Below are positions 1 through 64,000 of a DNA stretch of 64,000 bases, in pieces (the first letter of the stretch is position 1; each line of letters begins with the position of its first letter). The stretch spans positions 178,250,001 through 178,314,000 of the forward strand of contig OZ024740.1 of NCBI GenBank assembly GCA_964016885.1. The letters are read 5' to 3'. A model generated the notes under the pieces. The model was not told where the DNA came from. It was given only the letters and a program-made list of their open reading frames with translations, and made no database searches. Source of the stretch: Eledone cirrhosa (lineage: Eukaryota). Both the position numbers and the translations under genes were made by a program.

Positions 1-223
1 GTCACTAAACGACTTTTCATCGACAACTTATAACTATTAAATTTCGCCCCAAAAAGAGGCGAAATTTATTTTACCCAACGTCTGCAGACCCAGGCGATGC
101 CCTAAACACAACAAATAACAAGTTACTTAAACAAACCTACCGCTTCTCGTAATAAATTCCGACAAAATGCAGGAGCGAAACAAAAACACGTCTATCTTCT
201 ACGAGATAGATAGATAGATAGAT
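1..223 (-). mobile_element. Possible end of a non-autonomous Helitron-like element
   Basis: Ends in (GATA)n, giving a TC start on the minus strand. Resemblance only; the element is cut by the window edge. Confidence 0.25.
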
Positions 224-289
224 AATAAAACTGTAATGTTCTATGGTCGTGAATTCTGAGTAATGAACAAACAATATAATTGCGAATTC

Positions 290-645
290 AAGCGGCCAAA
301 GTGGGTTCGCCTAAAAGCTATTTGGAGTAATGTTACCCGATAGGGTGCGTAGCTCGAAGACCAATGAATCGCTGGGGTAGAGCCGCTACTTCTCCGAATT
401 GAGAGATCACAGCTCCAATACTACGGGCATGTGGTTACAATATCTAAGGAAAGAATTGCTGGTCAGATCTTACGGGCATAGCTAATCAGCAGAAGCCCCA
501 GAGGTAGATCACGTGCAAAAGGGTTAGATAACATCTACGAACTCGATTCGGCTCTCTTGGAGGTCCAGCCGGATCAATTCGAGACGGATTCTACAGAGAA
601 GACCCTCTGTAACGCGTGTCTGAAGTCTGAGCTGCCACAACCCTT
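290..645 (+). mobile_element. RTE-clade LINE 3' fragment (family B), degraded
   Basis: gtagagccgctacttctccgaattgagagatcacagctc encodes VEPLLLRIERSQL. Related sequence recurs at 23.2, 34.9 and 51.6 kb. Confidence 0.75.
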
Positions 646-838
646 GGATTGGCATTATTGGTAGAGCGCCGGACAACATGCTATATGACATTGGGTTACG
701 GATCTTTACGATCTGAGTTTAAATCCTGCCGAGGTTATCTTTGCCTTTTATCATACCAGTAATACACTGGAGTCGATTTAATCGACTTCTCCTCCCCCGA
801 AATTGTTGGGCATGTGCCTAAATCACAAACTAATATAA
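645..838 (+). mobile_element. tRNA-derived SINE (family 1), diverged
   Basis: A-box-like tggcattattggtagag, B-box-like gagtttaaatcc, body gccgaggttatctttgcctttt...taccagt. Confidence 0.75.
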
Positions 839-852
839 TTCATATTCATTGT

Positions 853-1185
<333 letters not shown>

Positions 1186-1637
1186 GCGTTCCCACCAGGA
1201 GACGGATTGTGCTCCGTCAGGTTTGAAATGCTAAAGGCACGTCATATGTTATGACGGCACCCCTAGGGTTCCATCAGGAGTTAAGGGTCCTTTAATTTAC
1301 TATAGTACCACATATATTTATCGTGGTACTTTAATACTGCACATATATCTATTGCCGTATAGTACCACCACATATATTTATTGCCATTGAAATAAATATC
1401 TACTTCTTTCTCCTTAATATGACAAAATAACATTATCTGAATCACGTACGAATTGTGTATTATTTTGTTTTGTCTTGCTTTCAATTCTATTTTGCTTATC
1501 ATCATTAATTCTATTGCCATCATTACTAACTAGCATATTTACAATAGATAAACACATTGTATAGAACTTCGGCATTCTGTCTCCAACAAGAGTCATTTGT
1601 AGGGAGATGGCAATCACGTTTGAAAAAAAAAAATAAC

Positions 1638-1671
<34 letters not shown>

Positions 1672-2510
1672 AGAACAATGATAATAAATCAATATATAAA
1701 ATCTCGACTAAAGAAATCACAATCAACTTAGTTTATCTAATATTTCAATGGTCTAATTATTATCTATAGAATTGTCCAGTTTAGCGACCTCTATTGTGAA
1801 ATCTATACGAATTCCAGCTTAACGAAAGAGAAGGTTTGTTTTCTATCATCTTTTTGTTGTTGTTATTTCTATTATCAGTATGTTCAAATTTATATTTCCA
1901 AAGTATATAGAAAACATTTCAACATGAACTATATCGATATTATTATCAACTGCAGCAAACCCCGCAGTAGAAGAAGCATCATTTCGTCCATCATCACAAC
2001 CAACAACAATAACAACTGCATCTCGGAACTCAAGTACAGCAGCAACACTAAGCATGACTAGGAACACCTGTACTAATATCGACCAAAAATACACTATACA
2101 AACTTCACTCCACCTAAATTTAATTTTAATATTTAAAAAAAATTTATACGGTCCAAAATCGCAAGCTCAAACATACAAAAACTAACTACCAACGAGACAA
2201 ATATATAGATACTTCTGCGGAGTTGCCACCGAACTTCTTGATCTCTGACGTCACTTCCTCCAACACTTCGTCAACCGATGAGAGCGAGATGAAAGGGTCA
2301 AGATTAACAGTGATAATCTCGCCGCGCCGAAGGTCGGGCGTTTTGACAAGACAGTGCATAACCCACAACTAATATGTGGAATCCATCTGCGTCTTGAGTA
2401 CATTTAGCGGAATTCTCTCTTTGGTAAGTAAGTATTCGAGGCCATCTCTAAAGATAATTTTCTCCTTTCCTCCTACCTTAGATGTATTCAGCGTTCCTGT
2501 GCATGGATGC

Positions 2511-2560
<50 letters not shown>

Positions 2561-2996
2561 CAAATGACGAAACGAAATAAAATTTCGTTTCGTTTGTAAC
2601 TCACTTTTGTATGACTGACGCTTAAACAATTAAGTTAAAAAAATTACATCTACATATGCATACTGAAATACTAGTGTGTATATGAATACACACACGTATA
2701 CATATGTATATGTAACAAGTCTTTCACTGGTTGCTTTACTGTGAGCACCCAGCTATTCTGTATGTAAACACACAGACAAACCGGTTTTTAGAGTCATACT
2801 GGTTTTTGAGGGAACACCTTCCCTCTATTCTCCAGAATTTTTTTTTTTTTTTTAACTTAATTATATATATATATATTTATATCTATATCCAAAATTAAGA
2901 TAATCAAAATTATGGGTGTCATGCCAGAAAGACATGCGCCATATCACCCGCAAAATAAGCTCTAAGATTCTAACGAATAGGTCCGAGCATTTTATA

Positions 2997-3318
2997 ATAA
3001 CTAGAAATTGATTAACATATGAATAAACATGAATAATCAGAGAAGATAATTTTTACAAGTGTGTAAGCACACATAGCTAGGTAGGTAACTAAATAAAGTT
3101 AACCAGAACTTCAAAAATAGATACCTTATAATATGATTAATCTTCCCTGTATATATTCCATTAAAGAAATATATTTCACCAATTAATCGAATGGTAAACC
3201 ATGGAGGCCGATACTTGGATTTTCAACAAGGAAGAAGTCCAGCTATGTGTGCTTACACACTTGTAAAAATTATCTCCTGTGATTATTCATGTTTATTCAT
3301 ATGTTAATCAATTTCTAG

Positions 3319-3322
<4 letters not shown>
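2997..3322. mobile_element. Short element with 82-bp inverted repeats (2997-3078 / 3241-3322) enclosing a hammerhead motif, abutting (TA)n
   Basis: ataactagaaattgattaacatatg...cacatagct and its reverse complement, about 2 mismatches. Confidence 0.85.
3141..3235 (-). ncRNA. Type I hammerhead ribozyme, U3:A8 core variant
   Basis: Minus strand: stem I UCUUCCUUG / CAGGGAAGA, core UUGAAAA, stem II (U)CCAA..UUGG(U), GAAA, stem III UAUAUUUC..GGAAUAUA, cleavage triplet AUA. Confidence 0.75.
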
Positions 3323-3383
<61 letters not shown>

Positions 3384-3386
<3 letters not shown>

Positions 3387-5880
3387 TCCTAAGTATGACA
3401 TTAAACTGTATCCAGTGGCAAGGCTCCTGTTAGGGAGCTCAGGAGCTGTGGGAAATGTGAGGACTGTTCGGACGCTGGAGAAGAGAGAGCAGTTGGGTCA
3501 TCTGTTTGAGGAGAGTGGTATGCAGATACTTGCGATCCAAGAACACAGAATCCTACATGATGAGCCCGTGAAGAGAGTGATGATTGGAAGAGGAGCCAGC
3601 TCATCACCACATCAGCAGTGAGGAACACAACTAATGCTGCAGTAGGAGAAGTGGGTTTTGTGTTGAGTGCAAGAGCCAATCTATTAGCGAGGGTAATTAT
3701 ACCTGTCTCCCCACGAGTGTTGAGGGTGACCTTCAGTGGAAGCCCAAGGCTGACAGTCATCTCAGCCTATAGTCGAACCGAGGAGGACAGTGTTGGGAGG
3801 GTAGAGTAGTTCCATGAGGGAGTGTGTAGAGCTGTCAACACCACATCAGCTCATAACATCCTGCATGTTCTGGGTGACTTCAAGGCACATCTGAGTAGGG
3901 AGAGCAGTACCTTGCTGGTACTTCCATAACAACACCAACCGAAACTGAAGACTACTGAGGGACAGTCTGCTGGAGGCGAACTTGATGGCAACCAACTTAA
4001 GGTTTAGGAAGAATCCGGGGAAGATGTAGATCTACATCTTTGATATGCACCTGTCCAAGTCCCAGATTGATTTCATTCTGGTGAGGAAGAAGTGGCGGAA
4101 TAGTGTTCTGAACACAGAAATATACAACTATTTCAGTACACTCGGCAGTGACCATCAGCTTGTTATATGTGAGGTCTGGGTGAGCTTAAGAAAGCGTAAG
4201 GCTCAGCCCCAGAGAGAGATATATGACTAGGGAGCTTTTAAGGAAGATGATAAGCCACAGAACTACACAGAAGTGAAGAACAGGTTCAGTGCTCTATGTG
4301 GAGAGACAGAGGAGAGAGAGATTGGAGGGACTGAGGAGAGTGTGACGAGGAGGTACGGGTACTTCAGCTCTGCAGACCCCAAAGTGTGTGCAGCCAGAGA
4401 ACACTTGAAAGCTGCCAAGAACCTATTCTATGCTGATAATACGGAGGAGACGAATATGGAGGTGATGAGTGAAGAACTCTGTACCGCTAACACTGAGGCC
4501 AGAGAGGAGGCGCTGATAGAGAAGATCAGAAGTGTAGACAGAGCCGTTGACAGGTCTAGGTGTAAAGTGAGCTAGATGATCATCAACAAGATCACAGGGA
4601 GGAAGAAAGGGAGTTCGAGTCAGATCCAGGAACAGGGCCCGATGATAGGAAGAGGAAATAGCTGGACCATTTTAAGACCCTACTAGGAGAGCTGCCTTCC
4701 ATAGCCCAGAACACTGGGAAGATCAGACAGCTGTTTGAGGAACTGGATATTGAAACAGGACCCTTCGCCAGAATGGAGCTTCAGAGAGCCAAGAAGAAGA
4801 TTAAATAGAGCAAGGCCCATGAAGAAGATGGAGTGGCATCAGAGGTGATGAAGAGGTGTGATTTGATGATATCATCCTGGAGTTCTGTAACCAGGCACTG
4901 GAGCAAAGAGCCTTCTTGCTGTTATGGTTTTCATTAACTTTAGGAAGGCCTTTGATTCTGTGGATCATCACTGCCTGATGAAGATCTTACAAGTTTATGG
5001 AACCCCCAAGAAGATAGTGGACCTGATATCACTGCTCTGTACCTACACCAGAGCCTAAGTCATTACACCTGACGGGATGACAGAATTCTTTGAGATACTG
5101 ACTGGAGTGCTCCAGGGAGATACATTGGCTCTCTATATTTTATCATCGCAGTGGACTATTATATGCGCCTATTATATGAGAGTTAAGGCTAAAAAGATAT
5201 TAGATGCCGACATAGATCTGGTGACAAACACAATGAAGGAGGCAGAGGATGATGTGGGAGATGGAGACTGCGCAGATAAGTGTGGGGCTGAGAATGAATG
5301 AGAGTAAGACGAAGTATCTGGTAGAGAATATTAAGAAGCCATAGAAGATTAATAATGTAGGCAGGAAGCCGCTAGAAATGGTTGAGGACTTCCTGTATCT
5401 GGGTGCAAAGATTGGGAACACACAGGATGATGTGGTTGAGAGGAAGAGCAAAGCCTGGGCGGCGTGCCACAGTTTAAGATCGGTGTGGAAGTCGGACCTT
5501 CGTAAAGACCTGAAAATCCGTCTCTTCGTTGCTACAGTGGAGTTTGTGCTGCTGTACGAATCTGAGACTTAGACACTGATCAAGAGACTCGCTCAGATGT
5601 TGGATGGGTGCTACACGAGAATTCTGAGGATGGCTCTGAACATTAATCAGTATACACTGAGAATGAAGAACTCAGAGCTGTACGGGAGCCGCCCAAACGT
5701 CAGCTCGAAAGCAACAAAGAGGAGACTGAGGTTAGCTGGACATGCTCAACGACATTCAGAGTTGACACTGCACTCACTGGTTTTGTGGGAGCTCCTACAG
5801 GGACACACTAGAAGAGGGAGACCGAGGACTACATATATTGATGCCCTAAGGACAGACATTGGTCTCTGGGAGATGTATGG
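3384..5880 (+). mobile_element. RTE-clade LINE (family A), APE endonuclease + RT, pseudogenised
   Basis: Motifs ILAIQEHR, GDF, SQIDFILVRKKWRNSV, SDHQLV, FRKAFDSVDH, GVLQGDTLA, EDFLYLG, LDGCYTRILRMALNI, RLRLAGHAQRH, GRPRTTYID, with many stops and frameshifts. Confidence 0.92.
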
Positions 5881-6695
5881 CGCGCACACACATACGAACA
5901 CACACACACGCACGGACGCACACACACACACACATATATATACTTCTTTAGGATATCTCCTCTTTAGGAGATTTAACTCTCCTTAATTTTATACGGAACG
6001 GATTCGGGTTTTTAAGTCTCTGAGGAAAGAAAATGAATTTGATGGTTAGGGGAGTCTTTCTTTTATGTTACATTTGTTTTAAGCCAGGTAGTTAGTATAT
6101 GAATTTGCTTCCATAGACTGGAATTTAAAAATAAATAAACATCCCTATCTTTACAGAAAAATAATTAAAAAAAATGTTATTAATTCTGTTTGATTCCTTC
6201 ATTGGATTGTTATCTATTATGCAGATATCCACATACGTCCTATTTTTTATAGCAACACTGAATTGCCAAATAATTTGACGGTAGCAACATAAAATATAAT
6301 GCGTTACTCTATAACAGGAGACGTAATTGGGAATCGAAATTATAAACTTGCGATCATGTGCCGAACACTCAAACAAAAAACCACGCACCCTCCCAGCCTA
6401 TTTATCGTCTCAGCTACAACCATTCTTTTTCAGTCAATAACTAAAAGAAATTTATCGATGTATCTCCTTAAAAGTTTGGGTCGAGTTTTATTTCATTTCT
6501 ATCTGACCAGTCATGTGAAGAAAATAAATATACAATGCAAAAGATTAATGATCAAAAGTTAGTTAACACCTGCTCTTTCAAGCTAAACAGTCTTGCCTTT
6601 CAAATTCCCAATGGCGAAGTGAATGACAGCGAAATTCTCCGAATAGATATATTTGATTTACAAATCGTTACTAGAATGTCAGTTGCGTTTGCGCG

Positions 6696-6696
<1 letters not shown>

Positions 6697-6730
<34 letters not shown>

Positions 6731-6763
6731 ATATATATATGCACACATACACACACATATATG

Positions 6764-6834
<71 letters not shown>

Positions 6835-6946
6835 TATATATATATATTACATATATATGCACACATACACACACATATATATATATACATATATATGCAC
6901 ACATACACAAATATATATACATATATTTGTATATAATATATATATG

Positions 6947-6978
<32 letters not shown>

Positions 6979-7023
6979 TATATGTGTATATATATATACA
7001 TATATATATAATATATATATATG

Positions 7024-7071
<48 letters not shown>

Positions 7072-7139
7072 GTATATATATACATATCATATATATATAT
7101 AAGTGTATATATATATGCACACATACACACACATATATG

Positions 7140-7175
<36 letters not shown>

Positions 7176-7328
7176 CATATATATGCACACATACACATAT
7201 ATATATATATATGCACACATACGCAAATATATATACATATATTTGTATATAATATATATATGTATATATATATACACATATATATATGTGTATATATATA
7301 TACATATATATATTATATATATTATATA

Positions 7329-7363
<35 letters not shown>

Positions 7364-7431
7364 CATATATATGTATATATATACATATATATATATATGT
7401 GTATATATGTGTATATATATATATATTATAC

Positions 7432-7465
<34 letters not shown>
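6697..7465. repeat. Compound (TA)n/(CA)n microsatellite with higher-order duplication
   Basis: Sub-units such as gcacacatacac and caaatatatatacatatatttgtata recur in two blocks. Confidence 0.9.
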
Positions 7466-7531
7466 CAAGCAAATTATAAACGTAAACATGTAAGTATGTT
7501 TTTGAAACGGTGCGCGATTTTGAAATTAGAA

Positions 7532-7744
7532 ATTAGAAATTATAAGCTTTCACCGTATTTTTAGACTAAAGAAATTTCTAGCCTGATAGTGGGGTTTATA
7601 ACCCTCGGAGAAATGGAAAAGATGAGTGTTGCCGTACATGGGAGCAACACTCATCTTTTTCCATTTCTCCGAGGGTTATAAACCCCACTATCAGGCTAGA
7701 AATTTCTTTAGTCTAAAAATACGGTGTAAGCTTATAATTTCTAA

Positions 7745-7745
<1 letters not shown>
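7532..7745. repeat. Near-perfect fold-back palindrome (about 101-bp arms, 11-nt loop)
   Basis: Arms 7532-7632 and 7644-7745, loop cgtacatggga. Confidence 0.95.
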
Positions 7746-7778
<33 letters not shown>

Positions 7779-7887
7779 AATATATAATATAAGATCAAAA
7801 GATGGTTAAAAGAGTTCCATGTATTTTATTATGGGCATTTCAAAAACAAATATCATTCTTCCAGAATTTACTCCGAAAGCATTGGAC

Positions 7888-7976
7888 GTGTCCGACGAGC
7901 CCGCAGGTCCAGAGTCAGTCAAGATCCATGCAATGATCGTGTCTCGAGCTGCCCGCCGGCGAAACAATTGTAACAC
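7888..7976 (+). ncRNA. Degenerate minimal type I hammerhead (U4C)
   Basis: GUGU-CCGACGA-GCC..GGC-GAAA-CAAUUG-UA-ACAC. Confidence 0.6.
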
Positions 7977-8012
7977 ACAATAAATTGATTTCAGATGCAG
8001 CACTGATTTTTC

Positions 8013-8130
<118 letters not shown>

Positions 8131-8308
8131 CATATATATATTATATATAAATATAGGTTAGAAATTCCAAATCATCTGTTACAATTAAATAGCTCAAGGA
8201 AAGAGATTTTTCCGAGCCGTATATCTGGTCCCTTGCAATTTGAACATATATATGTATATATCTATGTTTATCTATCTCTTTTATATCAACTATAGTATAG
8301 ACACACAG

Positions 8309-8485
<177 letters not shown>

Positions 8486-8504
8486 TATATATTATACATA
8501 TATA

Positions 8505-8658
8505 TATATAAGTATGTACACGTACATACATATATGTATACCGACGTACAGTAGTATGTATATATATATATATACATACATGCACACATATATATATATA
8601 TATACATACTACTGTACGTCGGTATACATATATGTATGTACTTGTACATACTTATATT
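8505..8658. repeat. Fold-back palindrome within microsatellite
   Basis: ataagtatgtacacgtacatacatatatgtataccgacgtacagtagtatg and its reverse complement. Confidence 0.9.
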
Positions 8659-8729
8659 TAAGTAACAGCCGTACTAAGAGTGGGAAATGAAATATTGTTT
8701 CATTTTTTCCGTTTATATATATATATATT

Positions 8730-8758
<29 letters not shown>

Positions 8759-8763
<5 letters not shown>

Positions 8764-9443
8764 AATGAAAATAGAGAAATTAATGTGAGCAAGAAGCCAA
8801 CAGTAATTCATACATATAAGTGACTATTACGTCAAGATGGAAAATATTTAACGTAAGATATGGGAAAATAATTCAATCCCAATTCAAAAAAGTCAAGGCA
8901 GAAATTTTATCCAGAGATTTTGTGTAATCCAGGGGAAAAACCAATAGAGTCTTAACTCAGAATAAAATTAAGAGCAAATACTTATGCTTCAATTTGGAAA
9001 AATCTACAAATGCTCTATATAGTCTTAAAAAGACTATTTCACGAAACTTTTCAGTGGGGTTAGTCACGGTTGGAATCGTTCATCAGTAGAGCTCAATACG
9101 ATGACCAAACTCACTGCTAAAATATACCAGAAGGGAATTTAAAAGCAGGCTAGTTACACCTCGGGTGGAATTAAGATAATAAACACACACGGAGAACAGG
9201 GCTAGTGACGTCAGAATGAGACGAATGACTATTTACAAGAAACAGCAGTCAAAACATTCCGAAAAAACTCAACAAAAGATATGGAGTTCAGCATAAAGCA
9301 ATATTATCGCGTTTTTTTTTTGAAAAACCGGGATTAGTCACAAATAATTTTAAGCGCTCTAGTAAAAATTCCGAGTATGAATATAAATGAAAATAGAGAA
9401 ATTAATGTGAGCAAAAAGCCAACAGTAATTCATACATATAAGT

Positions 9444-9449
<6 letters not shown>
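8759..9449 (-). mobile_element. Retrozyme-like / PLE-derived element with 69-bp terminal direct repeats in (TA)n
   Basis: Direct repeats 8759-8827 and 9381-9449 (1 mismatch), internal hammerhead. Confidence 0.8.
9012..9092 (-). ncRNA. Type I hammerhead ribozyme
   Basis: GCUCUA-CUGAUGA-ACGA..UCGU-GAAA-UAGUCUU..AAGACUA-UA-UAGAGC. Confidence 0.9.
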
Positions 9450-9517
<68 letters not shown>

Positions 9518-9693
9518 CCTTTCAGCGAGAAGCGAAAACCAACCAAACAGTGAGTGTGTTCTGTTATTAATTCTGGCAATATTACGCAAATATGACCCTC
9601 CCCAAGTATAACAATATATATATATATATATATTATACATATATATATATATTTATACATACATATACATATATATTATACATATATATATAT

Positions 9694-9725
<32 letters not shown>

Positions 9726-9865
9726 TATATGTATATGTATCTATCTATATATATATGTATATATATATATGTATATATGTATATATATATATATATATAT
9801 ATGTGTGTATATATATATATGTATATATATATATATACATAAATATATATATACATATATATATA

Positions 9866-10534
9866 TATAAAGAATTAATATATCTACCGACATATGTATA
9901 CAGATGCATACCTATGCTAGCAGATATATATGTGTTTTGTCTTAGTAACTACAGAAACTAATTAGTTGGAGTGAAATTTTAGTAAGTAAGTCAATTTTCA
10001 TAACTTTCTTATTTACGTCTTTCATATAATTGTTCTGCATTCCCCTACATAGATACACAAAGTTACTAAGACAAAACACATATATATCTGCTAGCATATG
10101 TATGCATCTGTATACATATGTCGGTAGATATATTAATTCTTTATAATTACCTCCAAATTATTTGTTGAGCAAAATTTGCCAAATTACTACTGTGACTGAT
10201 AGTAGTAGCTAGGCTCTGTCTTAATAGCACCCCCACTCCAAGCTGGTTAACCTCAGTGTCACGTGATTGATTCTTTTGAATTTGCCACTTGACCAATAAG
10301 GCAGTGAATTTTTCAATGGCTTGGAATCTCGCTTTTTTCCATCCACTGAATTATTTTTATATAAGTTCCCAGTGTCCCCGCATTGCCTGGAAACTTAGCT
10401 GAGAATAGACTCCCTGATGACGTAAGGCTTCTCTATAGTTATTACATAACTATATTTATCCCCTTACAGAAACTAATTAGTTGGAGTGAAATTTTAGTAA
10501 GTAAGTCAATTTTCATAACTTTCTTATTTACGTC

Positions 10535-10542
<8 letters not shown>
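9866..10542 (+). mobile_element. PLE pLTR / retrozyme-like element with inverted and direct repeats
   Basis: Inverted repeats 9866-9950 / 10061-10145, direct repeats 9950-10027 / 10465-10542, flanked by (TA)n. Confidence 0.8.
10409..10487 (+). ncRNA. Type I hammerhead ribozyme
   Basis: ACUCC-CUGAUGA-(C)GUAAGG..CCUUAC(A)-GAAA-CUAAUUAG-UU-GGAGU, palindromic stem III. Confidence 0.85.
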
Positions 10543-10597
<55 letters not shown>

Positions 10598-10601
<4 letters not shown>

Positions 10602-11118
10602 CTTGATCCCCTTGACCGACCAGTCCGTCGGCGGGTACCAATCGGCGCCGCTGGTCACAGCACGTCGTGCTGTTTTAGCCATAAGGTAATCCAGTAAAAT
10701 TCCCGAGATCCATGGACGAGTTCTCTCCAGCGGTCTCTGTCCCTCATTATCGCTGCCATGTCCTGCGTCTCCAACAGACCAGTGGGGCATCAACATACGT
10801 TAACCTTGGTCTTCCTCTTCCAGTGTGTCCATGTAGGGGCTCCCACAGGAGCACTGAGTGCAATGTCAATTCTGGATGTCGGTGAGCATGTCCGGCTAAC
10901 CTCAGTGTCCTCTGTGTCACTTTTGAGCTGACTTTTGAGCTGTAGTGGTGTCTGTGCTGCTGTACGGGTCTGAGACTTGGACACTGACCAAGAAACTCAC
11001 TCAGATGGTGGATGGGTGCTACAGGAGAATGCTGAGGATGGCTCTGAACATTAATCAGTATACACTGAGGATGAAAAACTCAGAGCTGTATGGGAGCCTC
11101 CCAAATGTCAGCTCAAAG

Positions 11119-11120
<2 letters not shown>
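10598..11120 (-). mobile_element. 5'-truncated, 5'-inverted RTE family A copy
   Basis: 10800-10940 (minus) matches 5700-5845. 10941-11118 (plus) matches 5532-5710. Confidence 0.88.
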
Positions 11121-11189
<69 letters not shown>

Positions 11190-11444
11190 CCTCCAGAATA
11201 CAAGGGGCATCAAATTTGTGACCATTTTCCGGGCACTTATACGAGTTTATATGATATCGTTAAATGTAAAGCGAGCTAAAATCTCGTGTCTACTAAAGAA
11301 CGTATTATAACAAAGGGAAATAACAATGTAATATGTGTTGGATTTAATATTTAAGTTGTCATTTAGAGTAATATAGAAAATATAGTGTATTATAAGTGTG
11401 GGAAGAGAAAAAGAAAGAATATATAAAGGAAGAAATGAATCCAA

Positions 11445-11735
11445 TTAATGTTGTTGAAGCCGGCATCCTTCACAACTGGAGCCAGTAGGCCTCAATCGTG
11501 ATGACGGCAAGCGCCTCAGCGGAATTACTCTCTTCTCTTTCGAAGGAGGTATATCCCTCATCTGGAACGCGACATGATGTGACACGTTCTTCGTCTCCAG
11601 CTTTGTTACCTCGGCTACAAACCCCGGTACTGCGGCTCGCAATGTAGAGAACATGAAGACAAACAAATACCGGAACTTGTCCGACCGCTTCTTCTATGCA
11701 CCAGCCGCCATCGAGGCCTTGGACGTATTGGGTTA
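11445..11735 (+). mobile_element. CRE-like non-LTR retrotransposon, restriction-like endonuclease fragment
   Basis: Plus-strand translation [43 protein letters not shown]...KTNKYRNL...APAAIEAL resembles the RPDG..W..G..L.WD RLE motif. Confidence 0.75.
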
Positions 11736-13034
11736 TTTACGCGGTTGACATTTGTCACTCATATATAATTAAAACACCTTCATTAATATATATATATATA
11801 ATATATATATCAAATTACAAAACATGAGGAAATAATAGACAAAAATTTACACTATTTTTTCTTCAAAGTCCCGACTGCAGATTCGCTGATCCGTGTGCAA
11901 CTATCTCCTCATTATAAAAATGCGTCATCGCTATGAGGTTGATACGGGTTATCAAGAGACGCCTCAGAAAAAAAGGTATATTTCTTGACTACGCATTCGT
12001 AGCAAGTGAGAAAATCTCCAGAAGCGGAGGGAGGAATTTACACGTGATATATATATATATATATACACATGTGTGTGTGTGTGTGGATGGGTGTCTTCTC
12101 TTTTTAATATAAATAGTATTTGTGAAACAATTCAATGGAGGTTTAGAAATATTGTTCTCACACAAAATCGACATCGTTTCGGATAAACTAAACAATGGAA
12201 ATAATAACGTGTTTCGATTAGATAGACACACTCTTTAGATATCCATTCTTTTCCATTGATTCTGGTGTACTTTATGTGAGACTAGGCGCCACTAGCATCC
12301 CTCATCATTTCCTCTCAATACAAGAAGTGTATTACTGTTTTGGGATTCGTTTTATATTTTAATCTAACCAGTTCATAGTTTATTATATATATTTTATTGA
12401 ACTGTGAGGTATGGAAAAATCTCTAAAGCAACAAAATTAGGAAAGTTTATTCTTTACCTAAACACACAGTTTTCCATTCATTTAAGAAAATGAAATAATA
12501 GAAACAGCAAATAGTGTATTAGATTGACATATTAACGAGTTGACGAAGAGTTTTATGGTTCATATCCCTCTAACCGCTCATCGACATTGTGCAGTGAATA
12601 TTACTAAGCTATTTCTCTTAAGTTGTTCCGGTTTCGCATACATAGCTGAAAAGACCTTCAAACATTTCCGATGTAATCAACGAATGCTTCACCCAAAACA
12701 GTTGTTTATATAATTTACACGATATCAGCATACAATTTGAAAGTGGTTGAAGGAATATTGTGTTGAACAGTAAACCAACGTGTTGAAAGTTCGAATCAAT
12801 TCATCAATATTTCGTTTGGCTTAGGGTCTTAACTCGTCTGTAAATAGGTAACTATATGTTGTTGGAAATGTAGCAGCTTAAAATGTGGGAACACTATATA
12901 CAATATTTTCCCAAGGTAGCAATGCTGTTTTACTACTGTTCGTGAGCTATGTACTGACAAAAGTGTTCTATTTGCAGCGGATATCCTACACCCGGCGCAT
13001 ATGTGAATTATTACTTAACAGGAAATATAGAATT

Positions 13035-13074
<40 letters not shown>

Positions 13075-13159
13075 AGGGAATGTATTTCAGACAGCCATAT
13101 AACAATAAACTAACCCGATTCATAGATTGCTTTCACTATTGTCATTATTGTTACTGAAG

Positions 13160-13308
13160 TAAGTTCGAATCCCGCCGAGATTAGCTTCGTCTTTCATCCT
13201 TACGGGGTCGATAGAATAAAGTACCAGTAACGCACTGGGGTCGATTTAATTGACTTTCCCTTTCTCTCAAATTGTTGGTTTTGTGCCTAAATCAGAGTCC
13301 ATTATTAT
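13160..13308 (+). mobile_element. SINE family 1, 5'-truncated
   Basis: gttcgaatcccgccgag...ctttcatccttacggggtcgatagaataaagtaccagt. Confidence 0.85.
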
Positions 13309-14970
13309 ATCTGAAATTAGAGGTATTGACACACATCATGAAACTGAAACGAAAGAATGCGGTATCAGCGTTCCCCGATTAAGATACCATGAAGGCACCG
13401 GGCAGCACATAAATTGGAGATGTCAGCAACAAACTGAAGGATGGCATGTTCTTTTGTTTCTTATGGAAAACTCATCAAATGCATTGCGCAGATCGCTCGG
13501 TATTCCTGAGGTGGCGAAACTGATGCATGCGCTGAGGCTGTCACGGCTGCAGATATGCCTGAATACTGAGGAGGTAAGATTGTCACAGACAATCCTTTTG
13601 AGGGAGATGTAGTTATGTGTAGACCGAAATCCAGTACTGGGTTCCTGGCATCTGAAATTATATCAGGCACTCACAACTTTTTACCTGTCGGGAAATAGGG
13701 CTGAAGGAGAAATACCTCGACGAAAATGAACTGAAATATCTACTTTGAAAGACATTCTTTGAGTCCGTGGATTGATAATACTTCCGGTTTTTCTAGTTCG
13801 GGTTAGTGTCTACAGGTATGGAATATCCGTTAGGCGGGTTTATCGGAAATGCATGCAGAATGACGAAATCATGTGCACACTCATTCAGTCACCGAGTTTT
13901 GCTGATTATTAGAACTATGCCGTATGTAGGTTGGTGTTTATGTTTCGTAGGTCTTGTGTCCATTGCAGCATGTTGCTTTAATGTCGAGTGCCTATTGTGT
14001 AAAATGTAAGTATTCATTATAATTCTATTTGATGATGATTATGTAATGTATGTGTTGTGTTTGATCGTAATCCTATAGAATATGTGTTGTGCGAGTTGTT
14101 TTATTTTATTTGGTCGTAATTGAATAGAGTATGGGTTAGCAAAATCGTTAGAACATTGGACAGAACAACATTTGGTGTGTGTTCCGGATATTTACACTGC
14201 GAGCTCAAATCCTACAGAGACCATTCGTCATTCTACGATTGATGAAATAAAGTTGACATAGTCAACACAGCCCACATATTTCCGACCTTGTTCACAGTTT
14301 AAAAGCCATTACTATAAATATCTACATATTTTAAACTTATTCGTAAACAATATCTTGCTCTGAAGACGTTGCTTTATGTTATTCAGGAATAATTACTTTA
14401 TACTGACAAAAATATAGAAAATATAACCATTATATTAGGTTAACAGGAATTAAAAGAAAAGCTTCAAGGAAAATAGTTTTTGCTTCTCGTTTTGGAAATT
14501 TTCACAGGAGAAATATTTTTAGAAGAAACTACTTTGAATTAGTTTTAAAAAGAATTTTAAAACTACAGAAAATTGATTGGTTGTTCTATGCAATGTTTTG
14601 CTTGTTTACTACAAATAAAGAACTACATAAATATAGATACACACACATACACACAGAGGGAGATGTCTCTCTCTCTCTCGTCTTCCCTCTCTTTCTCTCT
14701 TTATATATATATATAGGGGTAACGTGCAGCTACTGTAGGTTCACCCGAGTGAGCACTCGATGCGTAGTTTCCAGTCTGTAAAGAGTTGTAGAACTAAATG
14801 TAATTATAATAATAAAAGGACCATTGTTATGTCTTCATTACCTTTATTGATTAGTGACGCGCGTTTCGCTATAGATCAGTTCAAGGTACGATCTCTATTG
14901 ATCCAGCCCGACTCTGTAATCAAAAGCTTGTCGGACCTCTGCTGTGGTATATATATATATATATATATAT

Positions 14971-16090
14971 AAATTAATAAAATAATGAATAAACAAAGAA
15001 ACAGTTCCTTATATTAAAAAAATTCATCATTTTACGATCGTTTCTAGGATATATATGTGTTAGAGTTGGTATGCATATTCTATAGATCTATGTACAATAT
15101 TTATACATACCTACACATATATATGCTGTCTTCAGAAATTTCCCCTCATCTTTAACACCACTTTTCTACTGCATCTAACTCTTATTTATCATATCTATAT
15201 GTATTAGTATAATTTTATCAACATAAATATACCCATCAATTAAATTAATTTATATTCTTTTCATAAATGTATTTTTTCCACTAACATTCTTATCTTAAAA
15301 CTTTAGTCACCTTAGATATTTGTATTGGCATTACTATTTTATAACAGCAACTGCTTGTATACCTTTTACTGACCACCTGACCTATTTTCACCCCTAAAAT
15401 AAGCTTCAATTACTACTATTTTACCATTTGGCCAATTATTAACTTTCTATTGGTTAATTCTAAACCCCTTACCAAACAGACAGAATATATTAGATCTTTG
15501 TTGGTTTTATTCAATGAAAAAATGAAAAAATAAAATTATTTCTGAGGTCAGCATAAGACCTATTTCTTCCCTAAAATAATCCTTCATTCATAATATTCTT
15601 TTCCATCCAAAACTGAATTCTACCTTCCTCTACCCATAATTTAAGGTTCTTCTACTACTATATTACTATCCTGACCCTCACTATCTCTCTATTGGTCAAT
15701 TCAAAACCTGTTCCCAAACAGACCTATTGTATTGAATCTTTGTTTTTTTCAATAAACAAATATCATTATTTCTGAAGACAGCATATATATGTGTAGGTAT
15801 GTATATTTCCTCTGATAGTTTGTATAAATATTGTACATAGATCTATAGAATATGCATACGAACTCTAACACATATATATCCTAGAAACGATCGTAAAATG
15901 ATGAATTTTTTTAATATAAGGAACTGTTTCTTTGTTTATTCATTATTTTATTAATTTATCTTGATTCTGTTTTCCGTTTATTTTTCACCGAAAGTAGTTT
16001 TTGAATGCATCTTCTCTTTTCATGATATCCGGATTACATTGAGTTCTTCATACGGATTGGACACTACCGTAAACTTTTGGTAGATTTATC
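14971..16090 (+). mobile_element. PLE pLTR-like element with about 170-190 bp inverted repeats, each containing a hammerhead
   Basis: Inverted repeats 14971-15139 / 15768-15958 (one indel of about 22 nt), flanked by (TA)n. Confidence 0.8.
15763..15904 (+). ncRNA. Type I hammerhead, long stem II, minimal palindromic stem III (inverted copy at 15024-15139, minus)
   Basis: UCAUUAUUU-CUGAAGA-..AUAUAUAUGUGU..ACACAUAUAUAU..-GAAA-CGAUCG-UA-AAAUGAUGA. Confidence 0.75.
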
Positions 16091-16153
<63 letters not shown>

Positions 16154-16244
16154 GTATATATATATATAGAATAGGATTGGCTGTGTAGTTGCTAGTTAAG
16201 TTAGGGTTAAAAATGGAATGAGAATAAGTTCTGGGGGTAGATAT

Positions 16245-16337
<93 letters not shown>

Positions 16338-16338
<1 letters not shown>

Positions 16339-16915
16339 ACCATACCGGACGGAGTCGCTGGAAGACCGCCGCTGCAAAGGCTACAAAATAAATTTCCAAA
16401 TACGGTCGCGAATTTTAATGAACTTGTTCACGTGACAGTCATAATTTCATTTATGACCAATCAAATTACATTTATAAAAAAAAGCCTTCGTGAGCCACTT
16501 TTTTTTAAAGTAAAAAGAAATTCAAACAAATTGGCGCGAAAGCTGATGTGCTTATTCACGTGACTGCATCAACCAACAAAACTTCACTCATATATGAAAA
16601 AACAACCTGAGCTCCCGCCCCCCTTTGTTTGAAGAACTCTGTAACGCGACCTGGCGCGAAATTTATTATACTTATTCACCAACCAATCCAATTACTTCTC
16701 TAAAAACTTGGCGTTTTGAGCCACTTTTTTCCATATAAAACAAGTAACATTCAAAGACCAACCAGATGTGAGAAAAACCACAGACGTTCCATCTCAACTG
16801 TACTTTTGAAAAGCAGAAGAACTGCGAAACGGTAAAGGAACCAAATAAATATATATATTTTTTTTAAAATAAGACTCTAGTTGCATTTTCGATTTCATCT
16901 TTTTTCCTGATATAC

Positions 16916-16918
<3 letters not shown>
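16338..16918 (+). mobile_element. (TA)n-embedded repeat, same family as the 44-kb palindrome, with hammerhead-like motif at 16803-16837
   Basis: 16585-16904 is highly similar to 44420-44740. Confidence 0.85.
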
Positions 16919-16994
<76 letters not shown>

Positions 16995-17137
16995 GTATAA
17001 ATATATATGTACATATGTATATATATATATATATATATAATATAATATATTATGTATACTCCAGTCCTACAAACTGTAGAGTGCTTCTTATCCGATATCT
17101 GCATTGCTTTATTGTACTACAATAAAAACTCACCTCC

Positions 17138-17196
<59 letters not shown>

Positions 17197-17200
<4 letters not shown>

Positions 17201-17950
17201 TATAATGTATGTCCATAGAGTCATTTGATAATATATATACACCATTTCCTCTCCCAATTAGCATAATCAACCGCACAAAAAATCAATTAAACCAGGCTAT
17301 AAGTTTAAAAGGCACCTATGAAGAAATAGTAGATAAATAAACGACAGGAATTTATTCGCGATCAACCGCTATAGAATATTTACCCAACATTTCAATAACA
17401 CGTGGAAATCGATTAAATATACCGTCAACCATACACAATTAGGTATAAAATTAAAGTTAGAAGAAAACATGCATATACACATACCAGGATTACGTTTCTA
17501 CCCTTAGGGTTTCGTTCGCTTTCGGAAATATCCTATCAAGGATAAAATCTCGAGCTTCGAACTCATCAGGAAACAAACTCATTTGGACAAAGAATTTTCT
17601 TAAGTGATCCCAGCCAGAAACGAATACAGCCAGAAAGAATATGATTGGTGGCTTACGACGAGTGGGCTGGTTGCTAGAAAGCGCAGCCCAATATTGCCCA
17701 AATTGCATCTCAACCTTATGGGAGATTATCAAATATAAAGATTTACATATACACAAACTAGACAAAGTCACAGATATATATGTTTTGGCAACCATTCACG
17801 ATGTGGCTCAATGATTAATTAATAAATAATCAGAGCAATATACTATAAAGTATGAGCAATATACTATAAAGTATGAGCAATATACTATAAAGTATGTCCA
17901 TAGAATCATTTGATAATATATATACACCATTTCCTCTCCCAATTAGCATA
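17197..17950 (-). mobile_element. Retrozyme-like / PLE-derived element with 69-bp terminal direct repeats in (TA)n
   Basis: Direct repeats 17197-17265 / 17882-17950, 21-bp unit x3 at 17833-17895, internal hammerhead. Confidence 0.8.
17494..17574 (-). ncRNA. Type I hammerhead ribozyme
   Basis: GUUUC-CUGAUGA-GUUCG..CGAAC-GAAA-CCCUAAGGG-UA-GAAAC. Confidence 0.92.
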
Positions 17951-17996
17951 TATATATATATTTAAAAAAATAGAGGTGTGACACATGAGTTGTGAT

Positions 17997-18488
<492 letters not shown>

Positions 18489-19453
18489 ATCTCATAGAGT
18501 TTAACCAGAGTGTGTAATCTCACTCGTCACGCTTGGCCAATTGCAGGTTGTTGATGTTATCTAACCCATAGTTGGAGTGGAATACATTCGCTCTTTGATT
18601 GCTCTTGTATTGTGCTGTTGGGTTTCCACTTACCCTCCTCTCCAGACCAGCTGTATGAAATGACTATTGTCTTACAAAGCCATCTGAAGCTTGTTTGTGA
18701 CAAATGAACTGAACATAGGACTCGTACCTAGATTCTCTAATAGTTTTCTTACAGGTTTTAGTTCTAATGTACTTGCTCTCAGAAAATCTCATACACTAGT
18801 GCCTATGGCGCCTCTTAACTGATCTGGTTACTTAGAATTACAGCATCACATGTACTGTTAATATTAATAGCATGTTTTATTTTGGAATTTTATCTCATGT
18901 TAACTTAATTTAATTTATATTAATTAATATCGCGTTAATTTAATTAGCGGTGAGCTTATTTAATTTAAGTAGAATCTTATTTAACCTAAATCAAATTAAA
19001 TACAATTGGGTTTTATTTAATTAGAAACGAGCTTAATAAAATTTGATTAGTGGTAATACTAATAAAAATCGTATGGAGTTAACTGACGGAAGGTATGGTG
19101 TATACGACCGAAATTTAATTTTGGTGGTCTTCCTTTCACCAGACTGTAAACGATAGGTAATAAGGTGGTCTGAAATAAACAAACTATACCTTTAGATGCG
19201 CAAATACGCTTCAGTTATCGGTGATTAGATACTGAACTACTGAAATTTCATTTTCATAAAAAATTTTTTTACTTTGGTTTGTATTGCATTTTTAGTTCAA
19301 CCCCAATTATTATTTTACAATTTGTAAATGAATCTAACCTGATGTGAATCCTTGCGTAAAACAGGTTCACCCAAAAATTACATATATAGATAGATATACA
19401 TGCATATATATCTATATCTATTAGTGTATACACACAAACAAACACACACACAT

Positions 19454-19556
<103 letters not shown>

Positions 19557-20100
19557 TATATATAGAACTTGTTGTCATCTGATACACTAAAGATAAAAAT
19601 ACCTCTTAATTGGCTATCAGGATGCTCAATTGTTGTTTAAGAGTTAAATGCAATAAACAATAAAAATGAAATATTGTTGAATGTCTCATATATTCTAATT
19701 AGAAGCTATAATTGTATATACACTGTAGAATCTCATCCGTAGGGAAAACACCAAAAACCTCATAACAAAATAGAAAATCAATATCAATTGATTAATGTAA
19801 AAATGGTTTTAACAGTCTGAAGTTATTTCGTAACACATTATAGAAATATACACAAAATATTTTCTAGAAGTTGTTAACAATTTCTATTGTATACACTTCA
19901 ATATACTTAATTTTCTCAAATAAGATGAGACGGACACACGTGGGCGCCGACACACACAATCACACAAGCACCTACACACGCACACACACACATATATATA
20001 TATATATATACAATATATGCATATATGTTCTCCCGTATTGTTATGGTTACGTGCCTTTATAAAGAAGTGTGTTATCAGGGCAGGTGAAGAAATCTCTAAT

Positions 20101-20135
<35 letters not shown>

Positions 20136-20136
20136 A

Positions 20137-20169
<33 letters not shown>

Positions 20170-21239
20170 ATTTTTCTTCCTTTTTCCCTTCTTGTCAGCT
20201 TCTATTTTCTACTTTCTTCATAATCTAATGGAATGCCTGACCGACACGTCCAGGGGAAACTGTTAAATAAGACTTAGTATCAGGTCAACTTCCTGTTTTC
20301 TTCTGTCCAAAGAAGAAAGTTGAATACATCACAGCAAAATTTACATAAACATCTATTTGTTTTTTATTGTTTAGTCAGAGGCACGATCAATACTCAAGAG
20401 TCTTCTGATGGTTTTTGTGACTTGAAGATTGGATAGAGTGAATGAAGAAGGAAGGTTTTCTCAGAGCAGATACCTAGTCCGAATATTTGCAACAAAGGCC
20501 GTGATGGGATTGGAACTGTGAATGCTTGGAGTCGAAATAAATCCTTCGGTGTCCTAACAATCCAGCATGATCCACAGTCCAATACGGTCTGGTTACTTAT
20601 CAACCTCGGCAGGATAAATGTGACAGCTGGCCAGAAGGATGATTTTAACTCAGAATGCATAGATCGGGGATAAATGCCTCATCATATTTATCTTTATATC
20701 GAAAGTATAAAGATTAGTGTCATTTGCAAGTTTCTTGCAAGCCAATCACTAGTTACTGCATTTCTGATGTGGAGAGTGGCAAAGGAATTTCATCAGCTTT
20801 TCGGGTTTTTCGTTTCTTTTGCAGATACTCATATATACTTTGCGATATACATCAGCAAAGGATACCAAATCCCAGTCACAAGGTATTGGCTTTCTGAGGC
20901 TGTGGCTGCAGATATTTGCCCAAGGTGTCATAGAACTCGGTCTATATGTTTCTGATGCGGATCTTAATTACAAACCCGGATCTGTGCATACTTGTTAATT
21001 ATTTTCTTGGGAAGGGATTGTAAACGAAAATGTATATATATGGAGTAACGGAAGCACACGTTTTAATTTCATATTGTATTGAAAACTACAATTTGTTACT
21101 GAAAAATAAATGAGTTAATGGTTAACCCTTAAAATGTGTGTATGTGCCAACATTCTTAACCCTTTCGTATGAGACTGTCATCCTACCTCCACCCTAATAT
21201 GTTGTCCTGCTCATGGTCACCCCGGAGGACGGTGAGAGA

Positions 21240-22000
21240 GAGACGTGCAGGAAAAGAAGCTACCACAAAATCCCGGATCAGCAAGACACACCTTTAGGAA
21301 AACCCCTTATACTGATATAAATTGTATAGTCTGTAAGATAAGCCCATCGATCGATACGATAAACTATAGAAATGTAGTCTATAGGATAAGATGGAGAGAC
21401 GATGGAGAAACAAGACAGCAACATGCGTGGGAGAGACAGCCCGTAGTATATGAGAGAGATTAAAGGATCACTGGTGAGAACTTAGAGGAGAAAAGATCAT
21501 TAGTGCTATATCAACGTGCCAAACTAGAACATGAGAGCTCAGTAGATAACATAGAAATAAATATCCTATCCACACATAGGACTGCTACAACACTCAGACA
21601 AATTACGGAGGCCACCCACATAACAGAAGTTATTACTAGCCTGAACAGAAAACATGAGTTGAATAGTAACAGCTCGCAACTTAACGGTGAAGACAGAAGA
21701 GGGATAAATGTGAAACAAACAGCAAAACAGCAAGTGATATAAGCCCCCACACAGATAAAACACACGTAAACATGACAAACCAAAAACACATACACACACG
21801 GAGATGCAGGTGCTAACGCATCCGCTGGCACGAAACACAAAAAACGCACCACAAAACAAACAAAGAGAATATGGAGTAGAAGTTTAAGATCGGGAACAAG
21901 AGGAGGCGCAAAACAGATAATCATTGATGATGTTACATAATGAGTGACGAAAGAACTTTGACAAATAAATGAATGCAGAACAATAAAGATAACGATAAAG
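21240..22000 (+). mobile_element. Penelope-like element remnant: GIY-YIG endonuclease + degenerate hammerhead at 21921-21961
   Basis: NCIVCK..RNVVYRI..CVGETARSI*ERLKDHW..EHESSVDNIEINILST..LRQITEATHI, followed by UCA-UUGAUGA-(U)GUUAC..GUGAC-GAAA. Confidence 0.75.
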
Positions 22001-22273
22001 TTATATGGGAGCGTGTGTTTCTTTCTATTGGTAACATAGGCAACATGACCATCCTCAAATAACAACATCGGTTTCAACACACGATTTCACACGGAGAATC
22101 TTGCACAACAAATACACAAACGAAGCAAAAAAATATATTTGTATAAAATAGAAAAAGATTAAATAGAAGTGTGAAAATGAGAAGACTGCTGCTGATGATG
22201 ATGATGATAATGATGAAACATGTTTCATACGTGTTTGGTAATTGAATAAAAATAGCTTCGAGAATCTGACGTT

Positions 22274-22367
<94 letters not shown>

Positions 22368-22704
22368 TAATAAAAAATACTGGCAAAAACAACAACAAAA
22401 ATATCGAACGAAAATTCTAGACAACAATAAATGCTTTGATTCCATGACTTCGTGACAAATCAACTGATGTTAAAAAGTTTTGCGATATAATCACACAATA
22501 GATAGTAGATGTAGAATTTGAAGAATTTGCTTCGTACTGACCAAATTTAGCAGCCGAGTCACACAAGACTAATAGGTGAACATTCTTCACATATATATCT
22601 TATGGTCGGTGATGTCGTTCATTCCTGATTGCTTGAGGAGAAAATTAGTAAGACATATTGGATTGTTTTTGATTTATCAGGTTATAATCAAGCGAGAAGA
22701 CGTC

Positions 22705-22825
22705 TTCGAGATGAGGGTGTTTGGCTAACGATCGTAAGGTCATGAATTCCATTCTCGATGGCACATTGTTACCGTAAGCCAGGCACTTTATTTTCAGTTA
22801 CTTTAGTCCACTCAGCTATAACAAT
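22705..22825 (+). mobile_element. SINE family 2, diverged
   Basis: tRNA-like head followed by aggcactttatttt...agtccactcagct, related to 43175-43310. Confidence 0.5.
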
Positions 22826-22999
22826 ATATGTTGTATCTGTTATTCAAATGGCTAGCTGCAGAATTATGCTAACTAGCAGAAAAAACCGCCCTTCGAGCGG
22901 TTTTCTGCTAGCATATGTAGTGTGAATATTGGTATTATACGCAAATATATATGCATATAGATATATGTAAATTGAAATGTAAATTGATAATATCTTCTT

Positions 23000-23625
23000 C
23001 ACACACTTATTTCTGAGAGTATAGTGGGGGCAGAGTCCTTCTCAAACACTCCTTCCAGCGAGTCTGTCAGTAGCAAACATCTCTAACTGATCCAGCTGGA
23101 TCCCAAAGCGTGACCAGCCAAGCTCATGGATGTTATCCAACTATCTTGCTCAGGGTCTACCTCTGGGTCTCTTGCCGGTTGGTTTTGCCTGTAAAATGTG
23201 TCCAGCGATTCTTTACTGAGACATTCTAACCACATGCTCATAATATCGGAGTTGTGATCTCTCAATTCGGAGAAGTAGCGGCTCTACCAGAAGTGACTCT
23301 CTGGTCTCTGAGCTATGCACTTTATCGAGTAACGTTACTCCAAAGACCCTTCGGAGGAATCCCATTTCTGCCACTATTATTTGCAATTGTATTCTTTTGG
23401 TCATTATTCAAGATTCATGATCCTCGGTAAGAGTTGGCAGGAATACCAGGAAGACAGCGAGTTTGGCTTTTACACTTACCCGCCTTCATCTGATTGCTGA
23501 GCCTGGCGCATTACTGCATCAGCTTTTGCAATTCTTGCACTTAATTCAGCCTCCTGCATTCCATCACTCATGAACACGACTCCAAGATACTTGAACTACT
23601 CTAACTGCTTCAGTAGAACTCCCTT
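23000..23625 (-). mobile_element. RTE family B 3' fragment
   Basis: AEMGFLRRVFGVTLLDKVHSSETRESLLVEPLLLRIERSQLRYYEHVVRMSQ. Confidence 0.88.
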
Positions 23626-23834
23626 CACATTTATATACATTTGAGGGACTTCTGTCCACCCGTCCATCACGCAATGTTTATGTGTGTTTGTGTGAATGTA
23701 TGTGTGTGTAAAAGGAAGGAAAGGGATACACACATATATATGTCTAACTTAAAAACAGTGACACACACACGTGTCTCTAGTTTAAGAACGCCGACAAACT
23801 CATGCGCGCGCACATACTGTCCTATTACCACTTA

Positions 23835-24265
23835 AGAGCTTTGGCCCGGGCAAACATCCCCTCAATTTTGGAACCATCTCGGTTGTCCTGAATTGATGGC
23901 AAAAGACTTGACAGTCTTACTCTGTGCTCCTGGTCAAGAGGCAGGTGCCTTACCTGGGACGTCACAGTTGGTGACTATTTTGCTTCGTCCCACAATTTTA
24001 ATGTAGAGGTAAGAGCGAGAGCTACAGATCCGCAGCTGAACGGAACAAAATCCTAAAATGCCGTGTTCTGTTAGCTAACTACATTATCTAGCCTCTGGCG
24101 TTCGAAGGTTTGGCAGAGTCGGGCTACTGACAGCGAGATTCTTATCTTCACTGGCGGCTCGACAAACAGAGGTAACTGGTGATGCTTGTGAAGGCACTTG
24201 GTTGTTCCAGCACCTCAGCGTTGCCATCACTCTAGGTAACGCTGCGAGCGTGCTGGCCTGCCTAA
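23835..24265 (+). mobile_element. CRE-like RLE endonuclease fragment
   Basis: ILEPSRLS*IDGKRLDSLTLCSWSRGRCLTWDVTVGDYFASS...QHLSVAITLGNAASVL. Confidence 0.8.
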
Positions 24266-24440
24266 AAAATTATTAGAGAGATTTCCCAGTGCTCCTCTCT
24301 ATATTTTTTGCTCTGGTAGTGACTCGTTCCCACTCTTTCGCCTGCATTTTGTTCTATGTGGACTAAGATGTGTGTATTACGTGCTTGTGTATTTTTTCTC
24401 TTTCTTTTTTCCTTTCCCTTTCCTTTGTATATATTATATT

Positions 24441-24822
24441 GAATTGGCAGTATCGGTAGAGGGTCGGACGCCATGCTTTCCAGCATAGTTACGTCCCTTT
24501 ACGGTCTGAGTTCAAATCCTGTCGAGGTTAACTTTACCTTTCATCCTGACGGGGTCGATAAAATAAAGTACCAGTAATGCACTGGGACCATTGCTGGCCT
24601 TGTGCCAAACGTAGAAACAATTATTAAAAGGGTGGTGGATTGGCAGTACCGGTAGAGGGTCGGATGCCATGATTTGCAGCATAGAGTTACGGCCCTTTAT
24701 GATCTGAGTTCAAATCCCACCGAGGTTAACTTTGCCTTTCATCCTTACGGCGTCGATAAAATAAAGTACCGGTAATACACTGAGATAATTGCTGGCCTTG
24801 TGCCAAATGTAGAAACAATTAT
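24441..24822 (+). mobile_element. Two head-to-tail SINE family 1 copies (24441-24625, 24631-24822)
   Basis: A box tggcagtatcggtagag, B box gagttcaaatcc, central gcctttcatccttacggggtcgataaaataaagtaccagt (Meta-domain-like), tail gtagaaacaattatt. Confidence 0.92.
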
Positions 24823-25615
24823 ATTTGTTAGTGTTTTCGTTCTGTAACCATTATATTAAATGAGTTTTACAAAAAAAGAGTTAATAAATAAATAAAGAGT
24901 TAATGAATAAATAAAATGTCATACTTGTTTTACCCTCCCATTTCCAATTCACCGAACGCTGCTATCATGACTGTATGTATCTGTTTGTGTAAATGTATAT
25001 GTGTGAATGTATGTATGTTTGGGTGAAAGTACGTGTGAATGTATGTGTATTTATCTGAATGTCCGTGAGCGTCTATTTTTATAAGTTATATACTCATACA
25101 TATAGATGTATGTATGTGCATACTCATACGCCTGGGCGTGTAGAAAATCATAATCTTTCTATCTCTCTCATCACACACTCTCTCTTTCTCTATATATGGT
25201 AGTTCAAGTGGTGGTGGTGGTGACGATATACCGGAAGCGTAGAAATGTGAATGAAACTTTGAAAAGAAGTCAATTTTAAATTATTAATGTTTACGAAATT
25301 TAGTACATAAATTATGTAATATTCATTCATTATTAAGTAATCCAATTTATTTTACTAACTGGATTAAAAGAAATAAACCGTACGCAGTCTCGCAGTCCTT
25401 ACTTTATTATAGTTTAGATAGTACATGTGTCTGTGGAATGTTCGACCATTTGCACGTTAATTCCACGAGATGGCTGTTCCGTTGAACGAACAACTGGAAC
25501 ACTCTTCGGAACTGCCGGAGGTCCAACACACTCATGCACACACCTCCCCCCACACATTACAATTTTACTTTTTCTTTAGATGGAATTCTGTAGCTAATAT
25601 TTCAGAATATAAGGC

Positions 25616-25789
25616 AGTAGTTTCCAACCGAAAAAAGTAAAATTTGGCATCTGTGAGTCATATTTGCAGAAGCTGTGGTGTAAAACATAAAAATATGCAC
25701 GCACTACAAAGCTGAGGAGATAATTGCGACTAGTTTGATGATGGTTTTTAAAAGAGTTTCTTGATGGTGAAAAGCTTGAGAAACACTAG
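25616..25789. mobile_element. Possible hAT-type MITE
   Basis: Imperfect termini cagtagtttccaacc ... gcttgagaaacactag. Confidence 0.35.
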
Positions 25790-26404
25790 TATATGACATA
25801 ATCAACGACTCACATGCGAAGGTTTTTGAGAATTATTTCTCACTAGATATGAAGAATGCTGGAAATTGATCTTAGAATTAATCCTTTCGAATTAATATAA
25901 GATCATGAGTTCTAAGAAAAAGCAATCGTCACTGAAAGAGAAATGCCAGCTACATTACCATATAAAGTTAGCCTCAATAAAACACTTTATTATTGCTGTT
26001 AAAAGCCGAGATATTAACATTAAATAAGTGTGGCGTGATCTGTAACATGCTATCCGGTAATGTGGTAGTTAGAGTTTCGAAGCCCGTAGAAGAGTCTGAT
26101 GTCTTTTTTTCTTAGTGGGGAGGTGGACAAATACATAAAGTTTTGGATAAAAAACGGTGCGTTATTTGGTTACACCCGATATGTTTTGAATTTAAATTAC
26201 CACCTTGTTCCACTCTGCCCTTCCCTTTCCCCAGGACCATAAAATAAGAACTGTAGTTGATATTATCTACTGAATCTCAAAACATGGCAGTCCAGTGAAG
26301 TTAGAGTACGTCGATTGAAACCAGTCAATAATAGACTGAGAAAAAATAAACACACACATACACACACACACACACATACACACACACATATATATAGATA
26401 CATA

Positions 26405-26740
26405 CCGTATTTGATGACCTATTAGACGCCCTTTAGTATAAGACGCTCCCTGGTTTTACCAGGATATTTTGAGAGAAAATAATTTTAGTACATTTCTTTA
26501 TAAATGTATTAAAAATTATTTCTTTTCAGAATCTCTTACATAAGTTCGAAATCATTTTGCTTGTATCAATTGTATTGTATTACTGCATTTGTAATACTAA
26601 CAATAATACAAACAAAAGTTTTTTTAAACTATGATTGTCCTCACCCTCCCATCTCGGCCTTTCACTGGTGATACAGGCGTATTAGTCGCAGGGAGGATTT
26701 TTTGTTTTGAAAATGTGCGTCTATTAGGCCACAAACACGG
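26405..26740. mobile_element. Tc1/mariner (Tc2/pogo-like) MITE
   Basis: TA|ccgtatttgatgacctattagacgc ... gcgtctattaggccacaaacacgg|TA, i.e. imperfect TIRs with TA target duplication. Confidence 0.8.
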
Positions 26741-27523
26741 TATATAAATATACGCACACACACACACACACACATATATATACATATATATATAAAACAA
26801 TGATGGTAGGACATAGTGCGTTGTAGGCATTTAAACACGGATGAGCCCATTACTTACCAAGTATGAATACAACCGATTGCTTCCAGAGAGAGAGTGGGCG
26901 CCAATAGAGTAATGGAATGGTACTTCTCATGTATAAGTAGGTGAAGAAGAAGAAGAAGAAAAAGAAGAAGAAGAAGAAGAAGACCAAAATACAAAGAGCC
27001 CGAACGAATATCGCAGATTATTTGATTCAATGTTTTAACGACTCTACCAAACACGTCGCCTATCTCATTGTATATAAATATTAATTTAATCTGTTCTTTG
27101 CATGTTCGGGCGATAATGCATGGCACGTTTCAGTATTATTAGACTTCATCTGCGAAGCGTAGATTTCTTCATACTTTTCAGACTTGTGCTAGGAGAAACA
27201 CAATGAAATTCATAAAAATTATCTCAATGACTAATAGAAATTATCCAGAGATGCTATCCGCACCGGAATTAACGGTCAAGTTAGTGCTATTATAAAGAAG
27301 GAATTAGGGAAAAATTCTAATTAATTAAGAATACGTATCATATGCAACTACGATCAAAGTAAATTATTATTAGTCGTTGATCTAATGAATTTTTTTTTCT
27401 CCACAGAGCATAGCTTTTATTAATTATTCATATTTTTTCTCGCTATAATAAATGACACAAAGCAGGCAATCAAACGACGTCTCTTTTTTAATCTATCTAT
27501 CTAACTATCTTCCTTACCACATT

Positions 27524-27612
<89 letters not shown>

Positions 27613-27981
27613 CTTCATAACTACATCTCTATCTATCCAGCCCACTATATTTCTACCTATCTGTTTATCTGCCAATCTCTCTACCTAATTATTTCACTTA
27701 TTCATTTACCTTCTCTCTCCATCACACACCGTTTCTCTCTACACCGTTTTTGTAAATGGTTCTATCTTCTCCATTCTCTAGGCAATTGTGTCTCGCCATC
27801 AATTTATTCCCTTTGTCTTCCTCTCCTCTATGATTTAAGACACTTACACATACACACGCACACAAGTATACACGTAGAGACATATACTGATATAAACACA
27901 CACTAAAACATACAGTAACAAGTACCCTACACACGTTCACATGCGTACGCATACATACGCACACACACTTACACACACAAC

Positions 27982-28012
<31 letters not shown>

Positions 28013-28269
28013 TATATATATACACAGAATCATACATGCACATTAACTCACAATTAAATAAAAACTCACACAATACATTTTATAATATAAAAATATAGGA
28101 TGGGCTTTTAAAGCTGAAACTTTTAATACAACTGTTTATGACGTGAACGTCTTATTTTATTACATCTCATAGGATGAAAGGCTGCATTGAAAGATACAAT
28201 CTGCATGAGTGAAATTTTCTTGAAATGTACATTTAGGGTATGTCTTTTGTATCTTAGTGAAAGCGCTAG

Positions 28270-29037
28270 TCTAGTTGTTGGAGTGTAGCGCTCACAATTA
28301 TACAATTCTAGTTTCAATTCACAGACTGGGTGGCGAATTATGCACTTGAACAAAGCCCTTCTTTTAACGTTGCTTCAGCTTATTTAACTGAAAAGGAATA
28401 ACAGCGGCAGCTGGGTTTCAGCCATCCTATAGACCGACGTCTCGTCCAGTACCCTCAGTTTCTTAATACCCACGAAACTAAGAAAAACTCCCGCCTTCAT
28501 TTAACTCGTGCAGCATGGACGATCGGGCGTAAAAACGATGACACACTCTTATCTTTTGAAATAGATTAAATTAATATATGATGAAGTTCAGGCATGGCTA
28601 CGGGCATAAGAAGTTAGTTTCTCAGTTACGTGGTTTTAGGTTCAATCGCACGGTATAACTGCTTTCAATTTTTGGACTACAACCATGTTGCCATGTAGCC
28701 TACAAATTTTGAGGGCTTTTTTCCAATATTTGAAAGGGGATATCACCTGGTCCTTTGCTGCCTTTAAGTAAACCCCTCTGTTTCCAGCTTTCGGGTCATG
28801 TCTCCGATTCGAAGCTACCTTACTCTTCCTCACCCCTTTCCAGTAACCTTAGAGCCCCTGAAACGAGCCATGAATAAAAAAAATGAAAAATGCCCTTCTT
28901 CGCTGGTTAAATAGTAATATATGATAAAAATATCAATCAATCATGTTCCCGCAACTGGTGCAGCAAGAAGGGCTTTGTTCAAGAGCACAATGCACCACCC
29001 AGTCAGTGAATTGAAACTAGATTTTGAGTGCCACTCT
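28270..29037. mobile_element. Two inverted diverged SINE family 2 fragments (about 28270-28400 plus, 28965-29037 minus)
   Basis: ctagtttcaattcacagactgggtgg...cttgaacaaagcccttc and its reverse complement. Confidence 0.6.
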
Positions 29038-30979
29038 AGATAAAAATATACCACGAAGCAAATATGTATAATGATGGTATTCTTGCATTAAATGTTCGAA
29101 CTAACTTAATGATTATTTTCCATGCCGACAACGTTTTCAATTATTTATTTTCTTGTACTTATGCAGGAAATCTTGGTGTCGTATGATCTCAGGACAAAAG
29201 GAGACAAAACCAGAGATTAGTCTGGTAATCTATGATATTGCGCTGTTCCAGTACATAGCATATTATATACGATAAAATAAAAAAAAATAAATGTTTGAAA
29301 TATTTCTTATACAACTCAAAATCTACAGTTTATAGCCAGAACTATCATACATTTCTGAAATACGAACAATAAGGATTCATTCAAGTCTTGTCACATTAAT
29401 AAATTTGAGGGCTTCTGATTTTTTTTACTCTTGTTAACTAATTAAATTATGTTTTACTTTCTTTACCATTGAAGTTTTCAGTGTTTTCAAGTTTGGTGTT
29501 AAGAGTTGTTTACTTCCTTTGATATTTCAATAGCAGTTTTACTTTTTCATCGTAAACAACTCTTGCTGAAGCTTCAACATATGGTTATGATTTTATTTGA
29601 TATCTTAGAAATATTTCGTTATTAATATTAATATTATTATTTTCACTAGTAATCATATTTTTATTGCGTGCGTTTGCTTTCACCGAACAATCAAATGTAG
29701 CTCTGTGAACCTTCGGTATATGCAGTGTTTTCATATGGTTTCTCTATTTTCTCTATGATGTGTATGTGTCAGATTCCTCGAGGTTTAGCTATGTATTTGT
29801 CTGAAGTTTTTAATCATTTCCAAGGCATATTATTATAATGATTGTCTGTCATTTAAATACTTGCATCCTGGTTTTCCTCAGTAGATATCTTTATAGTTTT
29901 ATGGTTTCTTGACCACCTTTAGAAATATATTGTTTATAGGGGCTGAAGCTTCATAAAAAAGTACTTTAATTCTCCAGGGCGTATTGTCAATAATATCCGG
30001 TCGACTATCTCGAAATTACTTTCTGCCTTGAGTAGAAAATCTCAGAGGATGATGGCTCTCTAAAGCATGTTGGCTGTCTAATTTTATACCAGCTATTTTG
30101 TGTCAGTGTTTTATGATACTGCCATAATTCTAGCGTATGTAAACCGCAAATCTGAATGTCTCTAGGTGTATTCTCCTTTCACCGACACTGAGACAATGTG
30201 TTTAATTCTTTCTTCCCAACATCCACATATTCTTCATATGAACTTTACATCCCTGTATTCGTGGTACATACAATATTTCTATATTAGATTTTGGCGGTGT
30301 ATTCTAAATGCAGCCACCGATGTTCCTTCTTTTAGCTCTTCACCTGTTAATGTTTAGCGTCTTGTTGAGAATATTATGACCGTAACTTATTGCACGGATA
30401 ACTATTACCTTATTCTTCGCAGTTGATTCTGCATTGAATATTATTCTAATGCTTCTATAATATCATTTTCCTAACCCCTCCTTCCATTTGTGTGTATGTG
30501 AGCGTGTGTGTGTGTTGTATTCTGTCTAATTCATTACTGCTATGGTATTCTAGCAAATCTGTACAGCGTTTTTATTTTTGTGTTGGACTTAATTCTCTCA
30601 TAAGGCACTATAATCTCCACAACACTATACCAATGATTTTGAAATTAAACGATGCAGAGAACATAACAAGCATGAGATGGGAGCACTAGCATATCCGAAG
30701 TACACAAACTCTACCCCAATGAAATACTCCACAGCATTTCAATACCATATCAAACATTCCAAATCATCTCCTATTGATCAACCTCAAAGCAGACTCGTCC
30801 CCAGACAAACGAAGAAAAGATCGGTTGTCAACAACATAACGTGGGCAGTCATACATTAGGCCATGTCTTCAACTCTGTCACCAATCGCCTATCAAATCTG
30901 GCTACCAACTAGACCAACAACAACGTAATTAACCTTAAAGCAGAACCATCCGTTTAATAGAACAGAAGTCCTCAAAAAT

Positions 30980-31167
30980 GATTGTTTCAAATTTTGACAC
31001 AAGGCCAGCAATTACCCAGTACATTACTGGTACTTTATTTTATCGACCCCGTAAGGATGAAAGGCAAAGTTAACCTCGACGGGATTTGAACTCAGACCGT
31101 AAAGGGACGTAACTATGCTAGAAAGCATGGCGTGCAACCCTCTACCGATACTGCCAATTCACCCGCC
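30980..31167 (-). mobile_element. SINE family 1
   Basis: Full-length match to other copies. Confidence 0.9.
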
Positions 31168-31871
31168 CTGAAGTACTCAAAAACAATACGATGACGTGAT
31201 TAATGTTGAAGCACAAACATCTGATACTTGTTAAAAATTAAAATCCTATTCAAAATATTACCAATCACGTGACACTAGTTCTTAACAGCACAACAAATCT
31301 AAAGACGCCGAGCACGTTTGGGTACTCCAATTATAGTTAAAATTCCAATTTCCATTATTAAATCATCTGTAATGAAATGTCATATGCGATAGATCGTCGG
31401 ATACGGTGCTTTATAGTATTCGTTACGGCTCTCTACTCTCTGAGTTCAAATCCCGCCGAAGTCAACTTTGCCTTTCTTTTTTTCGAGGTCGTTTAAAAAG
31501 GCACCAGTGTAGTACTGGGTAGATTCTTACTCTGTAATTCTTTCTTAATTCTTCTTTTGAAAACATTTGGTGCTTTAAAACCTGAGTAGGGATGGGTTCC
31601 GCCAGGCTTAAAATGCCCAAGAAACACCGTATGCCATTATGGCCCCCCTTCGATACAATCAAGACATATGGGACCATGCATACAATGAGTATAGTCGACT
31701 GCACAATGTCTTTAGTTATCAGTTTCCCACCAGACAGTTATAGCATAAACTTGACAGTTCTAACACAGGTGCATAAGGAGTACTTTGTGGTTTCGTATGG
31801 AAATTCAAACACACACACACACACACACACACTCATATTTCGACATTATGGTTTTGAAATTCCAGTTTTCT

Positions 31872-31981
31872 TCTTCTTTTACTACTTTTACTGCTGCTGC
31901 TACTACTAATAGAAGTACTGCAACTACTGCTAAAACTGCAGCTGTTGTTGCTGCTACTGCTGCCCTCTACTACTACTGCTG

Positions 31982-32056
<75 letters not shown>
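31872..32056. repeat. (TAC)n/(TGC)n microsatellite
   Basis: Directly visible. Confidence 0.95.
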
Positions 32057-32057
<1 letters not shown>

Positions 32058-32489
32058 ACAATCGTCTGCGACAAGAATTTCAATAATATCATAGTTATGA
32101 ACAAGCATCAACCATATTCTTGTGTTCGTACATACATTGATTCTTTATATTTTGCCCTTAAAAAATATTGTGCATTATTCAGTCGTTATTCTCTGTTTAA
32201 ATGAAATGCATTTTCATAATGTTGCCTTTTAGACGAAATAGTATAAGACAGGACAGCTGCAACAGCAGATCAAAGAGAATCTGAAGTGCTGCTTGTATAT
32301 TGAATGAACAGATACAAAATATGGCACTTAGTGTGTGAATGGCAACAGACGATGGTTCTCTCTCAGGCTATGTAAAACGATGTAATTAAACAGAAGATAA
32401 CTCAATACAGCAAAGCAGCAATGAATCAATTGCAACGAGATTGTTTGATGTTAAGATTAGATGGGTATTCCGAGAAATCGGAATATTAA

Positions 32490-32682
32490 TAATGGTTTCT
32501 GATTTAAGCACAAGCCCAACAATTTCAACGGCCCAGTTGGTTACTGGTACTTTATTTTACCGACCCTGTAAGGATGAAAAGCAAAACTAACCTCCATGGG
32601 ATTTGAACTCTGAACGTAAAGAGCCGACACTATATGCCGCAAAGCATGATGCCCGACGCTCTACAGATACTGGCAATCCAAC
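32490..32682 (-). mobile_element. SINE family 1, diverged
   Basis: actggtactttattttaccgaccctgtaaggatgaaa...gggatttgaactc. Confidence 0.85.
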
Positions 32683-33065
32683 GAAGAATAATTGTATCAC
32701 TCCTTGCTGAAAATATGATGGAGAGATGTGTAATGCATGTAATACATTATAGTGTAATAAAATAAGAAATGGAAAGAGGCGTACAGATGGAAGTCAGGTA
32801 ATTGAATGCGATATAGTTTTAGGTTTCAAAGAAATATAATTTAAACATAAAAACATAAAAGTATTCCATGAAACATGTATGTATGCAATGGACAAAAAAA
32901 AAAAAAAAAGAATAGACGAGAGCGACACAAAAAAAACAAAGGACCTGTGGGAAACACAAAGGATCTGCGGGAAACACAGTGCTACACTGTACTGGAAGTA
33001 TGTCATTATACAAATAAATTACAGAGAAGTTCGTAGGTTTTAATATTAGATTTGGCAACTCTCAA

Positions 33066-33150
<85 letters not shown>

Positions 33151-33160
33151 TACACATACA

Positions 33161-33203
<43 letters not shown>

Positions 33204-33230
33204 GTGGTTACACAACAGTTAGTTCACAAA

Positions 33231-33270
33231 CCGAGAACAATTGTTTCACCTTCGCGGATCTTCAGCTCGG
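33231..33270 (-). ncRNA. Minimal type I hammerhead in PLE pLTR (second copy 35535-35574 has U4C)
   Basis: CCGAG-CUGAAGA-(U)CC GCGAA GG(U)-GAAA-CAAUUG-UU-CUCGG. Confidence 0.8.
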
Positions 33271-34374
33271 GATGTGTATGGTTATAGGAACAGGAAGGAC
33301 AACCGTACGAACGCGCATGCGCAGAAACTCGGTCACTTCACACAGACAATACTAGACTGCGTGCGGGAGGTGTAGGGGAGATAACTGCGAAAGTCCGGAA
33401 AGTTTTTAGGTTGAAAATAAAATTGAAAAAAAATGAAAAATAAAAATAAAATTGCAAAGAATCAGTCCGGAGCCCTGTAGTTATCCAATAGATGTTTGGT
33501 GACGTGTGGACAACGTGTGAAAAATTCACTTCTCGTGTTTAGGCAATCACAATTGCGTAATCTCTTTAGGATAGTTATTCGTTCGTCAATACATAAGCCA
33601 CACGTCGGATTTCCCCTTGCGCATGGCTTGGACTTAGAGATGGCTTTCCATTGAATGGAGTAGCCTATACTTGAGTCCTTGAGGGACCATATGTGGCTCG
33701 CGAGTTTCGTGGATGAACGTCTGTCCGGGTATCTGAAGGTAGACTGGTGGTTCAGGTAACGCTCTTTGAAGTTAAATATCAAAACTGCTGTTGTTGTTGA
33801 ATTTAGCCTAACGTCAGTCATAATTTGACAGGCATGTGATTGCAGGCATTCCAGCCATGCCTATCGCAGTTTCTTCTTATATACTGGGAACCCAGGATAA
33901 TATCAACCCATGCATTTTTCTAAGGCTTTTGGTGTAATTTGATGAAGATTTGACCGATATTTCTAGTAGATCACACAAATATGCAGATATTCACACAGAC
34001 ATCAACGGGGATTGAACGTAAAAGACACACGATAACAGTATTTTTTTCATTCTCATGTTATATTTACGCTCGCCAGCAGATTTGCACAACAGGGAGTATT
34101 TATTTATATGTAACCGTGTATATGTGCGCGTTTGTACATGGACGGCTGTGTGTATGTACAGATGTGTGTGTGTGTTTAAATTTCTTTTATTTTCATAACA
34201 AAAGATTAAGTTAATTCTCATTTATCATAATATTTCAAAATCTTTGTTAATGTCAAAACCTCAAACACCTCTCTGACTTTTACGCCGTATGTTAATTTAT
34301 TATACAGTTCAGAATTAAATTGGATTATAGAGTCTCATTCACTTCATTGTCATTAATTTGATTCTCAATATATG

Positions 34375-34410
<36 letters not shown>

Positions 34411-34556
34411 AAGAGTGAGAGAGAGAGAGAGAGTAGAAATTGTGCACGTATCACAAAAATCTCAATTTTTAATATATATCTACGTCTATCTTCCGATAGG
34501 TTCGTTAACATATTTATATATTTCATCTCCCAACCAGTAGGTTCGTACTAGAATAT

Positions 34557-34990
34557 CTTCTTCTTCTTCTTCTTCTTCTTCTTCTTCTTCTTCTTCTTCT
34601 TCTTCTTCTTCTTCTTCGCCCACTTATACCTGAGATGGTCGTGGGGGCAGAGACCTCAAACACCCCTTCCAGCGGGTCCTGCCAGAAGCAACCGTCTCCA
34701 ACTGATCTTGTTGTGTTGGATGCCCAAGTGAGACCAGCCAAGCTCATGGGTGCTATCCAAACATCGTGGTTGGCGTCTACCCCAGTGTCCCCTGCCGGTT
34801 GGTTTTTTCCCGTAAAATATGTCCATCGATTCTTGAGACATTCTAAGGACATGCCCATAGTATTGGAGCTGTGATGACTCAATTCGCAGAAGTAGCGGCT
34901 CTACTTGGAGTGACTCTTTGATCTCCGAGCTATGCACTCTGTCGAGTAACGTTACTCCAAAGACCCTTCGGAGGAACCCCATTTCGGCCG
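34557..34990 (-). mobile_element. RTE family B 3' end with (GAA)n tail
   Basis: MGFLRRVFGVTLLDRVHSSEIKESLQVEPLLLRIESSQLQYYGHVLRMSQE, (TTC)n at 34557-34617. Confidence 0.88.
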
Positions 34991-35381
34991 CTTGCCCTAT
35001 TCTCCGAAGAAATGTTTAAGAGACAGGATATGACTGATGTGGTTTTATTCCAACAAGTTAGTATTTTACCTAATGTGCAAATTTATATCTGTTAAAACTC
35101 TCTAATTAACTTAGTTCTGGTGGGGCTCAGTAATATACTGTTGGGTCTGTTTGTGAAGTCAGCCGTGTAGTCCTTCAGTGTGATGAAGACTTCACCAATT
35201 GCTAGGGGGTCCACTCACGTTGTGATAGATGTAGCTTCGTCATTTATATTATAGATGTCTACTTTGGCTTTCTGGCTCTTATTAGTGATGTTATGCAGGA
35301 TTATTGGATTATAAGTAGCTTTATCGAATTTAAACAGGAACTTCGTCTTATCACACAAAACGAGAACGTTATTAGAAGATG

Positions 35382-35439
<58 letters not shown>

Positions 35440-37119
35440 GGTGGAACACTGGAAGGTAATATCCGTATTGGTAGAGCACTCAGTCCAAGGGACGAGTTAG
35501 GTAGAAGTGGTTACACAACAGTTAGTTCACCATACCGAGAACAACTGTTTCACCTTAGCGGATCTTCGGCTCGGGATGTGTATGGTTATAGGAACAGGAA
35601 GGACAACCGTACGAACGCGCATGCGCAGAAACTCGGTCACTTCACACTGGCAATACTAGACTGCGTGCGGGAGATGTAAAACTATATAGGCTTAGCGTTA
35701 TTCAATATTCCTATGCTTCTTAAACGTTTGGATTCAAATTGCATTGCCCTATGTACTGTACATGCACTTTTTTGATGAGTTGTGGTGCACCTGGGCACTG
35801 TACACAATACTTTCATTATTATTATTATTAAATCTATTCGGAATTGACATAAGTATCGTTGAAAATAAAGTATCGTTGATTATATAAAGGGCAGCAAAGG
35901 ATGCGGCCTCAAAATTGCGTAAAAAAGAATGATCCTGAAAGATGCGCTGAAGCCAAATTCAAATTGTTCGGTAAATGTAATATAAGGGTAAATTCATATT
36001 ATGTAATTGGGGTGCTCTGCAAATGTAAACAGACAAATAAGTACATATTACGTGAATGAACACAATCAATGTAAACGAGACATTTTATTCATATAGAGAA
36101 TTTTTCAGAATTTTTAAATATATGCTTCCTTTCTATTCCGTCGTTTTTTTCCTTTCCTCTCTTTATTTTCATTTTTGTTTTTCAAAATAATTTTGTCCTT
36201 TTTATCGGATTGGTAATTTCCTATGAAAATGAACCATATGAAATCGTCGTCAGATCACAGAAAGTTAATTTGTTCAATTTCCAAGGGATATACGCTATTA
36301 GTTTTTATGCCAGTTGCACACATGTGCCGATACACGATAAACATGAGAAAAAAAGAAACATCACAGTCTTTAGAATTAAAGGAATTACAGGGAACTTCTT
36401 AGTTTAATCAAGTTCTACCTCTTAAACTAGGCTGTAAATACTTTAAAATATCAGCCTACAACTAGTTATTAATGTTCATGCTGTTTAAGAATTTTGAAAC
36501 TAGTAAGAATGGATTGATAGGATTTATATAATTGTGATAGTATCTATCTGTGCGTGTGGGTGGGGGAGTGTATACATATATATGACGATGAATGCCAAAA
36601 CTGGTAGAGCAGAGACAATAACTCTTTCATGTTTCATCAGGTATCTCGGAGTTGAGTTCAAATGATATCCAATACTTACTTTAAAAGAGACACTACATCT
36701 GAAGGTGTCATCTCAAAATAATTGACACATATAATGGTCGTAGCAGTCCGACGTTATCTGAAAGTGGGGTACATGGTGTATATTTTATTTAGGTCACAGA
36801 AGTTGCTGGGATCTCAAAAACTGTTTGCATATATTGAATAATAGCTTTAACACTTTGATGGGGTTCCTAAAGGAGTTTTGTACATTCTGATAAAAGTCTC
36901 TCACAGAGAAAGTCCTGAACGCTCTATTCAATTACATATGTACGTAGTGGAGTATTGTGATTGACCAGGTATTGGTTTATGACGAACATTTTCATACGTA
37001 TAATAAATAATGCTATGGCATACCATAAGCCCTTAATTCATGATGGTATCATAGGAACGCCGTGGTGATATACAGAGTGTTTTAGGTATTCCGAAATTCC
37101 TCATTTTCTTTATCTTTTT

Positions 37120-37305
37120 GCTTTTTCTTCTTGCTGAGAGAAGCGTGGGGATGAGTCCTCAAGCATTCTTTCCAGTGGATCTTGTCAGAAGCAACCGTCT
37201 CCAATTGATCCGGCTGGATCCCCAAGCATGACCAACTGAGCACATGGATTTCATACAACCAAATTGCCCATGGTTTCCTACCTGTTGGTTTTTTCCCGTA
37301 AAATT
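37120..37305 (-). mobile_element. RTE family B short 3' fragment
   Basis: cagaagcaaccgtctccaa and ttggttttttcccgtaaaat shared with the 34.7-kb copy. Confidence 0.7.
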
Positions 37306-37745
37306 AGTATATAATACTACTTTACAAAATGGAACAAAAGTAAATATATACGTTGATCTATCATGACTCCTCCTCGATAAAATTGTTTCTGTTTTACTAT
37401 ATCATCTATGATAAAGTCATGTGTTACTCAAGTAGAACTTTAAAACCATATATTTAATTTATTTGAATTGGATTCCTGACATAACGGCATCACAACTTTC
37501 CTCAACAATGGCGTTGATTTAGGGTAGAAATATTATAGTATTAGATTTAGAAACCTCTGTAATAACGAGCACTTAAACATCATTTATTGAAATTATTTTG
37601 AACTTGTTGGTAAGTTAACATCTTATGTACAGGAAACCTGAAAAGAAATCTATCTCACGGGGAGACTTACGCATTCCATTTCTCTCATTTACATTCTTAG
37701 TATCCCCACACAATTATATATGCACACACACATATATATATAGAT

Positions 37746-37853
<108 letters not shown>

Positions 37854-38049
37854 GAACATACGTATGTGTGCATGTTTGTGTTTTTTTGAGTTTTAGTTTA
37901 ATCTTTATATCACTATGTATTGAGAAATTACGCATATAATAAATTATATAATACATATAGACCTTCATTCAACTAAGCACAGTCAAACAGACACACACAT
38001 ACACATTCGCGTCCATGTATATATATATATATATACTCTCTCTCTCTCT

Positions 38050-38093
<44 letters not shown>

Positions 38094-38235
38094 TATGTAT
38101 ATACATCAGTGCTTCTCTCATAATTCGTGGAGTAGATGTATGCATGTATTTATATGCTTACATAAGAAAGTGTTTATTTATGTATTCAGTATATATATAT
38201 ATATATATATATATGTTTGTGTGAATGTATGTATA

Positions 38236-38294
<59 letters not shown>

Positions 38295-38981
38295 GTGTGT
38301 GTGTTTTTGTGCGTGTGTGCATGTGTCTATGTGTGTGTCTGTGTGTGTGTCTGTGTGTACGCATGTATATATTTATGTATGCCTGTATAAGAATGTGTGT
38401 GTCTGTGATACTATATAGGTGGATATAGAAACGCATGGGTATAGAAAAAAATCTAATAATGATGTAGTGTTGTAGGCGGAGTTCATCAGAAGCCAAGGCC
38501 TTCAGCCTGTGCTGACCTCTTCAGATCAATTATGACTTGTTTATCACAATGCTTAACTTAATACATGAATTTCTTTTTATCTTGTGTAATATCAGACAGT
38601 TTAGGGTCATTAGTTGTAGAAAAGAAGCAAAGATGCGGGTTGTACAGTCACTTCTTCCCAACCCAAGAGACAGAGAAATCAGAGATACTTTTCTATATAG
38701 CTCTATCTATCTTATAATTAACACTGACGATTCAAGAAAACACGAATCAAGAGCTGGTTAACTGTTAAAGTTGTTATTTATGAGATGTCAGAATTTGTAG
38801 AGTAATGTTTCACAACATTTCATGAGATATGTTCTTTCTATCTTTTTAAGCTCTTATTTCATATCCCGCCAAGGTTTACTATTTATCCTTCTGAGGTCGA
38901 TGAAAAAAGTACCAGAAGAATACTGGGGTGCACATACTAACCGCCCATAACGATTTTAGACCTTATTACATGTTAGAGAGA

Positions 38982-39071
<90 letters not shown>

Positions 39072-39419
39072 GTGGTTTTCTAGCAGAAGGGAGTATTATC
39101 CGATCTGTCTAGTGTATTATTGCATCACAATCTCTTGCCATGTATGGTGGCGTCAATCTATGTCGATTTGACTCGATGTTTTACAAAGGTAGCTACTAAA
39201 CTGTCACATAATATGTTGTAAATAACAGCAAAATATCCTCCTTGCCATATCCTATCATACAAAATAACGGATACGTTGGACAATCTAATGTCCATTATAC
39301 AGAATCACTGAATGACCATGAGTGACGCGCTTTTAATCAGAGGTCAATTCGATCAGAGTTGATCTAAGCTTGATCGACGGAGTTTGCACGAAACCAATGA
39401 AAGATCAAATCGATTCAGC

Positions 39420-40320
39420 TATAAATTACTCAAATGCCCCTCAAAACAGAAGCTCATCACCTGAGAAAGGGCTCATTGCAATATGAATTCCTATATATAC
39501 TATATAACGTTGCTGAGAATGTTTCATTGCGTAACGGTGGTATACACACCGTTTCGCAATGAAACATTCCCAGCATCGTTATGTAACTACCCTTGCGAAC
39601 AAGACCTGGAAACTGAGGGAAAGTAACCATCAATACACCCTGAAGTGGAAAAAATTATCGAACGCGCCCCCATATCGGAGTGGTATGAGAAGCTGTCGGT
39701 TATGTGACCTTGAGCTGTTCCACATTTTGAGTTCGAAGAATAAGTTACTCAACAATAAAATCGAAAGATCGATTTATTGTAACCATAGACTCAAAGAAAA
39801 GTTTTCGCATTACAAGTGCAAATCGAACCCTTAACCTCTTACTACCACCTGACAAACTGCATATACTTAGACTTTCTACCCTCTTATTGTATCTAACCCC
39901 TTTAATTACCCACAATAACCAATACCTATATCCCCCCTTCTCCTTCATTCATTTTCTATTTCTTTTCGTTTTCTTCCTTTCTTCTCTCCCATTTTTTACT
40001 ATCTTTTCTTCTTTCTCTTCCCATCTTCTTTATTTTTATTTTTATTTTTTATATATATATTTATCTCTCTATCTCTCCCCCCTCTCTCTCCATCCCTTCC
40101 ACTATAAACAATTTAATTCTCTTTAACTCCCTACACTGTAAATCGACGACATGAAGTCTACGAATCAAAACTGATCGAGGAATCCTTCCACTTCTACCCC
40201 TCCCTCCATCACGGTTTGTCACTCTACTTCCTAATTCTTCTACCCCTTCTCCTCTCTCTCTATACTACTCCGTTTGTCAATCTACTTTCTAATTCCTCTT
40301 CCTCTCTCTCTATACTAGTA
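39420..40320 (+). mobile_element. Penelope-like element 3' remnant (GIY-YIG C-terminus at 39559-39834)
   Basis: TTLANKTWKLRE..LKWK..PY..CRLCDLE..I..LLNNKIE..CNHR.K, homologous to the 33.5-33.8 kb ORF. Confidence 0.8.
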
Positions 40321-40525
40321 AATACAATTCCAAAAAAATGTTTTTCTATATATTAAGAACTTTTTAAGAGTAACCTATTCATTATTTTGAAAATTTGGAC
40401 GTGAACAACAATTATTATTGAGTGGCTGCTATTATAGCAATATAAGGTTGCACTTACCAATGAAACGGTCGTAAATACCTGGATAAAATCCTTTTTTTAA
40501 TGCTTACCTGTATTTTCTCTTTTAT

Positions 40526-40573
<48 letters not shown>

Positions 40574-41227
40574 CTACGAGTGGTCAGTATTTCTCGTAGT
40601 AGTCGACAAGGAATTTTTAGATGTACGTATATTCTTTTACTTGTTTCAGTCATTAGACTGAGTCCATGCTGGATCACTGCAACATGTTTCAAAAATAATC
40701 GAACGCCTATGATCCTGTTTGTTCAATCCACCAAATTTGAGGCTATGTAATAACAACAAATATAAATATAATATAAGCAATTAAATAATAGCAGAAACCA
40801 CAATCGGTAGAAATTCAGACAAAATATTTTTTGGCATTTGGTTGCGACCATTAATCTTCTGAGTTGAAATCCTATCTAGTAATGGAATTGCGCTTCATAG
40901 TTCTGAAGACTAATAAAATAATTACCAGTTAAAAATTATGTATATGTGTAAAGGAGGATCTCTACAATATAATTATTGGAATATGGGTGGTGGGGAATCA
41001 ATATGATTAAAGGTGTTAATCTTGAAACATGCCCCAGCATAGCTGTATTCAAATGATAGAGACTAATGAGAGTAACAGAAATAATTTTAGAAAATATAAA
41101 GTAAACGAAACATTAAAATAATGCCCAGAGAAAATCCCAAGGAAAAGAAAACAAAAACAAAAACAAAGGAAGTTTCCGTAAAAAAATATTTGGTGTTGAG
41201 ATTTTATTTTATTATTTTTATTTGCAA

Positions 41228-41850
41228 GGGTTGATGGATTGGCAGTATCGGTAGAGCGTCGCACAACAAGCTTTGCAACATGCAGTTATGGTTCTTTACG
41301 TTCAGAGTTCAAATCCCGCTGAGGTTATCTTGGCCTTTCATCCTTACGGAGGTTGATAAAATAAAGTACCAGTAATGCACTGAGGTTGAGTTAATCGATT
41401 TCCCCTCCCCCTAAATTGCTGGTCTTGTGTCTAAATTAAAATCCATTATTCCTTTGAGAGTCGGAGAAAATGCTTTGATGTATGTGTTCTGCCTTTTTAC
41501 GTTCTGGGCTCAAATCCCGCCGAGGTTATAGCATTGCATTTCACCGTTCTGGGTCGATTTAATAAAGTACCAGTAACGCACTGATGATGATTTAATCGAC
41601 TTTTCCTTTCCTTCAAGTTGCTGGCTAAATCTAGAAACAATTATTATTATCAGGGGAATCCGTAGAAAGTGGGACAAAATACTTTGACTTATGTGTTCCG
41701 TCTTTTTACGCTCTGAGTTTAAATCACTCTGACGTCAACTTTGCTTTTCATCTTTCCGTGGTCGATAAAATAAAGTACGAGGCAAATATTTAAATCAATA
41801 TACCCGACTTCTCTTTTAAATTCCAGGTCATGTGCCTAATATGAAATATC
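41228..41850 (+). mobile_element. Three tandem SINE family 1 copies of increasing divergence
   Basis: Approximately 41228-41448, 41455-41648 and 41655-41850, each with a B box and gataaaataaagtac-like segment. Confidence 0.85.
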
Positions 41851-43174
41851 TATTTATTTATATTAATATTATTTAATTCTTTTTATATGCTGTTTTATCA
41901 GTTTTCACTTTTGACTATTATTTCCACCCGAGGGAATTTTCAAAACAAAGAGGATTCTTCAGTCTGGCTAACGTCCATCCTTATTTATTTATTTTATATT
42001 TTGCTCATTTTTTGTTTCTATTCTTGCTTTAGTTGTTGCTGTTTCTACCCTTTTCCCTGAACAATTCTTTTTTTCACTCTTTTTTCTTCCCTCTTTCTTT
42101 CCTATATTCTTTCGACTCAAATTTTCATTTAATTTGTGTCAGAAGTATACATGTTTTACAGAATCTGAATTATTTTGTCCCTTACGGTTTTTCTCTAATT
42201 ACTGTAACTTACTATTTTTATTTCTCTCTCACTACCTTTCTCACTATTTTTCTTTCTCAATATCGTTCCCGCTATTCTTCTGTCCTCTCCTCTCTTACTG
42301 TCTGATGAACTGGAAATATAACAAGAATCAGTTTTATATCTATTCGCCAGGGCATTCAGCACGGATCAATAAATTACTTTACAAAGGCCGTAAGTTGGCA
42401 TAAATAAATATATGAATAAAGGAATGAATGAATAAATAAAAATCAAAACCAAACCGTAGAGCATCAGCATAAATATTTACAGTCTTTAGACTTTCGTTGT
42501 TAGCAAGAAAGGATTAACCTAGGCATTTAACTACGTATATTACGTTCTGAGTTCAAATTCAACCAAGATGAATTTTACCTTTGATCATTTGGTATTGATG
42601 AAAGAAAATACACTGAAGTGTTGAACAAGAATATTACCATTATTATCATAAGGTCTGTGAATTGGCAAAACCATTAGATCGGCTCTGTTTGGCGATACAA
42701 CACTTTACTTCTGTCAGCCTATGTTTTCTTTGTATCTTTACTAGACAGTAAAATAGATACTAATTGTGTTGTTGTTTAGTCCAAGAGCAGCTCTGCTCGT
42801 GCAGGTCTATAGTGATCAAAGTTATTTCAGGCATGCTTATCCTGACTTATATTTCTAAAGAGCGTTTCTAGGATTAGATTATCCAATTTGAGCTTCCCTC
42901 TATTCTTAAAACCAGTATTTCATTTGGGTAGATGCCTTCGTAATTATCAATTTGGTTACAATAATCATACTGGATTATATATAAAGAGAGACCTTCTTTG
43001 GTCGTGACCGACAATGGGTATATGGAAAATTTAACTCCAAAGCACAGGTCTAAGAAAAGTCTTTTTGTGGAAGCATAATTGTTAGTCATGTATGCCAGTC
43101 TACTCCCTCCACGTTACCAATTTTGGCCAAGAGAAAGGAAAAGACAAATGCAGCTTAACAGCTGTGTTGTCTCT

Positions 43175-43310
43175 ACTGCAATTGGATGGACTGGAGCAAT
43201 GTGAAATAAAGCGTATTGCTCAAGGACACAGCACGTGGTATGGTCCTGGAATCGAATTCATAATCTTGCGACCAAGTTCCCAACACCCTGTACTCTAAGC
43301 CACGCACCTG
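43175..43310 (-). mobile_element. SINE family 2
   Basis: ggactggagcaatgtgaaataaagcgtattgctcaaggacaca...ggaatcgaatt (B box on the minus strand). Confidence 0.7.
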
Positions 43311-43336
43311 CGCGCGAGCAAACATACATACTCACA

Positions 43337-43440
<104 letters not shown>

Positions 43441-43865
43441 GCATATATATATATATATATATTCCCTCGCCTGACCTTCTAGCAGTCCTTTTGTCACTGA
43501 CATTCACTGAGGACAGACGTGTCTTTTCGTTCGCCCACACGCATTCGTACTTACGTTCAGCTGTCGATGTGGACTTGGATTTTATTACTTTAAGTTGCTC
43601 GCACATTCCTCGGTTTGTTGTTTTTTTCGCTGTTTTTCTCTTTTCTTCCTTTTTTCCCTTTTCCCTTCTATTTTCCTTCCCTCTCTCCTTCGTTTTCCCA
43701 ATAACTTACCCAGATATTTAACGCTCTGGGGGTAGATATATTGTCTTTAAAGCGTTGAAATATACGAGACCCCCCAGTAGACAACTAATGAGGAGAGTTC
43801 TTGCTTTCTTCTTATTCTTATTCCTATTTTTAAGGCTACCTTAACTAGCAACTACACAGCCACCC

Positions 43866-43911
<46 letters not shown>

Positions 43912-43946
43912 ATATATATATATATATATATATACATACACACACC

Positions 43947-44051
<105 letters not shown>

Positions 44052-44112
44052 GTGAAGTTTTGTTTACAAAATGAAAAATAACCGAGGTGTCCTACACGAG
44101 TGAAAGTATAAA

Positions 44113-44736
44113 GAAAAAAAGATGAAATCGAAAATGTAACTGGAGTCTTATTTAAAAAAATATATATATATTTATTTGGTTCCTTTACCGGTTTCGCAGT
44201 TCTTCTGCTTTTCAAAAGTACAGTTGAGATGGAGGGTCTGTGGTTTTTCTCACATCTGGTTGGTCTTTGAATGTTACTTGTTTTATATGAAAAAAGTGGC
44301 TCGAAACGCCAGGTTTTTAGAGAAGTAATTTGATTGGTTGGCAATAAGTATAATACATTTCACGCCAGTTCGCGTTACAAAGTTCTTCAAACACAGAGAG
44401 GGGGCTCAGGTTGTTTTTTCACTCATATATGAAAAAAATAACCTGAGACCCCCCCCCCCTTGTTTGAAGAACTTTGTAACGCGAACTGGCGCGAAATGTA
44501 TTATACTTATTGACCAACCAATCAAATTACTTCTCTAAAAACCTGGCGTTTCGAGCCACTTTTTTCTATATAAAACAAGTAACATTCAAAGACCAACCAG
44601 ATGTGAGAAAACCACAGACCCTCCATCTCAACTCTACTTTTGAAAAGCAGAAGAACTGCGAAACCGGTAAAGGAACCAAATAAATATATATATATTTTTA
44701 AAAATAAGACTTTAGTTGCATTTTCGATTTCATCTT

Positions 44737-44742
<6 letters not shown>
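44113..44742. mobile_element. About 630-bp palindrome (arms about 310 bp), each arm with a U3:A8 minimal hammerhead motif
   Basis: Arms meet at ttcactcatatatgaa. Motifs at 44183-44218 (minus) and 44637-44672 (plus). Confidence 0.9.
44637..44672 (+). ncRNA. Minimal hammerhead-like motif, U3:A8 variant
   Basis: CUU-UUGAAAA-GCAG AAGAA CUGC-GAAA-CCGG-UA-AAG. Confidence 0.6.
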
Positions 44743-44804
<62 letters not shown>

Positions 44805-44841
44805 ATAATAATAAAATTGAAGACTAAAATCTGTTATTTTA

Positions 44842-44895
<54 letters not shown>

Positions 44896-45653
44896 GTATA
44901 TTCGTGTGTATAAATATATATATAGAGAGAGATATAGATATATATTTATACATGCATATATATATATATATAAGCATGGTTGGACAGAGACTTCATAGAG
45001 TAATATAACAAATTACATTTTACCCATAGTTCTAGATCTCTATGCTATTCGAAAATAATGGTAGTTGAGAAAGAATGATCTATTTATATTGCAATAGTAT
45101 TGATCGAATAATATTCTGGTATTCGATCGATTAAAAACAGTACAACTAAAAAAATAATAAAATAATAAATAAAAATATAACAAAACCAAACGAAAACGAA
45201 GTTAGATAAATTCGTTGTTCGTCCCATCTCTTCACTCTGTTAATATAATCGACAGACATATTTCACCCAACATTAGCCAAAATGTTATCAAATAAGAACA
45301 AAAGAAGAAAATATTCTCTACATATGAGGTCAATATTTAAATAGAATTTGCACTGCTAAATAGTGCATCTACGTATAAGGCCAATATTGGAATGTATTTT
45401 GAACTATTAATTGAACTATTAATTATCAATGAGGCGTATGAGGTGCTGACGTGTCTGCTTGATCTTCTAGATGTAGCAGCTAAATTTTCCGCAAATAATT
45501 TGTATATATGTATGGTGGGACTTTTAGGGTGCTGTAGTGATATACAGCCTATCTTTGTAATTTATCGAATCTGGCCGATACTATCCCCTCTCCAAGTCTG
45601 AACACAACCGATTTCTTCCCAAGAAGGAAAGAGAGGGTGGGAGTGAATGAGAG

Positions 45654-45694
<41 letters not shown>

Positions 45695-45696
<2 letters not shown>

Positions 45697-45848
45697 CGAC
45701 GCCAATACAGAACTCGAACATTTTTGTCGACCTCGAATGATGACTGTCAAAGTTGACCTCAGTGGGATTTGAACTAGAGAGCAGATTACTGTGATGATTA
45801 ACGCAAAGTATTCTATCCGATGTTCTAACGACTCTGCCAAACGCCGCT
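45695..45848 (-). mobile_element. SINE family 1, diverged
   Basis: aaagttgacctcagtgggatttgaact...ctctgccaa. Confidence 0.7.
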
Positions 45849-46559
45849 TTTAATAACAACCTACCATTTAAACAAAAGCACAAATTTAACTATGAAAATG
45901 AAACCTTGAAAAGCTGCCCATTTATGAAACCGGTCAGTGTAAAACAAATTAGATAACCATGAAGTATTTAACGAAACCATACTTTCCTGAAAATCAACTA
46001 TAATATATGTTGTATGATATAATTTCTTTGTGTTCTTGAAATTTGCACATACACACACATACACTACATACAACTTCAACTCCTTATTATATAACATGAT
46101 CTGTATAGAATACTTTAATTTTCTAACCTTTTAATCATCTTATATTACTCTACAGAATTCGTTTTGGCAGTCTGGTTTGATATAGAAAATAGAAATTGAG
46201 AACATGACAGGCAAATTATCACCAACACAGCTATGAAACGAGGATAACTTTATTATTAACATCACCTACACCATATTTTTCCGTATTTCTCCTCCTCCTT
46301 CATTATAACCATCATCACTGACATACAGAACATAATCATTGCTAACACCAGCAAAAGAAATAGAAGTAGCAAACTTGAAAGTATTACTTTGAGCTGTATG
46401 TTTAAAATGACAAGAATCTGGATTTTTTTCTAAAACAAAGAGTTACTTATATTTGTGTAGTATATAAAGACCATATATGAACCAGCACCAAAAGAGAATT
46501 CTCATAACAAAAAGCATCAGAAGTTAGCCGTACAATTATATGTTCTATCAAACAAGTTT

Positions 46560-46716
46560 TTTCAGTCATGTAAATAGCATAAAAATGTCGTCCGTGCTGA
46601 TACTAGGCTTTCAAAATATCATTTACTAACGGAAAGCATAAAAATGTCGTCCATGCGGATTTTAGGCTTTCAAAATATCATTTACTGATAGAAAGCATTA
46701 AAAAATGCATGACTGA
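46560..46716. repeat. Tandem repeat of about 58 bp (about 2.2 copies) bracketed by short inverted ends
   Basis: agcataaaaatgtcgtcc...taggctttcaaaatatcatttact x2, tcagtcatg...catgactga. Confidence 0.8.
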
Positions 46717-46764
46717 GGAAATCATAAAACTGTACGCATGGATATGGACATTATAAGGATATAT

Positions 46765-46990
46765 ATATATTATTTCATATTATATACCTGAGATATTTCT
46801 GTTGCTATACAGAGATTCGCGGATTTCTTTCTGAATATGAACTGAGAATGATTTTTATATGAAAAGTATATATAGCGATGGCATATATACTGTTCATGTA
46901 AAAATCATTTCCAGTGTTCTGATCAGCGGCACTCCGCAACACTCAGAGTAGCAACAGAGAGTAATCTCAGTAATATAATGAATATATAAT
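46765..46990. repeat. Imperfect fold-back element (MITE-like)
   Basis: ctgagat..tctgttgcta pairs with tagcaacaga..atctcag, and aatgatttttatatgaa..agtatatat pairs with atatatact..ttcatgtaaaaatcatt. Confidence 0.75.
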
Positions 46991-47174
46991 TGTTTCTACT
47001 TTTGGCACAAGGCCAGCAATTACCCAATACATTACTGGTACTTTATTTTATCGACCCCGTAAGGATGAAAGGCAAAGTTAACCTCGGCGGGATTTGTACT
47101 CAGATCGTAAAGGGAGGTAACCCTATGCTTCAAAGCATGGCGTCCGACCCTCTACCGATACTGTCAATCCACCA
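46988..47174 (-). mobile_element. SINE family 1 with apparent target-site duplication
   Basis: Full-length copy flanked by tatataatgaatat(a/g)taat on both sides. Confidence 0.9.
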
Positions 47175-47272
47175 CTCTTATATAATGAATATGTAATATT
47201 CTCTACTTTGGTATTGACCGCACTATTCCTCGTACTTGTAAAACGAATTGTACGAATACACACACACACGCA

Positions 47273-47392
<120 letters not shown>

Positions 47393-48014
47393 ATATATAT
47401 ATATATATTGTAATAATAAATGTGGAGACTAAAATCTAAAGAGGGCTCGATAAGGATTATATGTATATATATCCGTAGAGCAAATGTTTATTATACGTTC
47501 AGATTAAAGTTTAAGCAAAGAATCGCTGCTTTCACCCTTTTAATGGATCTTGTGAAACTCAGAAGATCCCGTATAGGAAGAAAGCAGAGGAGGAGAAGAA
47601 GATGAAACCTGGCAGAGTCGTTAGAATGTCACTTAGAATCTTTTACGGTATTTGTTGATACTTATGTCCTCCGAGTTTGAATCCTGCCTAAGTGAACTTT
47701 GATTTTCATATTTCTGGGTGTGGTAATTATAAAACTAATTCAATTCTGGGGACAATTCTTTTCACATTTTAAAACATTTCTTTATCTTTTAGAATCAGCT
47801 ACATTTCGTTGGTCCCCTAGGAAAGTCACGAAGGGACTACTCCCAGTATGTTTCTCTCCGAAAAATACTGATTTATTTTGTGATGCAAAAAGAAAATGGC
47901 AATTTATACCCCCCTTGGAGGGTCAGCTAGCGTGCCTTGCGATAAATATCACTGAGGAGAACTTTGTTTTTCATCCTTCTATGTAAAAAAAAAGAAACCA
48001 TCAGTCAAGTACTT

Positions 48015-48075
<61 letters not shown>

Positions 48076-49464
48076 CCTCTCTCTAAATCGGCTACGTTGC
48101 GACATGAAAATGATTGTGAGTGACTAATAAAACTATTCCTTTTAACAGAAAGGGAAAATAATATGAGGAATTCAAACCCGACGATTTAAAAAATATAATG
48201 ATAGCCCTAATAAATATTCCTTGTTCTGGCACAAAGTCACCCATTTGTGGTTATCTGGGTAGAGAGCCTAATGAAATCGACTCAATATTTCTTTCTTATT
48301 TTTCATGAGGAGAAACATACAAAGTCGATCTCAGTAAGGTTTGACCTCAGAAAGCACAAATCCCGAACACAAACTGTAAACATTTAACCCCATCTTCTAA
48401 TGTCTTTGCAAATTAGTGGCCTTAGAGAAACAGAGAACAGTTAATATAACAAAAACAAAGTTGAAAATAGTGGGAGTTGAAATTTCATTGGCAAAGATTT
48501 GATCAACGTCTGCTTATGTTTGACGAAATGTGTTGTACAGTGGAATTCAACCTGGATCCCTTTGTTATGAAGTGAACGTATTTACCTCTTGATCACGCCT
48601 TTTCTTATACAACATTTCTTTAGTTTATTTGAATCCAAAGGAGGCAAGGACACTCAGCTAATTTGAAGTCATAAAAGTTGCATTGTACACAGCTCAAAGA
48701 AGATTGGAAAATATATTTTCTATAGTTACAAACAAAATTTAATATAGGCTGGCAATAACAATTGCCTACAGCGTTTGTAATATACAAGCTAAGGGCGTAA
48801 ATTCCACCAAAATCACTATCAAATAATAGAGAAAACTACAAGACTACGTTTGATGTGTGCAACCAGTCATTCTATTAGATAATTAGGAGAAATATTTGAC
48901 TTAATATTAACAAAATGAGACGATTGAAAATGAAATAAAGTTTTCGGTGTTTGCATGATTTAAATGCGTTTTATATTTGATAGTACTATATCCACCATTA
49001 GACATGTTCCATCAGAGATATCATACAGCTGCATAGAAAGCATTTGGTTATTGAAATGATAAAATGATTAGAGTAAATCTACATCAGTAACTCAAGGACC
49101 TTGAGTTGTTTGCTTAAAGAATCTATCAAATTTACGTTCAGGGTTCAATTATTGGTGTAGATTTAACCGATCACATTGTTTAATAGACAATATGCACAAC
49201 AAGTGGTTTTAAAGGAGTCCATTCTATTGCAAGCATTCCAGCCAAATCACTGGCGTTAGGATACCTTCTTCACTCCTATCACAAGTCTCGGAGCCCCCTC
49301 CCCAATTCCCAAAGAATCATAGGTACAACATTTTACTCGCAGACTAAACAGTAAAAGAAAAGATTACGAAGTTTCAAAATATTATCTTTGATTTGTTTAT
49401 TGCGTAAAATAATTAAAGATTTCTGTGCTAGCCAGTATACGACTCATTATGTTTAGTTAGTGAT

Positions 49465-49772
49465 GTAGAGGTGTGTAGCTTAATGCATAGGATGTTCGAC
49501 GTACCAGCTTATGGTCTTGGGATTGATTTCTGGCGGCTCCTTGTGTATGACACCTTGTTACACGTTGATCCACTCTACTCAGTAGGAAAAAAGAATTATA
49601 TCTGTCGTTCAAAGAGGCATCCCTTCGACATACTATGTTAATCTGTATCTCTCTGAGAATTATATCAAGGGTCAATGTGTCTGTGGACTGCTCAGCCACT
49701 TACACGTTAATTTCACAAGCTCGCTATTCTGTTGATCAAACAAATAGAACATTCGTCGACGAAGGTCCAACA
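49465..49772 (+). mobile_element. SINE family 2, diverged, 3' part shared with 25426-25528
   Basis: gtgtctgtgga...cacgttaatt..ac...ggtccaacaca. Confidence 0.55.
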
Positions 49773-49782
49773 CACGCGCAGA

Positions 49783-49821
<39 letters not shown>

Positions 49822-49867
49822 GTACTCCGGGAAATCCACTGAAGTTTGTGCTTTGCTGATGATTTCA

Positions 49868-50088
49868 TAATGGTTTCTGATTTAGGCACAAGGGCAACAA
49901 TCTTTGATGAATGGGAAAGTCAATTAAATCGACCCTAGTACGTTGCTGGTACTTTATTTTATCGACCCCGTAAGGATGAACGACAAAGCTAACCTCGGTG
50001 GGATTTGAACACACAACATAAAGGGACGTAACTATATGCCGTAAAACCTGTTGTCCGACGCTCTATAGATACTGCCAATTTACCACCA
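49868..50088 (-). mobile_element. SINE family 1
   Basis: ctggtactttattttatcgaccccgtaaggatgaa...gggatttgaac...gatactgccaat. Confidence 0.88.
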
Positions 50089-51229
50089 TCGATGATTTCA
50101 TAATAATATCAAAACATATCCAAAGTTGTTTCTTATACTTTCCGAAATATTTAACATAACGTTAGACATCGATTAATATTATTCTGTTTTCTTCACGCCA
50201 TAATTATTCCTAGTTTTCTTTTTTAATGCTCCTTGCATTACAATTGTTAAACCTAAGCTGAAATATGTCTATTTGGTGATATACAAACTTTGGAAGCTAG
50301 AAGACTTTTCCAGAATATTTGCAATCTAATCAAACGCATTGCATTTCAACACAATATAAATGATATACCCCTTACTTGTCTTCTCACATGTTATTAAAAC
50401 AGCCCAGCATAATAAGTGGGCGAAAAGTAGTTGATATTTGAAATAAAACAAACCATTAAAAAAATCAGCCAAACAGATGAGCAAAATTAGAATACTTACA
50501 TATAATGTATAGTTTATTTCATATTTAAGGAATTTCTTTTGTTGGTTGTTATAATCAAGTTTCCGTTAACAGAAAACATCTTTAAAGCCATTGATCAATC
50601 TGTATTGATTCATTTGAATAATGACTCATTCCAAAAGGTTATTCTGTCTGCTAAGCTTATTAAATTATTTAGAGATGACATCGCGTGACATCAGACGTTA
50701 AAGTTACTTGATTATTTTGCCGTATTCATTCAACTGAATTTAATAATATAAACTATGTTAAATTGTAAGAAAGTAGTCACAGCAAAATATTTACCAATAC
50801 AGATATTTTGGTGAGTATTTTTTACTTTGCAACACAGAGTTAAAACACTTTGTATGAGTGCAACACAATCATGAAAATAGAAAGACAGGTGATAGACTCT
50901 CATGAAGAGAGATAATGTTTTTTTTTTTATAAATGTTACATTGAAATTCCTTTTCTGAAATTAAACTAAATACTACAATAATTCATTTACTCAATTTTAG
51001 TTGGTGATAAAAAACAATAACAATAACATTAGGTTACTGAAACAAAAGTAAAAGTAGCGAATAAAACTCAATGCTATATAAGTATAAAGAAAAGGAAGTG
51101 AAAGAACATTCCAGTTCTTTCCATGGCAATTATAGAACTGTATTTGTAATATTTATCTGATTATATATATATATATATATATATATATAACGTGTGTGTA
51201 TGTGTGTATGAGAGGGGGTGGGTGTACTC

Positions 51230-51850
51230 TACATGGGAATGTATTTCAACTGAAGCAGGTAGAGAAGTTCAAGTATCTAGGGGCCGCGTTCACGAGTGTT
51301 GGAAGGCAGGAGGCTGAATTAAGTGCGAGAATTGCAGGAGCTGGTGAAATAATGCGCCAGCTTCAGCATTCGGTCATAGGATAAGGGGAGTTAGATGTAA
51401 CAACCAAACTCGCTATCTTTAATTCGGCATTCGTGCCGATCCCTACCTATGGTCATGAATCCTGGGTAATGACTGCGAAAATACAATCACGAATACGGCC
51501 GGCCGATATGAGGTGCTTGCAAAGGTCTCTGAAGTAAAGTTACACGATAGAATTTGTGCATAGCTCAGAGCGTCGTTGGGGGTAGAGCCGCTACTTCTCC
51601 GAATTGAGAGTCCACAAATCCGATATTACGGATAAGTGGGAAAATGTCTCAGGAAAGAATCACTGGACAGATTTTACGAGTAAAACCAACCGGCAGTAGA
51701 TACACCCCGAGCAAGATGGTTTGTCCATGAGCTTCACTGGCCTAACTTGGGAATACTACCAGATCAATTAGAGACGGCATCCATGCCTCGCTGAAAGGCG
51801 TACTTACAGACCCTGCCCCTACGAACCTCCCAGGAATATGTGAGCGAAGA
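51230..51850 (+). mobile_element. RTE family B 3' fragment
   Basis: LKQVEKFKYLGAAFT..EAELSARI..PIPTYGHESWVMT..VEPLLLRIE. Confidence 0.85.
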
Positions 51851-52299
51851 TATATATATATATATGTATATATATACGAAGGTGATCTTATTGTAGATAT
51901 AAATAAGTTTTAGAAACCTTCGCTGTGAAAAGAATGTGAAGAATGTAAAGTATTAAAGCTTGCAACCTTTCATCCGGACACAGAAAACATTAAACATTGT
52001 ACTGGTGAATTTCAGAAATTTTTGATCCTCATTAGAGGATAATTACCTCTATGAATCTGTGTATGGCAGAAGTTGACTATAGCTATGCTACATACATCAT
52101 ATCTTATCACCACCACTGATGCCCCCATCCCAGAACTGTTTCTAACCCCGCTCCACCGTCACTAATCACCAATGATTTACTATAATATAATACATAGTAT
52201 CATTTGTGTAGACCAATATTAATTAACCAGAGAGCCATGAAATTCATATTACCTTAATGATTTACTTTATTCAGTATTTGTTTTTATATTTTACGTTAC

Positions 52300-53250
52300 T
52301 TGTAAATAAATATTTAAGAGTTTAGCATTTAAAATCTTCGAAAGCAAACTTGGTGTGTTTATCTTATATCCTGTAGAATATTTGTAAGAAAGCTAGTTTA
52401 TTTGAGAATATCAAGGATTCACAGGTCAAAATCAGATATCTGGTTCTCTTAGAGTTAAACTAACGAAAGACAAATCTTACTTTGGAGAGTGTTCTGGCTA
52501 ATGTATTGCTAGTAAAGTTTTGCAGTTGAGAAAAAATTCTACTTAGTAATACGCAGTCACGTGTCAATCGTGAAATCGGAAGGTTGCCATTTTGTAAGAT
52601 ATCAACCACGATGAACCACAACGACAAAACAACGTCTGCAATATGCAATATGCAGGTTCACATTTCTATCATTCAGCCAGCAAACTAATGTTATCAACAA
52701 AAAAAGTCAACGGTAGGTTGATATCTTACCACCTGTATTAGTCCTGGGTATATTATCAGTAATGATTAGTGATATTTTCGGACAAATCCACGCTTTCTTA
52801 TTTCTTTGCATTTGAACATTATATTTGTAGATCAACTCGTAAGCAGTTTGACCGAAGTTACGCAGCCCCCGATATCAAAATAATTTTCAAGTTGATGAAA
52901 TATAGAGAAATAATTACAACTGGGAAATGTTCTGTAGGTGTTATGCCTACAGGAACTACAATGTGGTGAAACATACGTAAACATAGTTTTCAACAGAAGC
53001 TACTAAATTTAATAGAAATGAAAGGAGGCGACTATTTGAAGACTGATGCAGCTCCTGTATACCAAATGAAGACAGTCTGGTAGTGACATCAATAGGAAGG
53101 GGTTCCAGTCCTAGAGCCAGATTGGAACCCGAGTGAAAATTTCTGGTTATAATCTTTAAACAAAAGGAGGCTAGAAATAATTCGCCCTTAATGAAAGCTA
53201 TTTGGTGCAACGAATAAACCACAGAATTGATTTTCAAAATAGCTGCATCC
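52300..53250 (-). pseudogene. Possible decayed multi-exon host gene of unknown identity
   Basis: Exon-like blocks 52977-~53250, 52730-52894, 52481-52635 and 52300-52370 with GT donors and short introns. Phases agree only if two 1-nt deletions and one AG>AT acceptor change are assumed. Confidence 0.35.
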
Positions 53251-53514
53251 ATGCTTTATCGGATAAAAGCTCTTTTACGGCCAAAGGGAAATCACACGAA
53301 ACATTGAGGAATGATGGAGTGTTTATCTTGTATTGTTCATTTTATGTTGTTGGTTAATTATTATCTTCTAACATTTTATTTTCTCTAGTGTATGATAAAT
53401 TTTTGCTTATAATTTCACTCTCCTACTCTTACTTCACTTTCTCACTTTCTCCCTTTCTCCCTGCATATATATATATATATATATATACAGAGAGAGGGAG
53501 AAAGAAATTATAGG

Positions 53515-53581
<67 letters not shown>

Positions 53582-53639
53582 AAATAATAACTTTGATAAC
53601 TTTCGTAGGTTTGGGCCTGTATTGGTCCAGGCCATATCT

Positions 53640-54830
53640 AACTTAATAGCACCCCCTGGCGAAGTCTTTCAAATCAGGATTTGGACACCATGGCCCACTC
53701 AAGTAGAGAGTTATTGTTTAAGGAGACATATCCGGGTGTAGAAGGTTTATCCGGGATTTCTTGAAGGAATTTGTTCAAAGACTTCTTGCACTTTATGGGA
53801 TCTGTTTCTATTTTAGTATGTTTTGGTGTAATGTTAAAAAGAGCGAGGCCTATTGAGGTGAACTATTTGTGCCGTATTGTTGTTATGAGATGCGAGTGTG
53901 GCTTTTGTTGCGGGCGGATAGCATGGGCCCAAGCCTTGGGTGTAATTTAAAGGTGATGCCAATATTTTCCACATCATGCAGATGATGTAACGCTCACGGC
54001 GCCGTTGGAGAGACTAAACGTTGAGCTTTTCTAGTCGACTCCAATAGTCAAGGCCTGTCATACCTTCTATCTTTTTTGTGATTGACCTTTAAGGTGCTTC
54101 AATTTTCATGATACTTTGTTTCGTGTGGAGAGACCACAGTGGACAACAGTATTCAAGGTGGGGTCGGGCAAAAGTGGAGAAGAGAAGGATAATGGTGTGG
54201 ATGACTCTCGACTGGAAAGATTTGAGAATCCAGAAACACATTCTGCGAGCCATGTCAACTTTGCTGTTTATATGAGTGGCCCAGCTTATGTTGTCTTCAA
54301 TTACTCCCAAGCCTCCGATGTTGTTGGATGCCACGAGAATTTTACCCGAAGAAGTGGATTAACTCAAATTTATCATCGTTCAGCAACATAATGTTCTTTT
54401 CCGCCCATTGTATAACAGCCAGTAGATCTGATTGAAGGTATGCCCCGGCACTCACTGCATTGATGACCTTCAGGAACTTGAAATCATTTGCAAATATTCT
54501 CATGTTGCTGTGCTGTATGGGTTTTTGGGGTCATTGGCTGTGTTGTGCACGGTGACTGATTCACAGTAGCCATTGGAGAATGTGATATTTCCATCTGCTG
54601 TAAAGGAATCGTGTAGGAAAATGGCAGTTCAACCCTTCCTACTGTCGATACGGTCTGCGCGGATGGTTGTGAAATTCTTCACTTCCGCTTCGGCTTCCAA
54701 GTGGGAGTGGTTAAGAATGAAGAAAGGGACCTTCCATTTTTGTGCATTGATGGAAGGGCTGATACTTTGTGCATTGACTAGAAATGTGGGGACTAGTGTA
54801 GTGGCTGGTTTTGACTGTATTTGCGTGTTA
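53640..54830 (-). mobile_element. CR1/Jockey-group LINE, internally deleted and degraded
   Basis: APE fragment HLEAEAEVKNFTTIRADRIDSRKG, RT C-terminal LGVI..ISWATHI..RPHLEYCCPLWS..DYWSRLEKL..RRRERY. Confidence 0.85.
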
Positions 54831-54912
54831 GTGACACATATATAAAGTGATAAATATATATAGTGACAAATCTCTATATAAATATATGTATATATATACA
54901 TATATATGTAAA

Positions 54913-54944
<32 letters not shown>

Positions 54945-55005
54945 AACTTTATACACTCAGTTCTATATATGAAAAATTATTTTGTAAAATACAATATATA
55001 TATAT

Positions 55006-55429
55006 AATTAGAATTGGCGCTCTGAAATAGCTATATATATATATGAATGTATATATAGTGTATTTTGCAATACACTATATGCTTAATTAAAAGCATTTCG
55101 AAGACCTTATGCTATTGTTTTAGAGTAGTGACAGTCTCATTTACTTTAAACTTTTAGCAAACAGGGGAGATAAAGCTGACAGAGCTATGTTTCGTACTGA
55201 TTGATACTTATCAAAGCCAAGTACTCCACCTGCTTGCTGTAAATCATGAATGTTTGATTCTTATAGAATTTCTAGTAATAATCAGGAACTGATTATACAG
55301 AGCGGTTGCCGGTCAAGCAGAAATTGAAAATTAGAATTGGCGCTCTGAAATAGCTATATATATATGAATGTATATATAGTGTATTTTGCAATACACTGTA
55401 TGCTCAATTAAAAGCATTTCGAAGACCTT
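55006..55429 (-). mobile_element. Retrozyme-like element with about 100-bp terminal direct repeats
   Basis: Direct repeats 55006-55108 / 55329-55429, internal hammerhead. Confidence 0.8.
55156..55238 (-). ncRNA. Type I hammerhead, U3:A8 variant with extended stem I
   Basis: GCU-UUGAUAA-GUAU..GUAC-GAAA-CAUAGCUCUG-UC-AGC (55175-55217), outer helix AGCAAGCAGG.GGAG / CUCC.CCUGUUUGCU. Confidence 0.7.
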
Positions 55430-58400
55430 TTTTGTTGGCAGACACTGATCTTGTGCTGATATAATCAGTCCTTCAGTCTCCGATTTCAGTTCAGAGGATG
55501 CCAACCACTAATGGGTTAAAGTTTTGTCAACATCAGGATTGTTAGCTCGTTCTGGGTATTTTCCATACAGAGGCTTTTTTTGCCATTTCTTAGCCAGTTT
55601 CTGTAGTAGTTCTTTCTTTGCAGTTACTTTTACCTGCTTTGCTTTTTCTGTGTTTTCCATTTCAGCAGTAAATGGGACTTCTGAAATTTGTAGTCCATTA
55701 CTGTATCTTTGTGCATCTTTTGTAATGGAGTATGATCTTTTGATGCTTTCGTGTTTCAAAACGAGTTTGATCATCCAATCATGTGATTCCCTTAGATATG
55801 TAGATAATCCAATTGTTGCAGTTTTCAACGCAATGTCTAACTGGATTAACCCACGTCCTCCTTCTTTCCTAGGGAGATATATTCTATCTGTATCTGCCGT
55901 AGGGTGATGCATTCTGTGCATGGTTAAGAATCTTCTAATTTTTGTATCGAGCATACGGATCTCTGTGCTTGACCAGTTGATGACCAGTTGTAACTGTAGG
56001 TTACTACTGGTATGGCAAGCGTGTTTATGGCATCGATCCTATTCCTTGCATTCAATTCCGTTCTTAAGATTGCTCTTACTCTGCGGTAACATTCCTTCCT
56101 TATCCTTTCCCTCATTGTCGAGTGCTTGATTCCGTCTCCTTCACAAACACCTAGATATTTGTAAGTTTCCTCTTGATCAAGTTCTCCTATCACATTCCCC
56201 CGATCAAGATTAATGTCTGAACTTTTCAGCAGCTTTCCTCTGATGAACGTTGCTTTGGCGCATTTATCTAGTCCAAACTCCATTTTAATGTCATCACTGA
56301 ACTGCTTCACACTGGATAATAGCCGTTACAATTGTTCATCATTTTTTGCAAATAGTTTCAGATCAACCATGTAGAACAAGTGATTAATAGTTTTGTCATA
56401 GACTTTATATCCAGGTTTTGTTTCATTGAGCATTTTACTTAATGGTATAAGTGCGATGCAGAATAAAAGCGGTGATAAAGAGTCACCCTGAAAAATTCCA
56501 CAATTAATATTAACTTCTCCAGCTTCCAGTGATTTTGTTTCACTATTCAAAAGAAGTGTCGTTTTCCATGTCTTCATACTGAATGACAAAAACGTCCTGA
56601 CAACGGGAGATATTTTGAAAATCTCTAAACATTTTTCGATCCAAGTGTGGCAAACTATCGAATGCTTTTTTATAATCTATCCAAGCAATCGATAGATTTT
56701 TGTGTCTATTATGACAATCTTCCAGTATCATTTTATTAACCAAAAGCTGATCCTTACAGCCATATGAGCCTTGTTTACATCCTTTCTGCTCAATGGGAAA
56801 TAGGTAATTTGTTATCAGTTGGTCATATGTATATTCAGTTAGGACTGATGTTAAAATGTTATACATTGTGATCAAGCAAGTTATCGGTCTGTAATTTTTG
56901 GGATTGTTTGTCTCATCATTCTTCGGAAGCAGGAATGTAATGCCGTTAACTAGCCATGATGGTATCTTTTCTGGCTCCTTAACTATTTCATTGTAAAGTT
57001 AGGCTAACAGCTCATGAGACTCTGTGAAGGCATTTATCCAAAAATTTGTTATTTTGTCTTTTCCTGGGGATTTCCATTTGCTGGTTTTTTTAAGAGCCAA
57101 ACGCAACTGTTCAACTGTTATATTTTCCCATATTTGTTCCTCAAGGTGAGCTGTATCTTTCATTTGTCTGTCTATCCATGGGGCATGTATATTATGAACT
57201 TTTTCTTCGGCCCAGATCTTTTCCCAGAATTCTTGCACTTCCTCCTTGGGTGGTATTGATTTAGCAGTTATTGTTGACTTACCAATCTTTCTGTAGAATT
57301 TTCTTTGGTTGTTTTTGAACATATTGTTCTTATAGAATCTAGATCGTTTTTCAAAGCGCCTTATACGAGCAGCTTTGGCCGACACTTTTTGCTTGATTAT
57401 TTCTATCAGCATGTCTATGTCACTTGTTGATTTTATACAGTACTTTCTTTTCAATTTTCTAAGTTTAGTTTGTTTAACATGTTCACCTACTTTATAGTTT
57501 GTTAAAATTTCTATGTCAGATCGGAAAAGGTTTATTTGGCGATTGATGTTCTCTTGCCAAGTAGATTTCTTGTGGGAATTCCTTTGTTTTTTTCATTTTC
57601 ACTCCACATAAGTGAGTGGTGACTTTAGCCGATGCATAATAGAGATGATTTAAATCAGTAATGTTTAGTTTGTTTGTGATGATAATGTTTTTGAGAATTA
57701 TGTTAATCTTGTGTATTATCTTTTGGTTCTGTTTGGAGTTCTGGATCTTAGGGTGGGTGTCTCGTTCCCCCATGTCAGATTCTTTCATTTTCATCCATTC
57801 GATCATAATTTCATCCTTCAAGTTGGCAAGTTCATTCTCATTCATTTCTTTATCTTTTACGATCTCATTGTTTTCATTTGGAGTTTCATCTTGAGCATGC
57901 ACTCCCTCCACTTTTTCGATCCTTTCTTTAATTTGTTCTGTTGACAGTGATTCCGCCCCAACCCTGGGATTCGAAGTGTTACAATTTACCTCGTTTTCAC
58001 TGACACATGTTTCATTTTCCCTTCGCTGACTTTGTGTTAATAGCTTGATCAATTTATATATCAGTTAGTAACTTTTTTTTAACAATATTTCTTCGTATAT
58101 TGGCTTGTTTGTTACTGTCAATATAGCCTCTGTTTTCGGGATGTCTCTTTTTCCAGTTGATATATGTCTGTTCTGTATTCGATGTATTTGATGGGTAGTA
58201 CATGGCAGTGTAGAAAGCCACAAGGACTTCTTTATTATCTTCCCTTGACCATTTTTCTCTCTTTTTCTTCTTTTTCTTTGGATTTCTTGGTGGTGAGCAG
58301 GGGGGGGGGGGGGCAAACAGTAGGAGTATTTCGGTTATGGGAGGTCTCCAGCTCTGAAGTGATGGGAAGGTTTGAACCATTAGCTGATTTTTCGACCCCA

Positions 58401-58640
58401 GTCTGGTTCCTCTCTGAGGGACGCAGCCCTTTTTGACCCGGATGACGGCCGATCCGGTATGAGATTTTATCATTTGATATTTACTTTATTTTGTCGCGTT
58501 TTATCCTTATCCGCCAAGGGGTAATCATTTCGTGGTACCACTTCTAGGACGAGTGTCAACGAAGACTAGAGGGGTCGTCCTCCCCTAGAGACACGGCTAT
58601 TCCACGCCGGCCGCTATCCCGGTATTTCTTGGTCACGGGG
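55430..58640 (-). mobile_element. R4/Dong-clade non-LTR retrotransposon, frameshifted, 3' end (RLE domain) missing
   Basis: KWSREDNKEVL, WKSPGKDKITNFW, NYRPITCL, EQKGC..GCKDQLL, AWIDYKKAFDS, GIFQGDSLSPLLF, HLFYMVDLKLFA, MEFGLDKCA, YKYLG, DRIYLPRKEGGRGL. Confidence 0.92.
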
Positions 58641-59227
58641 TTTTCTTTTTTTTTTTTTTTTTTAAATTGTTATTATCATGAGTGGTTCCTTCAAGTGAGC
58701 ATTGCGTGGCTTCAGAATGAAATTATTAATAATATAATATACTTTTTGCTGAAGTTGCCTGTTATTGTTGTTGGCTATGTCAGTGGTGGTGCTGGGGCTT
58801 TTTCTATTGTTGGTGAGGAGGGGGGGGGGAGCCAGCAGTGCCATCGTCGTTGACGTTTGGCCGGTGGCCGGGTCACTAAGTCAATCTATTTATATCTTTT
58901 GCTAGCCTCTCCCTTGTCTAGTGATACCGCCACCTTCCCCTTTCTTAAGTTAACAGAAGGTAATGAGGGAATAGTGGTGGTAGCAATGAAGGAGTGGTCG
59001 CGGCGGTGATGGGATAGTGGTAGCAATGATGGATGCAGTGGTGGTGGCGGTGACTATAGTGATGGTGTTGTCGTTACTGAATTTTGTTGAATAGACTGTA
59101 GTTTGTTTGATCTGTGTATCTATGCGGTTTGTCGCGTATGTTTAATATATGTGTTGACATATTATCTTAGTATTGGTTTTAAACATTTTGTGAAAACTTG
59201 AGACAATAATAATAGTAATTATTATTA

Positions 59228-59411
59228 TGGCAGTATCGGTAGAGGGTCGGACGCCATGCTTTCCAGCATAGTTACGTCTCTTTACGATCTGAGTTCAAAT
59301 CCCGCCGAGGTTGACTTTGCCTTTCATCCTTACGGGGTCGATAAAATAAAGTACCAGTAATGCACTGTGTAATTGCTGGCCTTGTGCCTAAAGTAGAAAC
59401 AATTATTATTA
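59228..59411 (+). mobile_element. SINE family 1, near-consensus copy
   Basis: tggcagtatcggtagag..gagttcaaatcccgccgaggttgactttgcctttcatccttacggggtcgataaaataaagtaccagt..(att)n. Confidence 0.93.
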
Positions 59412-60049
59412 TGCTGGGATTGGTGGTGGTGGTGGTGGTGGTGAAATTGCCGTTATCTGGCTGTTGTATTTAGTGTACACAGAGGGGTGATGGGGTAGGT
59501 GGTGTATCTAGTTTGTGGTGTTGGTGAAATTGCTGTTATTTGGCTGTTCTATATAGTGTAGACAGAGGGGTTTTTTTCTTCCATTTATAACCATTTTCTT
59601 TTTTGAATATAACATTTATAATACAAAATTGAATATTTGAGCGATATAACAGGATATTATGGATCCGAATTTTCTGAGAGTTGAGTCTGGTGCTTTATGT
59701 ATCATTTGTACTAAGAATTGTTATATCACAATTGTTTTAATTATTATTATTATTATTATTATTATTGAATGCCATGGTTGACGGAGGCTCGGCTCTGTAA
59801 GGTATTGTAATTCTTAACCGTTATAACAATTGTAAATTGTTTAAAACTTTAACCAAATTGTAGATAAAACTTGAACCAAATTGTAGAGAGGTCTTTCTGC
59901 CCGTTATTTGGCCCTTCGGTGTTAAATAACCAGTTATTGGGGATTTGTGCCCAATATTCATTTTAAACCGTAAAAAAACAGGGCTACAAAAAAGAATGTT
60001 CACAAGTCACTCCCACTCCTTCCGTCTTCTATTACCCCAATCGTCATTA

Positions 60050-60378
60050 CGTCAGAGAAAAAATTGTCTCTCTCCCTCCCTTCTCTAAATGTGGTGTCGC
60101 CTCTTTCGCAAGCGACGCCATTAAAGAAAAAGAAAAATGTAGTATCTCGTAGCGTTCTTCATTTAAAAGAACGCGCGTACCGTGGAACATTTCTCCACGA
60201 CGACGACAACAACGAAAGATGTGTGCGGTAAATACGGAAAGCCATTTCATTCGTCTGACGTCATGAATAATAGCAGCAGCCGTAATAACAACAGCAATAA
60301 CAGTGGCGAAGAAAATACTAGTAGCAGCCGCAGCAACATCAGCAGCAGCATAAACAACAACAGCAGCAGCGGCAACAG

Positions 60379-60410
<32 letters not shown>

Positions 60411-62475
60411 ACAACAACATCAGCAACAGCGGCGGCGCCGGTCGTAGTACCAGCAGCAATAACAAAAGTAACATCAGCTCTGACGACAATAACAACAAGA
60501 AAGAAAAACCAATCTCGTTTGCAGGTATCGCAAAGAACCTGGAAACCATCCTTATAACAAATGAGGAATTTCAGGAAGCAAGGAAGATGGTGGCGAAAAC
60601 CGGACACCAAACAATCTGCAAGGCAGCCGAAGAATTTTTTGAAACCCAACAGCACTGTACGGTCACGTACCGTACAGTAAACACAAAATCACGTAGGGTT
60701 GAAAAAGTCTCAGAGGCTCAAATACAAAAAGCCTTAGGGTATGTGTGGCAACGGAAAACGCATGTCACCCGAGGTAAGAAATATGCCACCGTGGACGTGT
60801 GTTTTGCCACACCCCAGGCTGCAAAGTTCAATCCTTAGGGTCGCTAAGGAGCGAGGAAATGGTGTTGGTGCCCTCCTACTGCGGGCAAAAAATTGTGAGG
60901 GTCAAACTGACCCAGGTCCCCTCTCCCGGATGGCCCCTTCTTGGCTGGCGGCGTCTGTCCTCGTCGGAATCGAGGACAAAACAACCGTACTGCAAGTACA
61001 GAAAAAAGTAAGAGAAGATTGGGTCGGCGCCTCCATTGAGATGTTAATCCAAACCAACCAGGAGTGCATCAAAGCCATCCCGGATGTGATAGACTTCGAT
61101 AACGGCACTCAACTTCCCATAAGTGTTGAGGGCAAACGCCCGAAATGCTTTCGCTGTGGGTCGAAGACTCACCTCAGGGCCTCCTGCAATGAGAAGACCC
61201 TGAGAAAGGAGACCCCCCCTTCGGAAACCGGCCCCACTGCTTCCAGCAACAGGACAGGCGGCAAGCAGGAAGGATAGGTTCGTGGCACCCATACCCACGT
61301 CACCGAAATCAAGAACAGCAGCAGCAGTGGAAGTATTAACAACAACAAGAGTAATACCAACTGCAGCTGCAACAGAGACTCCACTGCACCAACACGAACA
61401 AGTGACAGAGTGGAGCTGGTACCCCTCCCCGACCTCACAGTATCGGACATGGAGTGTGAGGTGGGAGAGGGATGGCAAAAACTCGCAAGAAGGCACAAAC
61501 GCAGAAGCAGCGCATCGTCGCCTTCGAAAAGGGAGGGAAGAAATGAAAAAAGGGCGGAGGCTCCTGCAAAGAGTCTTACAGCAGCAACACCACCAACACC
61601 ATCACCACCCACTCTAGCACTATCATCACTACCGGCGGCAACCCCATCGCCAACAACAACAACACCTTCAACAACACCACCACAAGCACCAACATCGCAA
61701 ACACAACAACAAAACACACACACCCAGAAACAATATAGGCACGGAAGTTCCGTCAGCCGAGCCTGTCCGAGATGCGCGCAGAGCGACGAAACTGTCGTGT
61801 ACGCACTCGTTCAGTGCCCGAGCATTGCTGACTTGTGGAGCTATGTCGAACAGTTGCTGTCGCGTGTGGGACTGATCCGGTTATTGACTGGGTCCATTGT
61901 GCAGATGGTCTCGCCGTTTTCCTTCAAGGAGGAAGGGCAGGCGGTTTTCATCTGCCTGGTGGCCATGGCGAAAGAGATTGTGTGATGGACAACGTTGAAA
62001 GGGTTAAAGACAGATACTTTCCTCTTCGGCGAATCCCTAATTAACTTTTTCAAGTTTCACTTGAAGAGGAAAATCAGGGTGGAGAGGCAAGTGCTGCCTT
62101 CTAGCAAGTTTGTTGAAAGGTGGGTGAATGTTGCGAGAATGGTCCGAGTGAACGGGACCGCTCTGAATATACGCCTGTAGTTTAAGAAATGGAAAAATTG
62201 AGAGAGGGCGCTTTCCTTGGTGGTCAGGTTGGCCGTGGTCTTTTGTGTGGTTTTCGCCAAGAGCAAACCTCGGAGTTTTCCCCCCGATTGGAGAATATAT
62301 CATTGTTTCAATTTTCATTTTTATTGTTTATATATATGTGTCTATGTGTTTATTTCTTTTATTATATAAATAATAAAAATCTTTACACGGACAAAACCCA
62401 CATCGTATCGTCCTGTACCGTCCTGTACTGTCTGTAATGTTTTTCTTGATAGCCCTTGTGGCCAATAAAGAAATC

Positions 62476-62523
<48 letters not shown>
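60050..62523 (+). mobile_element. L1/Tx1-like element with ORF1 and only the C-terminus of ORF2 (EN and RT deleted)
   Basis: ORF1 pieces 60182-60838 and 60741-61277 with zinc knuckle CFRCGSKTHLRASC. ORF2 zinc finger CPRCAQSDETVVYALVQCP..LW. 3' end gccaataaag followed by a (TTA)n tail. Confidence 0.85.
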
Positions 62524-62557
<34 letters not shown>

Positions 62558-62567
<10 letters not shown>

Positions 62568-63093
62568 AAGGTTTAGCAAATAAGGAAAAAGTTTCAAAAT
62601 AAATTTTAAAAAATTAACATTACCTACTATAGTTACCTTTACCGAATCGGTTTCGAATCTCAAAAATAAACGAATCTCAAAAATAAACGGAGTCCATACG
62701 GCCTTTTGTTGCAAAGAAAGATTCTCGTCAGAAGGTTCTTTACATTCGAAGAATATAAAATTCTCGAACTTAAATTACAAACTGGCGCTATTCGAAATTG
62801 TTCCCGAGATGAGAGTAAATGAAGTGGAATCAATTTTTTCAAGGGCCGAGTGCAAAGATAGAAGCAGAGGCAGGCAGGTCAGTCTGCTACCGCTATAACT
62901 AGCAACAGTCAGAACGACCAAATTTTTTTCTCAACATAGAGGAGTATAGTAATAATAGAATATGTGTTCCTACACGCACAATGCGCTAAGGGACACATGT
63001 ATTGTCCAACCAAATGCCAATGTGGTTCAATGGCAGGTTAATAAATTAACGAGCCAGAACATATATAAACAAGGTTTAGCAAATAAGGAAAAA
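62558..63093 (-). mobile_element. Retrozyme-like element with 33-bp terminal direct repeats in (TA)n
   Basis: atatataaacaaggtttagcaaataaggaaaaa at 62558-62590 and 63061-63093, internal hammerhead. Confidence 0.8.
62635..62736 (-). ncRNA. Type I hammerhead ribozyme
   Basis: ACCUU-CUGACGA-GAAUCU..AGAUUC-GAAA-CCGAUUCGG-UA-AAGGU. Confidence 0.92.
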
Positions 63094-63138
63094 ATGTCAA
63101 TATATATATATATGTGTGTGTGTGTGTATGTATATATG

Positions 63139-63203
<65 letters not shown>

Positions 63204-63343
63204 CAAAGAAAGAGTGGTAAGAAACAAAGTGGATCATAACGCCCCAGAGTACTCGATACTTAGGGTAATAGTGTGTGTAATAGGAAAAGAGTCAGGACCC
63301 CGACGGCTGAGCTCCGGCTGTTTCGACAGCTAGATCCAGACTC

Positions 63344-63377
<34 letters not shown>

Positions 63378-63867
63378 GTATTTATATATATATACGCAGC
63401 CGAGAGATCGGACTTTGAAGCGCCGCAAATATAACATTAATGTAAATATACCATCGGCCGCTGTCAACTTCTTTTTCCGTCTTTTACGGGTCTTTACCCT
63501 ATTTTATAAACCATTTTATCACATTTCTGCGCATGAGTACATCATTCTTTACATTAAAAATAGAAACAAAATATTGAGAAGCTTATTGCATTACCGCTCA
63601 CAATCAAAACAGTATTTCATTGCTTATTAATTAACACAAATATTATTTACCTCAAATATTTTATGAGAACATTCAAAGACTACTGTTTATTCAACAACTA
63701 GGTCGTGTTCTGCAGATAACTTGTTGGTATAATTAATGCCATTCAGAGTAAAGTAAAACTCAGCTGCAAAACGAATTTCTCGAACTTTAGAAGCGCATCA
63801 CATGTTATACATTTGATAGCAGTTGACAAGCTGAAAATTTACAATAGCAAGAATGCGTGCATTAATA

Positions 63868-64000
63868 ATTGTTTCTACTTTTGGCACAAGGCCAGCAATT
63901 TCCCAGTGTATTACTGGTACTTTATTTTATCGACCCCGTAAGGATGAAAGGCAAAGTTAACCTCGGCGGGATTTGAACTCAGAATGGCAAGGGCCGTAAC
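63868..64000 (-). mobile_element. SINE family 1, cut by window end
   Basis: aattgtttctacttttggcacaaggccagc...gggatttgaactc. Confidence 0.9.

Follow-up and report, generated by a model that had tools for sequence, protein, structure and literature searches.

The window, a 64,000-nt stretch of the 3.0 Gb genome of Eledone cirrhosa, contains five elements with terminal direct repeats, which we named A (8762), B (9950), C (17199), D (55006) and E (62558) and whose features are listed in Table 1. The genome is rich in TA, CA and trinucleotide tracts, and a general repeat search of the window was dominated by microsatellites; the direct repeats were mapped by masked self-BLAST. Units are numbered from the RNA 3' side, that is in the order of the expected cDNA synthesis. 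An earlier sequence-only reading of the window had listed terminal repeats at the same five places, and all of them proved real, with periods of 622, 515, 685, 323 and 503 nt. Its list omitted the inverted arm of B, however, and the period of 685 nt is peculiar to the window copy of C, from which about 34 nt are deleted and in which one 21-mer occurs three times. The window copy of A begins at the fixed copying start of its family (8762) and ends at a copy-specific 5' stop near 9446. The units span 323 to about 680 nt and have a G+C content of 33-36%. There is no stop-free frame of 120 codons in A to D, and E is overlapped only by one of low complexity. A tblastn comparison of the units with 121 Penelope-type proteins gave no credible match, nor did the five show any credible homology to each other. 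Judged by these comparisons, A to E are five mutually unrelated non-coding families, each inserted in (TA)n.

Table 1. Elements, repeats, ribozyme motifs and Penelope-type fragments located in the window
Feature	Position	Strand	Remarks
Family A element	8762..9446	-	1.1 units of a 622-nt non-coding unit; RNA 3' end at 8762
A direct repeat, first copy	8759..8824		unit 1-63 plus flanking TA; masked self-BLAST
A direct repeat, second copy	9381..9446		end of lap one plus start of lap two; masked self-BLAST; pair of 66 nt, 98.5%, period 622 (69 nt with flanking TA counted)
(TA)n target tract, RNA 3' junction of A	8714..8763		
(TA)n tract, RNA 5' junction of A	9447..9516		
A type I hammerhead	9012..9092	-	core at 9086; predicted cut 9018/9017
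Family B main arm	9950..10538	+	515-nt unit plus 74 nt, from site 1 (10538)
B repeat pair	9950-10023/10465-10538		74 nt, 100%, period 515
Family B inverted arm	9866..9950	-	85 nt, from site 2 (unit position 394)
B type I hammerhead	10409..10487	+	palindromic stem III; predicted cut 10482/10483
Family C element	17199..17950	-	1.1 units; hammerhead 17493-17575, predicted cut 17499/17498
C repeat pair	17199-17262/17884-17947		64 nt, 97%, period 685
Family D element	55006..55429	-	323-nt unit plus 103 nt; hammerhead 55174-55218, predicted cut 55178/55177
D repeat pair	55006-55108/55329-55429		103 nt, 86%, period 323
Family E element	62558..63107	-	503-nt unit plus 47 nt; hammerhead 62635-62736, predicted cut 62640/62639
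E repeat	62558		shorter; 47 aligned nt, period 503
P1 copy, 5'-truncated	33199..33770	-	endonuclease C-terminus; minimal hammerhead 33231-33270; site 1 3' end against (TA)n
Second short P1 fragment	35436..35678	-	3' end at site 2 (66 nt further) against (TA)n

Type I hammerhead motifs are present in all five window elements. Those of A, C and E were recovered by a strict type I scan and that of D only when a U3-A8 core was allowed, a variant known from Penelope elements of Schistosoma (PMC4209133). The B motif, which has a mismatch at the base of stem II, was missed by the scans and recognised by eye; it is conserved over 44 copies. One further match in the window, at 4331, had a stem III of 2 bp, and ten block-shuffled windows gave a single match in total. 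A search with Rfam gave 130 matches at E<=1, most of them by far microRNA models on simple repeats and none a hammerhead. The cut that the sequence-only reading had predicted in A was placed at the same position by the type I scan, and the ribozyme does lie outside the repeats as that reading had stated. In 121 copies of A the core is 91-99% invariant except at N7, and stem I shows double changes, from U-A to A-U in 15 copies and from A-U to G-C in six. The invariant core and the double changes together indicate that the fold has been kept between source lineages. Circular folding of the units in the ribozyme sense was better than that of 12 shuffles (z -2.7 to -6.5), but this is a weak signal since B, D and E folded better than shuffles in antisense too; folds of single ribozymes were significant for A only. 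Additional hammerhead motifs were seen in flanking sequence, outside A to E (near 618 in L334, 1048 in L336 and 4923 in L346, in element orientation), which suggests further families.

The window also contains fragments of a multicopy autonomous element, P1, which was traced from an open frame at 33462-33860. At locus L131 it has a unit of 2.58 kb with a frame of 722 codons, in which the motifs RWR, DKT and CSCPKPEAC (a CxCX5C linker) are found, and a minimal hammerhead in the pseudo-LTR. By inspection of motifs against the features given in the accessible part of PMC8557442 (under 3 kb, C-terminal GIY-YIG, hammerhead, (TA)n), P1 fits the Hydra clade of Penelope-like elements; Pfam gave no supporting match for this assignment. 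Relatives of P1 encode proteins of 650-750 aa, one of them with a GIY-YIG domain, and frames of 713-758 codons are open in further Hydra-type families. The 3' end of P1 falls at either of two sites separated by 66 nt, each adjoining (TA)n, and in four of five resolved inversions the two arms lie on different ends. The contigs that carry most of the Hydra-type relatives (P0001-P0120) measure 2.2-3.6 kb, roughly the length of an element unit, which would be expected if repeats had collapsed or units were circular. TA tracts beside autonomous elements hold diverged tandem copies that resemble D and B (75-80%; L131:1077-1480, L094:2307-3308 and L306:3-1173); these families therefore have older subfamilies.

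Other repeats are frequent in the window. A 325-bp family adjoining (TA)n forms a head-to-head palindrome at 44112-44740 and a single arm at 16583-16908, in which hammerhead scans found none. Inverted pairs of 60-190 bp, several of which adjoin (TA)n, are present at 3000-3078/3241-3319, 14972-15139/15768-15956, 18006-18074/18311-18379 and 28304-28363/28965-29024. Two dispersed families, which we take to be SINE-like, have members of about 190 bp (18066-18254, 24440-24822, 30977-31163, 46986-47172, 59228-59408 and 63861-64000) and of up to 650 bp (241-642, 22997-23633, 34616-35002 and 51230-51849). Decayed retrotransposon frames occupy 55508-58485 (-) and 60738-61985 (+), with an RVT_1 match (E 1e-5) below the cut-off and a weak zf-RVT match. 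Related fragments at 5536-5846 and 10785-11117, in a partly inverted arrangement, share a frame that presumably resembles a LINE C-terminus. A near-perfect hairpin at 8522-8641, around TA/CA repeats, gave microRNA-model scores below the cut-off.

The genomic copies of family A have a fixed start and a scattered stop. Two 18-mers from A had 310 and 585 exact matches in the genome compared with 0 and 1 for controls. Loci were taken as all C1 matches of each 18-mer, so that copies were not selected by their ends. Among 153 arms at 145 distinct loci, 122 start at position 1 and 133 at positions 1-6; of the 58 loci found with the mid-unit 18-mer, 51 begin within unit 1-8 and one begins upstream. 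The ends on the opposite side are scattered, with a median length of 436 nt in 88 copies (91 minus the duplicate L089 and minus L059 and L171, which start upstream). These lengths are compatible with an exponential distribution (KS p=0.11); the stop rate climbs beyond about 500 nt, which counts against the copying mechanism proposed below. Up to one unit is present in 66 copies and more than one in 22, nine of all 88 measuring 1.0-1.2 units and six carrying two ribozymes. Head-to-tail laps reach about 3.2 units in A and about 3.5 in D. The sequence-only reading had taken a length slightly above one unit for the design of these elements, with redundancy at variable positions relative to the hammerhead, and had looked to a circular permutation of start points among genomic copies. 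No such permutation was seen in A, each family has one or two fixed start sites so that the phase varies only between families, and most copies of A are shorter than one unit. Because the start is fixed and the stops are scattered, the 66-69-bp repeat of A marks the place where the window copy stopped and is not a design; and since the repeat length differs from copy to copy, there is no fixed LTR. The window copy, with one ribozyme, would be a dead end. A candidate autonomous parent of A at C2:187.9 Mb, where matches lie about 3.8 kb apart, was rejected, as a host segment occurs there three times, together with a truncated A copy and no RT frame. Element A is very probably one of several hundred dispersed copies of a small protein-free hammerhead retroelement.

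The starts of A adjoin (TA)n and fall on short TA-like tracts within the unit, 256 nt downstream of the predicted cut; in the other families this distance is 56-300 nt. The outer junction reads TATATG in 21 of 122 A copies compared with 0 of 52 internal junctions among those listed, as if target sequence overwrote a mismatch. A 12-nt realignment duplication at the priming site, found in 7 of 122 copies (L002, L021, L069, L074, L113, L125 and L150), is reminiscent of telomerase repeat addition. Initiation inside the RNA, downstream of the ribozyme, has likewise been described for Poseidon of Anolis, but there the start is without homology to the target (PMC11167929, accessible part), whereas the start tracts of A to E are TA-like.

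Families B to E use two start sites: unit position 1 or 394 in B, 1-2 or 27 in D, 1 or 395-399 in E and 1-3 or 535-543 in C. Their loci are the 30 best matches each to an inner segment and not unbiased samples. Inverted arms are present in B (16 of 29 loci), D, E and C, and in the resolved loci the two head-to-head arms lie on different sites in 15 of 16 cases in B, 10 of 11 in D, 4 of 4 in E and 2 of 2 in C. The D count is weakened by the fact that site 2 of D is an internal TA run. Solo copies of B use site 1 in 12 of 13 cases. When B to E and P1 are pooled, the arms are on different sites in 35 of 38 loci (p=3e-8); five further inverted loci of D, two of E, one of C and three of P1, whose outer ends are truncated, complex or cut off, were left out. 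The two arms of E share a haplotype (54 sites agree and 2 differ, compared with 20.7 expected). Family A, with its single start site, has no head-to-head arm in 145 loci. P1 is regarded as a likely helper of A to E because of the shared ends, inversions and (TA)n target only: comparison of A to E with 20 P1 loci and 50 further Hydra-type loci, a sample of the genome's families, found no homology, the matches being neighbouring insertions, and the best tblastn match to the sampled autonomous families had an E value of 0.003 over 33 aa. Mobilisation of A to E by a Hydra-type enzyme is likely from the shared behaviour.

These observations are probably explained by a trans-acting Hydra-type Penelope RT/endonuclease that copies a closed unit-length monomer and makes a different number of laps from one insertion to the next. 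Rare loci with two ribozymes would release the monomer by self-cleavage, and its ends would be ligated or held together by stem I of the ribozyme. The enzyme would nick (TA)n, and at a distance of 56-300 nt downstream of the cut the nicked target would anneal to a short AU tract and prime inside the RNA; between part of a lap and about three laps of the closed monomer would then be copied. The junction would be crossed freely on lap one, while a minority of templates would expose a free 5' end on later laps. Where a family has two start sites, the second would be primed by the other end of the target, which would give rise to the inverted arm.

If a single monomer is copied more than once, the laps of one insertion should carry the same haplotype. 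Comparison of 53 adjacent lap pairs at 49 A loci gave a divergence of 4.6% between laps within a locus compared with 9.7% between loci. Of the comparisons made at 66 diagnostic sites, 982 were concordant and 67 discordant, where 396 discordant ones are expected at random; the corresponding numbers for E are 115, 12 and 46, and B, C and D follow the same trend with few sites each. Rare variants common to both A laps numbered 26 compared with 0.9 expected, and 133 were unshared (L029 left out). The own lap partner was the nearest sequence in 15 of 37 pairs and within the best tenth in 27. No lap-specific allele was found at the 66 diagnostic sites; a candidate at unit 52 was an artefact of gap placement. 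The concordance fits a monomer bottleneck, which could be mimicked by gene conversion, local duplication after insertion or a homogenised master array. A single-monomer template is favoured.

The predicted scission site is crossed differently on the first and on later laps. On lap one of A only 2 stops fall in unit 236-276 where 6.6 are expected, just 2 indels open near the site in 134 copies, and linkage across the site (r2 0.152) is no weaker than beside it (0.130 on one side). On later laps 8 of 23 stops fall in unit 226-260 compared with 3 of 64 on lap one (p=0.0008, for a window picked post hoc). In B, D and E together, 16 later-lap stops fall between 30 nt before and 4 nt after the site where 8.3 are expected (p=0.011), B being the only family significant alone; family C was left out of this test. 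Stops are thus enriched about twofold just before the second crossing, mostly 5-30 nt short of the site, and 13 of 20 A copies continue past it. The excess argues against a purely ligated circle. The sequence-only reading is supported in part, namely in the copying of an apparently single unit-length template more than once, which the lap haplotypes bear out. We read the second-crossing stops as a mixture of ligated monomers and nicked monomers closed by stem I; the main alternative is a linear RNA cut only at the upstream ribozyme. Contigs from three sequencing runs of unknown kind on one sample contained variants of the families, and no joints or ends; the data sets listed as containing B included no RNA.

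In the broader form of this alternative the same enzyme would copy linear read-through RNA from multi-unit source loci, either uncut or cut only upstream, and no circle would be formed. We consider it unlikely. In its favour are the excess of stops shortly ahead of the second crossing and the occurrence of loci with 2-3.5 units; moreover, Poseidon initiates internally on unprocessed linear RNA in vitro (PMC11167929, accessible part), where the ribozyme was dispensable, a result that also counts against a closed monomer. However, random partial cutting predicts stops at the first crossing, where A has no excess, and a source of several units should have left lap-specific alleles. Furthermore daughter copies could never exceed the length of their source, and there is no long array among the matches listed (the first 100 for each 18-mer, in C1 and part of C2).

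Rather improbable is a linear RNA on which the RT switches templates homologously between repeats of the same or a sibling molecule, with the ribozyme as a passenger or in some other role. Realignment of the RT does occur at the start site of A, switching would likewise yield one haplotype per locus, and Naiads make tandems without canonical hammerheads (PMC8557442, accessible part), which counts against the closed-monomer explanation as well. Against this stand the compensatory changes that hold the A ribozyme fold, the presence of a ribozyme in five unrelated families and in P1, and the enrichment of stops at the ribozyme site in several families.

It is very improbable that the units represent solo pseudo-LTRs, or the 3' ends of complete Penelope elements. 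Their ends, inversions and target are those of P1, and, according to the accessible part of a preprint (10.64898/2026.07.22.740005), known elements are matched by 24 of the 57 retrozyme families of Xenopus, for the most part at Penelope termini. In the A loci displayed, however, the unit end joins a unit start or a simple-repeat flank and there is no shared coding continuation; DNA homology to the sampled autonomous families is absent, and an origin from an unsampled family is possible. The choice posed earlier between a retrozyme and a partial-tandem Penelope element is a false one, since A to E combine Penelope-type ends, inversions and targets with the absence of coding sequence. Target-site or local tandem duplication is refuted as a general explanation of the repeats. 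Local expansion may have taken place at some multi-unit loci, whose units are nearly alike (about 1% divergence in L029), but the repeated segment is dispersed family sequence, present at unrelated loci in varied lengths (the 18-mer with 585 matches, compared with one for its control, is from the window repeat's end of the A unit).

A to E resemble several known systems. With metazoan non-LTR retrozymes, for which Penelope-like mobilisation from circular RNA has been proposed (PMC7229834; 10.64898/2026.07.22.740005), they share non-coding head-to-tail units of low G+C content, each with a type I hammerhead. Unlike these, as far as the accessible parts of the two sources go, A to E are dispersed, mostly shorter than one unit and targeted to (TA)n, with fixed starts, inverted arms and no pseudo-LTR homology found; they lack long arrays among the matches listed and are known from genomic copies only. 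Hydra-clade Penelope elements share (TA)n, a hammerhead, partial tandems, 5' truncation, inverted arms and two 3' ends (PMC8557442). They differ in that A to E have no open reading frame and no detectable homology to the sampled autonomous families, and in that A has one site and no head-to-head arms. Poseidon of Anolis likewise has two tail-defining start sites past the hammerhead cut, and both target strands are extended (PMC11167929), but in vitro there was no difference between the strands, whereas here the two arms nearly always use different sites. Elements of Chlamys such as MRC1, once mistaken for LTR elements, are also non-autonomous, with a pseudo-LTR and multi-copy head-to-tail insertions, but they share 3' sequence with autonomous families, and most Chlamys elements are described without canonical hammerheads (PMC8557442). 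Plant LTR retrozymes are ribozyme retroelements with terminal direct repeats and have circular RNA (PMC7229834; 10.64898/2026.07.22.740005), but their ribozyme is of type III inside fixed LTRs with 4-bp target duplications, whereas ours is of type I, lies outside the repeat in A and accompanies repeats of variable length.

The element class and the circle model are already in print. A circle copied for more than one unit was proposed, without a test, in PMC4209133, circles of metazoan retrozymes were reported in PMC7229834, the 2026 preprint 10.64898/2026.07.22.740005 linked animal retrozymes to Penelope pseudo-LTRs, and a tail on one of the inverted repeats was described in PMC3846280 and PMC8557442. 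In the openly accessible main texts and listings searched, we found no work that draws on the haplotypes of laps, on the positions of stops or on start sites specific to an arm; such families could already be listed in the Hydra consensus and ribozyme files that accompany PMC8557442 or in the preprint's tables.

The origin of the partial tandems, inverted arms and tails of Penelope elements, and the role of the ribozyme, are stated to be open in the accessible parts of PMC8557442 and PMC11167929. It is possible, and we propose it tentatively, that Penelope-type retrotransposition is a two-ended target priming on one closed RNA monomer, in which either end of the cut (TA)n would prime at a site of its own on one RNA that has been cut by the ribozyme and then ligated or closed by stem I. 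If this is true, the pseudo-LTR would be an extra lap, the same mechanism would account for the inverted arm, for the tail on one side only and for the stops before the second crossing, and family A would be a one-site variant that has lost the inversions. The predictions are two priming sites chosen by target end, a clean first crossing and a stop at the second, and the Hydra-type proteins with open frames in this genome make them testable. Element A of the window, taken singly, is an ordinary copy. The value lies in the copy population, as short non-coding families with hundreds of copies provide a readable record of the Penelope reaction.

What the first reader, a model, noticed from the sequence alone, without database searches (positions are those of the whole stretch)
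55156..55238. Second independent U3:A8 hammerhead (UUGAUAA) with extended stem I
Seen: sequence unrelated to the 3.1-kb motif but the same double substitution, a GUC site, a palindromic AGCU in loop III, and a distal stem I helix separated by an internal loop. Inference: the same paired change at 3.1, 44.2/44.6/16.8, 55.2 and possibly 11.9 kb argues for selection or a U3:A8 lineage rather than random decay. The internal loop could make the loop I-loop II tertiary contact.
Basis: partly seen in the sequence, partly recalled or inferred. Interest (0 to 1): 0.75.

Follow-up and report, generated by a model that had tools for sequence, protein, structure and literature searches.

The report
Hammerhead ribozyme variant in retrozyme repeat
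The motif is a hammerhead-ribozyme fold with a paired U3:A8 core change, sitting once per 321-base unit of an abundant retrotransposon-like repeat whose sister family keeps the standard C3:G8 core; it is predicted to self-cleave only when two copies pair, and it is a new example of a known kind rather than a new thing.

Summary
On the minus strand of 55156-55238 lies a type-I hammerhead (HHR) topology. It has a 14-bp distal stem I, an internal loop, a 4-bp proximal stem I, the core UUGAUAA, a 4-bp helix II, GAAA, a 3-bp helix III with AGCU in its loop, and a GUC site.

It is not an isolated chance motif. It occurs once per ~321-nt unit of a high-copy repeat found in tandem arrays and head-to-head, 5'-truncated pairs ending at (TA)n. 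That is the insertion signature of Penelope-like elements (PLEs) and non-LTR retrozymes.

U3:A8 is the founder state of this family: UA 519, UG 4, CA 1, CG 0. A sister family whose whole unit is 75-78% identical carries the canonical CUGAUGA at the homologous place: CG 93, CA 3, UG 2, UA 0. So 3/8 truly covaries.

Between the families 39 of 84 columns differ and 21 of 26 pairs show changes on both sides. The rest of the core is unchanged.

In a 1-Mb genome sample, CG and UA hits exceed chance and UG and CA do not.

Natural U3-A8 hammerheads, including ones in PLEs, are already published. The window copy is a lone, slightly decayed fossil. Cleavage is untested.

The parts
55006..55429 (-). One insertion of the repeat. 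It holds 1.32 units, read 55429->55006, with no inverted partner arm. Its 3' end abuts a (TA)n run at about 54993-55006.
   Evidence: BLAST of the region against 9 other loci stops at these limits. The internal direct repeat 55006-55108 / 55327-55429 is 96% identical over 103 nt. GC is 31.8%.
55109..55429 (-). One full 321-nt unit. The hammerhead occupies unit positions 192-274.
   Evidence: The same unit is repeated head to tail at least 45 times in L022/L023.
55156..55238 (-).
   Evidence: R1 model: 97.2 bits, E 4e-25.
55224..55238 (-). Stem I distal helix, 5' strand (AGCAAGCAGG-U-GGAG, with U bulged).
   Evidence: It pairs with 55156-55169. In the cross-family alignment, 11 of the 14 distal pairs show changes on both sides.
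55215..55218 (-). Stem I proximal helix, 5' strand (GGCU). The 5' side of the internal loop (UACUU) is at 55219-55223.
   Evidence: Pair 2.1-1.1 is U-A in 32 sequences and C-G in 17.
55208..55214 (-). Core strand UUGAUAA, positions 3-9. U3 is at 55214 and A8 at 55209.
55194..55207 (-). Helix II (GUAU/GUAC, 4 bp with one U.G in this copy) and loop II (CAAUCA).
   Evidence: Most family copies have GUAC/GUAC. Subfamilies have GCAU/AUGC and GCAC/GUGC. Pairs 10.2-11.2 and 10.4-11.4 covary.
55179..55193 (-). G12 A13 A14, then helix III (A15.1-U16.1, C-G, A-U) with loop UAGCUC, which holds the palindrome AGCU.
   Evidence: Pair 15.4-16.4 is U.C in this copy, G-C or A-U in other subfamilies.
55177..55178 (-). 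Predicted cleavage site: after C17 (55178) and before A1.1 (55177).
   Evidence: This is its position in the hammerhead layout. It has not been tested.
55156..55177 (-). Stem I 3' strand: proximal AGCU (55174-55177), internal loop UUAU (55170-55173), distal CUCCCCUGUUUGCU (55156-55169).
55508..58064 (-). A neighbouring frameshifted reverse-transcriptase fragment (LINE-like). It is not part of the repeat.
   Evidence: Pfam RVT_1 matches in two frames. None of the 9 other loci shares this flank.

Best explanation
Window 55156-55238 (minus strand) is the hammerhead-ribozyme domain of one fossil copy of a ~321-nt non-coding repeat of the non-LTR retrozyme / Penelope-like type, and its U3:A8 core is a compensated version of the standard C3:G8 pair; it would likely cut transcripts of tandem copies after C17 into unit-length RNAs.

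Shown here:
- the fold and its place once per repeat unit
- the repeat's tandem and head-to-head, 5'-truncated, (TA)n-terminated insertion pattern
- the homology to a sister family with a canonical core
- compensatory changes in all three helices
- a core that is otherwise invariant

Inferred, not shown:
- that the RNA self-cleaves
- that it does so as a dimer of two neighbouring motifs joined through the palindromic helix III
- that unit-length RNAs are circularised and copied back into DNA by a Penelope-like reverse transcriptase and endonuclease

The window copy is probably inactive. It has a single motif, no partner, and two substitutions that weaken pairs to G.U.
For: Repeat context:
- The 83-mer has 1424 first-look candidates in the 3.0-Gb genome. 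All 40 scored are 94-100% identical.
- Tandem arrays hold at least 45 units in L022/L023.
- Among the first 100 listed sites of the core 19-mer, all 15 close opposite-strand pairs are in minus-then-plus order, and 4 same-strand pairs are 317-321 nt apart.
- The 18 loci with inverted arms have variable 5' ends. In 15 of them both arms end at unit position 50-106; three arms stop inside the unit.
- These traits match those described for PLEs (PMC8557442, passages; PMC4209133, passages).

Covariation of positions 3 and 8:

| Family | n | UA | UG | CA | CG |
|---|---|---|---|---|---|
| A | 524 | 519 | 4 | 1 | 0 |
| F | 98 | 0 | 2 | 3 | 93 |

The units of A and F align at 78% over 363 nt (E 1e-78) and 75% over 321 nt (E 4e-54).

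Structure:
- In 94 copies, 93.5% of cells are paired; 0 of 500 shuffles reach this.
- In 50 copies from subfamilies A-E, 95.9% are paired. Double changes occur at 2.1-1.1, 10.2-11.2, 10.4-11.4 and 15.4-16.4.
- With family F added (model-fitted alignment, 60 distinct rows), 95.0% are paired and 21 of 26 pairs change on both sides. The shuffle mean is 11.6, with 0 of 500 as high.

Core conservation: majority letters of F and non-F differ at 39 of 84 columns. U4, G5, A6, U7, A9, G12, A13, A14, A15.1 and U16.1 are identical. The only core differences are positions 3, 8 and H17 (C or U).

Strand: G.U pairs are frequent. This fits the hammerhead-sense strand only.

Genome sample: CG and UA hits are in excess while UG and CA are at chance.

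PLEs are abundant in this genome. GIY-YIG has 10,595 first-look candidates, and all 150 scored pass Pfam's cut-off. Open frames of 604-938 aa carry RVT_1 plus GIY-YIG. One is flanked by a different U3:A8 motif on both sides.

Literature: natural U3-A8 covariation is reported, and such cores were said to be active in vitro (PMC3088659, passages).
Against: - No Rfam hammerhead model reaches its gathering score. The window motif scores 14.2 bits and even family F, with a canonical core, scores only 22.8 bits, against 52 for HH9.
- The monomeric hammerhead fold is not the minimum-energy fold. It lies 2-3 kcal/mol above it in family A and 9 kcal/mol above it in subfamily B. The helix III hairpin has probability <=0.01.
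- A competing pairing of GGCUUUG with the 5' half of helix III is possible in all subfamilies.
- Subfamily B and part of E carry an extra A between helix II and G12, yet both spread to many loci. Either the core tolerates this insertion or cleavage is not needed for spread.
- Copies within a family are no better conserved in the hammerhead than elsewhere: variability 0.049 against 0.054. Between subfamilies the domain is not more conserved either.
- No autonomous element carrying this hammerhead was found.
- Published PLE minimal hammerheads cleaved poorly in vitro (PMC4209133, passage).
Confidence: 0.78

Rival explanations
1. The fold is conserved but no longer catalytic. On this view the U3:A8 families keep a three-way junction, or an extended hairpin, for another role in the repeat's life cycle. 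One such role would be recognition by the reverse transcriptase. The hammerhead core would then be a retained relic.
For: - The extra A next to G12 occurs in widely spread subfamilies.
- The alternative lower-energy fold exists in all subfamilies.
- Published PLE minimal hammerheads show low in vitro activity (PMC4209133, passage).
- Naiad PLEs proliferate without canonical hammerheads (PMC8557442, passage).
Against: - Ten core positions stay identical while 39 of 84 columns differ between families, and the only paired core change keeps a Watson-Crick pair.
- Single-mismatch cores are 5% or less of either family.
- Double changes at 2.1-1.1 and 15.4-16.4 are explained by the hammerhead helices. 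The alternative hairpin does not explain them.
Confidence: 0.17
2. It is a chance look-alike in AT-rich DNA. A long inverted repeat would happen to enclose YUGANRA and GAAA.
For: - Rfam gives only a sub-threshold score, E 0.66 in 201 nt.
- The relaxed descriptor yields about 2 chance hits per 64 kb.
Against: - The strict descriptor gives 0 hits in 100 shuffles.
- The motif is conserved through five subfamilies with compensatory changes.
- It is homologous to a family with a canonical core.
Confidence: 0.02
3. It is part of a protein-coding exon. The minus strand has an open 39-codon frame at 55141-55260.
For: The frame is open for 39 codons.
Against: - The stretch is a repeat with hundreds of copies in tandem and inverted arrays.
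- Copies differ by indels inside the frame.
- Variation follows RNA pairing, not codons.
Confidence: 0.01

Closest known systems
Non-LTR retrozymes of animals: short tandem repeats with type-I hammerheads, expressed as small circular RNAs (Cervera & de la Pena 2020, PMC7229834, passages; Li et al. 2026 preprint 10.64898/2026.07.22.740005, abstract and Results)
   Same: - a non-coding unit of 321 nt, within the published range of 51-972 bp
- low GC (33.6%)
- one type-I hammerhead per unit
- monomers, dimers and long arrays all occur
- PLEs are present in the same genome
   Different: - The core is U3:A8 rather than C3:G8.
- Stem I is unusually long, with a 14-15-bp distal helix.
- Many copies are head-to-head inverted pairs.
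- RNA circles and expression could not be examined here.
Hammerheads in the pseudo-LTRs of Penelope-like elements, including the U3-A8 variant found via Cercyon of Schistosoma mansoni (Cervera & de la Pena 2014, PMC4209133, passages)
   Same: - U3-A8 in place of C3-G8
- a short helix III with a palindromic loop, suggesting dimeric action
- pairs of motifs 100-700 bp apart on opposite strands
- a G10.1-C11.1 pair
- high copy number
   Different: - This element encodes no RT or endonuclease.
- Its helix III is 3-4 bp rather than absent.
- It has no extra nucleotide between A9 and 10.1. Instead some subfamilies have an extra A before G12.
- A sister family with the canonical core shows the covariation directly.
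Natural core variants of hammerheads (Perreault et al. 2011, PMC3088659, passages)
   Same: C3 and G8 covary to U3 and A8 in several natural examples. The paper states that such cores had already been shown active in vitro. It also reports tolerated insertions in the GAAA strand and U10.1-U11.1 mismatches, as seen here in family F.
   Different: I did not see those sequences. Those I could read about are not described as retrozyme repeats. That paper's own filter rejected repeat-borne core mutants.

Membership tests
Hammerhead ribozyme, type I | A three-way junction of helices I, II and III, with the 5' and 3' ends in helix I | tested here: met
   Layout read. 93.5-95.9% of cells are paired, with compensatory changes in all helices.
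Hammerhead ribozyme, type I | Strict core consensus C3 U4 G5 A6 N7 G8 A9 / G12 A13 A14 / A15.1-U16.1 / H17 | tested here: not met
   Positions 3 and 8 are U and A. All other positions match. PMC3088659's own filter (passage) would reject the motif on this criterion.
Hammerhead ribozyme, type I | Positions 3 and 8 form a Watson-Crick pair | tested here: met
   U-A in 519 of 524 family A copies. C-G in 93 of 98 sister-family copies.
Hammerhead ribozyme, type I | Rfam gathering score (RF00163 34 bits, RF02275 52 bits) | tested here: not met
   No gathering hit. HH9 scores 14.2 bits. Sister family F scores 22.8 bits.
Hammerhead ribozyme, type I | Site-specific self-cleavage 3' of H17 | not testable with these tools
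   No RNA run was listed for this sequence.
Hammerhead ribozyme, type I | A tertiary contact between the stem I internal loop and loop II | tested here: inconclusive
   Loop II keeps C-A-A-N-N-A and the internal loop keeps U-A-N-N-U across families. No structural test was run.
Non-LTR retrozyme | Short non-coding units in tandem, each with a type-I hammerhead, and low GC | tested here: met
   321-nt units in arrays of at least 45. One motif per unit. GC 33.6%.
Non-LTR retrozyme | Expression as unit-length circular RNA | not testable with these tools
   No RNA holder was listed.
Penelope-like element (mobilisation signature) | Variable 5' truncation, partial tandems, an adjacent inverted 5'-truncated copy, and insertion at (TA)n | tested here: met
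   compared with passages of PMC8557442.
Penelope-like element (autonomous) | Encodes RT plus a GIY-YIG endonuclease between the repeats | tested here: not met
   No such frame lies next to copies: 14 flanking frames were scanned. PLE frames elsewhere do not carry this unit as their own repeat.

The most novel reading that the evidence does not exclude
In this genome U3:A8 is a preferred alternative hammerhead core, not a tolerated accident. It is fixed in at least two sequence-unrelated lineages: an autonomous Penelope-like element and a retrozyme superfamily with four multi-locus subfamilies. It has persisted through turnover of the helices. One array carries U.G, the expected one-step form between the two pairs, though its direction of change is not known. 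A weaker U-A pair could tune the balance of cleavage and ligation, or the Mg2+ dependence, in favour of forming circular RNA.
Probability: 0.2. Interest if true: 0.55.

Novelty: new member of a known kind. Interest (0 to 1): 0.35.

Why it matters
The locus offers a clean natural experiment on the C3-G8 pair of the hammerhead core. Two sister repeat families in one genome differ at 46% of the columns of the ribozyme domain. Both keep every other core nucleotide, and they carry C-G and U-A respectively. Single mismatches occur only as rare dead copies.

This supports the structural role of the 3-8 pair from evolution alone. It also provides ready-made matched sequences for kinetic comparison.

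For annotation, it shows that Rfam models at their gathering scores, and the strict-core filter PMC3088659 describes, miss whole high-copy ribozyme families of this kind. Beyond that, the element is an ordinary member of the retrozyme / Penelope-like repeat world.

Tried and rejected
- RNA evidence: the look-up of sequencing runs listed no RNA holder, only three contig-level runs of one study. Expression, cleavage ends and circles could not be examined, and read laying was not used.
- Rfam at gathering and E-value thresholds gave no usable hammerhead call. The many miRNA-like hits are (TA)n/(TG)n hairpins or inverted repeat arms, all below their gathering scores.
I replaced it with a descriptor script.
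- Conservation within the family, hammerhead against the rest of the unit, showed no difference. This is expected for dead copies and was dropped as a test.
- I looked for an autonomous partner. I scanned 14 frames flanking copies. I ran BLAST and the R1 model over 13 PLE-bearing loci. The only hits were unrelated neighbouring insertions.
- The reverse transcriptase next to the window copy is not linked to the repeat. A protein-atlas look-up on it gave nothing useful.
- MAFFT misaligned family F in the 3' half. I used a model-fitted alignment instead, which leans towards the structure.
- Earlier-findings look-ups returned nothing.
- The exon reading and the chance reading were considered and rejected, as set out under the rival explanations.

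Full report
**What is there.** Read on the minus strand, window 55238->55156 is an 83-nt sequence with the layout of a type-I hammerhead ribozyme. It has these parts, in order:
- a 14-bp distal stem I with one bulged U
- an internal loop (UACUU / UUAU)
- a 4-bp proximal stem I (GGCU/AGCU)
- the core strand UUGAUAA
- a 4-bp helix II (GUAU/GUAC) closed by CAAUCA
- GAAA
- a 3-bp helix III whose loop UAGCUC contains AGCU
- the site GUC, followed by the 3' strand of stem I

The predicted cut lies after the C at 55178.

**Is it more than chance?** Rfam does not call it. There is nothing at gathering level in the window, and HH9 scores 14.2 bits against 52 in a 201-nt search. A descriptor of my own (helix I >=4, II >=3, III >=2, loops <=12) finds only this site in the window and none in 100 Markov shuffles. 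I set those thresholds knowing the motif.

**Context.** The genome holds 3.0 Gb. The 83-mer has 1424 first-look candidates, and all 40 scored are 94-100% identical.
- The motif lies at positions 192-274 of a ~321-nt unit. The window holds 1.32 units (55429->55006), ending at a (TA)n run.
- Elsewhere the unit forms head-to-tail arrays, with at least 45 units in L022/L023.
- It also forms inverted pairs. All 18 loci with inverted arms are head to head with variable 5' ends. In 15 of them both arms end at unit position 50-106. Fifteen of those 18 loci were chosen because one search already showed a pair there.
- Among the first 100 listed sites of the core 19-mer, all 15 close opposite-strand pairs are in minus-then-plus order. 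Four same-strand pairs are 317-321 nt apart.
- Variable 5' truncation, partial tandems, an adjacent inverted truncated copy and (TA)n targets are the traits described for Penelope-like elements (PMC8557442, passages). Opposite-strand hammerhead pairs 100-700 bp apart were described for them too (PMC4209133, passage).
- Short tandem units with one type-I hammerhead each define animal non-LTR retrozymes (PMC7229834, passages; preprint 10.64898/2026.07.22.740005, abstract and Results).
- The reverse-transcriptase fragment beside the window copy is not shared by the 9 other loci.

**The window copy against its family.** It differs from the common form at two positions of the 83. Each change turns a Watson-Crick pair into G.U: stem I A-U to G.U, and helix II C-G to U.G.

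**The 3/8 question inside the family.** Exact 19-mer counts over the genome are as follows.

| Context | UA | UG | CA | CG |
|---|---|---|---|---|
| Majority form | 519 | 4 | 1 | 0 |
| Window's variant | 21 | 2 | 0 | 0 |

U3:A8 is therefore the founder state. These counts reflect descent from one founder, not repeated selection.

**Subfamilies.** At least five forms share UUGAUAA.

| Subfamily | Helix II | Other features |
|---|---|---|
| A | GUAC/GUAC | some copies have helix III ACAGAGCUCUGU, a perfect palindrome |
| B | GCAU/AUGC | helix III ACAAGGCCUUGU (perfect palindrome); an extra A before G12 |
| D | GCAC/GUGC | none noted |
| E | GCAU/AUGC | proximal stem I AGCC/GGCU; some copies have the extra A |
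| C (one locus, L025) | GUAU or GCAU / AUGC | extra A before G12 |

- On 94 copies, 93.5% of cells pair (0 of 500 shuffles as high).
- On 50 copies spanning A-E, 95.9% pair. Changes on both sides occur at 2.1-1.1 (UA 32, CG 17), 10.2-11.2 (CG 28, UA 16), 10.4-11.4 (UA 33, CG 16) and 15.4-16.4 (AU 32, GC 6).

**The sister family with a canonical core.** I built a covariance model from those 50 copies and ran it over a 1-Mb systematic sample, 100 stretches of 10 kb.
- It found two weaker matches, at 45.6 and 37.8 bits, with CUGAUGA.
- Their whole units align to the window's unit: 78% over 363 nt (E 1e-78) and 75% over 321 nt (E 4e-54). They are therefore homologous elements. I call this family F.
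- In 29 further copies, CUGAUGA was read in 22. One had CUGAUAA, one UUGAUGA, and 5 were not parsed.
- Genome-wide, its 20-mer gives CG 93, CA 3, UG 2 and UA 0, out of 98.
- The L025 array carries U3.G8 in 4 of 6 parsed copies, and a fifth copy has G8 with another core change. The only two exact G8 matches in that context lie in this array.

**Cross-family structure.** In a model-fitted alignment of 65 matches (60 distinct), 95.0% of cells pair. 21 of 26 pairs show changes on both sides, against a shuffle mean of 11.6, with 0 of 500 as high. This alignment leans towards the structure by construction.
- After I dropped four rows (three copies of another hammerhead family and one opposite-strand match), majority letters of F and non-F differ at 39 of 84 columns.
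- U4, G5, A6, U7, A9, G12, A13, A14, A15.1 and U16.1 are the same. The only core differences are positions 3 and 8 together, and H17 (C or U).
- Loop II keeps CAANNA and the internal loop keeps UA..U.
- Frequent G.U pairs fit only the hammerhead-sense strand.

On the 1-Mb sample:

| Descriptor | CG obs / exp | UA obs / exp | UG obs / exp | CA obs / exp |
|---|---|---|---|---|
| Medium | 8 / 0.0 | 7 / 0.2 | 0 / 0.2 | 1 / 0.1 |
| Relaxed | 56 / 2.3 | 18 / 6.6 | 5 / 3.8 | 5 / 5.7 |

- The medium-descriptor CA hit is a mutant copy of subfamily E; only 2 of the 29 other sampled copies share it.
- The UA hits fall into two lineages: this repeat, and CCUUUUGAAAAGCAGAAGAACUGCGAAACCGGUAAAGG.
- That second motif is the one at window 16.8, 44.2 and 44.6 kb. 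Elsewhere it flanks, on the same strand, a 938-aa open frame with RVT_1 and GIY-YIG. It also lies 1.1 kb downstream of an 844-aa RVT_1 frame whose GIY-YIG match came from the genome search.
- GIY-YIG domains are very abundant: 10,595 first-look candidates, and 150 of 150 scored pass the cut-off.
- Canonical type-I hammerheads also exist: 19 of 74 scored RF00163 matches pass its cut-off.

**What speaks against activity.**
- The monomeric hammerhead fold lies 2-3 kcal/mol above the minimum in family A and 9 above it in B. The helix III hairpin has probability <=0.01.
- A competing pairing of GGCUUUG with the 5' half of helix III exists in all forms.
- The 12-nt palindromes of the A variant and of B would give duplexes of about -20 kcal/mol. 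This fits the published idea that such motifs act as dimers (PMC4209133, passages). That idea is inference here.
- The extra A before G12 has spread in B and in part of E.
- Copies are no better conserved in the hammerhead than elsewhere, within or between subfamilies.
- Published PLE minimal hammerheads cleaved weakly in vitro (PMC4209133, passage).

**Comparison with what is known, and novelty.**
- Natural U3-A8 covariation was reported in 2011, with the statement that such cores were already known to be active in vitro (PMC3088659, passages).
- It was reported in 2014 for a Schistosoma PLE, with about 1,300 hits (PMC4209133, passage).
- My one literature search for the term U3-A8 with 'hammerhead ribozyme' listed only the 2014 paper.
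- The element fits the non-LTR retrozyme class with a PLE-type insertion signature.
- It fails the strict core consensus and the Rfam gathering scores.
- It meets the topology, the paired 3-8 requirement and the repeat architecture.

It is a new member of a known kind. Its useful feature is the matched pair of sister families carrying C-G and U-A.

**Verdict.** The window copy itself is a lone, slightly decayed fossil. Self-cleavage, dimeric action, circular RNA and the mobilising element remain untested.

Noticed in passing
window 16803-16837 (+), 44183-44218 (-), 44637-44672 (+): A second, sequence-unrelated U3:A8 minimal hammerhead motif (CUUUUGAAAAGCAGAAGAACUGCGAAAC[C]GGUAAAG). The two copies at 44 kb form a head-to-head pair around a long hairpin (sub-threshold MIR2646-like hit at 44357-44497). 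Elsewhere in the genome the same motif flanks an open 938-aa RT+GIY-YIG Penelope-like frame on both sides (L241), and follows an 844-aa RVT_1 frame (L242).
   Followed up: partly
window 55508-58064 (-): A frameshifted reverse-transcriptase fragment (Pfam RVT_1 in two frames), directly upstream of the repeat copy but not linked to it in other loci. It looks LINE-like; that label is from recall and was not tested.
   Followed up: partly
window about 3130-3226 (-): UUGAAAA followed 48 nt later by GAAAUAUAU. It resembles the long-helix-II Penelope-type motifs seen in the 1-Mb sample, but it failed my descriptors.
   Followed up: no
window about 11955 (-): UUGAUAA with no GAAA in the 63 nt printed after it. 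The '11.9 kb' hammerhead candidate is not supported by my scan.
   Followed up: partly
L025:6008-6088 (-), 6472-6552 (-), 7171-7251 (+): Three copies of another canonical type-I hammerhead family (…CUGAUGAGAUGUAACAACAUCGAAACUAGUC…) with a similar long stem I. They lie beside the array whose copies carry U3.G8.
   Followed up: no
1-Mb sample L072-L171 (e.g. L102, L087, L150, L164): Many canonical-core Penelope-type hammerhead families. One example is CUGAAGAGGUCACAGCC…GGCUGUCACUGAAAUAUAUAUA, with a palindromic AU-rich helix III. Canonical copies often end at (AT)n.
   Followed up: no
window 6680-8650, 37790-37880 and others: (TA)n/(TG)n microsatellite hairpins give dozens of sub-threshold miRNA-family matches in Rfam. 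None reaches a gathering score.
   Followed up: no
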